Source: an uncultured delta proteobacterium
Lineage (GTDB): Bacteria > Desulfobacterota > Binatia > Binatales > Binataceae
Direction: 5' to 3'
Length of the DNA stretch: 64,000 nucleotides
Assembly (NCBI GenBank): GCA_963724765.1
Contig: CAVRVY010000001.1
Coordinates: 1,152,001 to 1,216,000 of the forward strand
Position 1 is the stretch's first letter. Each line of letters starts with the position of its first letter. The notes under the pieces were generated by a model, which made no database searches, had not been told where the DNA came from, and worked only from the letters and a program-made list of their open reading frames with translations. Below, in pieces: positions 1-64,000 of the stretch. A program made the translations under genes and the position numbers.

Positions 1-2
1 CC

Positions 3-452
3 GGCAGCTTCGGCACCGTCGGCGCGGTCGCGCTCGACGCGGCGGGCGGGCTCGCCGCGGCGACTTCGACCGGTGGAGTCAGCGGCAAGTTGCCCGGACG
101 CGTCGGCGACTCGGCCATAATCGGCGCCGGGACTTTTGCCGACGCCGACGGCGCGGCCTCCGCGACGGGGCAGGGCGAGGCCATTATGAAGGCCGCGCTC
201 TGCCGCGAGGCAGTGGCGGCGCTTCGGCGCGGTGAGCCGCGCGCAGTCGCCGAGCGCGCGATCGCCGAGTTGGCGGCGCTGACCGGCGGCCAGGCCGGTG
301 TCGTGGTGATCGATCGTCGTGGCAGGCTTGGCTACGCGCACAATGCCCAAGTGATGGACGTGGCGATGTTCGACGCCATCGGCGGCTTCGCGTATCGATG
401 GGCCGCGCCGCTTAAGAGCCGCGGCGACGTCGCGCCGGCGACTGGCGGCTAG
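3..452 (+). CDS. Isoaspartyl peptidase/L-asparaginase (Ntn hydrolase), 5'-truncated by the window edge
   Basis: Frame from position 3 reads [54 protein letters not shown], the type 2 asparaginase motifs including the nucleophilic Thr. Confidence 0.9.
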
Positions 453-465
453 CGGCGCTCGTCAT

Positions 466-2256
466 ATGGCGATCGGGGTGCGGCCCCATCTGGGAGTGCA
501 ACGAGCGGTTGCGGTCGCACTGGTTGCGGCGGCGATCGTGCTCAGCCTTGGTATCGGCGCGCCATTCGAGAAGGACCAGGAGCCGCAATCGGCACAATGG
601 ATCCAGGCGATCGTCCAGCGCGGACAGTGGCTGCTGCCGCAGGACGACTACGGCGGAATCGACCGCAAGCCGCCGCTTTACTACTGGCTGTCGGCGTTGG
701 CCGTGAAGGCCGTCGGCGCGCGCGTCGACGAGGTCAGCGCGCGTCTCGTCGCGTTGGTCGCGGGCGTCATGCTCGCGGTCGCGGTGATGCGGTGGAGCGC
801 GGCCTTCCTCGGCGAGACCACCGGGTGGCTTGCGCTCGCCTTCGTGCTGGGCACCTACGGTTTCGCTTCACGCGCGACGCTCGATCTCACTGACATGCTG
901 CTTTCTTTTCTGCTCTTCGCGGCGTGGTGGTGTATCTATCTGCTTCTGGAAGAGGATGGCTCACGCGCCGTGTCGATTTTGGGCGGCGGGCTGCTGGGGC
1001 TGGCGGTGCTGACCAAGGGACCGGTTGCGATCGTGCTGATCGGCTTGGCGGGCTTCATCTACTTGCTGCTGGTCAGGCGGTCGCCGTTCGCGGTCCTGGC
1101 TCGCGGATGGCCGTGGGGGATGATGGCAGTGGCGCTGATGATCGGCGCGTGCTGGTACGTGCCGGCCTTTGTCGAGGGCGGACGGGTCGTGGTCGGCGTG
1201 TTTCTCTCGGAGAATTTCGGCCACTTCATGCCCTCGGCGCTGGGTGGGACGGGCGAGGCGGCACGGCCGGTATGGTATGTCGCGGCCCGGATGTTCGGCA
1301 GCGCGCTGCCGCAAAGCATGCTGGTTGTCGCGCTGGCGTTTGCGCTCTTGCGGCGCGACGGCGATAAGCGAGCGCGCAAGCCGCTGCTTTTTCAGTTGAG
1401 TCTGGTGCTGGCGGTGCTGGCTTTCTTTTCGATCGCTAGCTCCAAGCGCGACGATTACATTCTGCCCGCGATGCCTGGGTTGGCGATTCTGTTTGCCGCA
1501 CTGTTCACCGGTGCGGCGATCGCTCCCGAACGCGAGCGCTCACCGTCGGGCAGAGTTCGCGACTTCATCGCGGCGGTAATCGCGGCCGCATTCGTCGCGC
1601 TGGTCGCCGGCGCGCTGGTTGCGGCGCATCAGCCGCAGTTGCTCGCCGCGTTTTCCGCTGGACTGCAGTCGAGCGACGTCGTGTTTCTCGAACTGTTTCT
1701 GAGCGGGATGCGGCGTCTGTCGCCGCCGTTCATGATCTTCGCCGCCGGCTCGATCATCGGCGCGGTGGTCGTGTTTGCCGGGCTGTTGGTCCGCCGCCCG
1801 CTGTGGTCGGGTGCAGGATTGGCTGCGATGGCGCTTTTCGGATCGACGCTCTTTGCCGGCACGCTCAAACCCGAGTCCGCGCGTGCGCGGTCGGTGAAGA
1901 CGTTCGCAGAGCAAATTCATCGCCGCGTCGGCGACGCGCCGCTCTACGTTGCGTGGGGCCACGATTACGAGCTGTCCTTCTATTATGGCCGCGGCATCTG
2001 GGGTCTGGATCAGCCGAACCCGTCGGTTTTGGCTTCTGACTTCGCCTCGGATCGGCCGGTTTACGTCGTCGCGCGGCCGCGCGAGCTTTCACGAATCGCC
2101 CCGGCGCTTCGCATCCGACTGAAACTCGTGATGCGATCCGGCCTGGTCGGCGGCGGCGGGCCGCCCGCGCTGTATGAACTCACGCCCGAGCCCGTCTCGC
2201 CGCCGGCGCCCGCCCCGCCCGCGACTTTGAATTCAGGTGCGCCTGCGACTAAATAG
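466..2256 (+). CDS. ArnT/PMT-like GT-C membrane glycosyltransferase
   Basis: Multi-TM protein with DQEP, RKPPLYYW, DMLLSF, LTKGPVA and SKRDDYILP motifs. Confidence 0.85.
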   Translation: MAIGVRPHLGVQRAVAVALVAAAIVLSLGIGAPFEKDQEPQSAQWIQAIVQRGQWLLPQDDYGGIDRKPPLYYWLSALAVKAVGARVDEVSARLVALVAGVMLAVAVMRWSAAFLGETTGWLALAFVLGTYGFASRATLDLTDMLLSFLLFAAWWCIYLLLEEDGSRAVSILGGGLLGLAVLTKGPVAIVLIGLAGFIYLLLVRRSPFAVLARGWPWGMMAVALMIGACWYVPAFVEGGRVVVGVFLSENFGHFMPSALGGTGEAARPVWYVAARMFGSALPQSMLVVALAFALLRRDGDKRARKPLLFQLSLVLAVLAFFSIASSKRDDYILPAMPGLAILFAALFTGAAIAPERERSPSGRVRDFIAAVIAAAFVALVAGALVAAHQPQLLAAFSAGLQSSDVVFLELFLSGMRRLSPPFMIFAAGSIIGAVVVFAGLLVRRPLWSGAGLAAMALFGSTLFAGTLKPESARARSVKTFAEQIHRRVGDAPLYVAWGHDYELSFYYGRGIWGLDQPNPSVLASDFASDRPVYVVARPRELSRIAPALRIRLKLVMRSGLVGGGGPPALYELTPEPVSPPAPAPPATLNSGAPATK

Positions 2257-2288
2257 GAATGGCGGGTTCCGGGACGTTGGTGACAAGC

Positions 2289-2504
2289 ATGGCGGGAAAA
2301 CAAGACAAGGTTCAGGAATCGATAAGTTGGATCGTGCGGCTGCTGGTATCGCTGATTCTGCCGCTATGGGGAATCGTGCTGATCGTACTCGGCCTGAAAT
2401 ATGGCTCGGCATGGTGGATAGCCAGTGGGGTCGCGATTCGGGCCACCGGAGTGGTCACGTTCGTCGGTTCGCCACTGATACGCCTCGGCGGCCGCGAGGG
2501 CTGA
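2289..2504 (+). CDS. Small two-TM membrane protein, hypothetical
   Basis: Two hydrophobic segments; co-oriented directly after the GT gene; start could be 2259 or 2289. Confidence 0.55.
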   Translation: MAGKQDKVQESISWIVRLLVSLILPLWGIVLIVLGLKYGSAWWIASGVAIRATGVVTFVGSPLIRLGGREG

Positions 2505-2529
2505 GAGCCGCGTTGCCGGCGCAAACAGC

Positions 2530-2565
2530 GCGGGGCCAGCGCAAGAGCGCCAGCCCCGCTTCTTC
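2530..2565 (+). terminator. Possible terminator hairpin between convergent genes
   Basis: GCGGGGC...GCCCCGC stem with an inner GCGC-AAGA-GCGC hairpin, followed by TTCTTC (weak U-tract). Confidence 0.35.
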
Positions 2566-2597
2566 ACCTGTTCAACGGAATCAGCTTCGCGAAAATC

Positions 2598-3206
2598 TTA
2601 AGCCTTGGCGCTCGGCCGCGAGGACACCGTCTCGTGCCATCGTGCCAGGTTCTTCTGCTCGGGCGTTATCCGCAGCTTGATCAGCTTGGCGAAGTCGATC
2701 GCGACCAGCGCCGTGATGTCGGCGATCGTGTAGCGCTCGCCGGCGATGAATTTGCTCGCGGCCAGGAACCCGTCGATCATCGTGAATGCCTTCTCCGCCG
2801 CCTGCCGGCAGACCTCGCCGTACTCGGGCACCTGCGGGATACGTCCCTTGAAGAAATCCGAGGTATTGCGAAACGCTCCGGTCACCATCGCGAACAGGTT
2901 CTGTTCCATCCGCCGCTGCCACATCTCGACCAGCGCCCTGTCGCGCGCGTCGACGCCCATCAGGCGCGGCTCGGGATGGGTCTCCTCGAAGTAGCGGCAG
3001 ATTGCGACCGACTCGGCGAGGTAGGTGCCGTCGTCCAGTTGCAGCACCGGCACTCCGCCGAATGGGTTGATCTTCAGGAACTCCGGCGTGCGGTTTTGCG
3101 CCTTGGCGAGGTCGATCTGCTCGTCGGGGACCTGGACGCCTTTTTCGGCCAGGAAGATCCGCACGCGGCGCGGATTGGGCGCCATCTTGGTATCGTAAAG
3201 CTTCAT
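2598..3206 (-). CDS. Glutathione S-transferase family protein
   Basis: APNPRRVRIFLAEKG, INPFGGVPVL, ESVAICRY and YTIADI motifs; AAGGAG RBS. Confidence 0.92.
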   Translation of the reverse strand: MKLYDTKMAPNPRRVRIFLAEKGVQVPDEQIDLAKAQNRTPEFLKINPFGGVPVLQLDDGTYLAESVAICRYFEETHPEPRLMGVDARDRALVEMWQRRMEQNLFAMVTGAFRNTSDFFKGRIPQVPEYGEVCRQAAEKAFTMIDGFLAASKFIAGERYTIADITALVAIDFAKLIKLRITPEQKNLARWHETVSSRPSAKA

Positions 3207-3221
3207 CGTTATTTCTCCTTC

Positions 3222-3257
3222 CGGAATTTTGCCGGGATTGTCGCGGAATTTTGCCGG
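3222..3257. repeat. Direct repeat CGGAATTTTGCCGG x2 (22-bp period) in a divergent promoter region
   Basis: Copies at 3222-3235 and 3244-3257. Confidence 0.8.
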
Positions 3258-3405
3258 ATGCTAGCAATGGGTGGAGTTCGATGCCAAACGGCGCGCGTGC
3301 CCAGTTGTTCGGACGGCGGTCAAACGGAATGCCGCGGATTGCCAACGCGCGGATCCCCAGGGCGGCGGTTTGCCCGCTTCATTTGGCGGAGTTATTGTCA
3401 TTGCG

Positions 3406-3741
3406 ATGCCGATCTACGAGTACGAATGCGCGGCCTGTGCGAAGGTAAGCTCGCACGTCGTGATGGGCTCGCGGCGCCGCTCGCGGCTGGCCTGCCCGGC
3501 GTGCGGGGCGGCGCGGCTTAAGCGCGTGATGTCGTCGTTCGCGGTGGTTTCGAGCGAGGCGTCGCGGCTGGCGGAGTTCGACACCTCGCGCCCGCGCGAC
3601 GAGTCGTTCTATCGCGACTCGCGCAACGTCGGACTGTGGGCCAAGAAGCGCGCGAAGGAAATGGGCGCGGACCTGGGAAGCAAATTCGAGGAGACGGTCG
3701 AAAAAGCGCGCAGCGGCAAACTGGTCAAGGAAATGCTCTAA
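3406..3741 (+). CDS. FmdB-family zinc ribbon regulatory protein
   Basis: MPIYEYECAAC...CPACG..LKRVMSSF signature. Confidence 0.88.
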   Translation: MPIYEYECAACAKVSSHVVMGSRRRSRLACPACGAARLKRVMSSFAVVSSEASRLAEFDTSRPRDESFYRDSRNVGLWAKKRAKEMGADLGSKFEETVEKARSGKLVKEML

Positions 3742-3785
3742 GGAAATCGCGCGCGGTGCTCCGATCCAATACGCAAGGAACAAAA

Positions 3786-3837
3786 GCGGGACACGACGCG
3801 GGACAAAGAAAAAGCGCGACAGAGAAAGAGCGGGACA
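3786..3837 (+). repeat. Four GCG(G/C)GACA units in an A-rich leader
   Basis: Units start at 3786, 3798, 3814 and 3830. Confidence 0.75.
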
Positions 3838-3843
3838 AAAGAG

Positions 3844-4098
3844 ATGGACGAAAAAGATCGTTACGGTGACAAGCTTCACGACGTCGAACGCGCACGCGAA
3901 GAGCAGTGGGCCCATCAGCGTGACCAGGAATTGCTCGAGAAGCTGCGCAAACAGGGCGACGACGCGCTCTGCCCGCAGTGCCGCAAGCCCTTGGTGGCCC
4001 AGACGCGCGGCGGCGTCGCGATGATGGCGTGCGCGGACCAACACGGCGCATGGCTGCGCGCCGAGGTGCTCGACGCGATCTTCAAGCGTTTGAAGTGA
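3844..4098 (+). CDS. Small protein: charged N-terminal helix (IF1-like) plus zf-TFIIB-like zinc ribbon
   Basis: CPQC...CADQHGAWL ribbon; N-terminal ERAREEQWAHQRDQELLEKLRK helix. Confidence 0.75.
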   Translation: MDEKDRYGDKLHDVERAREEQWAHQRDQELLEKLRKQGDDALCPQCRKPLVAQTRGGVAMMACADQHGAWLRAEVLDAIFKRLK

Positions 4099-4191
4099 AC
4101 ACTACTCATTGATGGTCGTGGCGGCCCCACGACCTCGAACTGTCCGCTCCATTCGGCGCTCGCCCGATTGCGCGAGCAGGGGGGGAATGAC

Positions 4192-5067
4192 ATGAAGCTC
4201 GCAACCTTCACGCATCAGGGAAGCACGCGTATCGGCGTCGTGGTCGACGACGCGGTGGTCGATCTTGCCGCGGCGGCGCCGGAGTTGCCGCGCGAGATGG
4301 CGGCGCTGTTGGCGGCCGGCGCAGGCGCGGTGGATCGCGCACGCGCGGCGGCGGCCGCGGGCAAAAACCGGATCGCGCTCGGCCAGGTGAAAATCGAAGC
4401 ACCGATTCGGCGTCCACCCGAGTTCCTCGCGATTGGGTTGAACTACGCCGACCATATCGGAGAGACCGGCCGCGAGCGCCCAACCTTTCCGATCTTCTTC
4501 AACAAGCAGATCACCTGCGTCAACGGGCCCTATGACCCGATTCATCTGCCGCGTGCCTCGGAGGCGCTGGATTACGAGGGCGAACTGGGCCTCGTTATCG
4601 GGCGGCGCTGCCGCCACGTGCCGCGCGAGCGCGCTCACGAGGTTATCGGCGGCTATATGATCGTCAACGACGTGAGCGTGCGCGACTGGCAGCGCAAGGC
4701 GGCCACGATGACGCTCGGCAAGTCGTGGGACACCCATGGCCCGACCGGGCCGTGGATCGTGACGCCGGACGAAATCGGCGACCCGCACACGCTCGAACTG
4801 CGCACGCTGGTCAATGGCGAAGAGCGCCAGCATTCGAACACGCGCCACCTGATCTTCGACTGCTTCTCGATCATCGAAACGCTTTCGACCGTATGCACGC
4901 TCGAGCCGGGTCTCATCATCTCGACCGGAACTCCGTCGGGCGTGGCCTTGGCGATGAAGCCGCCGCGCTGGCTCAAGGCCGGCGACGTGGTGCGGATCGA
5001 AATCGAACGTATCGGGTATATCGAAAACCGCGTGATCGACGAGCCCGCCAGCACCACGGTCATCTGA
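4192..5067 (+). CDS. Fumarylacetoacetate hydrolase family protein
   Basis: IGLNYADH, LDYEGELG, NDVSVRDWQ, GKSWDTHGPTGP and TGTPSGV motifs. Confidence 0.93.
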   Translation: MKLATFTHQGSTRIGVVVDDAVVDLAAAAPELPREMAALLAAGAGAVDRARAAAAAGKNRIALGQVKIEAPIRRPPEFLAIGLNYADHIGETGRERPTFPIFFNKQITCVNGPYDPIHLPRASEALDYEGELGLVIGRRCRHVPRERAHEVIGGYMIVNDVSVRDWQRKAATMTLGKSWDTHGPTGPWIVTPDEIGDPHTLELRTLVNGEERQHSNTRHLIFDCFSIIETLSTVCTLEPGLIISTGTPSGVALAMKPPRWLKAGDVVRIEIERIGYIENRVIDEPASTTVI

Positions 5068-5070
5068 GGC

Positions 5071-5655
5071 ATGGAAAAACCGGCAGAGACCGCCCATCCG
5101 ATCGAGGAGTTGCTGCGGCGGCGATGGAGTCCGCGGGCGTTCGCCGAGCGGCCGGTCGAACCGGAGAAGCTGGCGAGCATGTTCGAGGCCGCACGATGGT
5201 CGGCCTCTTGCTTCAACGAGCAGCCGTGGAGTTTTATCGTCGCCACCCGCGACGACGCGGCCGAATTCGCACGCCTGCTGAGTTGTCTCATCGACGGTAA
5301 TCAGGCCTGGGTCTCCCATGCGCCGGTGTTGATGGTGTCGGTGGCGCGGCTCAACTTTGCGCAGAACGGGCAGCCTAACCGGCAGGCAATCCACGACGTT
5401 GGGTTCGCGACGGCGCAAATGATCCTGCAGGCGACGGCGATGGGCCTTTTCGCGCATCCGATGGCCGGGTTTTACCCCGACAAGGTGCGCGAGCTTTACG
5501 GCGTGCCCGAGGGTTACGAGCCGGTCGCCGCGATCGCGGCGGGCTATCCGGGTGATCCGGCGGCGCTAAGCGAATCGCTTCGCCAGCGCGAGCTTGCGCC
5601 CCGTGTGCGCAAGCCTCAGGAGGAATTCGTGTTGCGCGGGCGCTTCCGCGCATGA
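5071..5655 (+). CDS. Nitroreductase family protein
   Basis: RRWSPRAF, EAARWSASCFNEQPWSF and HPMAGF motifs. Confidence 0.92.
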   Translation: MEKPAETAHPIEELLRRRWSPRAFAERPVEPEKLASMFEAARWSASCFNEQPWSFIVATRDDAAEFARLLSCLIDGNQAWVSHAPVLMVSVARLNFAQNGQPNRQAIHDVGFATAQMILQATAMGLFAHPMAGFYPDKVRELYGVPEGYEPVAAIAAGYPGDPAALSESLRQRELAPRVRKPQEEFVLRGRFRA

Positions 5656-5710
5656 TTAGCGAACCCTGAGATTCGGAGCGGCGGCGCGACGCCGATAAAA
5701 CGAGTCCATG

Positions 5711-5746
5711 TTGACAGGGTGATCCTCGCCAACTACATGAGGATCA
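5711..5746 (+). promoter_or_regulatory. Candidate nuo promoter with overlapping inverted repeat
   Basis: Perfect TTGACA at 5711-5716, 17 bp, weak -10 TACATG; inverted repeat TGATCCTC-N11-GAGGATCA at 5720-5746. Confidence 0.5.
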
Positions 5747-5792
5747 GGGGACCTGCCCGAGTCTCGGCACATGAGGCCGCAGGCATAAAGAG

Positions 5793-6233
5793 ATGTATTT
5801 CAACTTCAGCGTCGTGCTCGCACTCACGATCCTGGCGCTTGGCGTCTCGGCGCTGCTGCTCGGCCTGCAAAAGCTGCTGGCGCCGAGCAATCCACACGCG
5901 CGCAAGCTGATGGCCTACGAGTGCGGCGAGCCGCCCACCGGACGCGCCTGGATAAATTTCAACGTCCGCTTCTATCTGATTGCGCTGATCTTCGTAATCT
6001 TCGAGGTCGAGGTCGCCTTCATTTACCCGGTCGCCGCCGTGTTTTCGGACTGGGTGCGCCATGGTCAGCGGCTGTTCGCGCTCGCCGAACTGCTCATCTT
6101 CCTGCTGATCCTGTTAGTCGGGCTGGCTTACGTGTGGGTCAAGCACGACCTCGAGTGGGTCAAGCAAGTCTCCGCAAGCCAGGTCCCTGCAAGCAAGGTC
6201 CCCGCAAGCAAGCCTCTGCGAGCAAATATCTGA
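5793..6233 (+). CDS. nuoA: NADH-quinone oxidoreductase subunit A
   Basis: YECGEPP and RFYLIALIFVIFEVE motifs; first gene of the operon. Confidence 0.95.
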   Translation: MYFNFSVVLALTILALGVSALLLGLQKLLAPSNPHARKLMAYECGEPPTGRAWINFNVRFYLIALIFVIFEVEVAFIYPVAAVFSDWVRHGQRLFALAELLIFLLILLVGLAYVWVKHDLEWVKQVSASQVPASKVPASKPLRANI

Positions 6234-6268
6234 CCGACAGCGTAGACTGATTGGATGAAGGTCGAACA

Positions 6269-6772
6269 ATGCCGTTGCTGAACAGTCTGCCGGACTATGT
6301 CCTGACCGCCAAGACCGACGAGCTCATCAACTGGATGCGCAAGTCGAGCATCTGGTACATGCTCTTCGGACTGGCCTGCTGCGCGATCGAGCTGATGCAT
6401 ACGGGCGGTCCGCGCGCCGATATCGAGCGCTTCGGCGCGACCCCGCGCGCGTCCGCGCGCCAATCGGACCTGATGATCATCGCGGGCACGTTGACGCTCA
6501 AGATGGCGCTGCGCACGCGCCTGTTGTACGACCAGATGCCCGATCCGAAGTACGTGATCTCGATGGGAAGCTGCTCGAACTGCGGCGGCCTGTTTCAGCT
6601 CGCGTACTCGGTGTGCGATGGCGTCGACAAGGTCATCCCGGTCGATGTTTACGTGCCGGGATGCCCGCCGCGTCCCGAGGCGCTGACCGAGGGCCTGCTG
6701 AAGCTGCAGGAAAAGATCATGACCGAACGCTGGCTCGCCAAGGCGCCGGGCGCCAAGGGAGAGGCCGCTTAG
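6269..6772 (+). CDS. nuoB: NADH-quinone oxidoreductase subunit B
   Basis: [24 protein letters not shown] and [11 protein letters not shown] motifs. Confidence 0.97.
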
Positions 6773-6784
6773 TCGCCGCCAACG

Positions 6785-7303
6785 ATGGAGCCGCTCCAGA
6801 TATACGAGCGACTCAAGAGGCGCTTCGGCGAGCGGGTTCTGGAGACGATCGAGAAGAAGCCGGACCCGTTTGCCGTGGTTGACCCGGCCGCGCTGATCGA
6901 AATCTGTCAGTACCTGCGCGAGGATCCGGAGCTTGCGATGGATTGCCTGTCGAACGAGACCGGCGTCGATTACAAGGACCACGTCGAGGTCGTCTACCAT
7001 CTGTTCTCGTACAGCTATCGCCATGGCGCGGTGCTCAAGATCAAACTTCCGCGCGAAGAGCCGCGTGTGGCGACCGTCGAGAGCATCTGGAAGTCGGCCA
7101 ACTGGATGGAGCGCGAAATTTTCGACCTGGTGGGCGTCAACTTCGAGGGCCACAGCGATCTGCGCCGCATCCTGATGCCCGAGGACTGGCCCGGCCATCC
7201 GCTGCGCAAGGACTTCGTCGAACCGCAGGAATATCACGGCATCTCGACCGTGCGCGAAAGTCCGATCGTCCGCCTGGATCACCATAAGAAAAAACCAGCA
7301 TAA
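6785..7303 (+). CDS. nuoC: NADH-quinone oxidoreductase subunit C
   Basis: [31 protein letters not shown]. Confidence 0.96.
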
Positions 7304-7308
7304 GAAAA

Positions 7309-8442
7309 ATGAGCGACGCGACCGAGCCAACGCTGCGCACCGAGGAAATGACCCTCAATATGGGGCCGCAGCATCCCTCGACCCACGGGGTGTTGCGCTT
7401 CGTGATTCGCGCCGACGGCGAAGTGATGCGCGAGGCCGTGCCCGACGTCGGCTACTTGCATCGCTCGATCGAGAAGATCGCCGAGAAGGTCGGCTATCAC
7501 GGCTTCATGCCGTACACCGATCGCGTCGATTACGTGTGCGCGATGTTCACCAACCAGGGCTGGGGGATGGCGTGCGAGAAGCTCGCCGGTATCGAAGTGC
7601 CGCGCCGCGGCGAGTACTGCCGGGTGGTCTCCACGGAATTCAACCGTATCGCATCGCATCTGCTCACGGTCGGCCTGATGGGGATGGATATCGGGGCGAT
7701 GACGCCCTTTCTGCACGCGCTGCGCGAGCGCGAAATGATCAACGATCTGATCGAAGAGCTGTGCGGCGCGCGGCTCACCTTCAATTACATGCGTATCGGC
7801 GGCGTGGCGTGGGATCTGCCGCCGGGCTGGCGTGAGAAAGCGCTCGCCTACCTCGATCATCTCGATCCGATTCTGGAGGAGTACAACGCGCTCTTCTCCT
7901 ACAACAAGATCTGCATCCAGCGCCTGGCCAACGTCGCCCCGATAAGCGCCGAGGAGGCGATCAACTACAACCTGGTCGGGCCCAACCTGCGCGCTTGCGG
8001 CGTCAAATGGGACGTGCGCAAGGACATGCCGTACTCGGCCTATTCCGACTTCGAGTTCGACGTTCCGATCGGCCACGGGGAGTGGGGCACGATCGGCGAC
8101 TCGATGGACCGCTACATGATGCGGATCTACGAGATGAAGGAGTCGGCGAGGATTCTTCGCCAGGCGCTCACGCGGATGCCCGACGGCCCGGTGCTGGCCA
8201 AGGTGGTGCGCAATTTCCGTCCGCCGGCCGGCGAATGCCAGGTGCGCGTGGAAAGCGCCCGCGGCGACCAGGGATGGTACGTGGTGAGCGATGGCAGCGG
8301 CTATCCGTGGCGGGTCCACGTGCGCACCGGCTCGTTCGCCGCGATGGGGATCATCCAGAAGCTCAGCCGCGGGCTGATGATCGCGGACCTGGTGGTGCTG
8401 ATCGCGAGTCTCGACGTTATTGCGCCGGAGATCGATCGCTAG
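7309..8442 (+). CDS. nuoD: NADH-quinone oxidoreductase subunit D
   Basis: [25 protein letters not shown]-terminal EIDR; no NiFe CxxC motifs. Confidence 0.96.
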
Positions 8443-8449
8443 GGCGCCG

Positions 8450-9640
8450 ATGCAAAACTGGATCAACAGCCTGATCGCCGCCGGCGAGTTCGGAAAAAAT
8501 CCGCCGCGCGACCTGGTCTACGCGGCCTTCATCTTCGTGCTGAGCGCGGTGGTCTTCCTGGGCGTGGCCTTTCCCTTCGCCGGGATCGTGAGCTGGGTCG
8601 AGCGCCGCGTGTGGGCGCGTATCCAGTCGCGCGTCGGCCCCAACCGCGTCGGTCCCAACGGCTCGCTGCAATGGCTCGCCGACGGCGCCAAGCACGTGCT
8701 CAAGGAAGACATCATTCCCGACGAGGCCGACGCGCGGCTGTTCAAACTGGCGCCATACGTGGTCGTGCTCGGCTTCGTGCTGCCGTGGGCGGTGATGCCG
8801 TTCTCCTCGGCGCTCATCCTCGCCGACCTCAACGTCGGTATCCTCTACTTCACAGCGATAACCGCGCTGACGGTGGTCGGCGTGCTGATGGCCGGATGGG
8901 CGTCGGACAACAAGTGGTCGCTGATCGGCGGCATCCGCTCGGCGGCCCAGATCATCAGCTATGAGATTCCCGCCGGGATGTCGATTTTCCCGGTGGTGTT
9001 GATCACCGGCACGCTCTCGATGCAGGGAATCATCCGGGCCCAGGAATGGGAGCCGTATCACTGGTTCCTGTTCTCGAATCCGTTCTGTTTCGTCGCGGCG
9101 ATCGTGCTTTACATATCGGCGCTGGCCGAAGGCAATCGCACGCCGTTCGATCTGCCGGAGGCCGAGTCCGAGCTGGTCGCCGGTTTCGCGACCGAGTACA
9201 GCGGGATGCGCTACCTGCTTTTCTTCTTCGCCGAGTGGGGCAACATGTTCATCGCCGGCGCGCTCATCACGACCCTGTACCTTGGCGGATGGCAGGCGCC
9301 GCAGCTGAGCTCGAGCCCGGTCGTGATGAACGTGCTCGAGCTGTTGAGCTTCAACGTCAAGGTACTGTTTTTGGTTTTCACCTCGATGTGGGTGCGGGGG
9401 ACGCTGCCGCGGGTCAGAATCGATCAGATGATGTCGCTCTGCTGGAAGTTTTTCGTGCCGATCGCCTTCATCAATATGATCGGCACGGCAGTGTGGGTCG
9501 CAATCTGGCCCGACGGTAACCCGGTCGCGGGCTATGTGATGTTCGCGCTGGGCGTGGCGATTACCGTGCTGTTCATCCAGCGCGTGATGTACTATCTGAA
9601 GCGCTCGCGGATGGAGATGTACCTGCATCCGACGATCTGA
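8450..9640 (+). CDS. nuoH: NADH-quinone oxidoreductase subunit H
   Basis: RVGPNRVGP, AQIISYE, NRTPFDLPEAESELVAGFATEYSG, TLPRVRIDQ. Confidence 0.97.
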   Translation: MQNWINSLIAAGEFGKNPPRDLVYAAFIFVLSAVVFLGVAFPFAGIVSWVERRVWARIQSRVGPNRVGPNGSLQWLADGAKHVLKEDIIPDEADARLFKLAPYVVVLGFVLPWAVMPFSSALILADLNVGILYFTAITALTVVGVLMAGWASDNKWSLIGGIRSAAQIISYEIPAGMSIFPVVLITGTLSMQGIIRAQEWEPYHWFLFSNPFCFVAAIVLYISALAEGNRTPFDLPEAESELVAGFATEYSGMRYLLFFFAEWGNMFIAGALITTLYLGGWQAPQLSSSPVVMNVLELLSFNVKVLFLVFTSMWVRGTLPRVRIDQMMSLCWKFFVPIAFINMIGTAVWVAIWPDGNPVAGYVMFALGVAITVLFIQRVMYYLKRSRMEMYLHPTI

Positions 9641-9690
9641 GCGGGCGATTCTGAGCGAACGATCCGAGCGAGAGGCGCGCGGCGCGAACG

Positions 9691-10515
9691 ATGGGAGCGA
9701 CAACCGAATATTTTCGCCATATCAAGGACGCGGTCTTCACCATCTTTGACGGGATGGCGGTGAGCGCGTCGCATCTGATCCGCCGCCCGTATACCATTCA
9801 GTACCCCGATCGCACGCCGGTGCGTGTGCAGGACACGCTGCCGTTCCGCTATCGCGGCATCCTCGACGTCGACCTGGAGATTTGCACGGGATGCCTCGCC
9901 TGCGAGCGCGCCTGCCCGATCGACTGCATCGTGATCGTCTGCGAGAAGAACGCACAGACTCGCGAGTTGACCATCTCGCAATTCGATATCGACATCGCCA
10001 AATGCATGTACTGCGGCTTGTGCAGCGAGCCGTGTCCGACTGGCTCGATCCATCATACGACCGAATTCGAGGGCGCGGACTTCTCGCTCGAGAGCCTGAT
10101 TCGCCGCTACGTGCCCGAGCCCGTCGTGGCCTACAAGGTCAAGAAGGGCCCCGAGCCTGACGTGCACGTCGGCCAACTGCTCGAGCGCGGGATGCGTTAC
10201 GTCGACGAATGGGCGCAGCCGGGCGGCGCCAAGCCGCCCGCCGCGCCCGGGCCCGCGGCCGCCGCTGGGGCCGCGACGAAGGCCGCGGCCCCAGCGGCGG
10301 CCGCCAGGCCCGCCTCGCCCGCAGCCGGCGCTGCTGCGGCGGCGAAGCCCGCCGCAGCAGCGCCGGCTGCCCCCGCGAAGCCCGAATCGGCGGCGGACTC
10401 AGCGGGCGCGTCCGCGCCCACTGAGTCCGCCGCCGCAACAGCGCCGACGGCTGCGCCGGCCGGCGCTCCCAGCCCTAACCCTGGCGCCAAGAAGGATGAG
10501 CCGGAGCGAGCGTAG
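9691..10515 (+). CDS. nuoI: NADH-quinone oxidoreductase subunit I with long Ala/Pro-rich tail
   Basis: TIQYP, CTGCLACERACP and CMYCGLCSEPCP (two 4Fe-4S motifs). Confidence 0.95.
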   Translation: MGATTEYFRHIKDAVFTIFDGMAVSASHLIRRPYTIQYPDRTPVRVQDTLPFRYRGILDVDLEICTGCLACERACPIDCIVIVCEKNAQTRELTISQFDIDIAKCMYCGLCSEPCPTGSIHHTTEFEGADFSLESLIRRYVPEPVVAYKVKKGPEPDVHVGQLLERGMRYVDEWAQPGGAKPPAAPGPAAAAGAATKAAAPAAAARPASPAAGAAAAAKPAAAAPAAPAKPESAADSAGASAPTESAAATAPTAAPAGAPSPNPGAKKDEPERA

Positions 10516-10547
10516 TTGCTGCGGCCGCGCGCACGCCGACCCGTTAG

Positions 10548-11111
10548 ATGCTTAACACGCTCGCAGCGCAGATAATCTTCTACTTCGTCGCGGCGATTAC
10601 CGTCGGGTTCGGCGCACTGGTCGCATTCTCGCGCAACATCGTCTATTCGGCGTTCGCGCTGGTCGGCGCGCTGATGGGTGTCGCGGGAATTTATATTCTG
10701 CTCGCTGCCGATTTTGTCGCGATGGTCCAGGTGTTGCTCTACGTAGGCGGCATCGTGGTGCTGACGATTTTCGCCGTGATGCTCACGCAGGGAATCGGCG
10801 ACGTCGCCGTATCGAATCGCGCGGCCGGGCCGATCGCTGGCTTGACCGTGACCGCGCTCGCCGGGGCAGTGATGTTGTACGCGACGTTGCGGACGCCGTG
10901 GCATCTTGCGCCCAAGATCAGCGTTTCGGCGACGACCTATGGCGTCGGCAACGCTTTTCTGGGCGCCTACGTGCTGCCGTTCGAGGTTGCGTCGCTGGTC
11001 CTGTTGGTGGCCCTGATCGGCGCGGTCGTCATATCGCGTCAGGATCCGATCTCGAGCCCGGATCCCGTAGCAGAAACGGCAGGCGCGGCGGCCGATAAGG
11101 CGGGGGACTGA
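10548..11111 (+). CDS. nuoJ: NADH-quinone oxidoreductase subunit J
   Basis: QVLLYVGGIVVL and YVLPFEVASLVLLVALIGA. Confidence 0.95.
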   Translation: MLNTLAAQIIFYFVAAITVGFGALVAFSRNIVYSAFALVGALMGVAGIYILLAADFVAMVQVLLYVGGIVVLTIFAVMLTQGIGDVAVSNRAAGPIAGLTVTALAGAVMLYATLRTPWHLAPKISVSATTYGVGNAFLGAYVLPFEVASLVLLVALIGAVVISRQDPISSPDPVAETAGAAADKAGD

Positions 11112-11116
11112 CCGCG

Positions 11117-11431
11117 ATGGGCGGCGGGATCACGCTCAACCATTTCCTCGTCCTGGGGCTGATCCTGTTTTTGCTCGGCTCGTATTGCGTGCTGACGCGG
11201 CGCAACGCGATCGGCATCCTGATGGGCATCGAGCTCATCCTCAACGCCGCCAATATCAATTATCTTGCCTTCGCCTATTTCGGCGGCGCCCGCTACGACG
11301 GGCAGGTCTTTGCGATCTTCGTCATCATGCTGGCCGCGGCTGAGGCCGTGATCGGTCTCGCCGTGATCCTGGCGATCTACCAGAACCTGCGAACGATTGA
11401 CGTCGATGCGACCGAGACGCTCAGAGGCTAG
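11117..11431 (+). CDS. nuoK: NADH-quinone oxidoreductase subunit K
   Basis: RRNAIGILMGIELILNA, AAAEAVIGLA. Confidence 0.96.
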   Translation: MGGGITLNHFLVLGLILFLLGSYCVLTRRNAIGILMGIELILNAANINYLAFAYFGGARYDGQVFAIFVIMLAAAEAVIGLAVILAIYQNLRTIDVDATETLRG

Positions 11432-11501
11432 CCGCTTTCGCCGCGAGCGTCACGGGCCTCACGGTGCAGCGCAGCCAGCCGTCTCCCACGCCTCGTCCGC
11501 C

Positions 11502-11530
11502 TTGTTTTCGTCGCGGTTTCTGCTTATATC
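11502..11530 (+). promoter_or_regulatory. Possible internal promoter upstream of nuoL
   Basis: TTGTTT-N17-TATATC inside the 176-bp nuoK-nuoL gap. Confidence 0.3.
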
Positions 11531-11607
11531 GACGCGATCCCGTTGGCGATCCCGCTTCTCGTTGAATCGGCGCGATTGCGGTGGGGTTGAGGTGAGGCTC
11601 TAGCGCG

Positions 11608-13668
11608 ATGGAGCATCCGCTCGCGGTCGATTTCGTGCGCTGGATCGTATTGCTGCCGCTGCTCGGCGCGGCGGTGAACTTCCTGGCCGGCGCCCGCTTG
11701 CAGCGCGAACTCGGCAAGCGCGCGATAAGTATCGTGGGATGCGGCACGGTGGCCGCGGCTTTCGCGCTGGCCGTTTACGCCTGGGCCATGATGCTGGCGA
11801 TGGCGCCCGCCGATCGCTTCATGCTTGACCATCTTTGGCGATGGATTAACGTAGGCCCGCTCAATCTCGACATCGCGTTCTGGCTCGACCCGCTCTCGAT
11901 GCTGATGGCGCTGATCATCACCGGAGTCGGCGGCCTGATTCACATCTATTCGACCGGCTACATGCACGAGGACGAGTCCTACTGGCGCTTCTTCGCGTGG
12001 CTGAACCTGTTCACGTTCGCGATGTTGGTGCTGGTGCTGGCGGACAATCTGTGGCTGATGTTCGTTGGCTGGGAGGGCGTGGGGCTGTGCTCGTTCGCGC
12101 TGATCGGCTTCTGGTACAAGGACCTCGCGAACACTACCGCCGGCAACAAGGCGTTTATCGTCAACCGCGTCGGCGACTGGGCGTTCGTGGTCGCGCTGTA
12201 TTCGCTGTTCACCGGACTTGGCACTGCTGGTCATGCGACCTTGGTCATCCGCGACGTCGCACACTGGGCGCCTGCGCTGGCCGGTATGCCGGGCTACTTC
12301 GGGATGTCGCTGGTCACGTTCGTGACGCTACTGCTGTTCGCGGGCGCGACCGGCAAGTCAGCGCAGATTCCGCTTCACGTATGGCTGCCTGACGCGATGG
12401 CCGGGCCGACGCCCGTGAGTGCGCTAATCCACGCGGCCACGATGGTGACGGCGGGCGTGTACATGGTGGCGCGGCTCAATTTCCTGTTCTCGATGGCGCC
12501 GGCGACGATGCTGACGATTGCGACAATCGGGACGCTGACCGCGTTTTTCGCCGCCACTATCGGCACCACCCAGGACGACATCAAAAAGGTGCTGGCCTAT
12601 TCGACCGTGAGCCAGCTCGGTTACATGTTCGCCGCGGTCGGGGTGGGCGCGTATGTCGACGGCGTCTTTCACCTGATGACGCATGCGTTCTTCAAAGCCT
12701 GCCTGTTCCTCGGCGCGGGCTCGGTGATCCATGCGATGGGCGGTGTGCAGGACATGCGGCTGATGGGCGGTCTGCGCGAGCGGTTGCCGATCACGTTTTG
12801 GACTTTTCTCGCCGCGACGCTCGCGCTCTGCGGTATCCCGCCGTTCGCTGGTTTCATGTCGAAGGACGCGATCATCTGGGACAGCTTCGCTCACGGCCAT
12901 CCGCTGCTGTGGGCGCTTCTGTGGCTGGGCGCGGGAATCACCGCCTTTTACATGTTTCGCCAGGTTTATATGACGTTTTTCGGGGAGTTTCGCGGCACTC
13001 ACGAACAGGAGCATCACCTGCACGAATCGCCGCCCTCGATGACGCTTGCGCTGGTGGTGCTGGGCGCGTTGTCGGTGGTCGGCGGCTTCGTAAAATTGCC
13101 TGGCTTTATCGAGCGCCTCGATCCGTTCGGAAACTTCCTCGCGCCGGTGTTCGCCTCGCCGGCGACGCGCCAGATGATCGAATCCGCGACCGAGAACCGT
13201 AGCGCCGAGGCCGGCCTCGCCGTGTTGTCGCTGGCGATGGTGGCTGCGGGATGGTATCTGGCCGACCTCATATATCGCCAGGGCTCGACCGCCTACGATT
13301 GGGTCAGCGAACTGTGGGGCGGCGCGCTATATCGCACGGTGCTCAACAAGTACTACGTCGACGAGGCTTACGCAGCGGGTCCGGTGGCCGGGACGCTCGA
13401 AGCCTCGCAAGCCGCGGCCTGGTTCGATTTCCACATCATCGATTGGATCGTCAACTTCGCCGCCACGGCGACCGTTTTCAGTTCGTGGCTCTCGGGGCTG
13501 CTCGACCGCTACGTGGTCGACGGACTGGTCAATCTTGCCTCCAACGTGACGTTGGATGCGGGTCAGCGGATGCGGCGGCTGCAGACCGGTTCGATCAACG
13601 GCTACCTGTACGGAATCCTGGCGGCGGTTACGTTCGCCCTCATTGTCCGCGCGGTGTTGCGGACGTGA
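11608..13668 (+). CDS. nuoL: NADH-quinone oxidoreductase subunit L
   Basis: GWEGVGLCS, GKSAQIPLHVWLPDAMAGPTPVSALIHAATMV, HAFFKACLFL; C-terminal lateral helix (RLQTG) present. Confidence 0.97.
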   Translation: MEHPLAVDFVRWIVLLPLLGAAVNFLAGARLQRELGKRAISIVGCGTVAAAFALAVYAWAMMLAMAPADRFMLDHLWRWINVGPLNLDIAFWLDPLSMLMALIITGVGGLIHIYSTGYMHEDESYWRFFAWLNLFTFAMLVLVLADNLWLMFVGWEGVGLCSFALIGFWYKDLANTTAGNKAFIVNRVGDWAFVVALYSLFTGLGTAGHATLVIRDVAHWAPALAGMPGYFGMSLVTFVTLLLFAGATGKSAQIPLHVWLPDAMAGPTPVSALIHAATMVTAGVYMVARLNFLFSMAPATMLTIATIGTLTAFFAATIGTTQDDIKKVLAYSTVSQLGYMFAAVGVGAYVDGVFHLMTHAFFKACLFLGAGSVIHAMGGVQDMRLMGGLRERLPITFWTFLAATLALCGIPPFAGFMSKDAIIWDSFAHGHPLLWALLWLGAGITAFYMFRQVYMTFFGEFRGTHEQEHHLHESPPSMTLALVVLGALSVVGGFVKLPGFIERLDPFGNFLAPVFASPATRQMIESATENRSAEAGLAVLSLAMVAAGWYLADLIYRQGSTAYDWVSELWGGALYRTVLNKYYVDEAYAAGPVAGTLEASQAAAWFDFHIIDWIVNFAATATVFSSWLSGLLDRYVVDGLVNLASNVTLDAGQRMRRLQTGSINGYLYGILAAVTFALIVRAVLRT

Positions 13669-13723
13669 GGCGGAGGGAGGGGGGAGGGGCGGCAGAGCCA
13701 ACGGCCGCGTCGCGCAACCGACG

Positions 13724-15223
13724 ATGACTCATCCGCTGACCCTTATCACCTTCATTCCGCTCGTCGGGATGGTTCTGATCCTGCTCTGCCCCAAGGGGCA
13801 GGAGAAATTCATCCGCTGGATCGCCGCGCTCTTCACCTTTCCGCAACTGCTTATCGCCGGATGGCTGTACGCCAACTTCGATACCACCACCACTTCCATC
13901 CAGTTCGCCGAGCATCGCGCCTGGATTCCCGCCTATCATATCTTTTACTTTCTGGGCGTTGACGGGATCAGTATCTCGATGGTCCTGCTGACCGCGATCA
14001 TCTGCTTCATCTCGGTGTTCGCGAGCTTCACCATCGACCGCGGCGAGCGCGGCTATTACGCGCTGCTGCTGCTGCTCGACACCGGCATGATGGGCGTGTT
14101 CGTCGCGCTCGACTTTTTCCTGTTCTACATTTTCTGGGAAGTGATGCTGCTGCCGATGTACTTCCTCATCGGTGTGTGGGGCGGGCCGCGGCGCGAGTAC
14201 GCCGCGATCAAGTTCTTTCTCTACACGCTGCTCGGCTCGGTGCTGATCCTGCTCGCGATGCTGGGGCTGTACTATTATGGCGCGGCGCCGACCTTCGACA
14301 TGATCGAGCTCGCCGCCAACGCCGGCCACTATTCGATGACCTTTCAGCGCGTGGCATGGATCGCGCTGTTTATAGGCTTCGCGATCAAAATCCCGGCCTT
14401 TCCATTCCACACCTGGCTGCCCGACGCGCACGTCGAGGCGCCCACCGCGATCAGCGTCATCCTGGCCGGCGTGCTGCTCAAGATGGGCACCTATGGCATC
14501 CTGCGTATCAACTTCTCCATCCTGCCGGCCGCCAGCCACGAGTTCGCCTTCTGGCTGCTCGGGGTGATCGGCACGATCAACATCGTGTACGGCGCGCTGT
14601 GCGCGATGGCACAGACCGACTACAAGAAGCTCATCGCCTATTCCTCGGTGAGCCACATGGGTTACGTGATGCTGGGGATGGCGGCGCTGACCGAGGCCGG
14701 GATCAATGGCGCGGTGCTGCAGATGTTCAACCACGGCACAATCACCGCGATGCTCTTCCTGCTGGTCGGCGTGATCTACGATCGCGCGCACCATCGCGAA
14801 ATCGCCGGCTTTGGCGGGTTGGCCAGCCAGATGCCGATGTGTGCGGCGCTGACCGGCTTTGCGTTTTTCGCTGCGATGGGTTTGCCGGGACTCTCGGCTT
14901 TCATCTCCGAGGTTCTGGTGCTGATCGGCGCATGGCAGCGCTATCCGGTGATGACTGTCCTGGGCGCCGGCACGGCGATTCTAACCGCCGGTTACATGCT
15001 GTGGACCTTTCAGCGCATCTACCTCGGCCCGCTCAACGAAAAATACAAGAGCCTGACCGACCTCACGCTGCGCGAAGCCTTCATGCTGATCCCGCTCGCG
15101 ATCATCGTGCTCATCCTCGGCGTCTATCCGCATGCGATCCTCGATCTGCTCGGCGCTTCGCTCAATCACGTCAACCAGGTCGTGCTGATGGCGCATGCGC
15201 CAGCGTCCGCGATCGTGCCGTGA
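13724..15223 (+). CDS. nuoM: NADH-quinone oxidoreductase subunit M
   Basis: GVDGIS, FYIFWEVMLLPMY, HTWLPDAHVEAPT, AYSSVSHMG; ATG at 13724 preferred to the track start 13556. Confidence 0.96.
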   Translation: MTHPLTLITFIPLVGMVLILLCPKGQEKFIRWIAALFTFPQLLIAGWLYANFDTTTTSIQFAEHRAWIPAYHIFYFLGVDGISISMVLLTAIICFISVFASFTIDRGERGYYALLLLLDTGMMGVFVALDFFLFYIFWEVMLLPMYFLIGVWGGPRREYAAIKFFLYTLLGSVLILLAMLGLYYYGAAPTFDMIELAANAGHYSMTFQRVAWIALFIGFAIKIPAFPFHTWLPDAHVEAPTAISVILAGVLLKMGTYGILRINFSILPAASHEFAFWLLGVIGTINIVYGALCAMAQTDYKKLIAYSSVSHMGYVMLGMAALTEAGINGAVLQMFNHGTITAMLFLLVGVIYDRAHHREIAGFGGLASQMPMCAALTGFAFFAAMGLPGLSAFISEVLVLIGAWQRYPVMTVLGAGTAILTAGYMLWTFQRIYLGPLNEKYKSLTDLTLREAFMLIPLAIIVLILGVYPHAILDLLGASLNHVNQVVLMAHAPASAIVP

Positions 15224-15278
15224 GCGGCGGGTGCGCGCGCCGCGGCGGATTAGCGGTCAAGATTAAAGCGAATTAAAG

Positions 15279-16766
15279 ATGGACCTCGGCAACCTCGCCA
15301 GCCTGAGCCATTTCCTGCCCGAATTGCTGCTCACGGCGGGAGTAATCGTACTGGTCGTCGTCGATCTGATCCTGCGCGACAAGACGCCGCTCGGCGATCT
15401 CGCGCTGATCATCACCGCCGGAGCGCTGGTGCTGATCGCTATCGAACCGGTGCAGCGCGGTGCATGGCTGTTCCATCGGATGCTGGTGTTCGATGCGTTC
15501 GGGTTCTTCTTTCGGGCACTGATCGCGCTGGCCGCGCTGGTCGCGGTCTGGATGTCGATGGGTTCGGTGGAGGTGCGCCAGTGCGACCAAGGCGAGTACT
15601 ACGCGATCCTGCTCGCCAGCACGCTCGGGATGTTCCTGATGGCGGAGGCGGCCAACCTCCTTATGGCCTACCTGGCGCTGGAGTTCGTAAGCCTGACCTC
15701 ATACATCCTGACCGGTTTCCTGCGCCACAACCGCCGCTCGCAGGAGGCCGCGCTGAAATACCTGATCTACGGCGGCGTCGCCTCGGGCACGATGGTTTAC
15801 GGGATGAGCTGGATTTTCGGAATCACCGGCTCACTCGACTTTAACGCGATCAACAGCGCGCTGAGCGCGCCCGGCCATCTCCCGGTGCTCACCGTGTTCA
15901 TCGCGGTGGTGCTGATCCTGGCCGGGCTCGGCTACAAGATCGCTTCGGTGCCGTTTCACATGTGGGCGCCCGACGTTTATACGGGCGCGCCGATTCCGAT
16001 CACCACTTTTCTGGCCGTGGGATCGAAGGCGGCCGGCTTCGCGCTGCTCACCCGTTTTTTCTACCCCGCGATTTCGCGTCTGGGCGCGGCCGGAAACTGG
16101 CAGCCGCTTAACGGCGTCGATTGGCCGCAACTGCTGCTGGTCGTGTGCGTGATCACGATGACGCTGGGCAATCTCGCCGCGCTCCAGCAGACCAATATGA
16201 AGCGGCTGCTCGCCTACTCCTCGATCGCACAGGCAGGCTACGCTTTGATGGGCTTGGTGATCCTGACCAACGACGGCATCCGCGCGACGCTGTTCTACCT
16301 GTTCGCGTACTACGTGATGGACGCGGGGGCGTTTTTGGTCGTGATGATCGTCGCCAACGCTACCGGCCGCGAGGATATCGAGGCCTACCGCGGTCTGGCC
16401 TGGCGCGGCGGCGCGGTCCCGGCGGTCGCGCTGGCGATCTTCCTGCTCTCGCTGACCGGCATCCCCGCGACCATCGGCTTCATCGGCAAGTTCTACATCT
16501 TCGCCGCGGTCATCCGTTCGCAATTCTACGTGCTGGCGGTGATCGGCATATTAAATTCGACCGTCTCTCTCTACTACTACATGGCGCCGGTCAGGATGAT
16601 GTTCCTTGAAGAGCCGCGTGGCGACGAGACGCCGATCACGTTCGAGGCATGGAACTACAGCCTGATGGGCGTGCTGGCGTGCGCGACGGTGGTGCTGGGA
16701 TTGTACTGGACACCGATCATCGCATTCGCCGACCGCTCGATGCACTTCTTCACCGGCCCTTCGTGA
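15279..16766 (+). CDS. nuoN: NADH-quinone oxidoreductase subunit N
   Basis: EAALKY, VPFHMWAPDVYTGAP, KRLLAYSSIAQAGY, GFIGKFY. Confidence 0.96.
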   Translation: MDLGNLASLSHFLPELLLTAGVIVLVVVDLILRDKTPLGDLALIITAGALVLIAIEPVQRGAWLFHRMLVFDAFGFFFRALIALAALVAVWMSMGSVEVRQCDQGEYYAILLASTLGMFLMAEAANLLMAYLALEFVSLTSYILTGFLRHNRRSQEAALKYLIYGGVASGTMVYGMSWIFGITGSLDFNAINSALSAPGHLPVLTVFIAVVLILAGLGYKIASVPFHMWAPDVYTGAPIPITTFLAVGSKAAGFALLTRFFYPAISRLGAAGNWQPLNGVDWPQLLLVVCVITMTLGNLAALQQTNMKRLLAYSSIAQAGYALMGLVILTNDGIRATLFYLFAYYVMDAGAFLVVMIVANATGREDIEAYRGLAWRGGAVPAVALAIFLLSLTGIPATIGFIGKFYIFAAVIRSQFYVLAVIGILNSTVSLYYYMAPVRMMFLEEPRGDETPITFEAWNYSLMGVLACATVVLGLYWTPIIAFADRSMHFFTGPS

Positions 16767-16903
16767 CTTGTCTTTCGCTGCTCGGAACGCGCAAGGCCAA
16801 GGGCATCGCTCTTGATGCGCAAATGATCGCAGGCTAGATGCTATAGCGCCTGCGCGCGTTGCTGAACCAACATCGCGGCGAATCAAACGGAGTGAAATAG
16901 AAA

Positions 16904-17692
16904 ATGGGCAAGCTCGACGGGAAAATCGCATTGATCACCGGCGGTGGATCGGGAATCGGACGCGCCACCGCAAAAGTGTTCGCCGCGGAGGGCGCGAAGG
17001 TCGCGGTCGTGGACCGCGCCGAGGACAACGCACGCGCAGCCGCCGCCGAAATCACGAAAAGCGCCGCCGAGGCGATCGCGATTGTGGCCGACGTATCGAA
17101 AGCCGCCGACACCGAGCGGATGGTGGCCGAGACGGTAGGCCGCTTCGGCCGGCTCGACATCCTCTACAACAACGCCGGCGTCGGTTTCGCCCGGCGCACG
17201 CATCTGCTCACCGAGGAGGAATGGGATCGCACGATCGACGTCGATCTGAAGGGCGTCTTCCTGGGTTGCAAATACGCTTTGCCCGAGTTGATGAAGCGGG
17301 GCGGCGTGATCCTGAGCACGGCGTCGGTCGCCGGGATCGAGGGCTTCCGCCAGATGGCCGCGTACTGCGCGGCGAAGGCGGGCGTGATTCTGCTGACCAA
17401 GTCGCTCGCGATGGACTACGCGGAGTATGGCATTCGCGTCAACTGCATCTGCCCGGGATCGATCGAAACGCCGCTTTATGAGAGCGGCTTCGACAACCTG
17501 ACGCCCGAAAAGCGCGCGCGAGCGCATCAGATGTTCGCCGCGATGCATCTGCTGGGACGCGCCGGAGAGCCCGAGGAGATTGCGCGAGTCGCGTTATTTT
17601 TATCCTCGCAAGACGCGTCTTTTATCACTGGGCAGGCTGTAGTCGTGGATGGCGGCTATTCGACGGGTCATCGAATGATAAGACTCACCTAA
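16904..17692 (+). CDS. SDR family oxidoreductase
   Basis: TGGGSGIG, NNAG, YCAAK, ITGQAVVVDGG. Confidence 0.95.
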   Translation: MGKLDGKIALITGGGSGIGRATAKVFAAEGAKVAVVDRAEDNARAAAAEITKSAAEAIAIVADVSKAADTERMVAETVGRFGRLDILYNNAGVGFARRTHLLTEEEWDRTIDVDLKGVFLGCKYALPELMKRGGVILSTASVAGIEGFRQMAAYCAAKAGVILLTKSLAMDYAEYGIRVNCICPGSIETPLYESGFDNLTPEKRARAHQMFAAMHLLGRAGEPEEIARVALFLSSQDASFITGQAVVVDGGYSTGHRMIRLT

Positions 17693-17873
17693 AAGGATCA
17701 CGAACGACTCAAAGTGAACGGCCAGCAGGGTTTTCGCGAGCAAGATCGCAATTCGATGGTCTGGCTGCTTACGCGGATGTATAATTCGTCTTGAGAGTTG
17801 GCTTTTGCGATTGGACATCTGCTGTCAGCCGGCGCTGCAGGGGGCGCATCGCCACAGCTTTGAGGAGAATGTT

Positions 17874-18050
17874 ATGTCTGCGGTAGTCTTCACCCTGCTT
17901 TTCGGCTTGCTTTCGGGAATCGCCGGTTTTGTCGGGAGTGCGTCGTTCGAGACGGTCTTGATGCTGGGGCTGCTCGGCCTTATGCATCTGAGCGTCGTTT
18001 CCGCGCGCCAGGCCAACACAACGGTAGCTCGCGAAGATATCCGAAGATAA
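17874..18050 (+). CDS. Small hydrophobic protein (58 aa), hypothetical
   Basis: GAGGAG RBS before ATG 17874; two hydrophobic segments; TATAAT at 17780; ends 9 bp before rsmI. Confidence 0.55.
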   Translation: MSAVVFTLLFGLLSGIAGFVGSASFETVLMLGLLGLMHLSVVSARQANTTVAREDIRR

Positions 18051-18059
18051 CAGCCGCGC

Positions 18060-18941
18060 GTGTCGGGGATGCTTTATGTCGTCGCGATGCCGATCGGCGA
18101 CATAGCCGATTTGAGCCCGCGCGCGTTCGGCATTCTGGCGCAGGTGGATTTAATCGCGTGCGAGGATACGCGGCGAGTGGCACCGCTGCTCGCCGCGCAT
18201 GCGATCCGCACGCCCACAATCAGCTACTTCGAGCATAACGAGGAACGCCGCGCCTCCGAGCTGGTCGAGCGGATGCGCCGCGGCGCGCGAATCGCGCTGG
18301 TTACCGATGCCGGCACGCCGGCTATCTCCGATCCTGGCTTCAGGCTGGTGCGCGAGGCGCTGAGTGCGGGAATCCGGGTTGGCGCGATTCCCGGCCCCTC
18401 GGCCGTGATCGCGGCGCTCTCGATCGTCGGGCTGCCGACCGACCGTTTCACCTTCGAAGGTTTTCTGTCTTCGAAATCCGCGTCCCGTCGAAACGAGTTG
18501 AAGGCGCTCGTTCGCGAACGGCGCACGATGGTGTTCTTCGAGGCGGCGCGCCGCCTTGGTCCGACGCTGACCGCGATGGCCGAGGCTTTCGGCGCGGAGC
18601 GCGAGGCCGCGGTCGCGCGAGAGATCGGGAAGACATACGAGGAAGTGGTGCGCGCGAGCCTCGCAGAGCTGGCGGCGCGCTTTACCGCAAACCCTGCGCG
18701 CGGCGAGATCACGTTGGTAGTTGCGGGCATCGGTCGCGAGCAGAGCGCGCAGGAGCAGGCACTTGGCGATTTGGCGGCGGCGCCGGCAGCACTCACGGTC
18801 GAGATGCTGTGCGAGGCCGGGCTCTCACTCAAGCAGGCGAGCGCGGTGATCGCACGGCTTGGCGGGGGCAGCCGGCGCGAGGTTTACCAGAATGCGCTGG
18901 CCTCGCGGCGAACACGCCAAGACGACACAGAAGATGATTAA
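18060..18941 (+). CDS. rsmI: 16S rRNA (cytidine1402-2'-O)-methyltransferase
   Basis: ACEDTRR, TDAGTPAISDPG, PGPSAVIAALS, FTFEGFL, REIGKTYEE, RGEITLVV. Confidence 0.93.
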   Translation: MSGMLYVVAMPIGDIADLSPRAFGILAQVDLIACEDTRRVAPLLAAHAIRTPTISYFEHNEERRASELVERMRRGARIALVTDAGTPAISDPGFRLVREALSAGIRVGAIPGPSAVIAALSIVGLPTDRFTFEGFLSSKSASRRNELKALVRERRTMVFFEAARRLGPTLTAMAEAFGAEREAAVAREIGKTYEEVVRASLAELAARFTANPARGEITLVVAGIGREQSAQEQALGDLAAAPAALTVEMLCEAGLSLKQASAVIARLGGGSRREVYQNALASRRTRQDDTEDD

Positions 18942-19037
18942 CGATGATTAGGCGAATCGCGCCGGACTCCGCTGTTGATGCGCACGCTGATCGTTGCTTG
19001 AAAGCCGCCGGTTGGTAGGCTTCAATGCCCGCCAGAG

Positions 19038-19556
19038 ATGGCGAGGACAGGCAAAGCGGACGCTGGTGACACCGCCGCAGGTAGCGCGCCTGGCGCGTCG
19101 GCGGCCGTGCTGGTTATCCATGGACCGAACCTGAATCTTCTCGGCGAGCGCGAACCGGAAATTTACGGTCGCACGCGTCTGGGCGACATCGACCGCTCGC
19201 TCAAGCAGTTGGGCCGCGAGCTGGGCCTCAAGGTGGAGACCTTCCAGTCGAACAGCGAAGGGGCGATCGTGGATCGAATCCAGCAGGCGCGTGGGCGCGC
19301 GCAGGTGCTGGTGATCAACCCGGCCGGCTATACGCATACCAGCGTGGCGATTCGCGACGCGATAACCGCTTGCGAGCTGCCGACCGTCGAAGTCCATCTT
19401 TCGAACGTTTATGCGCGCGAGCCATTTCGCCATCATTCGACCATCGCCGGCATCGTGGTTGGCCGAATCATGGGCTTCGGCGCCGAGGGCTACCTCCTGG
19501 CGCTGCGCGCGGCAAAGCGGCTGATCGAGGCGGATCAGGCCGCCGCGGATGCCTGA
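19038..19556 (+). CDS. aroQ: Type II 3-dehydroquinate dehydratase
   Basis: [38 protein letters not shown]. Confidence 0.97.
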
Positions 19557-19615
19557 CCCGCCTCGGCTGTTTGGCGTAACGCGAAGTGGCCCGGGCCGTA
19601 TCCCTGGGAGCATCG

Positions 19616-20104
19616 ATGGAACTGCGGGAAATAAAAGCTCTGCTCGCACTGATGCGAGACTTCGGGCTGAGCGAGCTTGAAATCGAAGATAAAAAGGGCA
19701 AGGTGCGCCTGGTGCGCGCGGCCAACTCGGCCGACCAGCATCATCCGCCTCCGGCTGTCGTTCACCAGCGCGGCGTGACGCGCGTGGCCGTCGAAGCCGC
19801 CACAGGTCTTGGCGGTCCGATTTCGGACGCGCGGCCCGCGGCGGCGCAGGAACTCGCCCCCGGCCATCGCTACGTGCAGAGCCCGATGGTGGGGACGTTC
19901 TATCGCGCGGTGTCTCCCGATTCCGATCCGTTCGTGGAGGAGGGCGACAGCGTACGCAAGGGCCAGGCCCTGTGCATCATCGAAGCGATGAAGATGATGA
20001 ACGAGATCGAGGCCGAGATTGGTGGTAAGCTGGTTAAGATACTTTGCGAAAACGGCCAACCCGTCGAGTACGGGCAGCCCTTGATGGTAATCGAGGCCGG
20101 CTAA
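19616..20104 (+). CDS. accB: Acetyl-CoA carboxylase biotin carboxyl carrier protein
   Basis: [17 protein letters not shown] biotinylation motif, PVEYGQPL. Confidence 0.97.
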
Positions 20105-20131
20105 GCCGCGCCTGGTGTAAACGACCGCGCC

Positions 20132-21511
20132 ATGTTTAAAAAACTGCTGGTAGCCAATCGCGGCACGATCGCCATCCGGATCATCCGCGCCTGCCGCGAG
20201 CTGAACATCGCCACGCTGGCGATCTATTCGACCGCTGACAAGGACGCACTGCATGTGCGGATGGCCGATGAGGCAGTCTGTATCGGGCCGGCTGCGGCCG
20301 AGGAGAGCTACCTCAACATTCCGGCGATCATCAGCACGGCGTTGACCTATGGTGCCGACGCGGTCCATCCCGGCTACGGTTTCCTGTCCGAAAACGGCGA
20401 CTTCGCCGAGGCCTGCCGCCGCTCGGGTGTGCATTTCGTCGGCCCGCTCGCGCGCCATATCCGCCTGATGGGTGACAAGCCGCGCGCGCGCCGCATCATG
20501 GTTCGCGCCGGCGTACCGGTGCTGCCGGGCAGCGAGGGTAAGGGCGTGACCGAAGTGCGCGAGGCGGCGGCCGACGCCAGGCGGCTCGGTTTCCCGGTGC
20601 TGATCAAGGCGGCGGCCGGTGGCGGCGGCAAGGGGATGCGCGTGGCGCGCGACGAGAAGGAGCTGAACCGCCTGTTCGCACTCGCCCGCGCCGAGAGCGA
20701 GGCGGCCTTCGGCTCGCGCACGATGTACCTGGAGAAGTACCTCGAGCACGCGCGGCACGTCGAATTTCAGATTCTCGCCGACACCCATCGCAATGTGATT
20801 CATATGGGCGAGCGCGACTGCTCGATCCAGCGGCGCCATCAGAAGGTGCTCGAAGAGGCGCCGTGCCCGGTGATGACGGCGCGGCTGCGCGAGAAGATGG
20901 GCAAAGCTGCCGTGCGCGCCGCCCAGGTAGTTGGCTATTCCAACGTCGGCACGGTCGAGTTCCTGCTTTCCGCCGACGGCAGTTTCTATTTCATCGAGAT
21001 GAACACCCGCATCCAGGTTGAGCACGGCGTGACCGAGATGGTGACCGGCGTCGACCTGGTGCGCGAGAGCCTGGCGCTCGCGATGGGCGAGCGGCTGCGT
21101 CTCAAGCAGCGCCAGGTCACGATCAGCGGCGCGGCGATGGAGTTCCGGATTTATGCGGAGGATCCCGACACTCACCTGCCATCGCCTGGCGTGGTGTCGA
21201 ATCATCATGCACCCGGCGGATTGGGCGTGCGGGTCGAATCGGCGCTGTACGACGGCTACCGCGTGCCGGTGCAATACGATCCATTGATCGCCAAGCTGAT
21301 TGTGCACGCCGATAATCGCGCGGGAGTGGTGACGCGGGCGCGTGCGGCGCTGCGCGAGTACCAGGTCGACGGCATCAAGACCAATATCCCGCTTCATCTG
21401 CGGATTCTGCAGGACCCGGATTTTTTGCGCGGCGAGTTCGCCACCGATTTTCTAAGCCGCTTCGAGCGCGACGCCAACGGCGCCGAGGCCGTCCGCGCCG
21501 CGGGGCGCTGA
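20132..21511 (+). CDS. accC: Biotin carboxylase
   Basis: HPGYGFLSEN, GGGGKGMR, ERDCSIQRRHQK, EMNTRIQVEH; follows accB. Confidence 0.96.
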   Translation: MFKKLLVANRGTIAIRIIRACRELNIATLAIYSTADKDALHVRMADEAVCIGPAAAEESYLNIPAIISTALTYGADAVHPGYGFLSENGDFAEACRRSGVHFVGPLARHIRLMGDKPRARRIMVRAGVPVLPGSEGKGVTEVREAAADARRLGFPVLIKAAAGGGGKGMRVARDEKELNRLFALARAESEAAFGSRTMYLEKYLEHARHVEFQILADTHRNVIHMGERDCSIQRRHQKVLEEAPCPVMTARLREKMGKAAVRAAQVVGYSNVGTVEFLLSADGSFYFIEMNTRIQVEHGVTEMVTGVDLVRESLALAMGERLRLKQRQVTISGAAMEFRIYAEDPDTHLPSPGVVSNHHAPGGLGVRVESALYDGYRVPVQYDPLIAKLIVHADNRAGVVTRARAALREYQVDGIKTNIPLHLRILQDPDFLRGEFATDFLSRFERDANGAEAVRAAGR

Positions 21512-21559
21512 GCCGCGATTCGTTATCAGTTCAACGAGCATTTTTTCCAGGCATCCGTT

Positions 21560-22633
21560 ATGAACGCCAACCTCCGCTCAGCTTTGATGCTTGCCGCATT
21601 GCTGGCGATCGGCGCGCGCTTCGCCACGCCGGCACGCCATGCCTTTGCCGCCGACTTACCCTCGGCGGGTTCGGCACTGCTCGGCGAGCAGTCGGGCTCG
21701 GCTGCGGCCGGGGCGCCGAAGGCCGAGGTTGCCGAACCGGCCTATAATTTCGGTACGGCGCTAAGCGGCCCGCCACTGAATCATGTCTTCATGATCAAGA
21801 ACGTGGGCAGCGCGCCGCTTGAGATCAGGAATGTCAACTCGTCGTGTGGATGCACTGCCGCCAAACCAAGCAAGAATATCCTGACGCCTGGCGAAGTTGC
21901 TACCATCGCGGCCTCCGTCGATACGCACTTCGAGCAAGGCCACAGCCTCTCCGTGATTACCCTGACCACCAACGATCCCGCCAACGCGTCGCTACAACTC
22001 AAGATCGAAGGCGTGATCAAGCCGCAAGTGGCGGCCCAGCCGATGGACCTGGACTTCGGCAGCGTTCATCGCGGCAGCGCGGCCACTCGCGACGTCGTCG
22101 TCAGCGACATGGTCGGAGGCAGGGGATTCGCGCTGAAGTCGGTAAAGAACGATAGTCCGTATATCAAGGTGACGGAGTCGGCGCGCACCGACGGCAAGCC
22201 GGGAGCGTTGCTGCACGTGGCGCTGTCGCCGTCGATGCCGCCGGGGCCGATCAGCGATACGCTGCGGATCGAGACCAGCCGCGCGCCGCTCAGAGTCGCG
22301 ATTCTCGGCGTGGTCACCGGCGATCTGGTGGTCAAGCCGAACCAGGTCTCGTTCGGCATCCTGCCGCATCATCAGGGAGCGGTGCGTATCGTGCGGCTCA
22401 CCAACCAGGGCAGCCACACCATCAACGTGCTCGGCGTGGACAGCACCAGCAATAGTGTCTTCGCCAAGGTCGCTCCGGTGACGCCGGGCAAGGAGTACAA
22501 GCTCACGGTGGCGCTCAGGCCCAACACTCCGGATGGCCAGATACGTGGCGCGCTGACCATCCGCACCGACGACCCGCAACAGACGACCCTGACCGTGCCG
22601 TACTACGGCATCGTCGGATCATTCAGGAGCTAA
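21560..22633 (+). CDS. Exported DUF1573-like Ig-domain protein
   Basis: Signal peptide (AFA), YNFG..F.IKNVG..PLEI..V.SSCGCT motif, two further repeats with FG starts. Confidence 0.8.
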   Translation: MNANLRSALMLAALLAIGARFATPARHAFAADLPSAGSALLGEQSGSAAAGAPKAEVAEPAYNFGTALSGPPLNHVFMIKNVGSAPLEIRNVNSSCGCTAAKPSKNILTPGEVATIAASVDTHFEQGHSLSVITLTTNDPANASLQLKIEGVIKPQVAAQPMDLDFGSVHRGSAATRDVVVSDMVGGRGFALKSVKNDSPYIKVTESARTDGKPGALLHVALSPSMPPGPISDTLRIETSRAPLRVAILGVVTGDLVVKPNQVSFGILPHHQGAVRIVRLTNQGSHTINVLGVDSTSNSVFAKVAPVTPGKEYKLTVALRPNTPDGQIRGALTIRTDDPQQTTLTVPYYGIVGSFRS

Positions 22634-22681
22634 GAGTCACATTATCAAGGGCTTATGAACGTCTCGTCCCCAGCTTCGCAC

Positions 22682-22711
22682 TTGTTTGGATAAGCTAGCG
22701 CCCCGTATACT
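22682..22711 (+). promoter_or_regulatory. Candidate sigma70 promoter
   Basis: TTGTTT-N18-TATACT upstream of the YiiX-like gene. Confidence 0.35.
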
Positions 22712-22765
22712 AGTTCCAGCGGCCGCGGCGCCCCGCAGGTGCTCCGGCCCCGAGACGGCTGGCCG

Positions 22766-23668
22766 ATGGGCGCATCCACACTGCTGGAGCCATTTCGCCG
22801 CGTGCGTGATGCGTTGATGCGTTTCGCAGTCCGTCAGCTCACCACGCCGCTTAAGCGCTACACCCTCGTTTATCCCAACGACCTGGCGGAGCTGAAACGG
22901 CAGATCCGCAAGGGCGACGTAGTCCTGGCTGAGGGCAACGAGCGTATCAGCGAGGTCATCAAATACCTGACCCAGAGTTCGTGGTCGCATTCGGCGCTTT
23001 ACGTCGGTGACGAGGCGATCAAGCGCGACCCAGAATTGCGGCTCAGGCTCGCCCAGGAATACGGCGAAGAAGCCAACTACATGGTGGTCGAGGCGCTGGT
23101 GCAGAGCGGAGTCGTGTTGACTCCGCTGGCGAGGTACCGCGACTTCAACGTCCGCATCTGCCGCCCCTACCGGCTCTCCGAATCCGATCTCCGGGTCGTG
23201 ATGGACGAGGCGCTGGCGCATGTCGGGCGGCAGTACGATCTCAGAAACGCATTCGACCTCGCCCGTTACTTTCTGCCGGTGAGCCTGGTGCCGGCGCGCT
23301 TTCGCCACACGGCCTTGCGCTTTGGCAGCGGCGACCCAACTCGCGCGATTTGTTCGAGCATGATCGCCGAGTGTTTCGCCCGGGTGCGATTTCCGATCGT
23401 GCCCAGGATCGAGCCGATGCCCGAAGGCTATCCGGTCGTTCATGGTCCGCCGCACCGGCTCGGCAAGTTGATCTCGAGGCCGGCCCATCTTCCGCCCGGG
23501 CTTTATCACATGATTTCGCCCTCGCTGATCACGCCGCGAGACTTCGACCTGTCGCCATATTTCGAGGTGATCAAATTCAACCTCATCGCTGGCTCACGCT
23601 TTGACTACCGCAGGATCGTCTGGGCCGACGAGAGCGAGGGACCCTCCCAGCTGGAGAAGGCGAGCTGA
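22766..23668 (+). CDS. Permuted papain-like (YiiX/YebB, NlpC/P60) hydrolase
   Basis: GDVVL, IKYLTQSSWSHSALYVG (His), AICSSMIA (Cys after His = permuted order), TPRDFDLSPYFEVIK. Confidence 0.85.
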   Translation: MGASTLLEPFRRVRDALMRFAVRQLTTPLKRYTLVYPNDLAELKRQIRKGDVVLAEGNERISEVIKYLTQSSWSHSALYVGDEAIKRDPELRLRLAQEYGEEANYMVVEALVQSGVVLTPLARYRDFNVRICRPYRLSESDLRVVMDEALAHVGRQYDLRNAFDLARYFLPVSLVPARFRHTALRFGSGDPTRAICSSMIAECFARVRFPIVPRIEPMPEGYPVVHGPPHRLGKLISRPAHLPPGLYHMISPSLITPRDFDLSPYFEVIKFNLIAGSRFDYRRIVWADESEGPSQLEKAS

Positions 23669-23782
23669 CGGGACTTGTGCGACGCGCGCCGGGTCTGCGA
23701 TAAGTAGGCAGCGCAGGCGCGCCGCGCCGTGTTAAAAGGTGGTGCCGGGCTCGCCCCGCGAATCCTGGACGGTATCGTGTGC

Positions 23783-24040
23783 ATGAGCAGTCGCGAACTT
23801 TTAGAGAAGGCGATAGCCAGAATTTTGCATCGACACTGCAACTTCGGCTGGGCGCATTACTACATCCCGAGCGAGAAGTTTCCGAGCCTTATCGAAGAAC
23901 TGGTTGAAGTGGCCAGTCCCGCGGGGCAGGTGAGTCACGAGGAACTGGTGCAGTTCTTCCTGCGCACGCAGCGGCTGAGCTCCGCCCAGGAGCGCGCGGC
24001 CAGGTTCGAGGAGGAGTTCGCGATCTATCGTCGAGGTTAA
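23783..24040 (+). CDS. Hypothetical protein (85 aa)
   Basis: Protein-like composition, host-like codons; no recognised motif. Confidence 0.55.
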   Translation: MSSRELLEKAIARILHRHCNFGWAHYYIPSEKFPSLIEELVEVASPAGQVSHEELVQFFLRTQRLSSAQERAARFEEEFAIYRRG

Positions 24041-24272
24041 TTGGCGTCGAGGTTGATTGGCGCCACGGCCGACCGCGCGAAAGCTGCCGATGCCGCGCCG
24101 CTACGCCGGCGCGTCTCGTCAGCGGCGCCGCGAACTTCAGGAAATCGTCTCGCGCTCTGGGAAGCGCGGCGCGCTCTGATAGGATAGCCTGCGCCCGGCG
24201 CAGACATCTCATACTTAATACGCCGCGCTGGCGCGAGCGCGATCGATTCTCCGACGGAGGTTTCATCCGACC

Positions 24273-24713
24273 ATGCCAATTAACCAGGCCGAGCCGCCGC
24301 AGGCTCACGAGATACTGAAGAACAACCCTGACGCAATTTATCTCGACGTCCGCACCGAACCCGAATTCGCCCAGGGCCATCCGCAAGGTGCAATCAACGT
24401 CCCGGTGGTTTTCATCAAGGGCCCGGGCCAGATGGAACTCAACGGCGAATTCGTCGACGTGGTGGCCAAGACGCTGGCGCGCGAGAAGAAACTGGTGGTG
24501 GGATGCCTGGCGGGTGGACGCTCGCAGCGCGCGTGCGAACTGCTCGAGGCGGCCGGCTACACCGACCTCACCAACGTGCGCGGCGGGTTTGGCGGCGCGC
24601 GCGACGCCTCGGGTCAGGTCGTGGTTGCAGGATGGCGCGAGGCGGGGCTGCCGGTCTCGAGCGAAGTCGGCGACAACAGCTACCAGGCGCTGCGGCGCAA
24701 GGCCGGGCTTTAG
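24273..24713 (+). CDS. Rhodanese-like domain protein
   Basis: LDVRTEPEFAQGHPQGAINVP, active loop CLAGGRS. Confidence 0.92.
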   Translation: MPINQAEPPQAHEILKNNPDAIYLDVRTEPEFAQGHPQGAINVPVVFIKGPGQMELNGEFVDVVAKTLAREKKLVVGCLAGGRSQRACELLEAAGYTDLTNVRGGFGGARDASGQVVVAGWREAGLPVSSEVGDNSYQALRRKAGL

Positions 24714-24746
24714 CGCGCGGACCCTGCCGCGCACGGGTCACAACAG

Positions 24747-25439
24747 ATGGCGATTCGGCTGACACGGATCTATACGCGCAGCGGCGACCGCGGCCTGACC
24801 GCGCTGGTCGGCGGCGCTCGCGTGGCCAAGGAGAGCGCGCGCCTGGAGGCCTACGGTACTGTCGACGAGCTCAATTCCATCGTCGGTATCGTGCGCAGTT
24901 ATCTCCCCGGCTACAAGCGCCGCTTCGGCAAGGATTACGGTTGGTATTCTGAAAGCCTGCGGCGCATCCAGAACGAGCTATTCGACGTCGGCTCCGAACT
25001 GGCGACGCCGCCGCCCGCTGAATACGCCGGGATGCACAGGATGAGCGCGGCGGAAGCGAAGAAGCTCGAGGAGGAGATGGACCGGATGCAGCAGGAGCTG
25101 AAGCCGCTCAACTCCTTCACGCTTCCCGGCGGCGGCGTGCTCAACGGCTTCCTGCACCAGGCGCGCACCGTGTGCCGGCGGGCCGAGCGCGTATGCTGGG
25201 CGCTGAGGCGCGTCGAGCCGATCAACGACCATCTGATGGTCTACGTCAATCGCCTGAGCGACCATCTGTTCGTGCAATCGCGATGGGTTGCAAAGCGGCT
25301 CAAGGAGCCCGAGTTCCTGTGGGACCGCGGGTTGCGAATCGATCCGCGCGCGGCGGTGGCGGCCAAACGACGGGCGGCCGCGGCGGGCGATAACGCGAGC
25401 GGCAAGGACAACGATGCGCCGCGGCGCGGCAAGCGCTAG
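24747..25439 (+). CDS. PduO-type ATP:cob(I)alamin adenosyltransferase
   Basis: IYTRSGDRG, AYGTVDELNS, IQNELFDVG, LHQARTVCRRAER, NRLSDHLF. Confidence 0.93.
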   Translation: MAIRLTRIYTRSGDRGLTALVGGARVAKESARLEAYGTVDELNSIVGIVRSYLPGYKRRFGKDYGWYSESLRRIQNELFDVGSELATPPPAEYAGMHRMSAAEAKKLEEEMDRMQQELKPLNSFTLPGGGVLNGFLHQARTVCRRAERVCWALRRVEPINDHLMVYVNRLSDHLFVQSRWVAKRLKEPEFLWDRGLRIDPRAAVAAKRRAAAAGDNASGKDNDAPRRGKR

Positions 25440-25476
25440 ATTTGAATTACGGCGCTAATCGCTTAATGACACGAGA

Positions 25477-25513
25477 CGGAATTGCCGGCCGAGTTGCCGG
25501 CGGAAGTTGCTGG
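25477..25513. repeat. Three imperfect 12-13 bp tandem units (..GA(A/G)TTGCCGG)
   Basis: CGGAATTGCCGG / CCGAGTTGCCGG / CGGAAGTTGCTGG. Confidence 0.65.
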
Positions 25514-25597
25514 AAGGATTGAAATTGTCGCGCGGACTGAGATTCCCGCGTTGAACGCGCGGCGGAGAGAGTAAAACCCGGAGAAAGTAAAAGATCG

Positions 25598-28377
<2,780 letters not shown>

Positions 28378-28392
28378 GAGCGCGCGACGACT

Positions 28393-28677
28393 ATGCCCGG
28401 ACCTGATTTGGCGCGGCTCAGGATGCTGGTGCACGGGCGGGTGCAGGGAGTATTTTTCCGTCATGCGGCGGCCGAGGAGGCTCGCGAGCTGGGGCTTCGC
28501 GGATGGGTGAAGAATCTGGCCAACGGCGACGTCGAAATCGTTGCGGAGGGGCAGCGCCGCGAGTTAAAGATCTTTGCGGCGTGGGCCAATCAGGGGCCGC
28601 GGCTGGCGCGCGTAACCGGGGTGGAGGAGGAATGGTCGGATTGTCGAGGCGAGGAGGGCGCTTTTACGATCCGTTAG
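28393..28677 (+). CDS. acyP: Acylphosphatase
   Basis: GRVQGVFFR, GWVKNLANGDVE. Confidence 0.95.
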   Translation: MPGPDLARLRMLVHGRVQGVFFRHAAAEEARELGLRGWVKNLANGDVEIVAEGQRRELKIFAAWANQGPRLARVTGVEEEWSDCRGEEGAFTIR

Positions 28678-28814
28678 TCCGCTGGTTAAGTATCGGACCC
28701 TTTCGCTTTTTTCTGTTATTAGCTATAGTTTTGGATGGTATAAGGAACTTGGCCTCGGCTATGACGCTGAAATTCGTCCGCCGCAGCCACGTAGCGCAAG
28801 GAGTTTGAACGAAA

Positions 28815-30716
28815 ATGGCTCTACCACCTGAGGCAGCCGGACAAGCCGCGGAATCGCACAGCATTGCCGGCGGCGGTGCCGGACACAAGCGGCGCGAGAA
28901 GGTCGACCACGTCGTCATTCGCTTCGCAGGCGACTCGGGCGACGGGATGCAGCTTGCCGGTATGCAGTTCACCACCGAATCGGCACTGGCGGGCAACGAT
29001 ATCGCGACCCTGCCCGATTTCCCCGCCGAGATACGCGCTCCGGCGGGAACGCTGGCCGGCGTCAGCGGCTTCCAGGTCAACTTTTCCAGCAGCGAAATCT
29101 TCACCGCCGGCGACGAGCCCAACGTACTGGTCGCGATGAATCCGGCGGCGCTCAAGGCCAACCTCGACGACGTTCCGCCCAATGGCGTGATCATCGCCGA
29201 CGTTGCGGCGTTTAGCGACTCCAACCTCAAGCGCGCGGGCTTCACTACCAACCCGCTCACCGATCATTCGCTCGACAAGTACCAGCTTTTCCAGGTCGAC
29301 GTCACCAAGATGACGACGCTGGCGCTGCGCGACTCGGGGCTCAACAACCGGGCCGTGATGCGCTGCCGGAACCTGTTCGTGCTCGGCCTGGTGTCGTGGC
29401 TCTATCAGCGGCCGATCGAAAGCACCGAAAGCTGGTTGGCCGGGCGCTTCCGCAAATTGCCGGACGTGCTGGCCGCCAACGTCAAGGCGCTCAAGGCGGG
29501 CTACAACTACGGCGAAACCACTGAGGCGTTCGCCAGTTCCTACGTCGTGGACCCGGCCCGGATAGCCTCGGGCTTTTACCGCAACATCACCGGCAACAGC
29601 GCAACCGCGCTGGGCTTTGTAGTGGCGGCGTGCCGGGCCAAGCGCCCGCTGTTCCTGGGCTCCTATCCGATTACACCCGCCAGCGACGTGCTTCACGACC
29701 TCGCCGGCTTCAAGAATTTTCCGGTCTACACCTTCCAGGCTGAGGACGAGATTGCCGGCATGGCCTCCGCGATCGGCGCAGCCTTCGGCGGCGCAATCGC
29801 GATCACCACGACCTCGGGCCCCGGGATGAATCTCAAGGCCGAGGCGGTGGGCCTGGCGGTCAAGACCGAACTGCCGGTCGTCATCACGGACATCCAGCGC
29901 GCCGGCCCCTCGACCGGAATGCCGACCAAGCCGGAGCAGGCCGACCTGCTGATGGCGATGTACGGGCGGCACGGCGAATCGCCGATTCCGATTATCGCGG
30001 CGGCGACACCGGGCGACTGCTTCGACTGCGCCTACGAGGCCGTGCGGATCGCGACCAAGTACATGACCCCGGTCATCCTGCTCACCGACGGCCAACTGGC
30101 CAACGGCGCCGAGCCCTGGCTGGTGCCCGACGTAAGCAAGTTGCCCGACATCAAGGTCGAGTTCCGCACCGACCCCAACGGCTTCATGCCTTATACTCGC
30201 GATCCAGAAACGATGTCGCGGCCGTGGGCGGTGCCCGGCACGCCTGGCCTCGAGCATCGGCTCGGCGGCCTTTCGACTGAAGACCAGACTGGCAATATCA
30301 GCTACTCGCCGGCCAACAACGAGCTGATGGTGCGGCAGCGCGCGCGCAAGATCGCGGGCATCGCGCGCGAGATTGCGCCGATCGAAATTTTCGGTGACGC
30401 GGGCGGCGGCGAACTGCTGATGCTCGGATGGGGCTCGACCTTCGGGCCGATTCGCGAGGCGGTCAAGCAGTTGCGCGCCAAGGGCAAGAACGTCTCGCAC
30501 ATCCACCTGCGCTATCTCAATCCGCTGCCGAGCGATCTGGGCGACAAGCTGCGGAGCTTCCGCAAGGTGATGGTCGCCGAGATGAACATGGGACAACTGC
30601 TCAAGATGGTGCGCGCCGATTACCTGGTCGACGCCGTGGGCTGCAACAAGATCCAGGGCCGTCCGTTCAAGGTCAGCGAACTGACTAATCGCATCCTGCG
30701 CGCGCTGGAGGGCTGA
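28815..30716 (+). CDS. korA: 2-oxoacid:ferredoxin oxidoreductase alpha (fused gamma-alpha) subunit
   Basis: FAGDSGDGMQ, PAEIRAP, YPITPAS, QAEDEIA, TSGPG, QRAGPSTGMPTK. Confidence 0.93.
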   Translation: MALPPEAAGQAAESHSIAGGGAGHKRREKVDHVVIRFAGDSGDGMQLAGMQFTTESALAGNDIATLPDFPAEIRAPAGTLAGVSGFQVNFSSSEIFTAGDEPNVLVAMNPAALKANLDDVPPNGVIIADVAAFSDSNLKRAGFTTNPLTDHSLDKYQLFQVDVTKMTTLALRDSGLNNRAVMRCRNLFVLGLVSWLYQRPIESTESWLAGRFRKLPDVLAANVKALKAGYNYGETTEAFASSYVVDPARIASGFYRNITGNSATALGFVVAACRAKRPLFLGSYPITPASDVLHDLAGFKNFPVYTFQAEDEIAGMASAIGAAFGGAIAITTTSGPGMNLKAEAVGLAVKTELPVVITDIQRAGPSTGMPTKPEQADLLMAMYGRHGESPIPIIAAATPGDCFDCAYEAVRIATKYMTPVILLTDGQLANGAEPWLVPDVSKLPDIKVEFRTDPNGFMPYTRDPETMSRPWAVPGTPGLEHRLGGLSTEDQTGNISYSPANNELMVRQRARKIAGIAREIAPIEIFGDAGGGELLMLGWGSTFGPIREAVKQLRAKGKNVSHIHLRYLNPLPSDLGDKLRSFRKVMVAEMNMGQLLKMVRADYLVDAVGCNKIQGRPFKVSELTNRILRALEG

Positions 30717-30721
30717 GAGAA

Positions 30722-31720
30722 ATGGCTACCGCTTTGACTCGCAAGGACTTCATCTCCGACCAGGAAGTGCGCTGGTGCCCTGGATGCGGCGACTACGCAA
30801 TCCTCGCTCAGGTACAAAAAATCATGCCGGAGCTGGGCGTCGCGCGCGAGAACACGGTCTTCATCTCGGGCATCGGATGTTCGAGCCGTTTTCCGTACTA
30901 TATGAACACCTACGGCTTCCATACGATTCACGGCCGCGCACCGGCGGTCGCGACCGGGTTGAAAGTCACTCGGCCCGAGCTCGACGTATGGGTGGTTACG
31001 GGCGATGGCGACGGACTGTCGATCGGCGGCAACCATCTGATTCACGTGCTGCGCCGCAACGTCGACCTCAAGATCCTGCTCTTCAACAATCGCATCTACG
31101 GTCTCACCAAGGGCCAGTATTCACCGACCTCGGAGGTGGGCAAGGTAACCAAGTCCACGCCCGCCGGCTCGGTTGATTTTCCGTTCAATCCGATCACGGT
31201 CGCGCTCGGCGCGCACGCGGCTTTCGTAGCGCGCACGATTGACGTCGAACAAAAGCATTTAGGCGAAGTTCTCAAGCGCGGCCACGCGCATCGCGGCGCG
31301 TCGTTCATCGAGATTCTCCAGAACTGCAACATCTTCAACGACGACGCGTTCAAGGAAGTTAGCGACAAGACCATCAAGGCGGACCATCAGCTCGTGCTCG
31401 AGAACGGCAAGCCGCTCATCTTCGGCAAAAACCGCGACCGCGGCATCCGCATGAACGGGATGCGTCCTGAGGTGGTACAGCTCGGCAACGGCGTCAGCGA
31501 AAGCGACATCGTCGTGCACGACGAGAGCAACCTCTCGCTGGCCTTCATGCTGGCGAACTTTGAGCCGCCGATGCCGACGCCGGTCGGCGTTTTCTACTGC
31601 GTCTCGCGTCCGACCTACGATGCGGCGATGAACAAGCAGCTCGAAGAGGCGCGCGCCAAGATGGGCGTGGGCGACCCACAAAATCTGCTGCGCCAGGGCG
31701 ATACCTGGACGGTCAACTAG
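30722..31720 (+). CDS. korB: 2-oxoacid:ferredoxin oxidoreductase beta subunit
   Basis: WCPGCGD, GIGCSSR, GDGDG..IGGNH, NNRIYGLTKGQ (TPP motif). Confidence 0.94.
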   Translation: MATALTRKDFISDQEVRWCPGCGDYAILAQVQKIMPELGVARENTVFISGIGCSSRFPYYMNTYGFHTIHGRAPAVATGLKVTRPELDVWVVTGDGDGLSIGGNHLIHVLRRNVDLKILLFNNRIYGLTKGQYSPTSEVGKVTKSTPAGSVDFPFNPITVALGAHAAFVARTIDVEQKHLGEVLKRGHAHRGASFIEILQNCNIFNDDAFKEVSDKTIKADHQLVLENGKPLIFGKNRDRGIRMNGMRPEVVQLGNGVSESDIVVHDESNLSLAFMLANFEPPMPTPVGVFYCVSRPTYDAAMNKQLEEARAKMGVGDPQNLLRQGDTWTVN

Positions 31721-31761
31721 ACAACAACAGTCTGCCGCAGCAATAGGACTTGATAGCAAAG

Positions 31762-31794
31762 GGCCCGGCGGCTTCAGCCTCCGGGCCTCTTTTT
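31762..31794 (+). terminator. Rho-independent terminator after korB
   Basis: GGCCCGGcGGC-TTCA-GCCtCCGGGCC followed by TCTTTTT. Confidence 0.85.
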
Positions 31795-31908
31795 CAAGGA
31801 TCTCACAGCCGCCGCTCCGATGTCGCGGCTTGCCCCCCCGCTCGCTGCTTGCTGCGTTAGTTCCGGTTCCGCAGCGCCGTGGCGTCAGCGGCCTGCCGTC
31901 CTGCTGCG

Positions 31909-32346
31909 TCAGCCGCGTCGTGGAAGCTCGACGCGTGCCCATCCCGACGCGCACAGCTCGCCCTTTTGGTTGCGCTCTTCGAGCTCGCACTCGACCACAC
32001 CCTCTTCAGCCTTGGCCACCGTGCCGGAGCAGGTCAGCACGTCGCCTGGAATCGCGATCCCGCGGTTCTGCCATCGGAACCTGAGCACCCGCGCGCGCGG
32101 TCCGGCCCAGTCGGCGACCGCCTGGTAGAGGAAGCTTCCGTGCAGATGGGCCTGCACTAGGACGTCTGGGTAGCCCTCGGTAGCCGCGTAGGGTTTGTCG
32201 AAGTGAATCCGATGCGCGTTCCAGGTCACCGCGCTAAAGCGGAAAAGCTGAACTGTGGTCGGCCGCTTCACCAGCGGCGTGAGCGCGGCGCCGATCTTTA
32301 CGTTCTCGAAGCAAAGCTGATGGCCATGCATGGTAGGGCTCTCCAT
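31909..32346 (-). CDS. MaoC/hot-dog (R)-hydratase catalytic subunit (Meh/HTD2-like motif)
   Basis: FRFSAVTWNAHRIHFDKPYA..EGYPDVLVQ; ATG at 32346, 2 bp after the upstream stop. Confidence 0.85.
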   Translation of the reverse strand: MESPTMHGHQLCFENVKIGAALTPLVKRPTTVQLFRFSAVTWNAHRIHFDKPYAATEGYPDVLVQAHLHGSFLYQAVADWAGPRARVLRFRWQNRGIAIPGDVLTCSGTVAKAEEGVVECELEERNQKGELCASGWARVELPRRG

Positions 32347-32348
32347 GG

Positions 32349-32852
32349 TCAGCGCGCGATAAAAGTTTCGCGGCAGGTCACGAGCGGACGGTCGGCAGCG
32401 TCGCGATAAATTTGCGTGACCTTGATCAGAAGCAGATCGCCGGAGCGTCCCTGCTTCAACTCGACGCCTTCCAGCCGCAATTCCATCGACACCCGCGTAC
32501 CGTCGGTCACCGGCGCGTGCAGCTCCAGGTCCTGGCCGCCGCCCATGATGCGCATTCCTTCCAGCGGCAGGAATGCGAACTCGTGGCTGGTGGTGCCATC
32601 GGGGCGCAGCGAATCCTGCGGCGGTCCGGCCTGCCAATTGCGCACCGAACTCAGAAACAGTGGCGGTGCGACGGCGTCGATGTAGCCGGCGGCCTTGGCT
32701 GACTCGGCCTCGAAGAACACCGGGTTGAGGTTGTCGGCGGCCACGGCGAAGCGCTGGAAGGCTTCCTTGCGAATAATGCCGAGGTCGGCCCTTTCGCTCC
32801 GCCCCACGTAACGTTTGAGTTCTTCGCAAAGATCAGGAATCGAGACGCTCAT
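32349..32852 (-). CDS. MaoC-like N-terminal (FAS1-like dehydratase) hot-dog subunit
   Basis: QRFAVA...NPVFF...AKAAGY..VAPPLF, MGGGQDLELHAPV. Confidence 0.82.
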   Translation of the reverse strand: MSVSIPDLCEELKRYVGRSERADLGIIRKEAFQRFAVAADNLNPVFFEAESAKAAGYIDAVAPPLFLSSVRNWQAGPPQDSLRPDGTTSHEFAFLPLEGMRIMGGGQDLELHAPVTDGTRVSMELRLEGVELKQGRSGDLLLIKVTQIYRDAADRPLVTCRETFIAR

Positions 32853-32880
32853 GAGCCGGGTCTCCTTTCAGTTACGCCAT

Positions 32881-34026
32881 TCAGTCTCGCGATGACTGGC
32901 CGAGCATGTTTCGCGCGATCATCCAGCGATGGATTTCGGCGGTGCCGTGGCCGATTCGCCACACGCGCACCTGGCGGAAGAAACTCTGGATCGGCAATTC
33001 GCGCGTGTAGCCGAGGCCGCCGAAAATCTGGATGCAGCGGTCGGTGACGCGCTGCGCCATCTCGGTCGCGTAGAGCTTGGCGATGAAGGCCTCGTTGCGG
33101 ATTTTTTGCTTGGCGTCGGCCATCCAGCCGGCCCGGTAAACCAGCAGCCGCGCCGCCTCCAGCTCGACCTCCGAGTCGGCCAGCATCCACTGGATCGCCT
33201 GCCGGCTGGCGATCGGTTTGCCCCAGGTGGTGCGCTGCTTGGCCCATTCGACCGCGAGATCGATCGAGCGCTGAGCGATGCCGAGCTGGAATGCGCCGAT
33301 CTTCAGCCGCCCGTGAGTGAGCTGGTAATCCGCCACCGCGAAGCCGCCGTCGGCTTCGCCCAATCGGTTCGCGTCGGGAACGACGCAATCGGTGAATTGC
33401 AGCTCATGGGGGTCCCAATTGTCGCCCATCGTGGGAATCTCGCGCGCGATTTTGAAGCCCGGCGTGCCCATCTCGACCAGGAAGCAGGTGATTCCTCTCG
33501 ATCCGGCCTTAGGATTGGAGGTCGTGAACAGGATGACAAAGTCGGCGCCCTCGACGTACGAGATGAAGGTTTTGGTGCCGTTGATGATCCATCGATCTCC
33601 GTCGCGGACGGCGGCGGTGCGGATGCGCGCGAAATCCGATCCGGCGTCGGGCTCAGTGAAGGCGTAGCAACTATGCTTTTCGCCGTTGATGATCGGATAA
33701 AAGAACCGCTGCTTTTGCTCGTCGTTGCACAGGTAGAGCGCCGGCTCCGGGCTCCCACCGAATTCGAACATCGCGGGATGCTTGAACAGCTCCTCGTTGA
33801 TGAGACACATCGCGAGCTGGCCCACGTCGAGTCCGCCGTACTCAGCCGGCACTTCGAGTGCCCAGAACCCGGCCTCGCGCCCCTTGCGCTCGAGAGCGTG
33901 GCGGACCTCGATATCGAGTTTGCCCTTGATCAGGAATTCCTTCTCTAGGGGCATCAGCTCCTTTTCGCGGAACTGGCGAACACTGTCGACCATCATGCGA
34001 TGCTCTTCGGTAATTGCGAAATCCAT
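32881..34026 (-). CDS. Acyl-CoA dehydrogenase fold protein, atypical active site
   Basis: FTEPDAGSD, INGTKTFIS, QIFGGLGY; IGHGT in place of IYEGT. Confidence 0.9.
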   Translation of the reverse strand: MDFAITEEHRMMVDSVRQFREKELMPLEKEFLIKGKLDIEVRHALERKGREAGFWALEVPAEYGGLDVGQLAMCLINEELFKHPAMFEFGGSPEPALYLCNDEQKQRFFYPIINGEKHSCYAFTEPDAGSDFARIRTAAVRDGDRWIINGTKTFISYVEGADFVILFTTSNPKAGSRGITCFLVEMGTPGFKIAREIPTMGDNWDPHELQFTDCVVPDANRLGEADGGFAVADYQLTHGRLKIGAFQLGIAQRSIDLAVEWAKQRTTWGKPIASRQAIQWMLADSEVELEAARLLVYRAGWMADAKQKIRNEAFIAKLYATEMAQRVTDRCIQIFGGLGYTRELPIQSFFRQVRVWRIGHGTAEIHRWMIARNMLGQSSRD

Positions 34027-34171
34027 ATGCTCCTCCCCATTTGATATGGGTGACGAATATTGAGCGCGGCGAGAGCTTTTTGGCAAGCGGAATTGCCTTG
34101 AGCAAAACCCGCAAGTTCGCCATCCTGAAGGCGCGCAGAGCAGGGCACTCGAGAAAAACGGGAGAAACAAG

Positions 34172-34957
34172 ATGACGGAATCGAGATATGGCGATGTGTC
34201 GGTCGCGGTGAAGGATTACGTGGGATGCGTCGAGATGCACCGGCCGCCGCACAATTTTTTTGACGTTCAGCTCATCCGCGACCTTGCCAATGCGTTCAAC
34301 GCACTGGATGAAGATCCCGCCTGCCGCGCGTCGGTGCTATGCGCCGAAGGCAGGTCGTTCTGCGCCGGCGCCAACTTCGCGAATCGCGCCGCGACCGGAG
34401 TCGAAGCCGGCACCGAGAAGCGCAACCCGCTTTATTCCGAGGCGGTGCGGCTCTTCAGTTCCAGGAAGCCGATGGTGGGAGCAATCCAGGGACCGGCAAT
34501 CGGCGGCGGCCTCGGACTAGCGCTGGTGCCGGACTTCCGGGTCACTTCGCCCGAGGCGCGTTTCGCCGCGAACTTCGTCAAAATCGGATTCCATCCGGGC
34601 TTCGGACTCACCTACACCCTGCCGCGGCTGATCGGAGTCCAGAGAGCCAATCTGCTGTTTCTTACGGGCCGGCGTATCAATGGCGAGGAGGCGTTCGCGT
34701 GGGGGCTCGCCGACGTATTGGTCGCGCCGGAGCGCCTGCGCGAGGCGGCGATGAAGCTTGCGGCCGAGATTGCCGAGAACGCACCGCTGGCCGTGAACTC
34801 GACCCGCGCCACGGTCCGCCGGGGACTGGCTGAGGCCGTGCGAGCGCAGACCGATATCGAGTTCGTCGAGCAGGATTGGCTGATGCGCACCGAGGACCAT
34901 CGCGAGGGTATCAAGGCGGTTGCCGAACGGCGCCCCGGCAACTTCATCGGAAAGTAA
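34172..34957 (+). CDS. Enoyl-CoA hydratase/isomerase (crotonase) family protein
   Basis: SFCAGAN, GPAIGGGLGLAL..DFR, TGRRINGEEA, DHREGIKA. Confidence 0.92.
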   Translation: MTESRYGDVSVAVKDYVGCVEMHRPPHNFFDVQLIRDLANAFNALDEDPACRASVLCAEGRSFCAGANFANRAATGVEAGTEKRNPLYSEAVRLFSSRKPMVGAIQGPAIGGGLGLALVPDFRVTSPEARFAANFVKIGFHPGFGLTYTLPRLIGVQRANLLFLTGRRINGEEAFAWGLADVLVAPERLREAAMKLAAEIAENAPLAVNSTRATVRRGLAEAVRAQTDIEFVEQDWLMRTEDHREGIKAVAERRPGNFIGK

Positions 34958-34991
34958 GGGGAAAGTCCGGGCAGACGCAGTGGCCGGGCAG

Positions 34992-36968
34992 CTAACGGCC
35001 CACCGACGACGCCGCCGCGGCATTGAGGTAGCGCTCCACATCTTCGGCCAGCAGCAGCCGTTCGTTTTGCAGCTCGGCAGCGGCGCGTGCGACGGCATTG
35101 ACGTATTGCTCATGGCTGGGATAGCGCTCTTCGAGGGAGAGCCGCGGATCGCCCGTTTCACGACGTTCCTTTGCGGTAGCCGCGAATGGAATGTAGAAAC
35201 CCACCACCATCAAGGCCCCCTCGGCGAAGCCCGCGCTCCGTATATTCCAACCGGTCCGCGTACCCAGCGGCACGGCGATGTCGGGCAGGCGTATTCCCGC
35301 GATCTCGTTGCCGTCCGCGTCGACCTTGGGTACCAGGACCGGGTAGTCGCGGCCGGGAATCGGCCTGGGCGGCTGCTGGCTGTAGTCGAGGTCGCACAAG
35401 CCGTTGAAGAGTCCCGTGTAGTGCAGGCCCGGAATATCGGGATATTCCAGTCCCGTCCCATCCGATGGAGGCACAAGCGTTCCCTCACCGGAGCGCGGAA
35501 ACCGGCTTGCCGGCGGCGGCGTTCCGCGGCTGACCCATTCCTGCAGCGCCACTAACAACGCTCGATTCAAAGAACTGTAGTTGAGACGATTAAGCGGGTA
35601 AGCGTGGTTCTGGAAAAACATCCCGCTGTGCATCAACATCGCAGTTCCTGCGTGCTGCGTACCGGCGAACAAATAAAGACGGACCTGATCGGGCAGCGCT
35701 ATATCCTTGCCGCTTTCGTCGCTAACGAGCAGAGAGCCGCGCCCTTGCCAGAACTCGGTGCTGGAATCGACGTGCATGATCTTGGGACAGGTGTTGGAAG
35801 CCAGGCAGCGGGCCAGAATGCCATCGGTCTTTGCGCTAATCGGATCAAAGCGAGTCGCATAGGTAAATGGGAACTGATCGCCGGGAAACAGATGGTCTTC
35901 GTGCTGCCGATTAAATCGCCCTGGCTGGGAAAACGGGGAGTTGAGGAAAATTCGCCGAGAGCCCGCGAGGCTGGCGTACACTGCGTCGAAAACCCGGCGG
36001 CCCCCCGGCTCCTGATTGAATCCCAGACGCAGGAACTCGCGCAGGAAGCGCCCCGGCTGCGATCTCCCATGGGCCACGGCGCTATCGATAGCGGGGCCGC
36101 TCGTATCGAGATTGAGCGGGTTGGGCCGCCCGCTATCGTCGGCCGCCGCATAGCGCATGAACGCTACCAGGTCGCGGACGGCGGCGAATCCGAGGCCCAT
36201 CACGAGCGGGTCGCGAGCGGGGTAGATGAACTCGTATATGGCGCCCGCGTCAAAGCCATCAGCCAGCATGATCTCGAGCCTGGTCGGTGAGAGGTAACGC
36301 CATTGCCGCGGTGGAACCGGGACCCGCGGGTCTTTCTCGTATTGTCGGACCGTAAGTGTCGCAGGGCTCTGCTCCAGGGTATTGGCAGGATAAGTGAGCG
36401 GCGCGATTACGGAGCCCCCGCTCTGACCGAAGACGAATTCCTCTCTCGATTTTTCGACGATCGGAGTTCCATTGTTGGTCGCAACCGGAAAGCCCGCGAG
36501 CATATGGCCTTCTTCGGGCGCTACATCTCCTTGCCACGCGCTGAACAGGATCACGTAGCCCTGTCGCATCAGGAAGCCGTTGCCGGCATCCGCAGCCGTC
36601 GCCAGAACGTTCGAACCGGGGCCCTTCGGCGCGTCGTTCATGTCGACCAGGGCAAGCTTATCGCCGCGATTGGGCGCGTCGTATAGAAGGTGAAGATTGC
36701 TTTTGCGGATATCGACCGGTTTCAACAGACAGAAATCCACCCAGTATTCGACCCGGCCGGCGGCGTTCCGGGGCGCGTTGCCAAGGTTGACGATTTCAGC
36801 ATTGAGCGGATGGGATGGATCAATTTCGCCGAATGCTCGGCCTACGATCTTTTCGTAAGGTCCGACACCGCCGAATGACATCCCATCAAAAGCGCTTTCG
36901 ACGCGGCCGATCTCTATTTTCACACGTGCCCCCGCAAGCGTTGCACTTACGCGCAAGCGGCGTACCAT
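34992..36968 (-). CDS. Large alpha/beta-hydrolase-domain protein
   Basis: FGGVGPYEKI, NRG, GLGFAAVRDLVAF, GRSQPGRFLR elbow, VDADGNEIAGIRLP, DPRLSLEERY. Confidence 0.8.
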   Translation of the reverse strand: MVRRLRVSATLAGARVKIEIGRVESAFDGMSFGGVGPYEKIVGRAFGEIDPSHPLNAEIVNLGNAPRNAAGRVEYWVDFCLLKPVDIRKSNLHLLYDAPNRGDKLALVDMNDAPKGPGSNVLATAADAGNGFLMRQGYVILFSAWQGDVAPEEGHMLAGFPVATNNGTPIVEKSREEFVFGQSGGSVIAPLTYPANTLEQSPATLTVRQYEKDPRVPVPPRQWRYLSPTRLEIMLADGFDAGAIYEFIYPARDPLVMGLGFAAVRDLVAFMRYAAADDSGRPNPLNLDTSGPAIDSAVAHGRSQPGRFLREFLRLGFNQEPGGRRVFDAVYASLAGSRRIFLNSPFSQPGRFNRQHEDHLFPGDQFPFTYATRFDPISAKTDGILARCLASNTCPKIMHVDSSTEFWQGRGSLLVSDESGKDIALPDQVRLYLFAGTQHAGTAMLMHSGMFFQNHAYPLNRLNYSSLNRALLVALQEWVSRGTPPPASRFPRSGEGTLVPPSDGTGLEYPDIPGLHYTGLFNGLCDLDYSQQPPRPIPGRDYPVLVPKVDADGNEIAGIRLPDIAVPLGTRTGWNIRSAGFAEGALMVVGFYIPFAATAKERRETGDPRLSLEERYPSHEQYVNAVARAAAELQNERLLLAEDVERYLNAAAASSVGR

Positions 36969-37122
36969 AACACATTTTCGCCGAGGATTGGTTAGTGCGT
37001 GGGCCGCTCCGTCTCAAACTGGCCGCGCAGGCATGCATGATCGTGATTGAAAGTCGGATCGGAATATGGTGTCATTCGCGCCATAGCCAATAGTCGATCG
37101 GGCGACACGGAGGAGGAACGAG

Positions 37123-38367
37123 ATGGCGACTCCAAAGGTCATCGTCCAGCTGTATCCAGTACTGCCTGCCGAGGACCGCGCGGATCGTGAACGCAGGCGC
37201 CCGCTCGGACGCAACAGCGAGCTCTATCACCGCGTGCTCCATGAATCGCTCGGTCTCGTCAAAGCGATTGACGAAATGGGCGTTTGGGGCATCAGCACCA
37301 TCGAGCATCATCTCCATTCCGAGGGCTATGAACTCGGGCCCAATCCGGGTGTGCTGAACGCATGGTGGGCCAGCCAGGTGAAGCGCGCGTACCTGGGCGC
37401 GCTGGGCTACGTCATGGCGACCCGCGACCCCATCCGCGTCGCCGAGGAAACTGCCATCCTCGACCACATGACCAACGGCCGCTTCTTCGTGGGCGTGACC
37501 CGCGGCTACCAGGCACGCTGGACCAATATCCTCGGCCAGCATATCAATGCCGTTGCGACGCTTTCTGATGGCAGCGCGGATGACGTGAAGAACCGTGAGC
37601 TCTTTGAAGAGCGCACCCTGATGCTACTGAAGTGCTGGGAGCAGGACTCGATCGAAGTCAAACAACCCCATTACGAGATTCCCTATCCGTATGAGACCGG
37701 CGTACGGGGTTATCCGGCGTGGAAGAGCGCACAGACCGCCGGCGCTGCAGGTGAAGTCGGACCCGACGGCAGCATCAGGCGAGTGAGCGTGGTGCCAAGT
37801 CCCTACACGCGGCCACATCCTCCGGTCTTCGCCGCGATGAGCGGCAGCGCGAGCTCGATCCCGTTCCTGGCTCGCCATGGCTTCCGGCCGACTTACTTCA
37901 CCGGCCTCGACAACGTGCTTCAGTTGGCACAGATTTACGCCGCTGAGGCGCAGGCCGCCGGATTGCCATTCACCCTGGGACAACGGCAAAACATCGTGCG
38001 TTGGATTCATGTCGGCCGAAACGAGCAGGAATTCAATGACAAATTGATGAGCTACGATTACGAGATGTATGCGCACTTCTACACCGCGTTCTTTTCCAAG
38101 CTGGTGCAGTACACCGATGTGGCGGCCACCCTGCAGGGCATGAAAGATAGTGGCATCTTCCTGGGTGGTACGGTGGAGCAGCTAAAGCAGCAGTGGCGTC
38201 ATATCTACGCCACCCTGCCCGCCGAATACATCACACTCATCTGGCATTACGCACAGTGCCCCAAAGAGGTAGTGCTCGATGAGCTCGACACGTTCATGAC
38301 CAAGGTGCTTCCCGAGCTCGACGCGCCATCGTCAACCGAACATATTGCCGAGGCTCATGCGCCATGA
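37123..38367 (+). CDS. LLM-class (luciferase-like) flavin-dependent oxidoreductase
   Basis: IEHHLHSEG, DPIRVAEETAILDHMTNGRFFVGVTRGYQ, PYTRPHPP; GGAGGA RBS. Confidence 0.9.
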   Translation: MATPKVIVQLYPVLPAEDRADRERRRPLGRNSELYHRVLHESLGLVKAIDEMGVWGISTIEHHLHSEGYELGPNPGVLNAWWASQVKRAYLGALGYVMATRDPIRVAEETAILDHMTNGRFFVGVTRGYQARWTNILGQHINAVATLSDGSADDVKNRELFEERTLMLLKCWEQDSIEVKQPHYEIPYPYETGVRGYPAWKSAQTAGAAGEVGPDGSIRRVSVVPSPYTRPHPPVFAAMSGSASSIPFLARHGFRPTYFTGLDNVLQLAQIYAAEAQAAGLPFTLGQRQNIVRWIHVGRNEQEFNDKLMSYDYEMYAHFYTAFFSKLVQYTDVAATLQGMKDSGIFLGGTVEQLKQQWRHIYATLPAEYITLIWHYAQCPKEVVLDELDTFMTKVLPELDAPSSTEHIAEAHAP

Positions 38368-38455
38368 TCCATGGCCGGCGGCGCACTCCAAGCGCGATTC
38401 TGGTTGTGGGCCCTCAAAATTTACGACGTTCCCTTCAACGTGGGGAATCGGCGCG

Positions 38456-39625
38456 CTAGGATTCGCAACCGTACACGCGCATCACGTTGTCGCCCAGCAC
38501 CTTGCGCCGCGCTCCGTCGCTGAGCTTGGCGGCCATCTCTTCCAGCTCTTCGATATAGCCGCCGGTGTGGTCGGGATGAGGAAAATCGGAAGCCCAGAAA
38601 AACTTGTCCTCGCCGCATAGCTCGACCATCGCGGGCAACGCGTGTTCGTCAGGATCGGCGGAGACCCAGCATTGTCGCTGGAAGTATTCGCTCGGCTTGT
38701 GGAGCAGCGGTATCGCGCGTCCGACCAGCGTCTCGTACACCGCGTCGAGCCGGTCGAGCCAGTAACTCACCCATCCGCCGCCGACTTCGAGCACCACCAG
38801 CTTGAGGCGGGGGAACCGGTCGAAAGTGCCGAAATGAAAAAAGCTGGTGAAGGCGTGGCGAATGGCGTCCGAGGCGGTGACGTTGAGGAACATCGGATGC
38901 TCGCGCACGTATTTGTAATCGTACCGGCCGGGCAGCGCCCATACGGGCTCAAGCGTCGGATGAAGTCCGAAGGGGACACCGAGGTCCTGCGCTCTGGCGA
39001 AGAGCACGTCGTGATCGGGATGGGCGTGCGGTTTGTGGGTCATGGTGAATTGCGCGACCCACGCGCCTTTGCATCCGTCGCGCACCGCGCGCTCCAACTC
39101 GTTGGCGGCGGCCTCGGGGTCGCCGAGCGAGAGATGGGCGATCGGCACCAGGCGTCCGCCGCTGTCGGCGCAGAAATCGACGATCCAGCGGTTGTAGGCT
39201 CGCGTGTAAGCCTGCGCCAACTCGACGTCCTCGCACTCGGTCTCCCAGAACAGACTCAAGGTTGGATAGAGAAAGGCGGCTCGCAGACCCTCGAGGTCGA
39301 GCCGCGTCACGCGGTCGCGCGCGTCGAACGCGCCGAGCGGAGGATCGTCGCCATAGCTAAGCCGCTCGATTTCGCGATGCTGGTCGCGCGGCGTGCCCAT
39401 CGAGCACATGCGCGCGAACACCGGCCCGCGGGTGATTTTCGAAGGCCGTCCCGCGATTTCCAGGTACTGCGTGCCGCGATCGTCGCGCTTGATCCGCAGC
39501 GCCATCGGCTTGTACTTCGCCTCCAGGTAGTTCTCCCACAGGTCCGCCGCCTCCAGGATATGCCCGTCGGCGTCGACCGCGCCCTCGAAGCGAAGCTTGC
39601 GAATCCGATCGTACTTTGCCGCCAT
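38456..39625 (-). CDS. Amidohydrolase family 2 protein
   Basis: VDADGHILE, LYPT, AYNRWIVDFC, LEVGGGW, WASDFPHPD. Confidence 0.92.
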   Translation of the reverse strand: MAAKYDRIRKLRFEGAVDADGHILEAADLWENYLEAKYKPMALRIKRDDRGTQYLEIAGRPSKITRGPVFARMCSMGTPRDQHREIERLSYGDDPPLGAFDARDRVTRLDLEGLRAAFLYPTLSLFWETECEDVELAQAYTRAYNRWIVDFCADSGGRLVPIAHLSLGDPEAAANELERAVRDGCKGAWVAQFTMTHKPHAHPDHDVLFARAQDLGVPFGLHPTLEPVWALPGRYDYKYVREHPMFLNVTASDAIRHAFTSFFHFGTFDRFPRLKLVVLEVGGGWVSYWLDRLDAVYETLVGRAIPLLHKPSEYFQRQCWVSADPDEHALPAMVELCGEDKFFWASDFPHPDHTGGYIEELEEMAAKLSDGARRKVLGDNVMRVYGCES

Positions 39626-39691
39626 TTGATTGAGTCTCCCGCGCCTGGGCGCCGCTATCCAGCACGTCGCCTGGAGCCGTGGTTTGCGCCC

Positions 39692-40576
39692 TCAGAGTTC
39701 GAGCGCGCTGCCCGTGCCGACGGCGGTCTTGGTGCCGTCTGACTTCTCGCACCATACTTCGACTTCGGCCCGCGTGCGCGCGCCTTCGCGCCGATGCTCC
39801 AAAATGCGGCCGCGCGCGGCGCTGGTTTCGTTGGCCCACAGCACGTTGACCAGGCGCACATCGAAACGTCCGCCACACAGGAAGCCGACTCCGAACCGCC
39901 GCGTCATCATCGCGCCGGCCAGACATACCGACAGCATCCCCTGCACCACGATCTCCGGGAAGCCGAGCTCGCGCGCCGCTTCACGATCGGTGTGGTAGTT
40001 GCGCGCCGGCCCCGAGAACGCCATGCACATCGCTTCACTGACGTGAATCATCGGCGACTCGATAGGCTCGCCGCCACGCTCTCCGACCTTGAAGGTGCGA
40101 GCCGCATCGCGCTCGCGCGACTTATCGACCGCGAACGAACCGGCCGCATGCTCGGGGAGCAGGAAGCTCTGATGGGTGCGGCCGCGTGTCACCACCCGCC
40201 CGCTGGAGTCGAAGATCAGCGTCTCGTTGACCACATACTCGCGGTCGCGCTTGATGTAGCGCTCGACGATGACGGATCGCGAGTGCAGCCGATCGCCCAC
40301 CATCACTGGCGCGAGAAAGTCGAATTCCTGGCGCGCGTGCAGGTTGCCGTAGAGGTTGGGCAGGTACCAGTCATGCGTGTGGAAGACCGCCGAATGCACG
40401 ATCAGCGCCGGCGCCACCGGGCCGCCGAGCGGCGAGCGTCCGCGATACCACGGATTGTCGTCGCCGGTGCCCGCGATGTAGCGTTCGACCAGGTCTGGCG
40501 TGATTTCGTACTCGGCGCCACCATAATCGCGGCCTACATAGACCTCGCTCTCATTAAACACGTTCGTCGTTTCCAT
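39692..40576 (-). CDS. Double hot-dog MaoC-family dehydratase
   Basis: GDDNPWY...VAP and NYHTDREAARELGFPEIVVQGM halves. Confidence 0.85.
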   Translation of the reverse strand: METTNVFNESEVYVGRDYGGAEYEITPDLVERYIAGTGDDNPWYRGRSPLGGPVAPALIVHSAVFHTHDWYLPNLYGNLHARQEFDFLAPVMVGDRLHSRSVIVERYIKRDREYVVNETLIFDSSGRVVTRGRTHQSFLLPEHAAGSFAVDKSRERDAARTFKVGERGGEPIESPMIHVSEAMCMAFSGPARNYHTDREAARELGFPEIVVQGMLSVCLAGAMMTRRFGVGFLCGGRFDVRLVNVLWANETSAARGRILEHRREGARTRAEVEVWCEKSDGTKTAVGTGSALEL

Positions 40577-40597
40577 CGCGCTCCGCCTCGCCGGACT

Positions 40598-40996
40598 TCA
40601 GGCTTTTTTGATCTTTTTCTTCAGCCGCTCGTCGAACTTCGCGCGATCGGCCACCGCGCGGCTGTGCGTGCCGGTGCCGATCTCGTCCATTTCGTCTGTC
40701 GCGCGCACGCTGAACTCGACCCGCCGCCCCTCGACCTTGGTCACCTCGGCGTAGGCGGTAACCTTGTGCCCTTCGGGCGTGGCGGCGAGATGCTGAACGT
40801 TGACCACGACGCCGACCGACATCTCGCCGGGCTCCATGTACGGCTGCATCGCGTCAATCGCCGCCAGCTCCATCATCAGGCTCATCACGCAGGTGGCCAT
40901 CACCGGCGGCAGCGACGGCTCCATCGTGCCCGCCAGGTCCTTGTGTCCTACCGTCATACTGTAGCTGCCCTTGGTTCCCACCGGTATCGGTCGCAT
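40598..40996 (-). CDS. FlK-like thioesterase
   Basis: VMATCVMSLMMELAA, SVG..VNVQHLAATP, IGTGTHSR (Thr/Glu/His triad). Confidence 0.88.
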   Translation of the reverse strand: MRPIPVGTKGSYSMTVGHKDLAGTMEPSLPPVMATCVMSLMMELAAIDAMQPYMEPGEMSVGVVVNVQHLAATPEGHKVTAYAEVTKVEGRRVEFSVRATDEMDEIGTGTHSRAVADRAKFDERLKKKIKKA

Positions 40997-41022
40997 CGTA
41001 ACCTCCGCCTCGATAGGTCTGT

Positions 41023-41646
41023 TTACGCGGCGCGCGTGCGCCCAAGCTTCATCTGGTCGAGTTTTTTTATCACCCACTCGACGCGATCGTTGCCCCAGAA
41101 CAGCTCGCCCGCCACGTTGAAGGTGGGCACGCCGAACACGCCGTCACGCTCAGCTTCGGCGGCCGCGGCGCGCAGATCGCTCGGGCCGTCGCCATCCGCG
41201 TAGCCCCGGAAGTCCGCGGCATCGAGGCCGACTTCGTCCATCACAGTGGCGAGCGCGTCGAAATTCTCCAGATCGAGCTCGCGCTCGAAGAAGCGCTCGA
41301 ACACCCGATCGGCGTATGGGCGAAAGCGGCCGTGACGATCGGCATACAGCCCGCTTATCAGCGCGAGCCGCGAGTCGAAAATCTTTTGCGGACCGCGGAT
41401 GATCATCCGACGTTCGTTGGCGAAGCGGCGCATGTCCATATAGAGATAGCGCACCTTGTCCCAATCGCGCTGCGCGCGCTGTTCGAGCTCGCCGCCATAC
41501 GCCTCACGTATCGCGAGCTCTAGCGGTATGAAGCGCAGACGCACGCGATGGGTGTCTTCGAGCTTGTACGCCGGCTCCATCGCGAGGTACGTGAACGGGC
41601 TCTTGAAGTCGTAATAAAGTTTTATCGTCTCAGCGGCATCGGCCAT
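41023..41646 (-). CDS. DsbA-like/2-hydroxychromene-2-carboxylate isomerase (GST-kappa) family protein
   Basis: YYDFKSPFTYL, GVFGVPTF.V.GELFWGNDR. Confidence 0.9.
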   Translation of the reverse strand: MADAAETIKLYYDFKSPFTYLAMEPAYKLEDTHRVRLRFIPLELAIREAYGGELEQRAQRDWDKVRYLYMDMRRFANERRMIIRGPQKIFDSRLALISGLYADRHGRFRPYADRVFERFFERELDLENFDALATVMDEVGLDAADFRGYADGDGPSDLRAAAAEAERDGVFGVPTFNVAGELFWGNDRVEWVIKKLDQMKLGRTRAA

Positions 41647-41813
41647 GGTGACCACCAAATAACTGGATAGCCTAAAAGCGCGCGACGAAAAAGCGCGACG
41701 CATCGCCGATGAACTGGCGTAATCGCTGTCCCCGCTCGATTCGCCCGGCGCTGGATGCGAAAATAGTCGTTCGGCAGGCTGCATCGTCAGGATGTTCTTT
41801 TAGGGAGCCCGCT

Positions 41814-43844
41814 ATGGCGAAGCGTTCCGGCAGTAACAGCGGTGTGTCACGCACTTCCGGCGGCATGTCACGCCAGGTAGAGACCGGGCCGGCCGCAGGG
41901 CCGCCGCTCGCCTCGCAATATCATGTTATCGAGGCGGTCACGCCGATGGTCGATTGCGGCCGATATCCCGTCAAACGCGTGAGCGGTGAACCGTGCGTGG
42001 TCGAGGCCGATATATTCCGCGACGGCGACCACGTGCTGCACGCCATGATCAAATGGCGGCCGAGGGGCGAGGCGCAATTTTCCGAATCGCCGATGGTGCA
42101 CGTGGACAACGATCGCTGGCGCGGAGAATTTCCCCTCGACCGCAACGACGGTTACCTTTTCACGATCCAGGCGTGGACCGATCTCTTCGCCTCGTGGGAA
42201 CGCGGGTTCAGCAAAAAGGCGCAAGCCGGACGCGATGTGGCCTCCGACCTGCTCGAGGGAATCGCCTTGATCGAGGCCGCCGCCCGCCGCGCACAGGACG
42301 CGGACCGCGCGGCGATTGACCTGGCGCTCGGGCGCTTGCGCGCGCTTGGCGACCCGCGCGATGCGCTTGAAATTGTTTCTGATCAGCAGTTACTCGACCT
42401 GATGGCGCGGGTGGGTGAGCGTTCCAGCCCTACCGAGTATCAGCCGTTGCTGAAAGTCGTGGCGGATCGGCCGCTGGCGCGCTGCGGCGCCTGGTACGAG
42501 ATGTTCCCGCGCTCGCAAGGGGAAGTCCCGGGGCGTGCTGCGACGCTGCGAGAGGCGGAGCGGCGGTTGCCTGAGATTCGTGATCTCGGCTTCGACGTCG
42601 TTTACCTCGCACCGATTCACCCGATCGGCCATTCGCATCGCAAGGGACCCAATAACTCGCTGACCCCGCTGCCTGACAGTCCCGGCAGCCCGTGGGCGAT
42701 CGGCGCCGAGGCCGGCGGCCATACCGCGATCGATCCGGCGCTCGGCGATCTCGACGACTTCGATCATTTCGTGTTAGCCGCGCGGCGGTTGGGACTGGAA
42801 GTGGCGCTCGACTTCGCGATCCAGTGTTCGCCCGACCATCCATGGGTGCACAAGCATCCCGAGTGGTTTCGTCATCGGCCCGACGGCTCGATCAAGTACG
42901 CAGAGAATCCGCCCAAGGAATACCAGGACATCTATCCGCTTGATTTCGAGGGGCCGGCGGCCGGGGCGTTGATGGAGGCGCTCAAGGAAGTGGTGCTGTT
43001 CTGGGTTGGCCACGGGGTGCGGATTTTCCGGGTCGACAATCCGCATACCAAGCCGGTGGAATTCTGGCGCTGGCTTATCGCAGAAGTGCAGGAGTGCCAT
43101 CCGGATACGATCTTTTTGGCCGAGGCGTTCACGCGGCCCAAGGTGATGATGGCGCTGGCCAAAGCGGGCTTTACTCAGTCATATACTTACTTCACCTGGC
43201 GCAATACCAAGGCGGAATTGACTGAATATCTGACCGAATTGAGCCAGCCGTCCGTGAGCGACTTTTTCCGGCCGAATTTCTTCACCAACACTCCCGACAT
43301 CCTGAGTCCGCTCCTGCAACGCTACGGACGCCCGGCGTTCAAGATGCGGCTGGTGCTGGCGGCGACCCTGTCGCCGTCCTACGGCATATACAGCGGCTAC
43401 GAATTGTGTGAGAACCAGGCTGTGCCGGGCACCGAGGACTACCTGAACTCCGAGAAGTACGAAATTCGCACGCGCGACTGGCACGCTCCGGGCAACATCA
43501 ACGAGTTCATCGCGCGCCTCAACGCGATCCGGCGCGAGCATCCCTGCTTCAGTCTATTTACCAACCTGCGCTTCCTGGAGACCGACAGCGACCAGATCCT
43601 GTGCTACGCCAAGGCCACGCCCGATGGCAATGTTATCCTGGTGGCGGTGAATCTAGATCCCGCCCAACCGCATTACTGCACCGCCGTGGTGCCGCCGCAA
43701 GTCGTAGGAGTCGCACCGGGCGAGAGCTACGGTGTGACCGACCTGCTGACGGGTTCATCGTGGACCTGGGGCGAGCGCAACTACGTGCGGCTCGATCCGG
43801 CGATCGAGCCGGCCCACGTTCTGCTGGTTACGAAACATACATGA
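41814..43844 (+). CDS. glgE: Alpha-1,4-glucan:maltose-1-phosphate maltosyltransferase
   Basis: WYEMFPRS, PIHPIG..RKGPNN, YAENPPK.YQDIYP, FRVDNPHTKP, FLAEAFT, QSYTYFTWRN. Confidence 0.96.
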   Translation: MAKRSGSNSGVSRTSGGMSRQVETGPAAGPPLASQYHVIEAVTPMVDCGRYPVKRVSGEPCVVEADIFRDGDHVLHAMIKWRPRGEAQFSESPMVHVDNDRWRGEFPLDRNDGYLFTIQAWTDLFASWERGFSKKAQAGRDVASDLLEGIALIEAAARRAQDADRAAIDLALGRLRALGDPRDALEIVSDQQLLDLMARVGERSSPTEYQPLLKVVADRPLARCGAWYEMFPRSQGEVPGRAATLREAERRLPEIRDLGFDVVYLAPIHPIGHSHRKGPNNSLTPLPDSPGSPWAIGAEAGGHTAIDPALGDLDDFDHFVLAARRLGLEVALDFAIQCSPDHPWVHKHPEWFRHRPDGSIKYAENPPKEYQDIYPLDFEGPAAGALMEALKEVVLFWVGHGVRIFRVDNPHTKPVEFWRWLIAEVQECHPDTIFLAEAFTRPKVMMALAKAGFTQSYTYFTWRNTKAELTEYLTELSQPSVSDFFRPNFFTNTPDILSPLLQRYGRPAFKMRLVLAATLSPSYGIYSGYELCENQAVPGTEDYLNSEKYEIRTRDWHAPGNINEFIARLNAIRREHPCFSLFTNLRFLETDSDQILCYAKATPDGNVILVAVNLDPAQPHYCTAVVPPQVVGVAPGESYGVTDLLTGSSWTWGERNYVRLDPAIEPAHVLLVTKHT

Positions 43845-46800
43845 AGAATGGCAACAACAATGGGTTACCCAACGATCCGCTGTGGTACAAGGACGCGATC
43901 TTTTACGAGCTGCGGGTGCGCTCGTTCTATGACAGCAACGGCGACGGAGTAGGGGATTTTCCCGGCCTGACGCGCAAGCTTGACTATTTGCGCGACCTCG
44001 GGATTACCACGATTTGGCTGCTCCCGTTCTATCCCTCGCCGATGCGCGATGATGGGTACGACATCTCCGACTACACCGGAGTGCATCCCGACTGCGGTAC
44101 GCTGCACGATTTCAAAGCTTTCCTGCGCGCGGCGCACGAGCGCGGGCTGCGCGTAGTGACGGAGCTGGTGCTCAACCATACCTCGGACCAACATCCGTGG
44201 TTTCAGCGCGCGCGCCGCTCGCCGCCGGGGAGTCCGTACCGCGACTTTTACGTCTGGAGCGATACGCCCGAGCGCTACAAGGAGGCGCGGGTCATCTTCA
44301 AGGACTTCGAGCTGTCGAATTGGACGTGGGATCCGGTGGCCAAGGCGTATTACTGGCATCGCTTCTACTCGCATCAGCCGGATCTGAACTACGACAATCC
44401 GGCGCTCAAGCGCGCGGCCTTTCGCGCAGTTCACTTCTGGTTCGGGATGGGCGTCGATGGGCTGCGCCTCGACGCGGTGCCTTACCTGTTCGAGCGCGAC
44501 GGCACGACTTGCGAGAATCTGCCCGAGACCCACGCTTTCCTGCGCGACTTGCGCCGTCACGTGGACGCGAATTTTCCCAACCGAATGCTGCTCGCGGAAG
44601 CCAATCAGTGGCCCGAAGACGCGGTTACCTATCTCGAAGGCGGCAAGGAATGTCACATGGCATTCCATTTTCCGATCATGCCGCGGATGTTCATGGCGGT
44701 GCGGATGGAAGATCGGTTTCCGCTAACCGACATCTGGGCGCAGACGCCGCCGATCGACGAGTCCTGCCAATGGGCGATCTTCCTGCGCAATCACGACGAG
44801 CTGACGCTCGAGATGGTGACCGAGGAGGAGCGCGACTTCATGTACCGCGCCTACGCGCGCGAGTCGCGGATGCGGGTCAACCTGGGTATCCGGCGCCGGC
44901 TGGCGCCGCTGCTCGGCAACAATCGCCGCGCGATGGAACTGATGAACGGGCTGCTGCTTTCGCTGCCCGGGACCCCGGTCATTTACTACGGCGACGAAAT
45001 CGGGATGGGCGATAACATCTATCTCGGCGACCGCGATGGCGTGCGCACGCCGATGCAGTGGAGTGGAGATCGCAACGCGGGCTTTTCGGAGACCGATCCG
45101 CAGCGGCTCATCCTGCCGGTGATTATCGATCACGAGTACCACTACCAGACTGTCAACGTGGAGAACCAGGAACACAACCTGCACTCGATGCTGTGGTGGA
45201 TGCGCCGGCTGATCGCGTTGCGCAAGCAGTTCAAAGCCTTCGGCCGCGGTACCGTGGAGTTCCTCAGCCCCGAGAATTCGCACGTGCTGGCTTTTCTGCG
45301 CATCTACCAGGACGAGCGCATCCTGGTGGTCGCCAATCTTTCGCGTTTTGTGCAATACGCCGAATTCGACCTCGCGCGTTTCAAGGGAATGGTGCCGGTG
45401 GAGTTGTTCGGGCGCACTGACTTTCCGGCGATCACTGAAAAGCCCTACCTGCTCACGCTCGGCCCGCATCTGTTCGACTGGTTTTCGATCCAGCCGCCGC
45501 GCCATGCTCCGGCCGTGGTCGAGGTCGCGAGCAACGAGGTCGCGCGCATCGAAAGCTCGGCTGGATGGGACGGCTTCATGCGCGGCGAGGGCTGGGAGAT
45601 GCTGGCCAAGGCGATGCCGGATTTTCTGCCGCGATGCCGATGGTTCCGCAGCAAAGCGCGCTCGATAAAGGCGGTCAAGGTGGCCGACACGATGGCGCTG
45701 ATCGAGGGCCCCGGCGGAGCCCATCTGGTCCTGGCCAACGTCGAATACAGCAACGCCGAACCCGAGACCTACGTAATACCGCTCGCTCTGGAAGCCAACG
45801 GCGCCGCGACGGCCGAGGGCCATCCGGAGTTGACCGTTGCCCATCTGCGGCTCACGGGTGCGCGCAATAACATGGTCGAGGGGCGGCTGTTCGAGGCCTC
45901 GGCCGACCCGCGCTTTGCCTGCGCGATGCTCGAACTGGTCGAGCGCCGCCGCCGCGTACGCGGCCAGCGTGGCGAGCTTATCGGGACGGCCGTGCCGGCG
46001 TGGCGCGGGCTGCGGGGCGATCGCGAAAGCCCGTGCGAGCCGCGCGCGCTCAAGGCCGAGCAGAGCAACTCCTCGATCGTTTATGGTGACCGTCTGATCC
46101 TGAAGCTCTTTCGCATGCTTGATCCGGGCGTCAATCCCGACCTCGAGATCGGCCGCATGCTCGACGCGCACGCGCACTTCGCCCACACGCCGCCGCTTGC
46201 CGGATGGTTGGAGTACCAGGCCGGACGCGACGAACCGCGCACGATTGGCGTGCTGCACGGTTTCATACCCAACCAGGGCGACGCCTGGACGCATACGCAG
46301 GGCGAGCTCAGCCAGTATTTCGAGCGCGCGCTCACCAACAAAGGCCGTACCGTCGAGCTGCCGGCCAAGCCGCTGGTCGACCTGGTGGCAGAAGATCAAC
46401 CGGGGTCGATGGTCACGGAGGCTATCGGAGCGTTTCTGGAAACGGCGGGGCTGCTGGGGCGGCGCACCGCCGAGCTGCATGCTGCTCTGGCCGCGGCCAC
46501 CGACGATCCCAACTTTGCTCCCGAACTCTACTCGACGCTCTATCAGCGCTCGGAGTACCAATCGATGCGCAATCTCGCCGGCCAGGTGTTTCGCATGCTG
46601 CGTGCACGGCTGGCATTTTTGCCGGAGAGCGAACACGCAAAGGCCAGCGACCTGCTCGCGAACCAGGAGATCGTGACCGCGCGCTTCCAGGAATATTTGC
46701 GGCGCAGATTCACTGTCACGCGCATCCGCACTCACGGCGACTTGCATCTCGGTCAGGTGCTGCAAGCGGGCAAGGACTTCGTCATAATCGACTTCGAGGG

Positions 46801-47191
46801 TGAGCCGGCGCGGCCGCTGAGCGAGCGGCGGCGCAAGCGCTCGGCGCTGCGTGACGTCTCGGGGATGCTGCGCTCGTTTCACTACGCCGCGATGGGTTCG
46901 ATGCTCGATCATTTGCGGGCGGGCACGCTGAGTCCGAGCGTGCTCGACGCGCTGGGGCCGTGGGCGCGGCTGTGGCAGATATGGGCCTCGTGGGCGTACT
47001 TAAAGGAATACTTGAAGGCGGCCAATGGAGCGGATTTCATCCCTCGCGATCGCGAAGAACTGAGAATCCTGCTTGACGCCTTTTTGCTCGACAAGGCGAT
47101 TTACGAGCTGAGCTACGAATTGAATAACCGCCCCGACTGGGTGGCGATTCCGCTGCAAGGGGTCAGCCAGGTTCTCAGCGGAGCGGTCTAA
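43841..47191 (+). CDS. treS: Trehalose synthase-maltokinase fusion (TreS-Mak/Pep2)
   Basis: [35 protein letters not shown]; C-terminal [22 protein letters not shown]; ATGA overlap with glgE. Confidence 0.96.
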
Positions 47192-47223
47192 GAAGCGAAA
47201 CCGAAACAGGAAGCGCAGCCATA

Positions 47224-49437
47224 ATGGTCTCTGATATAGCGGCCGCGGGCCGTCAGGATGCGGCCGACGGCCTGGAGCGCCTGGTCGCGCTCGAACATCT
47301 CGATCCGCATTCCATCCTTGGCGCCCACGCCGAGGCCGACGGTGTCGTGGTGCGGGCGTTCCGGCCTGATGCCGAACGCGTCGCGTTGCTCATCGACGGC
47401 GAAGAGAGCGGGCGCGAGATGGCGCGCGTTCATCCGGCGGGAATCTTCGAGCTACGGTTGAAAGGCCGGCGCGAGCTGTTCGCTTACCGGCTCGAGATTT
47501 TTTTTCGTGGTGGCTCCTCGGCCACGATTCGCGACCCGTACTGCTTTCTCCCAACGCTCGGTGACCTCGACCTCTATTTGTTGGGCGAGCTCAAGCACGA
47601 GCGTCCTTACGAGGTGCTCGGCGCGCATCCGCGCGAGCTGGGCGGCGTCGCCGGCGTGGCGTTCGCGGTCTGGGCGCCCAATGCACGCGGCCTTAGCGTG
47701 GTTGGCGATTTTAATGGATGGGACGGCCGCATCCACATGATGCGTTCGATGGGCGGGTCGGGAATCTGGGAGCTGTTTATCCCGGGGCTTGCGACAGGCG
47801 CGCGCTACAAGTACGAAATTCGCCCGCACGAGGGCCCGCCTTACCTCAAGACCGATCCGTGGGCGGCTGCGCTGGAGGTGCCGCCGGCGACCGCGTCGAT
47901 CATTTATCGATCGAGCTACCGCTTCGAGGACGAGCAGTGGATGGCGGCGCGGGCGGCGCGCGACGCGCTGCGCACGCCGGTTTCAATCTACGAAGTCCAT
48001 CTCGGCTCGTGGCGGCGCGTCCTGCAGGAGCGCAACCGCTGGCTCACTTACCGCGAGCTGGGCCCCGCACTCGCCGACTACGTGACCGAACTCGGCTTCA
48101 CGCACGTCGAACTGATGCCCGTGATGGAGCATCCGTTCAGCGGCTCGTGGGGCTACCAGGTGAGCGGCTACTTCGCGCCGACCTCGCGTTTCGGCACACC
48201 CGACGACTTCCGTTTTTTTATCGACTATCTCCACCGCCGCGGCATCGGCGTGATTCTCGACTGGGTGCCGGGCCACTTTCCGACCGACGCCTTCGCACTC
48301 GCGCGCTTCGACGGCACCGCGCTCTACGAGCATCTCGACCCGCGCATGGGGTTTCATCCGGAGTGGGGCACTTACGTTTTCAACTTCGGCCGTACCGAGG
48401 TGCGCAACTTCCTGCTCGGCAGCGCGGAGTGCTGGCTGCGCGAGTTCCACGCCGACGGCCTGCGCGTCGACGCGGTCGCCTCGATGCTCTATCTCGACTA
48501 CGCGCGGCGCGAGGGCGAATGGATTCCCAATGCACAGGGCGGGCGTGAGAACCTCGAGGCGGTCGCTTTCCTGCGCATGCTCAACGAGCAGGCCTATACG
48601 CGCAACCCCGGCGTCATGACGCTGGCCGAGGAGTCAACCTCGTGGCCGGCCGTGAGCCGCCCGACCTACGCCGGCGGCCTGGGCTTCGGCTTCAAGTGGG
48701 ACATGGGCTGGATGCACGACACGCTGGAGTATTTCGCCCTGGATCCGGTGCATCGCCGCTGGCACCATCGCGATCTCACCTTCGGCATGCTGTACGCGTG
48801 GAACGAGAATTTCGTCCTGCCGCTCTCGCACGACGAGATTGTCCACGGCAAGAGCTCGATGCTCTCCAAGATGCCCGGCGATCGCTGGCAAAAGTTCGCC
48901 AACCTGCGCGCGCTCTATGGCTACATGTGGGCGCGGCCGGGCAAGAAGCTGCTTTTCATGGGCAGCGAGTTCGGCCAGTGGAAGGAATGGAACTACGACG
49001 AGAGCCTGGATTGGGACGTGCTCCAGGGCAGCGAGCATCGCGGACTCCAGGCGCTGGTGGGCGAGCTCAACCGGTTTTATCGTGCGCAGCCGGCGCTGTG
49101 GGAGGACCACGACCACGCGGGCTTTCAATGGATCGCCGCTGACAACGCCGACGACAACCTGATCGCCTTCATGCGGATTGCCCCGACGAGCGGCGAGCGC
49201 TTGATCTGCGTCGGCAATTTCTCGCCCGTGCCGCGCTTCAAGTACCGCATCGGCGTGCCCCGCCTCGGCTATTATCGCGAGATTCTCAATACCGACGCCG
49301 CGCTCTGGGGCGGCAGCAACACCGGCAACTCGGGCGGCGTCACGGCCGAGCCGGTTCCGTACAACGGCCTGCCGTATTCCATTTCGCTCACGCTGCCGCC
49401 GCTCGGCGTGTTGTGGTTCGATGTGCCGCGCGACTAA
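47224..49437 (+). CDS. glgB: 1,4-alpha-glucan branching enzyme
   Basis: [47 protein letters not shown]. Confidence 0.97.
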
Positions 49438-49456
49438 GCCGGCGGCCCAAGATTCC

Positions 49457-49484
49457 TTGCAAACCGGTCGAGAGCGGCTATGAT
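49457..49484 (+). promoter_or_regulatory. Candidate sigma70 promoter
   Basis: TTGCAA-N16-TATGAT ahead of the GGAGGAGG RBS of the NTF2 gene. Confidence 0.55.
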
Positions 49485-49531
49485 GCGCGCTGAAAGTGGC
49501 CGACTGGCGCCTGGAGGAGGGAATCCCTGCG

Positions 49532-50080
49532 ATGAAGACCGTTGAAGAAACGCTCGCCGAACTGGTTGATCGCGAAGAGATCCGCGACCTGCCGATGCGC
49601 TACTGCGACTGCGTGTGGCGTGGCGACGTGGCCGGAATCGTCGACCTCTTTTCCGCCGACGGATCGTTCATCGTCAAGACGCCCGATTCAGAAAGCGTCA
49701 ACAAGGGGCGCGAGGCCCTGCTTAAGAAGTATGCCGAGGATCTGCGCAGGCTGACGCCGCGTCCTTACATTCACAACCATGTGGTCGAGCTGGGTTACTA
49801 TGGCCGCGCGACCGGACGATGCTACGTCGAATTGCGCAATGCCAGCCGCAACATGGAATGGTTCGGAACCGGCCACTATCTCGACGAGTACGTGAAAGTG
49901 GGCGATCACTGGAAATTCGCGTCGCGCTACTTTACCGCTGTTCGTTTCGACGCCGCTCCCGCGAAAGCCGCCATCCGTGCGAAGCCCGCGCGCAAGGCGG
50001 CCGCCGGGTCGAAGCCCGCCAAGGCAAAAGCGGTACCGCGCAAGAGGGCCGCCCCCGCGAGGCGCAAAGTCAAACGCTGA
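49532..50080 (+). CDS. NTF2/SnoaL-like protein with Lys/Ala/Pro/Arg-rich tail
   Basis: DREEIRDL..RYC..W.GD, LFSADG, IHNHVVE, G.YLDEYVK..WKFASR. Confidence 0.85.
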   Translation: MKTVEETLAELVDREEIRDLPMRYCDCVWRGDVAGIVDLFSADGSFIVKTPDSESVNKGREALLKKYAEDLRRLTPRPYIHNHVVELGYYGRATGRCYVELRNASRNMEWFGTGHYLDEYVKVGDHWKFASRYFTAVRFDAAPAKAAIRAKPARKAAAGSKPAKAKAVPRKRAAPARRKVKR

Positions 50081-50137
50081 CGAGTTCACGGTTGCGCGTC
50101 AGCTACGCGTTGCCGACGGTATCGCCGCGCTTGCGCG

Positions 50138-50398
50138 TCAGCGGCGCGCCGCGCGGTACAAGGCTCGTGCGATCTGAGCTATCCCGGCTGCGGCCGCGAC
50201 TGCGGCCAGGACGGCAATCGCGCTGTAATACGGCTCGGAAATGAAATAGGTGGCGGGGCCGAGCGCCGTTACAAACATCATCTCGTTGAGGTCGCGATGC
50301 GGCGAGTGGCCGCGCAGCCACAGAAAGAGCGTCACGCCCGCGAAGAGCGCGATTTCGCCCCACAGCACCTCCTCCACGGTCCGCCTTGGCGGTTGCAT
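50138..50398 (-). CDS. Small membrane protein, hypothetical
   Basis: Hydrophobic segments; starts 6 bp after the NMO gene stop. Confidence 0.55.
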   Translation of the reverse strand: MQPPRRTVEEVLWGEIALFAGVTLFLWLRGHSPHRDLNEMMFVTALGPATYFISEPYYSAIAVLAAVAAAAGIAQIARALYRAARR

Positions 50399-50404
50399 CG
50401 GTTA

Positions 50405-51406
50405 TTAGCGCGCGGGCGTGAGGGAGTAAGGCGACCGCGAGTCCGCGCCCAGCAGCGATTGCGCGCCGCGCAGGCTCTCTTCAGTCTCGCGCAAAAGGTC
50501 CGTGAATACCTCGGCGGCGGGCTTGATGCTATCGATCAGGCCGGCGCCCTGGCCGGTCGGCATGAAAGTGCGGTCAGGGTCGGCCATCTGGCCTTCGCGG
50601 CCCGAAAATCCCATCACGCCGTTGCGATACGAGACGCGCACCTGTTCCGGAAACGGCTTGATCTTCCCCGGGTCGCGCTCCCACTCGAGCGCGTAGGCGG
50701 TGCGAATCACGCGGCACGGCTTGCCCGTGTAGCATCGCGTGCGCAGCGTGGAATCGTCGCGCGCGTGGACGATCGCGTCGCGGTAGACCGGGGCCGCCTG
50801 CGCCTCGGGAGTCGCGATGAAGCGCGTACCGATAACCACGGCTTGCGCCCCGAGCGTCAGCGCGGCGGCGACCTGGCTGCCATGCGCGATACCGCCGGCC
50901 GCGAGCACCGGCAAGCGGACCGCGCGGATCATCTGCGGCACCAGCGACATCATTCCGATCTCGCCGGTATGGCCACCGGCCTCCGAGCCCTGCGCGACGA
51001 CCACGTCTGCGCCGGCCTGCGCGGCCTTCTCGCCGTGATGCACCTTGCCGCACATCACGACCACTTTCATGCCGTGCTCGTGCATGGTGCGGATGAACTC
51101 GGCGGGGACGGCGAGGCCGGCGACGAAAATTGTTACTTTCTCCTCGATCAGGACCGGCATGTGCGGCCGCATCAGGTCGGGAATCGGCGCCAGCAGGTCG
51201 ACCGCGAACGGCTTGTCGGTGAGTTCGCGCGTGCGGCGGATTTCCTCGCGCAACTCCGCCGGCGAGCATCCGGCCGCGCCGATAACGCCGAGGCCGCCCG
51301 CGTTGGAGACCGCGGCGGCCAGCCGATGCATCGCCACGCCCCCCATCCCGGCGAGCAGAATCGGATACTCGATACCGAAATAGTCGCAAATCGGAGTGTG
51401 AAGCAC
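50405..51406 (-). CDS. Nitronate monooxygenase/FabK-like FMN enzyme
   Basis: PILLAGMGG, AVSNAGGLG, QGSEAGGHTG, AAGGI, GTRFIATPE, GQGAGLI. Confidence 0.92.
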   Translation of the reverse strand: MLHTPICDYFGIEYPILLAGMGGVAMHRLAAAVSNAGGLGVIGAAGCSPAELREEIRRTRELTDKPFAVDLLAPIPDLMRPHMPVLIEEKVTIFVAGLAVPAEFIRTMHEHGMKVVVMCGKVHHGEKAAQAGADVVVAQGSEAGGHTGEIGMMSLVPQMIRAVRLPVLAAGGIAHGSQVAAALTLGAQAVVIGTRFIATPEAQAAPVYRDAIVHARDDSTLRTRCYTGKPCRVIRTAYALEWERDPGKIKPFPEQVRVSYRNGVMGFSGREGQMADPDRTFMPTGQGAGLIDSIKPAAEVFTDLLRETEESLRGAQSLLGADSRSPYSLTPAR

Positions 51407-51438
51407 CGCGTCTGTCCTCCACTTGCCTCTACTCGCCG

Positions 51439-52521
51439 CTACTTAAACAGCGGGAAAACCATCTCCGCGAAATCCCGATAAACCTTGCGCTCGCGATCCA
51501 TCGGAGGCCATAGCACGGTTTCGCGCATGCCTGCCTTCTCGCTGGCGCGGATTTGCTCCGCGATCTCTTCGGGCCGCCCAATCAGGCAGCCCGCGCGTAT
51601 CGCCTCGGGCGTCACGAAGCGGCGCTCCTCGGGCTGCATGTAGACTAGGTGTCCTTCGTGGATCTGACGAAAGCGCGCGTTCTCGGGCAGGCTGAAATTT
51701 TTGACGCGCTTCAGGTAGTCCTCCCACATATTGGCGAAGTGCGGCGGTATCAGTTCGTCCTTTTCGCCCAGGTCTTTCCAAATTTCGTAGAAGAAATGCA
51801 GCTCGCACATCACCCATGATCCGGTTTCGTCGATCACGCGGTCGTCGGTGAGCTTTTCGCCCGGGCGCAGCACGCATCCGGTGGTGATGAAGGCGGTATG
51901 GAAATCCGCCGGCAGCTCACGTTTGGCGTGCGCCGCTCCCTGCCCGATTTTATCCAGCTTTTGTTTGGTCACATGCGGCTGCCCGCCAACTGTGATCCAT
52001 CCGTCGGCGTACGCGCCAGTTGCTTCCAACGCCTTCGGCCCGTTGGCAGCGGCGTAGATCGGAATCCGCGGCGTGAGGTTGATGAAGTGGCGATCGAGAT
52101 GGAGGAACTTTATTTCGCGCGTTTTTCCCCGATACTCGTAGTCCACGGCTTCGCCGTCGAGCAGGGCCCGGACCACGCGCAGGTACTCGCGAAACTCGCT
52201 CGTGCGCATCGGATCCTGTCCCATCACCCGCATCGCGGTGTGCCCGGTGCCGATCCCGAGAAATACGCGGCCCGGCGCAATCTGATTGATGCTCGCGATG
52301 GAATGTGCGGTCACCGGGGCCAGGCGCGTGCCGGTGATCGCGACGCCGGTGCCGATCTTTATGCGTTTGGTGTTAGCCGCCGCCAGCGCCATCGTCGCGT
52401 AACAGTCCGACCAGATCATCTGCGAATCGCCGACCCACGCGCGATCGAAGCCCAGTTCTTCGACATAGCGAATCACGTCCCAGTTGCCGATATGCGTGCT
52501 TACGCCAATTCCAAATTCCAT
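51439..52521 (-). CDS. LLM-class oxidoreductase (Mer/F420-type subfamily)
   Basis: WVGDSQMIWSD, IGTGVA, APGRVFLGIGTG, AANGPKALE. Confidence 0.9.
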   Translation of the reverse strand: MEFGIGVSTHIGNWDVIRYVEELGFDRAWVGDSQMIWSDCYATMALAAANTKRIKIGTGVAITGTRLAPVTAHSIASINQIAPGRVFLGIGTGHTAMRVMGQDPMRTSEFREYLRVVRALLDGEAVDYEYRGKTREIKFLHLDRHFINLTPRIPIYAAANGPKALEATGAYADGWITVGGQPHVTKQKLDKIGQGAAHAKRELPADFHTAFITTGCVLRPGEKLTDDRVIDETGSWVMCELHFFYEIWKDLGEKDELIPPHFANMWEDYLKRVKNFSLPENARFRQIHEGHLVYMQPEERRFVTPEAIRAGCLIGRPEEIAEQIRASEKAGMRETVLWPPMDRERKVYRDFAEMVFPLFK

Positions 52522-52759
52522 CGCGACCTCCGGTTTGTGCGGCTGCTGCTGCCGGAACGAGGATTAACAAAAGTCCGTCCGCGGAGCCATCACCGACTCT
52601 TAAGCATAACCTTTGAGCAAAACCCTTGAGAAAGACGGCGGCCTGAGGCAGTCTCGCATTCTACGGCGCGAGCGGCGTAATGGGCTGGACAGGAACCCGC
52701 GTCGGCGCGAGCCGCGCGAGGACGAGCTGCAGGCGGACCATTTCGATGGAGGAGCAATC

Positions 52760-54052
52760 ATGAGCTGGGATTTTGAAACCGAACCAGAGTTCCAAAAGGA
52801 ACTCGACTGGATCGATAAATTCGTACGCGAAGAAGTCGAGCCCCTCGACTACGTGCTGGAGTCGCCTTACGACGTCCGCGATGCGAATCGCAACAAGCTG
52901 GTGCGCCCGCTGCAAGCCGAGGTCCGCAAGCACAAGCTATGGGCCTGCCATCTCGAGCCGGAACTCGGCGGCCAGGGCTACGGCCAGGTCAAGCTCGCGC
53001 TGATGAACGAGATTCTCGGCCGCTCGCGTTTCGCGCCGACCGTTTTCGGCTGCCAGGCGCCGGATTCCGGCAATGGAGAGATTCTCGCCAAGTACGGCAC
53101 GCCCGAGCAGAAAAAACGTTACCTCGAGCCGCTGCTCGCCAACGACATCGTCTCGTGCTTCTCGATGACCGAGCCGCAGGGCGGCGCCGACCCCAAGGTC
53201 TTCACCACGCACGCCGAGTTGCATGGCGACAACTGGGTGATCAACGGCGAGAAGTGGTTCTCCTCCAACGCGCATTATTCCTCGTTCCTGATCGCGATGG
53301 TGGTTACGGACCCCGACGCGCCGACCTACAAGCGGCTCTCGACCTTCATTGTGCCGACCGACGCTCCGGGCGTGAGCATCGTGCGCCGCGTCGGCGTCGG
53401 CCAGGAGGCCAACGGCACCCACGCTTACGTCCGCTACCAGGACGTCCACGTGCCGAAGGACCATCTGCTGGGACCGCGCGGCGGCGGCTTCGTGGTCGCG
53501 CAGACGCGCCTTGGCGGCGGGCGGATTCATCATGCGATGCGCACTATCGGGCAGGTCCGCAAATCGTTCGACCAGATGTGCGAGCGTGCGCTCTCGCGCA
53601 CGACTCAGGGCTCTCTGCTGGCCGACAAGCAGATGGTGCAGGAGAAGATCGCGGACTCCTGGATCGACATCGAGCAGTTCCGCCTGCTGGTGTTGCGCAC
53701 AGCGTGGCGCATCGACAAGTACAAGGACTATCTCAAGGTGCGCAAGGACATCGCCGCCGTGAAGGCCGCGATGCCCAAGGTGTTCCACGACGTCGTGGTG
53801 CGCGCGCTGCAGGTCCACGGCTCGCTCGGGGTGACGGCGGAAATGCCTTACGCCGAGCAGGTGATGGAGAGTTTCGTGATGGGCCTGGCCGACGGTCCGA
53901 CCGAGGTCCACAAGATCACGCTCGCGCGCCAGGTGCTGCGCGATTACAAGGGCACCGCTGGCCTTTTCCCGACCGGTCACATTCCGGCGCTGCGCGAGGC
54001 CGCGATCCGGAAATTCGCCGACCGCATCGAACTCGAGGTGGCCGCGCAATGA
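52760..54052 (+). CDS. Acyl-CoA dehydrogenase (ACAD10/11-like)
   Basis: GCQAPDSGN, FSMTEP, NGEKWF, RLGGGRIHHAMR, LADGPTEVH; GGAGGAG RBS. Confidence 0.93.
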   Translation: MSWDFETEPEFQKELDWIDKFVREEVEPLDYVLESPYDVRDANRNKLVRPLQAEVRKHKLWACHLEPELGGQGYGQVKLALMNEILGRSRFAPTVFGCQAPDSGNGEILAKYGTPEQKKRYLEPLLANDIVSCFSMTEPQGGADPKVFTTHAELHGDNWVINGEKWFSSNAHYSSFLIAMVVTDPDAPTYKRLSTFIVPTDAPGVSIVRRVGVGQEANGTHAYVRYQDVHVPKDHLLGPRGGGFVVAQTRLGGGRIHHAMRTIGQVRKSFDQMCERALSRTTQGSLLADKQMVQEKIADSWIDIEQFRLLVLRTAWRIDKYKDYLKVRKDIAAVKAAMPKVFHDVVVRALQVHGSLGVTAEMPYAEQVMESFVMGLADGPTEVHKITLARQVLRDYKGTAGLFPTGHIPALREAAIRKFADRIELEVAAQ

Positions 54053-54843
54053 CGACCCGTCCCGTGCAATACGATTTCAGCGGCAAGGTGGTAGTGATAA
54101 CCGGTGGCAGCCGCGGTATCGGCCACGCGATGGCGCTCGGGTTCGCGGCGGCTGGCGCCAAACTAGCGATCGCGAGTCGCAAGCTCGAGACTTGCGAGGC
54201 GACCGTCAAGGAGATCCGCTCGCTCGGCGCAGAGGGCTCGGCGCACGCCGCGCACGTCGGCAAATGGGAGGATTGTAACCGCCTCGCCGACGAGGTTTAC
54301 GCGCGCTGGGGGCGGGCCGACGTGCTGATCAACAATGCCGGCATCTCGCCGCTCGCGCCGTCTTCGGCGGAGACCAGCGAGGAGTTGTTCGACAAGATAG
54401 TCGGCGTAAATCTCAAGGGACCGTTTAGGCTCTCGGCGCTTTTCGGTTCGCGGATGGCGGCGGGCGAGGGCGGCGCGATCATCAATATCTCCTCGACCGC
54501 CGCGATACGGCCGGATCCGGAAACCGCGCCCTACGCGGCGGCCAAGGCCGGACTGAATATCCTGACCGTGGCCTTCGCCAAGGAGTACGGCCCCAAGGTG
54601 CGCGTGAATTGCATCATGTGCGGCCCCTTCCATACCGACATCAGCAAGGGATGGTCGCACACGGAAGATTTCGCCAAACGCGCGAAAGAAACTTTCCCGC
54701 TGCAGCGCGCCGGAGAGGCCAAAGAGGTCGTGGGCGCGGCGCTCTACTTCGCGAGCCCGGCCGCCAGCTACACTACCGGTGCGATACTGACGATCGACGG
54801 CGGCTCGGCGCATCTGATCGTGCGGACCACCTACGAGTCGTAA
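54049..54843 (+). CDS. SDR family oxidoreductase
   Basis: TGGSRGIG, NNAG, YAAAK; ATGA overlap with the ACAD stop. Confidence 0.93.
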   Translation: MTTRPVQYDFSGKVVVITGGSRGIGHAMALGFAAAGAKLAIASRKLETCEATVKEIRSLGAEGSAHAAHVGKWEDCNRLADEVYARWGRADVLINNAGISPLAPSSAETSEELFDKIVGVNLKGPFRLSALFGSRMAAGEGGAIINISSTAAIRPDPETAPYAAAKAGLNILTVAFAKEYGPKVRVNCIMCGPFHTDISKGWSHTEDFAKRAKETFPLQRAGEAKEVVGAALYFASPAASYTTGAILTIDGGSAHLIVRTTYES

Positions 54844-54920
54844 CAGAGCGGTCGGAACGCGTCCGGAAATTCGACCCGATAGAGGAGAACGTTGCGCGCG
54901 TACTGCGGCTTCTTTTCATA

Positions 54921-55070
54921 ACCTCTTCTTGACCTAGGAGAGGTCGCCACGAGCATCGCGAGCGGTGGGAGAGGTCAGTCCGAAGTGCCTTGGGTTACAG
55001 CCACTTCGAGCGGTTCGCGAAAATCCACCACCGGACATCTCCCTGACCCTCCCCTTGGACAAGGAGAGGG
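54921..55070. repeat. REP/REPIN-like multi-hairpin element between convergent genes
   Basis: Hairpins ACCTCTTCT..AGGAGAGGT (54921-54944) and CCCTCCCCTTG-GA-CAAGGAGAGGG (55047-55070); GGGAGAGGTC pairs with GACATCTCCC; inner CGAAGTG..CACTTCG. Confidence 0.7.
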
Positions 55071-55098
55071 CATTGTCAGTTACACAACGCGCCGCCGC

Positions 55099-56166
55099 TC
55101 AGTATTTCGCGATCACCTCGCGGGAGAACTCTTCGATCATCTCGCGGCCCTGCGGATAGACCACCTGGATTGCGACCTGCCGAAGTCCCGCCGTCTCCAT
55201 CGCCTTCAGCCGCGCGATTATCTCCTCGGCCGTGCCGGTCAGCGTGCTGGCGCGGATTATCGGATCGTCGAGATATTTTTCCTCGCCCGGCTTGAGATAG
55301 ATGAGATGGCCCTCGTGGACTTCGAGGTAGCGGCGATCCGCCGGCGTCTTCATTTTCGCCACGTACTCGTCGCGGTAGCGCTCCCATTGCTTCTGGAACG
55401 GCGAGGATGACGACGCCGTGATCGCGGATGCCTCCCACATCGCATGCAGCAGCACGACCGCGAACGGCCCGACGCGCTTGATCGCGCGCGGCGAGGCCGC
55501 CGACTCGCCGGGCTTGAGCACGCAGGCCGAGGTCAGCAGCATCGCGGGGAAGTTGCTAAGCTTGCGCCCGGCGCGCGCCGCGCCCGCCTCGATATGCTTG
55601 AAGTCGGCGCGGATGTGGTCGGGATCGGAGAGCGCGGTGATCCATCCGTCACCGATCTCGCCCGTGAGTTCGAGCGCCTTGGGTCCGTTGGCCGCGACGT
55701 GAATGGGAATCGGATCCTTGAGGTTGATATAGCCATGGTTGGGATGGAGAAAGCGGATCGCGCGCTCGCGCTTGCCCTCGCGGTACATCACTTCCTCGCC
55801 GCGCAGCAGCTTGCGGCACATCTCGATATACTCGCGCATCCGTTCGAGCTTGACCGGCGGCAGGCCCATCGTGTTGCGGCCGGTGAAGCCGGTACCGATC
55901 CCCAGCATCGTGCGCCCGGGCGCCATCAGGTTGATGGTTGCGATCGAGTGCGCGGTGACCGGCTCGATACGATTCGAGGGTATAGCCACTCCGGTGCCGA
56001 GCTTGATTCGCTTGGTATGCTCGGCGGCGAGCGCCAAGCATACGTAAACGTCGCTGTAGATCATCTGCGAATCGTAGAACCAGGCATGACTGAAGCCGTG
56101 GTCTTCGGCTATCACCAGGTCTTTCCAGGCGTCGGGGCGAGCCGGGTATGCGATTGCGAATTCCAT
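55099..56166 (-). CDS. LLM-class oxidoreductase, paralog of 51439-52521
   Basis: WFYDSQMIYSD, LGTGVA, APGRTMLGIGTG, AANGPKALE, HEGHLIY; AAGGAG RBS. Confidence 0.9.
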   Translation of the reverse strand: MEFAIAYPARPDAWKDLVIAEDHGFSHAWFYDSQMIYSDVYVCLALAAEHTKRIKLGTGVAIPSNRIEPVTAHSIATINLMAPGRTMLGIGTGFTGRNTMGLPPVKLERMREYIEMCRKLLRGEEVMYREGKRERAIRFLHPNHGYINLKDPIPIHVAANGPKALELTGEIGDGWITALSDPDHIRADFKHIEAGAARAGRKLSNFPAMLLTSACVLKPGESAASPRAIKRVGPFAVVLLHAMWEASAITASSSSPFQKQWERYRDEYVAKMKTPADRRYLEVHEGHLIYLKPGEEKYLDDPIIRASTLTGTAEEIIARLKAMETAGLRQVAIQVVYPQGREMIEEFSREVIAKY

Positions 56167-56313
56167 AGCTCTTCTCTCCTTACGGCCGCGATTGATGCGG
56201 GCATGCATGCGCAAATCTGCCCGATACCAGCGTGCCGGCCGTGCATTTGTCAAGCGAGTGACGGCGCGAGATCCATGTTACCGGCGCGAGCGCCAGGGCT
56301 GACCGCGTAGCCG

Positions 56314-57489
56314 ATGGAAACCTTCGACGTCATCGTCTTGGGCGCCGGAGCGGCCGGGATGATGTGCGCGATGAGCGCGGGGCGCCGCGGCCGGCGCGTG
56401 CTGTTGCTCGAGCATGGCGCGGCGGCGGGCGCCAAAATTCTGATCTCCGGCGGCGGACGATGCAACTTCACCAACCTCGAGGTCACGCCCGAGCGCTTTC
56501 TCTCCGCCAACCCGCACTTCTGCAAATCCGCGCTCAGCCGCTACACCGAGCGCGACTTCATCGCGATGGTCGAGCGCCACCGTATCCGCTATCACGAGAA
56601 AACACTGGGGCAGCTCTTCTGCGACGGCTCGGCGCGCGAAATTCTCGCGATGCTGCTCGAGGAATGTGCGGTGGCCGCGGTCGACCTGCGCGTCGGCCAG
56701 CACGTCATCGCCGTCACCCGCGCCGACCGCTACCGCGTCGAGACCGACCGCGGCAGTTTCACCGCGCCGGCGCTGGTGATCGCGACCGGCGGGCTTTCGA
56801 TTCCGAAGATGGGCGCGAGCGGCTTCGCCTACGACCTCGCGCGCCGCTTCGGGCTTGGGGTAATCGATCCGCGGCCCGGGCTGGTGGGGCTCAAATTCGC
56901 GGGCGACATGCTCGCGCTTTACCGATCGCTAAGCGGCGTCTCGGTGGAGGCGGTCGTCTCATGTGGCCGGCAGAGCTTCCGCGAAAATATCCTGTTCACT
57001 CATCGTGGCCTTTCGGGCCCCGCGATTCTCCAGATCTCGTCGTACTGGCGCGAAGGCGACACGCTCTCGCTCGACCTCGCTCCCGGGCTCGAAGTCGAAA
57101 ACTTCCTGCGCGAGCGCAAACGGAGCCGTCCGAGGGCCGAGCTTAAGAGCGTGCTGGCCGAGCTTTTGCCGGCGCGCCTCGCGCACGCGATGGCGGAGGT
57201 AGTCGCGGTTGACGGGACGATGGCGAATCTCTCGGACCGCAGCCTCGCCGCGATAGCCGCGCGGCTCAAACGATGGCAGGTCGTGCCGGCGGACTCGGAG
57301 GGATGGTCGAAGGCCGAGGTCACGGTGGGCGGCATCGACACCGCGGCGCTGTCGTCCAAAACGATGGAGGCGCGCGAGGTCCGCGGACTTTACGTGATCG
57401 GCGAGGCGGTGGACGTCACGGGATGGCTCGGCGGGTACAATTTCCAGTGGGCGTGGTCGAGCGGCTGGTGCGCCGGGCAGGCGATATAA
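56314..57489 (+). CDS. HI0933/YhiN (BaiN-like) flavoprotein
   Basis: GAGAAG, KILISGGGRCNFTN, ATGGLSIP, LFTHRGLSGPAIL, GWLGGYNFQWAWSSG. Confidence 0.95.
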   Translation: METFDVIVLGAGAAGMMCAMSAGRRGRRVLLLEHGAAAGAKILISGGGRCNFTNLEVTPERFLSANPHFCKSALSRYTERDFIAMVERHRIRYHEKTLGQLFCDGSAREILAMLLEECAVAAVDLRVGQHVIAVTRADRYRVETDRGSFTAPALVIATGGLSIPKMGASGFAYDLARRFGLGVIDPRPGLVGLKFAGDMLALYRSLSGVSVEAVVSCGRQSFRENILFTHRGLSGPAILQISSYWREGDTLSLDLAPGLEVENFLRERKRSRPRAELKSVLAELLPARLAHAMAEVVAVDGTMANLSDRSLAAIAARLKRWQVVPADSEGWSKAEVTVGGIDTAALSSKTMEAREVRGLYVIGEAVDVTGWLGGYNFQWAWSSGWCAGQAI

Positions 57490-57525
57490 TTAAGGCGCGC
57501 TTTCGATTCTTCAGTTCAGGAGCAC

Positions 57526-57828
57526 TTAGTCGAAAGGTAGGGCACCAATTTCTTCTATCGTTTTGCTCTTGTGCTTGGAAAGAAACTCGTGAAGGCGCTG
57601 CTGTGTGGACTCGCTATCGACGTACAGATCGCCCTTAAGCGTCCGAGGCGGGGGCCCGTATCTCACGTTGATGGTTACAACGGTATTTCGGTCGATGAGG
57701 ATGTCGTCAACGCTTTCCAAAACAGCGGCCTTGCAAAAGCCGTCGGCGTCCCACGGCAGGCCGGATTTATCCTGCTTAATCACAGCGTTCCACTTTGGCG
57801 GCCAATAGCCGTGTTCACACAGCTTCAC
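57526..57828 (-). CDS. Hypothetical protein (100 aa)
   Basis: GGGAGGGA RBS 7 nt before the GTG start; protein-like composition; lower GC. Confidence 0.6.
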   Translation of the reverse strand: MKLCEHGYWPPKWNAVIKQDKSGLPWDADGFCKAAVLESVDDILIDRNTVVTINVRYGPPPRTLKGDLYVDSESTQQRLHEFLSKHKSKTIEEIGALPFD

Positions 57829-58186
57829 CGGCTAATCCCTCCCACGGATGCTGGTCCATGATTCTCGACGCTGCTCTTATCTGGCGCGTTCGCGTTTGAT
57901 TGTACCCTCAACCGTTAGGCGGCCTTAAGTGGGGGTTCATCCCGGATGTCCACACGCCTAGCTCGGCGGACAACGCGGCCACCAAGCCATCTGAACCGAA
58001 ACCGCGCACCCGCGCCGAGGTCGCCCGCGAGGCAGGCTGCCCGAGCGCAAGCTAGTAGCTATCACGATGGAGACAGAACCGTGCGGCGGGGTGTAGGACG
58101 TGGACGGTGAGGCTCAAGCGAAAGCGTTGCGCCTTCGGATGTACGTTTCTGGCTCCGAGTGCGCATATCTGATCGATCTCCCTGAA

Positions 58187-58218
58187 GGCAACAGGCCGCA
58201 GCGGCAACAGGCCGCAGC
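58187..58218. repeat. Perfect 16-bp tandem duplication GGCAACAGGCCGCAGC
   Basis: Copies at 58187-58202 and 58203-58218. Confidence 0.9.
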
Positions 58219-58357
58219 GAGATATCGAAGGAACAGCTTGGTCCGGCACGCTGCCGAGGAACACGCAGCGTGGCTGGAGGTGCTCGGGGTCACAGAGACT
58301 CCCGACGCCCGGTGAGGCCGCGCGCAAGGCGGTGCTCGCAAGATGGGTGAAGACGCC

Positions 58358-58468
58358 TGGATCAGCAGATCGTGCTGCCGTAATGACCTCCGTGATCCCG
58401 ATCACCTCAACCCGATGGTGGAAGTGTCTGCCATCTGCTGCGCGACGGTCGCGCAGCAGATAACTCCA
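58358..58468 (-). mobile_element. Degenerate IS transposase (integrase core/rve) fragment
   Basis: Minus frame reads SYLLRDRRAADGRHFHHRVEVIGITEVITAARS, matching the recalled rve pattern YLLRDRD..YG..F...V..MGI.EV.TAPRSPWQN; no start, stop just upstream. Confidence 0.65.
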
Positions 58469-58502
58469 TTATTTGCCCCGTATTTGACGATTACCGATCC
58501 CC

Positions 58503-58594
58503 TTGCCTTAAGATCACGATTTTGGATAATCTGACTCATGAGTCTTTAATGTTGTCTTAAGACTCCCAAGCACTTCTATTCTATCATCTTGGGA
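58503..58594 (+). promoter_or_regulatory. AT-rich promoter/operator region of the Crp-family gene
   Basis: TTGCCT-N16-GATAAT; palindromes GACTCATGAGTC (58533-58544) and GTCTTAAGAC (58554-58563); inverted repeat TCCCAAG/CTTGGGA. Confidence 0.5.
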
Positions 58595-58641
58595 AGCCAT
58601 CGCAGCCGGGGGGACCTTACGGCGAAGCGTGGAGATGTCTT

Positions 58642-59352
58642 ATGCAAAGTCAATCCTCCGAATTCCGTGCGCGCTTGGAACAGACCCTCGATTCGCGTGG
58701 ACTTCGCGCGGACCTAGCAACCGAAATCGAAGACCGTTTAACCCGCGCCACATATGAGAAGGGGGCAGTTATCTTCCTACGAGGCTCGCCAGCCGACCTT
58801 CTTTTCTGGCTCCTCAAAGGGGTCGTCAAGCTCTACTTGCCTCATCGCGACGGCAGCAGGACCTTGATAGACCTGGCAAGGCCGGGTGATTTTCTGGGTT
58901 TCGCCAATGGCGCGGACTCCATTGGTCGCCACCAGCTTCTCGAGGCGCAGGCCTTAACGAAATGCTCGGTAGGGTTGTTGACCCGTGAGCACCTGATGCG
59001 AGTCTTAGTCAAGCTGGATCATCAAACTGCGATTCACGCGCTCGAACAGCTTAATACAGCTTGGTCGACGATTTTCGAACGTTACATTAGCTTTATAGGC
59101 GCTTCATTCCGGACGCGATTCGAACTGGTGCTTACGAGCCTTGGCGCCCGTTTCGGCGTCGACGACAAGCGAGGAACTCTCATAGCTCTCGAGCTATGCC
59201 ACGAAGACCTAGCGGAAATGATTGGCTGTTCGCGGGCGATGGTCAGTAGGTTGATTGGTGACTTGACCAAGGAAGGTTTGCTGGTGTGCGGGGAGAAGCG
59301 GCGTCTCATCCTTCGGACGAAGGGGCTGCCATTAAGTAACGGCTCCCCCTGA
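58642..59352 (+). CDS. Crp/Fnr-family transcriptional regulator
   Basis: YEKGAVIF..G.PAD.LFWLLKGVVKL, PGDFLG cNMP-fold; HTH HEDLAEMIGCSRAMVSRL. Confidence 0.9.
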   Translation: MQSQSSEFRARLEQTLDSRGLRADLATEIEDRLTRATYEKGAVIFLRGSPADLLFWLLKGVVKLYLPHRDGSRTLIDLARPGDFLGFANGADSIGRHQLLEAQALTKCSVGLLTREHLMRVLVKLDHQTAIHALEQLNTAWSTIFERYISFIGASFRTRFELVLTSLGARFGVDDKRGTLIALELCHEDLAEMIGCSRAMVSRLIGDLTKEGLLVCGEKRRLILRTKGLPLSNGSP

Positions 59353-59467
59353 CCACCGTAAACTGTCAGTCCGGCCGAATGGTGGTTCCCGAACGGCTGC
59401 TGGCGCGCGCGTGTCCCTGTCAACCATTCCGGCACGTATAGATTCTCAGGGGGGTGTTCTCGACCTA

Positions 59468-59501
59468 GAAGCAATTCTTCCGAACACGAAGCAATTCTTC
59501 C
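59468..59501. repeat. Direct repeat GAAGCAATTCTTCC x2 (20-bp period)
   Basis: Copies at 59468-59481 and 59488-59501; unit is near-palindromic. Confidence 0.85.
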
Positions 59502-59539
59502 AGGCCGATGATTTAGTTCGGCCTAGTTTCTGTGTTTTT
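59502..59539 (+). terminator. Terminator-like hairpin in the leader of the NusG paralog
   Basis: AGGCCGA-N9-TCGGCCT followed by AGTTTCTGTGTTTTT. Confidence 0.45.
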
Positions 59540-59588
59540 CGCGAAAGCAAACTAATTCTCTCAAGAAGCACCTCCGGAGGGCAGCTGT

Positions 59589-60080
59589 ATGTCTGCACCA
59601 TACTCTTGGTATTTGGTTAGAACGAAATCAAACAGAGAAACCTATGTTCGCGAGCAACTGTCGCACGTCGTTCCAGAAGCTTTCCTACCGATGTTAAAGC
59701 TGCCGCTGCCCCGAAACTCATCGGTGGTGCCGCTATTTCCGCAGTATATATTTGCCCGACTTGACCTTGTTACTCATTATTTCGAAATCCGGTACATGCC
59801 AGGTGTTATTGGATTCGTCTCAGCAGGTCCTGAACCCCTTGTCGTGTCCGAGGAGATCGTCGATAGCGTCCGCGCCCGGTGCACCGGCGGGGTTGTCCAG
59901 TTGAGCCCCAAGTCCTTACAGCTCGGGGAACACGTGCGCGTGGTCAAGGGACCGCTTCGCGACTTCGACGCGATTTTTGAAGGTTACTTGTCGGGAACCA
60001 AACGAGTCGCCATCCTCATCAGAACTGTCAAAGGACCCGGCCTGCGAGTGATTGCCGACGCGTCAATTGTTGCCAGATAG
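59589..60080 (+). CDS. Specialised NusG paralog (RfaH/UpxY/LoaP-like antiterminator)
   Basis: NGN domain WYLVRTK..RE, PLFPQYIFARLD, PGVIGFV; KOW GEHVRVVKGPL; GGAGG RBS; no secE/rplK context. Confidence 0.88.
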   Translation: MSAPYSWYLVRTKSNRETYVREQLSHVVPEAFLPMLKLPLPRNSSVVPLFPQYIFARLDLVTHYFEIRYMPGVIGFVSAGPEPLVVSEEIVDSVRARCTGGVVQLSPKSLQLGEHVRVVKGPLRDFDAIFEGYLSGTKRVAILIRTVKGPGLRVIADASIVAR

Positions 60081-61012
60081 CAGACAGTGGAACGATGCGT
60101 GTCTTCAGATGGAAGCAGCAGTCACAGCGGTCGCAGTGCTTCAAAAATGGCATCGCTTGGTGGTCAGACGACTGAGCGGTGTTCCAGGTCGAAACCTGTA
60201 ACACTGTGGCACCGACACGGACCGCTTCGGTAGTGGGTAGCCTATCGTTCAGTTTCTGAATCGATAATAGAAGATTGCCGCTATTCTGTTTCCCGGTTCA
60301 CGGGCTAAGAGACTGTTTCATCTCCGACCGGGCACGGCACGACCCGCGGTGGATCCCCCACAGCTTTCGAAATTTATGACCTCTACGGCGAGAACCACTC
60401 AGCTGCAGCCCAAACGCGGCCGGGTTTTTCTATATCCAAGAGCGACACCATTGCACCGAATTGCGCTTATGTCTGATTTACCGGCTTAGCTGTGGGTCAC
60501 ATGTTTTGAAGTCCGCTTGTCTTTATCGAATCACTCTGCCGTTCGACATCGTACCTTCGCTTATCGTCATCCGCATCGCATCCATTGCTTCTCAATCTTG
60601 TGCCTTCTCGTACGTTTTACTAATTTCTCGTCTTACCCTCGAAAGTCGACAAATGCGTCTTGATCCTCTTCGCTCTCTCAGCTGAAGAGGGTGGTGGTGT
60701 CACGAGGGAATGTGCAGTGTGGCTCTTAACGTCTCGCAAAAGTTGAAATCCGAAAAAACGCAGCTCTGAATGAAAGCTAGCCTTGAGCGCGGGCTCAATT
60801 CACGTTGAGCGAGCGCGACCAACCGTCGCCAGGCATAAGGCCGCTGAAGAGCCCTTGACGGGGCGCAGTGGTGGCGGATTGCCGGCCGGTGAGTCGCATC
60901 ACAGCGCATTGCTTGTTGCAGTTCGACACGCCTGCAACCCCTTAATTTGCGCTGTGCGTAGTAAGGATTGGTAAGACAAAGAATAGACACTACCAGACGA
61001 ATCCTGACGTTA

Positions 61013-61028
61013 TGGCATGGAAATTGCG
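61013..61028 (+). promoter_or_regulatory. Sigma54 (-24/-12) promoter
   Basis: TGGCATGGAAATTGCG = TGGCA-N6-TTGC with GG-N10-GC spacing. Confidence 0.65.
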
Positions 61029-61493
61029 GCCACCGCCACCAGCGGGAAAGGAGCCGGACAGGTCCAAGGCGATGACTCCAGGTAGTGCTTCGTGGATATA
61101 GATAGGTTGATCAGGGTCTCTGATCCAGAAACTAGGACTGCTGACTATCGAATGTCTAGTCGATGCTATTTATTGCAGCACATTAGACTGTTTCATGATC
61201 TTTTCCCCCTTCGAGCCACCTACAGAAGCCTCGCAACCCTCCAATCTTTTCAGCGGCCCCTTGAAGCTCACGGTGTCGCGCCTTGGCAACGGTTCTCAGG
61301 CTACGTAGCCGAGCGCATATCCATATCCGGACATGTCCATTTCCGGCCATGTCAATACGCACATCACGCTTCTGCGCGACTGAGTCTGCTGGGGGGTGAG
61401 CACCTGCGGTCACAGGCATCACCCCGACGACTGCAAATATTCATTTCGTGAAACCTGCGTGCAAGGCCTGCGATCAAGGTGGGGGGGAAGACA

Positions 61494-63044
61494 GTGAAAC
61501 GGTCATGCCGGTTTAGATTACGCCTTGGCGTAAATCTGGTAATCGCGGTGGTCGCGCTCGGTGTTCTGTTCATGGCTCTCGAAGCAGGAGCAGACTCACA
61601 GGAATACGAAGCTGAAATTGTGCGGCCACAAAGCGGCGCAATCCTATCAGGCGCGACCTATTACCCCATCATCAAGGTCGAAGGCCGTCCACACATCAGA
61701 AACACCGCGACGGCGAGACCCACACCTGACCCAACAGCGACACCCTCGCCATCACCAGCACCGACGTCGGCACGCACCCCCACTCCAGTTCCCACCGCCA
61801 AACCAACCTCGACGCTGACCCCATTGTCTACGCCGACGCCGACTCCCAAGCCTTCGCCGTCACCCTCGCCAACTCCGCGGCCATCGGCAACGCCCACGCC
61901 GACAGTCCTGACATCCACACTGACACTTACCAGCGCCAACAACGGTCAGACCTTCAACAACTATCGCATCAGCACGACCAGCGGCGATTGCGTGGACATG
62001 GACGGCGCAACCGGCATAACATTCGAGAACTCCAACATCGGCCCGTGCGCCGGGCGTGGCGTTTATATTAATGGCGGTTCGGACAACAACGTTTACGACA
62101 GCTACATCCACGTCGAGGGCGCTTCGACGGGCTGCTGCGACACGCGCGACGGCATTTTCAACAATCTCAGCAACGGCACCACGATTCAGGGCAACGTCAT
62201 AGCCTATAGTGAGAGCAACATCGAATCACTGTCCTCGAACAACGTGGTCATCGATGGCAACTTCCTATTGAATCCTCAAGGTCTCTTTCCACGTGGCGAG
62301 CAAATTCAGACAGAAGGTGACAACATCACGATCGAAAACAACCTGACCGTGAGCACACCCGACGCGACGCTTGGCCCCGCAATCGGGACCCACAGTCCAG
62401 CAGCAATCCTAATGTCGCAGGACAACACGAGCAATCGCCCGTCAGACAATATCAGCTTCTATGAGGTACAGACCGGGGTCGCGTTGGGCAACTATATAAC
62501 TGGTGGCCTTGACGCGACCACACCTAACTCCGGGGGCGCGCAAGACCCATCAGGTTGCGGCTTGATAGCCGACGGCTCGGACAGCCTCGCGTCGAACAAT
62601 GTGACCTTTGAAAATAACAGCTTGGTCAATACGGGCCAGTGCGGAATCGGCATCGGGACAGGCACTAATCAGGCCGTCACGGGCAACAAAACCATCAACC
62701 TGAACTCAAACACAGGTGGCAACACGGCGGACTACATCTGGAACCAGTACACTCCGGCCTGCGGTCCTGTGTTGCTTGATGACAACATCGCTACCGAAAT
62801 TCAATCTTCTGGTTATGCTTCCGGTTATTGGGACGGTGGAGGATGCGCTCCTGTCACCTGCGACGGCACGAACACCGCCGTTTGGGGCTGTAACAATTTT
62901 GATGGCGGCAGCAGTCGTACCGCATACGATGCGTTGACCCCGATACAGACGAAACTGCCACCGCCCCTGATACCACCGCAGCCGAAGAACTGTGTCGTGA
63001 ATTCACCCTACTCAACGCAAACGTCACTGCCGCCGTGCAGCTGA
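61494..63044 (+). CDS. Secreted protein with Pro/Thr linker and right-handed beta-helix domain
   Basis: Signal-like N-terminus (..ALEAGA), (PT/PS)n linker, repeated ITFEN/TIQGN/VIDGN/TIENN beta-helix turns, many Cys; start 61479 or 61494. Confidence 0.8.
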
Positions 63045-63151
63045 GCAACAAGCCAGGCGCAAAGCAGCCAGGGGAGAAGATTTAAGCCACCGTGAGCGAG
63101 GCGGTGCGCCGGCACCACCCCGCACACGCCATCGACTTTACGAATGATTTA

Positions 63152-63790
63152 TCAACGCTTCACGGCGATGATCGACTTGGTGAACCCGGTCAATCTTTCT
63201 CGCTATATCTGGTATCAGGAAACAGTAGACGCATTTCAGGTACTGTCAGTAGTCGAGTGTGGTCGAGGAAGTCTCGGCACCATTGCCGCGACGGACGCTC
63301 CAAGATACCAGGCACCGTGAAGTGTGGAGCGAACAGATATCTCGCGCGCAGCGGCAGCCAGTGGATGAACGGCGCGATCCAGGGCGGCTCTATAGGAAAC
63401 CATTTGTCGGGTGATCGTACGTAGTAGAATTCGCCGACCCTGCGGCACTCGGAGGCGAAGGCGCATTGCGACTCCCACCCTCCGACGTGCTCGACGACGG
63501 AATTGCTGTAGACGATATCGAATGAGCGGTCTTTGAACGGCAGATGGCGGGTATCACACACCACCGTTGGGCGGTGCGCGGCGTCAAGATTTGCGATGGT
63601 CAGGACAGGATAGATCGAATCCAGTGTCCAGTTGAACAGGCGGCCCGCTAAAGTCAAGAACGCTGGTATCCGTAGTCACTTTAAATTCCCGGATGAAAGT
63701 CTTCATCCGGCGATTCCAAAAGCATTGCTGAAAGGGGGTGAGAGGTTGTCGATATACGTCGCACTGAGTTCCGTATATGTTGCCGAGGCA
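63152..63790 (-). pseudogene. Class I SAM methyltransferase pseudogene (two frameshifts)
   Basis: RRMKTFIREF..SVLDFSG in one frame; LPFKDRSFDIVYSNSVVEHVG..WFPIEP..PFIHWLP in a second; C-terminus RERLTGFTKSIIAVKR* after a further shift. Confidence 0.75.
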
Positions 63791-64000
63791 ATCCACGGTT
63801 GTTGGAGGGAAGACCCTTGGTCGGGCCACCGCTGGGGTTAAACCGGGATCGCCGACCTCCGGGGAACCAATCCAACATTCAGACGCTGCGGCCATTCGAC
63901 AAGAAGGCGGTTGCGGGGTTTATCAATCAACTGCCGGGCATCGACCCCAACGTCGCTCCGCACGACATTTGTCAGTTTGGTTAAATCGATCTGGCTGGCG

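Follow-up and report, generated by a model that had tools for sequence, protein, structure and literature searches.

A gene at positions 3844..4098 (forward strand) of the 64-kb window, the window being the whole stretch of DNA that was analysed, is genuine and conserved and encodes a small PF13453 zinc-ribbon protein in which the N-terminal 35 residues form a free-standing, highly conserved helix. This helix is a conserved, mobile, independent module, and its likeness to mitochondrial IF1, the inhibitor of F1-ATPase, is weak but specific; profile searches in both directions recover it in one register. The helix may bind a partner, for which F1-ATPase is the leading specific candidate, tentative as that assignment is.

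The 84-aa protein and its zinc ribbon

The open reading frame has an ATG start and encodes 84 aa (stop codon included in the coordinates) in a genome of the Binataceae type. Its translation carries the N-terminal and CPQC...CADQHGAWL strings exactly as quoted in the first-pass annotation of this DNA. The protein has 40 close homologs and 137 representative clusters at E ≤ 0.001. An RNA-library contig covers the whole ORF of a relative with about 90% identity, which is weak evidence of expression because DNA carry-over is possible; the RNA-library runs cover only small shares of the stretch, and the uncovered parts are uninformative. A leader with three GCGGGACA repeats (3786..3837, forward strand) lies immediately 5' of the start codon and holds all three copies present in the 64-kb window. 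Similar repeats, (C)GGGACAAA, occur in some of the nearest relatives (loci L004, L010, and L013). Rfam returned no match at E ≤ 1 over positions 3200 to 6300, and promoter and terminator scans of the window stretch and of locus L030 gave no signal exceeding that of shuffled sequences.

The protein consists of a long N-terminal helix (residues 4 to 37), a zinc ribbon (residues 43 to 70), and a short C-terminal helix (residues 73 to 83). The AF2 model of the whole protein has a pLDDT of 88 and a pTM of 0.47. The TFIIB-type ribbon (3970..4053, forward strand) was identified by PF13453, by a profile match to ZifS, and by Foldseek, and it belongs to the ordinary PF13453 family, with ZifS (TTHA0897 of Thermus thermophilus, 8YOZ) as the solved member. 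PF13453 (Zn_ribbon_TFIIB) scores 20.8 bits (E 2.6e-4) on the 84-aa protein against a Pfam gathering score of 22, matches 48 of 96 relatives at E ≤ 0.1 (best E 9.8e-21), and is precomputed on several close homologs. Profile A1 matches ZifS chain 8yoz_A at E 6.3e-8, and the E-values for the ribbon over the profiles range from 6.3e-8 to 1.9e-9. The top Foldseek match is 8yoz_B, with an rmsd of 1.5 Å over 44 columns and a probability of 1.00 at an E-value of only 0.026. As in ZifS, the ribbon of the 84-aa protein includes a G-x-W-L-D-type motif, after which comes a helix. However, the matched part of ZifS begins at its residue 4 or 5, so that it has no N-terminal helix module, and its second knuckle is CxxC. 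A literature search found no paper on ZifS (8YOZ, TTHA0897).

The presumed zinc ligands are C43, C46, C63, and H67. The first knuckle is C43-x2-C46, and the second is C63-x3-H67 rather than CxxC, as had been noticed earlier, with H67 nearly invariant in 24 close relatives. C43, C46, C63, G68, and W70 never vary in the close-relative alignment, where at least 90% of sequences have H67. Among module-bearing proteins, the second knuckle reads C-x3-H-G-x-W in 51 and CxxCxGxW in 119. The near-invariance of H67, together with these 51 sequences, indicates that the histidine variant is conserved and is not a lesion. The short C-terminal helix predicted by AF2 (ending in LDAIFKRLK; 4060..4092, forward strand) is the counterpart, in alignments and translations, of the 'GWLGRLF' and 'LDKLFSVFKK' tails of relatives, and we infer that it might bind membranes.

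In databases, Pfam and JGI among them, such proteins are called 'Transcription factor zinc-finger' or 'Zn-finger nucleic acid-binding protein', and RNA-polymerase and TFIIS-type ribbons appear in Foldseek with weak scores. A zinc finger that binds nucleic acids or serves as a transcription factor was therefore considered. Such names describe a fold and test nothing, however, and the helix carries about 11 acidic versus 9 basic residues. In addition, no DNA-binding domain was present among the Pfam and NCBIfam matches, and this role is highly improbable.

The N-terminal helix and its likeness to IF1

The IF1-like helical module comprises residues 3 to 37 (EKDRYGDKLHDVERAREEQWAHQRDQELLEKLRKQ; 3850..3954, forward strand) and was delimited by AF2, column conservation, IATP, and PDB profiles. 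AF2 predicts a single helix over residues 4 to 37 with a core pLDDT of 92 to 94, unpacked against the ribbon. In the module alignment, nearly all of positions 3 to 35 are conserved, on every face of the helix, as expected of a helix enclosed by a partner. The E-x-A-x-E motif, whose conservation in homologs had earlier been put forward as a test of the inhibitor idea, is indeed retained, with E15 in 84 of 95, A17 in 80 of 96, and E19 in all 96 members. The module occurs on one or two ribbons, on universal-stress (Usp) domains (7 of 96 members), or alone in proteins of 53 to 62 aa. A search with residues 1 to 40 for longer proteins yielded only one 166-aa protein, apparently frameshifted, and thus no fusions were found beyond those with Usp and double ribbons. 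Among 121 genomes from the phylum, the search detected the full module in no class but that of the organism itself (4 of 4 genomes sampled there) and a shortened core of it in a single other family (3 of 4 genomes). The ESM Atlas returned no usable match to residues 1 to 40. For the stand-alone member P0159, it returned only unnamed short clusters at 0.81 to 0.87, below the lead level of 0.9.

A long N-terminal helix that precedes differing domains might instead be a self-association (coiled-coil) element that dimerizes the following ribbon or Usp domain with no outside partner, and IF1-family proteins themselves form helical dimers. However, conservation is spread over every face of the helix and takes in invariant charged residues as well as the nonhelical EKDRxG start, the hydrophobic positions show no clean heptad in our reading of the alignment, and stand-alone forms exist, which together make self-association unlikely.

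Besides zinc ribbons and Usp, IATP (PF04568), the Pfam family of IF1, is the only Pfam family that recurs on the module among 96 diverse members. On the 84-aa protein, it scores 13.9 bits (E 0.075) against a gathering score of 25 bits, with profile positions 49 to 78 aligned to residues 8 to 37. Taken alone, this score is at noise level. Of 14 control genomes, 8 give IATP signals at E ≤ 10, which means that single weak matches are noise. Within the same genome, three matches with internal stops at unrelated places reach 13.2, 11.8, and 10.5 bits, and the gene of the 84-aa protein is itself unlisted in that whole-genome scan. For the family as a whole, the likeness to IF1 nevertheless exceeds chance. 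IATP matches 31 of 96 relatives at E ≤ 0.1, none of them reaching 25 bits, and the matches always map to profile positions of about 49 to 85. Two stand-alone members score 20.9 and 22.7 bits, the latter being P0159, the best of the relatives (E 1.4e-4).

The reverse search, with profiles A1, A2, and A3 against 177,635 PDB sequences, matched the helix part to 13 IF1 chains, 2 chains of the plant complex I subunit P2, one 'PSK' chain, and, more weakly than IF1 and P2, 2 NDUFA13 chains. Generic coiled coils were absent from these helix-part matches. The best E-values were 0.0044 for P2, 0.0086 to 0.047 for IF1, and 0.0052 for bovine 2v7q_J with A3; such values (about 0.004 to 0.05) are marginal, and the matched chains are mutually nonindependent. 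Profile similarity beyond a generic coiled coil, which the first-pass annotation had called for, is therefore present. The likeness to the zeta inhibitor that it mentions was not recovered, as no zeta family appears among the Pfam matches at E ≤ 1. Nor does the likeness extend to related ribbon proteins of 98 to 102 aa from the same phylum (EEEYFAR...ribbon...LDKLFSVFKK), none of five of which gives an IATP signal. These proteins share an acidic-aromatic N-terminal helix, a PF13453 ribbon, and a short hydrophobic tail with the 84-aa protein, but the EKDRxGDKL start is missing from them, and their Lys/Glu-rich linker is longer.

Residue by residue, the module has the same acidic-Ala-acidic-acidic-x-aromatic spacing as IF1 (bovine IF1 in 2V7Q), with downstream leucines, and its invariant E19 aligns with E30 of IF1. 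With the classes of conserved and unconserved IF1 positions given by Bason et al. (PMC3041923), the commonest module residue is the IF1 residue at 11 of 17 conserved and 0 of 8 unconserved positions (Fisher one-sided p 0.003), a test that is not independent because the register derives from the same weak alignment. The same part of that paper lists F22, A28, E30, Y33, F34, Q41, L42, and L45 as 'group 1' contact residues (PMC3041923). In the register of the weak alignment, six of these eight are kept or conservatively replaced, namely F22 (L), A28 (A), E30 (E, 96 of 96), Y33 (W, Y, or F), L42 (L or I), and L45 (L or M). The F34 column is split evenly between F (46 of 96) and A (46 of 96), and Q41 corresponds to L. 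The Y33W substitution in IF1 is described there as giving tighter binding (PMC3041923). On the other side, K24 corresponds to D, and R25, which the part of PMC3041923 concerned describes as strictly conserved and essential for inhibition, is not kept (V31, A21, L13, and K13 of 95 in the aligned column).

Genomic neighborhood and ATP synthase

As the first-pass annotation had stated, a co-oriented gene for an FmdB-type zinc ribbon lies upstream (3406..3741, forward strand; PF09723, E 5.9e-12; TIGR02605, E 2.2e-13), and the complex I operon begins about 1.7 kb away, with its first gene, nuoA, downstream at 5793..6233 (forward strand). Genes of the fumarylacetoacetate-hydrolase family (PF01557) and for a nitroreductase (PF00881) lie between (4168..5655, forward strand), an arrangement confined to this clade (12 of 80 and 11 of 80 loci, respectively). 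The 80 genome loci compared were gathered with profile A1 and hence are all Binataceae-like; 80 metagenome loci were also compared.

The adjacency to nuoA raises the possibility of an accessory or assembly factor of complex I (NADH dehydrogenase), comparable to plant subunit P2 (At2g27730; 6x89_P2, 7a23_n), in which an IF1-like helix is used outside ATP synthase. By tblastn, nuoA, nuoB, nuoC, and nuoD were found in 65, 65, 65, and 63 of the 80 Binataceae loci; in 65 loci, the gene of the 84-aa protein immediately precedes nuoA in the same orientation, mostly at a distance of about 115 nt. With profiles A1 (E 0.038) and A2 (E 0.0044), P2 also ranks first among the PDB matches of the helix, and part of PMC8290278 places it beside the gamma-carbonic-anhydrase domain in the membrane arm of plant complex I, a location that counts in favor of such a role. 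However, profile A3 gives P2 only E 0.21 and puts IF1 in the lead, the similarity is marginal overall (E 0.004 to 0.2), and P2 has no ribbon. The same part of that source describes P2 as plant specific and missing even in the alga Polytomella (PMC8290278), and a literature search on P2 (NDUP2, At2g27730) found nothing on a relationship with IF1. The adjacency may simply be inherited because the whole region, unrelated genes included, is syntenic in these related genomes. Moreover, two unrelated genes precede nuoA in the window's own clade (12 of 80 loci), and no nuo gene lies near the module gene in the 80 metagenome loci. A role in complex I is accordingly quite unlikely.

The most widely kept neighbor is the FmdB-type gene, upstream in 71 of 80 Binataceae loci, with a gap of only about 11 nt in L030, and in 7 to 10 of 80 metagenome loci. 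In other lineages, the neighbors have no connection with bioenergetics and include ClpB-like, rhomboid, riboflavin-synthase-like, and DUF1329 genes. These neighborhoods, the clearly PF13453/ZifS-like ribbon, and IATP scores that never reach the cutoff favor an ordinary ZifS-like adaptor or regulator with another protein partner, perhaps acting with its FmdB-type neighbor, in which case the likeness to IF1 would be a convergence of short charged amphipathic helices. Such a reading is possible, if doubtful. It names no partner, and it leaves unexplained why the only recurrent outside likeness of the module is to the IF1 family, in both search directions and one register.

F1-ATPase as the partner finds no support from the neighborhood, as atp genes are absent within about 6 to 8 kb of the module gene in 79 of 80 Binataceae loci and in all 80 metagenome loci. 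The organism's atpA (L173, 1453..3006), atpG (L173, 558..1430), and atpD (L169, 1480..2907) all lie on the reverse strand of their contigs, and a second, N-type-like ATPase is encoded on contig 1. The organism's own beta subunit carries the conserved arginine R403 (bovine R408). At five positions bearing on IF1 susceptibility, it has A400, E466, L468, A469, and E472, bovine-like at three, with a numbering offset that is inferred, partly from DELSEED numbering. These five positions are reported to decide IF1 susceptibility (PMC10949317). In 30 genomes of the phylum, too few for a conclusion and with rows cut at the tblastn ends, the equivalent of D471 in the beta C terminus is acidic or basic with no obvious link to the module. 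The epsilon subunit is not truncated (140 aa, the C-terminal part included), which leaves no evident gap in known regulation. A prediction of the complex of alpha (96 to 505), beta (82 to 474), the 84-aa protein, and ADP gave scores of 0.50, 0.42, and 0.39; two controls with a replaced partner scored 0.00, and the mark was missed because the alpha-replaced control scored 0.37, so that we weigh this prediction neither for nor against binding.

A possible bacterial counterpart of IF1

The first-pass proposal of an F1-ATPase inhibitor stands in part. The IF1-specific profile likeness and the conserved E-x-A-x-E motif argue for it, whereas the subcutoff IATP scores, the absence of R25, the lack of atp neighbors, the full-length epsilon subunit, and the silence of the 'EEEYFAR' proteins argue against it. 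In its fullest form, the module would be a bacterial IF1-type inhibitor of F1-ATPase hydrolysis, the first outside mitochondria, a plug-in helix carried on a ribbon, on a Usp domain, or alone as a 55-aa peptide, and sharing ancestry with IF1 and P2 or converging strikingly on the same beta groove. We regard this full proposal as rather improbable. Common descent with IF1 is doubtful because the groups that carry the module among the 121 genomes lie far from the lineage of mitochondria.

If F1-ATPase is the partner, the helix would act as that of IF1 does, inserting into a groove of the partner. E19, which never varies, would form a pair with the conserved arginine of beta (R403), L11, A17, W22, L31, and L34 would fill hydrophobic pockets, and the insertion would block rotation in the direction of ATP hydrolysis. 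The ribbon with its short C-terminal helix, or the Usp domain in other members, would serve as a holding or sensing part, with the ribbon as a possible metal or redox input and a Usp domain of the ATP-binding type as a possible input of energy state. It is a guess that the ribbon is under metal or redox control, and equally a guess that the tail tethers the protein to the membrane. IF1 itself carries a C-terminal coiled-coil dimerization region and a histidine-rich pH switch. The bacterial (Binatia) protein has no such coiled coil or histidine switch, its residues 43 to 84 forming a zinc ribbon and a short helix, and other members bear a Usp domain or nothing instead; the earlier idea of a zinc- or redox-switched ribbon replacing the IF1 coiled coil is speculation.

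A bacterial precedent for the proposed mechanism is the zeta subunit of alphaproteobacterial F1Fo, an IF1 analogue that uses its N-terminal segment to block F1 in the direction of hydrolysis, as described in parts of PMC9317440 and PMC10469736. It differs from the 84-aa protein in fold and taxon, and the Pfam search detected no sequence similarity between them. Part of a 2022 review reports that BLAST searches of bacteria turned up no IF1 genes apart from two suspect matches (PMC9317440), and our literature search found no paper on a bacterial IF1 with a zinc ribbon.

The module is well conserved and has hundreds of members, yet it scores above threshold in no Pfam or NCBIfam model. Even with another partner, it would still be a protein module that is well conserved and has no name. 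IF1 is considered a eukaryotic innovation, and the sequence likeness described here hints at a bacterial counterpart. If the proposal is true, bacteria would have a third kind of brake on ATP synthase in addition to epsilon and zeta, and the module would provide a natural lead for peptides that block bacterial F1. The presence of the IF1 helix signature in a bacterial module would also open the question of the origin of IF1.

The zinc-ribbon protein and its N-terminal helix

The ORF at positions 3844 to 4098 (+) of the window is a real gene with an ATG start, and its conserved 84-aa product is a small zinc-ribbon protein of PF13453 type. The sequence strings quoted for it in the first-pass annotation are present exactly, and the protein was correctly described. 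Residues 43 to 81 match Zn_ribbon_TFIIB (PF13453) in Pfam with an E value of 2.6e-4 (20.8 bits; cut-off, 22), and an NCBIfam search gave no match. A word-indexed search with the protein retrieved 40 relatives at an E value of ≤1e-3 out of 41 candidates; where the source names them, they are called "zf-TFIIB domain-containing protein" or "hypothetical protein" and come from Candidatus Binataceae. An exhaustive search over 1.84 billion representatives yielded 137 matches at an E value of ≤0.001, with 23 at ≤1e-10. Residues D5, G8, K10, E15, A17, E19, D27, L30, R35, C43, C46, C63, G68, and W70 are invariant in 24 close relatives, and H67 is kept in at least 90% of them. The second knuckle had been noted as C-x3-H rather than CxxC, which is borne out; judged by its conservation, it is a conserved variant, with C-x3-H-G-x-W found in 51 proteins bearing the N-terminal helix versus 119 with CxxCxGxW. 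The AlphaFold2 model (pLDDT, 88; pTM, 0.47) has a helix at residues 4 to 37, ribbon strands within residues 43 to 70, and a helix at residues 73 to 83. The small zinc-finger protein ZifS (TTHA0897; 8YOZ), whose structure is solved, is matched by the profile of close relatives (E value, 6.3e-8), and its chain 8yoz_B is the top Foldseek PDB match of the model (probability, 1.00; root mean square deviation, 1.5 Å over 44 columns; E value, 0.026), with nothing in the PDB reaching an E value of ≤0.001. A literature search found no paper on ZifS. An RNA-library contig from an approximately 90% identical relative covers the ORF from end to end before continuing into the next gene, which is weak evidence of expression since such libraries may contain DNA.

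The N-terminal helix is a mobile, unnamed module. A simple pattern finds its motif in 95 of the 135 new proteins from the exhaustive search (P0041 to P0175), and the other 40 are for the most part giant repeat proteins or matches to the ribbon alone. The module, with the consensus EKDR[LF]GDKL[HR]DxE[KR]AREDQ[WYF][AF]AxRDRELLEKLR, always lies at the extreme N terminus. What comes after it is one ribbon, two ribbons (about 170 to 200 aa), or a single or double Usp domain (PF00582; 7 of 96 members). It also occurs with a short low-complexity tail as the only addition (53 to 62 aa); some of these stand-alone entries resemble frameshifted fragments, and P0145, P0147, and P0159 do not. In 96 diverse members, the conserved columns include E19 (96/96), D5 (91/94), G8 (87/94), E15 (84/95), R35 (84/96), and A17 (80/96); position 22 is W, Y, or F (45, 37, and 14), position 23 is A or F (46 each), L31 is L or I (57 and 30), and L34 is L or M (71 and 16). 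Conservation extends to nearly all positions between 3 and 35 and covers every face of the helix, and the helix is unpacked from the ribbon in the AlphaFold2 model, which together fit the expectation for a helix enclosed by a partner. The helix would plug into a partner. Self-association of the helix is an unlikely explanation, and nucleic-acid binding is a most improbable one.

Genomic neighborhood

The co-oriented FmdB-like gene reported beside the zinc-ribbon gene is confirmed: it lies upstream at positions 3406 to 3741 (+), encodes an FmdB-type zinc ribbon, and matches PF09723 (E value, 5.9e-12) and TIGR02605 (E value, 2.2e-13). Downstream, nuoA starts at position 5793, and a fumarylacetoacetate-hydrolase-family gene and a nitroreductase gene (4168 to 5655) lie in between. 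Of 80 GTDB-genome loci, each of them Binataceae-like, 71 have the FmdB-type gene upstream; nuoA, nuoB, nuoC, and nuoD lie downstream, on the strand of the zinc-ribbon gene, in 65, 65, 65, and 63, respectively. The gap to nuoA typically measures about 115 nt; locus L030 is an example, and there the FmdB-type gene ends approximately 11 nt from the start codon of the zinc-ribbon gene; the hydrolase and nitroreductase insertion occurs only in the window's clade (12 and 11 of 80 loci; L004 to L015). Since asparaginase-like (61), GT39-like (59), and small-membrane-protein (54) genes are also retained farther upstream, the whole block is inherited synteny.

The FmdB-type neighbor (3406 to 3741; L126:59-394) is extended at its C terminus by a conserved stretch (…SFYRDSRNVGLWAKKRAKEMG.DLGS.FEETVEKARSGK…), which distant metagenome relatives retain, and it has a weak NCBIfam "RPWMISH" match (E value, 4.3e-8) far under the cut-off. 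The neighbor may act jointly with the zinc-ribbon protein. The 64-kb window contains three GCGGGACA copies, and all of them fall in a 52-base stretch (3786 to 3837), in a purine-rich leader abutting the start codon. Some of the nearest relatives (L004, L010, and L013) have (C)GGGACAAA repeats of a similar kind, which are missing from clades whose FmdB gene abuts the zinc-ribbon gene; an Rfam search of the region gave no match.

A second set comprised 80 metagenome loci of the Tyr/Phe type, with more than 1.5 kb of sequence upstream in 36 and downstream in 32. Their recurrent neighbors are a divergent ClpB-like gene (28 loci), a two-lumazine-domain, riboflavin-synthase-like gene (27), rhomboid and DUF1329 genes (22 each), GST and PGPGW membrane protein genes (10 each), and an FmdB-type gene (7), and neither atp nor nuo genes were found in any of the 80. 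A role in complex I, which draws lineage-limited support from the downstream nuoA in the Binataceae-like loci, is quite improbable given the absence of nuo genes from the metagenome loci. Gene context gives no support for a link to ATP synthase. A second, double-ribbon paralog is present in 7 of the 80 Binataceae-like loci without conserved neighbors; in one locus (L082, 6001 to 12251), it stands tail to tail with N-type-like atpA-atpG, separated by a few hundred bases from where the pair ends, which is probably chance, and no other Binataceae-like locus has atp genes. The lack of atp neighbors is weak evidence against an F1 partner since, to our knowledge, neither IF1 nor zeta is encoded within atp operons.

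Likeness of the module to IF1

Residues 8 to 37 of the 84-aa protein match positions 49 to 78 (of 98) of the IF1 family model IATP (PF04568) with an E value of 0.075 (13.9 bits; cut-off, 25). By itself this score is without meaning, because the model gives 10- to 13-bit matches at unrelated places in the same genome and matches at an E value of ≤10 in 8 of 14 control genomes. Across the family, 31 of the 96 module members match IATP at an E value of ≤0.1 (best, 1.4e-4), and no other family recurs besides zinc ribbons and Usp. In a second set, the relatives P0159 and P0147 and those at loci L238 and L240 scored 22.7, 20.9, 19.8, and 19.7 bits, with matches beginning at profile position 49 to 51 every time; no module member scored reached 25 bits.

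In the reverse direction, family profiles were searched against 177,635 distinct PDB sequences. The helix part of the broad profile (A2) matched plant complex I subunit P2 (E value, 0.0044), a chain named "PSK" (0.011), and IF1 chains of several species (0.0086, 0.010, 0.012, 0.019, 0.020, 0.020, 0.047, and 0.047; others were weaker), which are mutual relatives and hence not independent. The first clearly different protein among the helix matches was NDUFA13 (E value, approximately 0.5), and the remaining matches were all zinc fingers on the ribbon part. The Tyr/Phe-type profile (A3) matched bovine IF1 (2v7q_J; E value, 0.0052), and the narrow profile (A1) matched P2 (0.038) and bovine IF1 (0.53). 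Charged helices and coiled coils are abundant in the PDB, and the helix part of the profiles matched none of them; the likeness is therefore specific though marginal. At the sequence level, then, the module has a two-way, sub-threshold, specific likeness to the inhibitory helix of IF1, with the key glutamate invariant. The plant P2 chains 6x89_P2 and 7a23_n (At2g27730) match the same helix profile as IF1, which suggests that P2 may itself be IF1-like; in the portions of the At2g27730/P2 literature available to us, no statement of such a nature was found.

The HMMER alignments place family position n at bovine IF1 position n+11. With IF1 residue classes from the accessible part of Bason et al. 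2011 (PMC3041923), the commonest family residue is identical to the IF1 residue or a conservative replacement of it at 11 of 17 strictly or highly conserved IF1 positions and at 0 of 8 unconserved ones (one-sided Fisher P = 0.003), a test that depends on an alignment itself driven by conserved columns. Among the eight contact residues, A28 and E30 of IF1 are A and invariant E in the bacterial family, F22 is L, Y33 is W/Y/F, L42 is L/I, L45 is L/M, F34 is A or F in equal numbers, and Q41 is L. According to the same part of that paper, E30 is joined to R408 of beta by a salt bridge, Y33W binds more tightly, and R25 is strictly conserved and required for inhibition. R25 is replaced by V/A/L/K in the bacterial family and K24 by D, both of which count against the match.

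Candidate partner and distribution

The canonical F-type operon of the genome, on contig 3, encodes alpha (517 aa), gamma (290 aa), beta (475 aa), and epsilon (140 aa) subunits; the full length of epsilon gives no hint that a brake is missing. The canonical beta has the arginine that corresponds to bovine R408, as R403 in DELSADDKLVVARAR. A second F-type set lies outside the window on contig 1 (about 211.5 to 217.2 kb; L170, L172, L174, and L176), with beta 54% and alpha 49% identical to the canonical subunits and beta upstream of alpha, presumably as in N-type ATPase operons. We infer a numbering offset of −5 from bovine to own-genome beta from what we take to be the DELSEED numbering of the bovine subunit and from matching spacing at both sites. 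The beta positions reported to decide IF1 susceptibility, in the accessible part of a 2024 study (PMC10949317), are bovine S405, D471, L473, A474, and H477, corresponding to H401, K467, M469, G470, and V473 in Bacillus. With the inferred offset, the own-genome beta (L169:1480-2907:-) has A400, E466, L468, A469, and E472 and is bovine-like at three of the five, with Glu, Leu, and Ala for D471, L473, and A474; its C terminus reads …AKGERLARGEAR. These positions vary among 30 genomes of the phylum with no obvious link to the module.

The best specific candidate for the partner of the helix is the beta/alpha catalytic interface of F1, a tentative assignment; another partner, with the similarity to IF1 being convergent, is about equally likely. 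The IF1-type F1 inhibitor proposed in the first-pass annotation withstands refutation at the sequence level but is unproven: the profile likeness is specific and the motif is kept (E15, A17, and E19), and against it all IATP scores lie below 25 bits and R25 is replaced. Our literature search turned up no account of an IF1-like zinc-ribbon protein in bacteria, and according to the accessible part of a 2022 review (PMC9317440), bacteria have no known IF1 genes.

The window's genome holds one copy of the zinc-ribbon gene with the module. Profile A2 matched 40 of 121 genomes sampled across the phylum at an E value of ≤0.001. The full module, defined as an A2 match beginning at model position 11 or earlier, occurs in four, which are all four sampled from the organism's own class, and a shortened core ("…EKAKEGQYFKKKDKE…") occurs in three of four genomes of one other family. 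One Tyr/Phe-type member is placed in "Candidatus Binatia" by its NCBI name. The remaining A2 matches are 98- to 102-aa proteins, widespread in the phylum (L244 to L258 and others), in which an "EEEYFAR" start leads through a Lys/Glu-rich linker to a PF13453 ribbon and then to an "LDKLFSVFKK" tail; an IATP search matched none of five. Several of these loci also hold a ribbon-first relative of 63 to 84 aa with a "KRKSFLAELFD" tail, like ZifS, and our guess is that the short hydrophobic tails of both are membrane-binding amphipathic helices. The bacteria so far known to carry the module form a narrow group that is not related to mitochondrial ancestors; if the likeness to IF1 is functional, convergence or transfer would be more likely than vertical descent.
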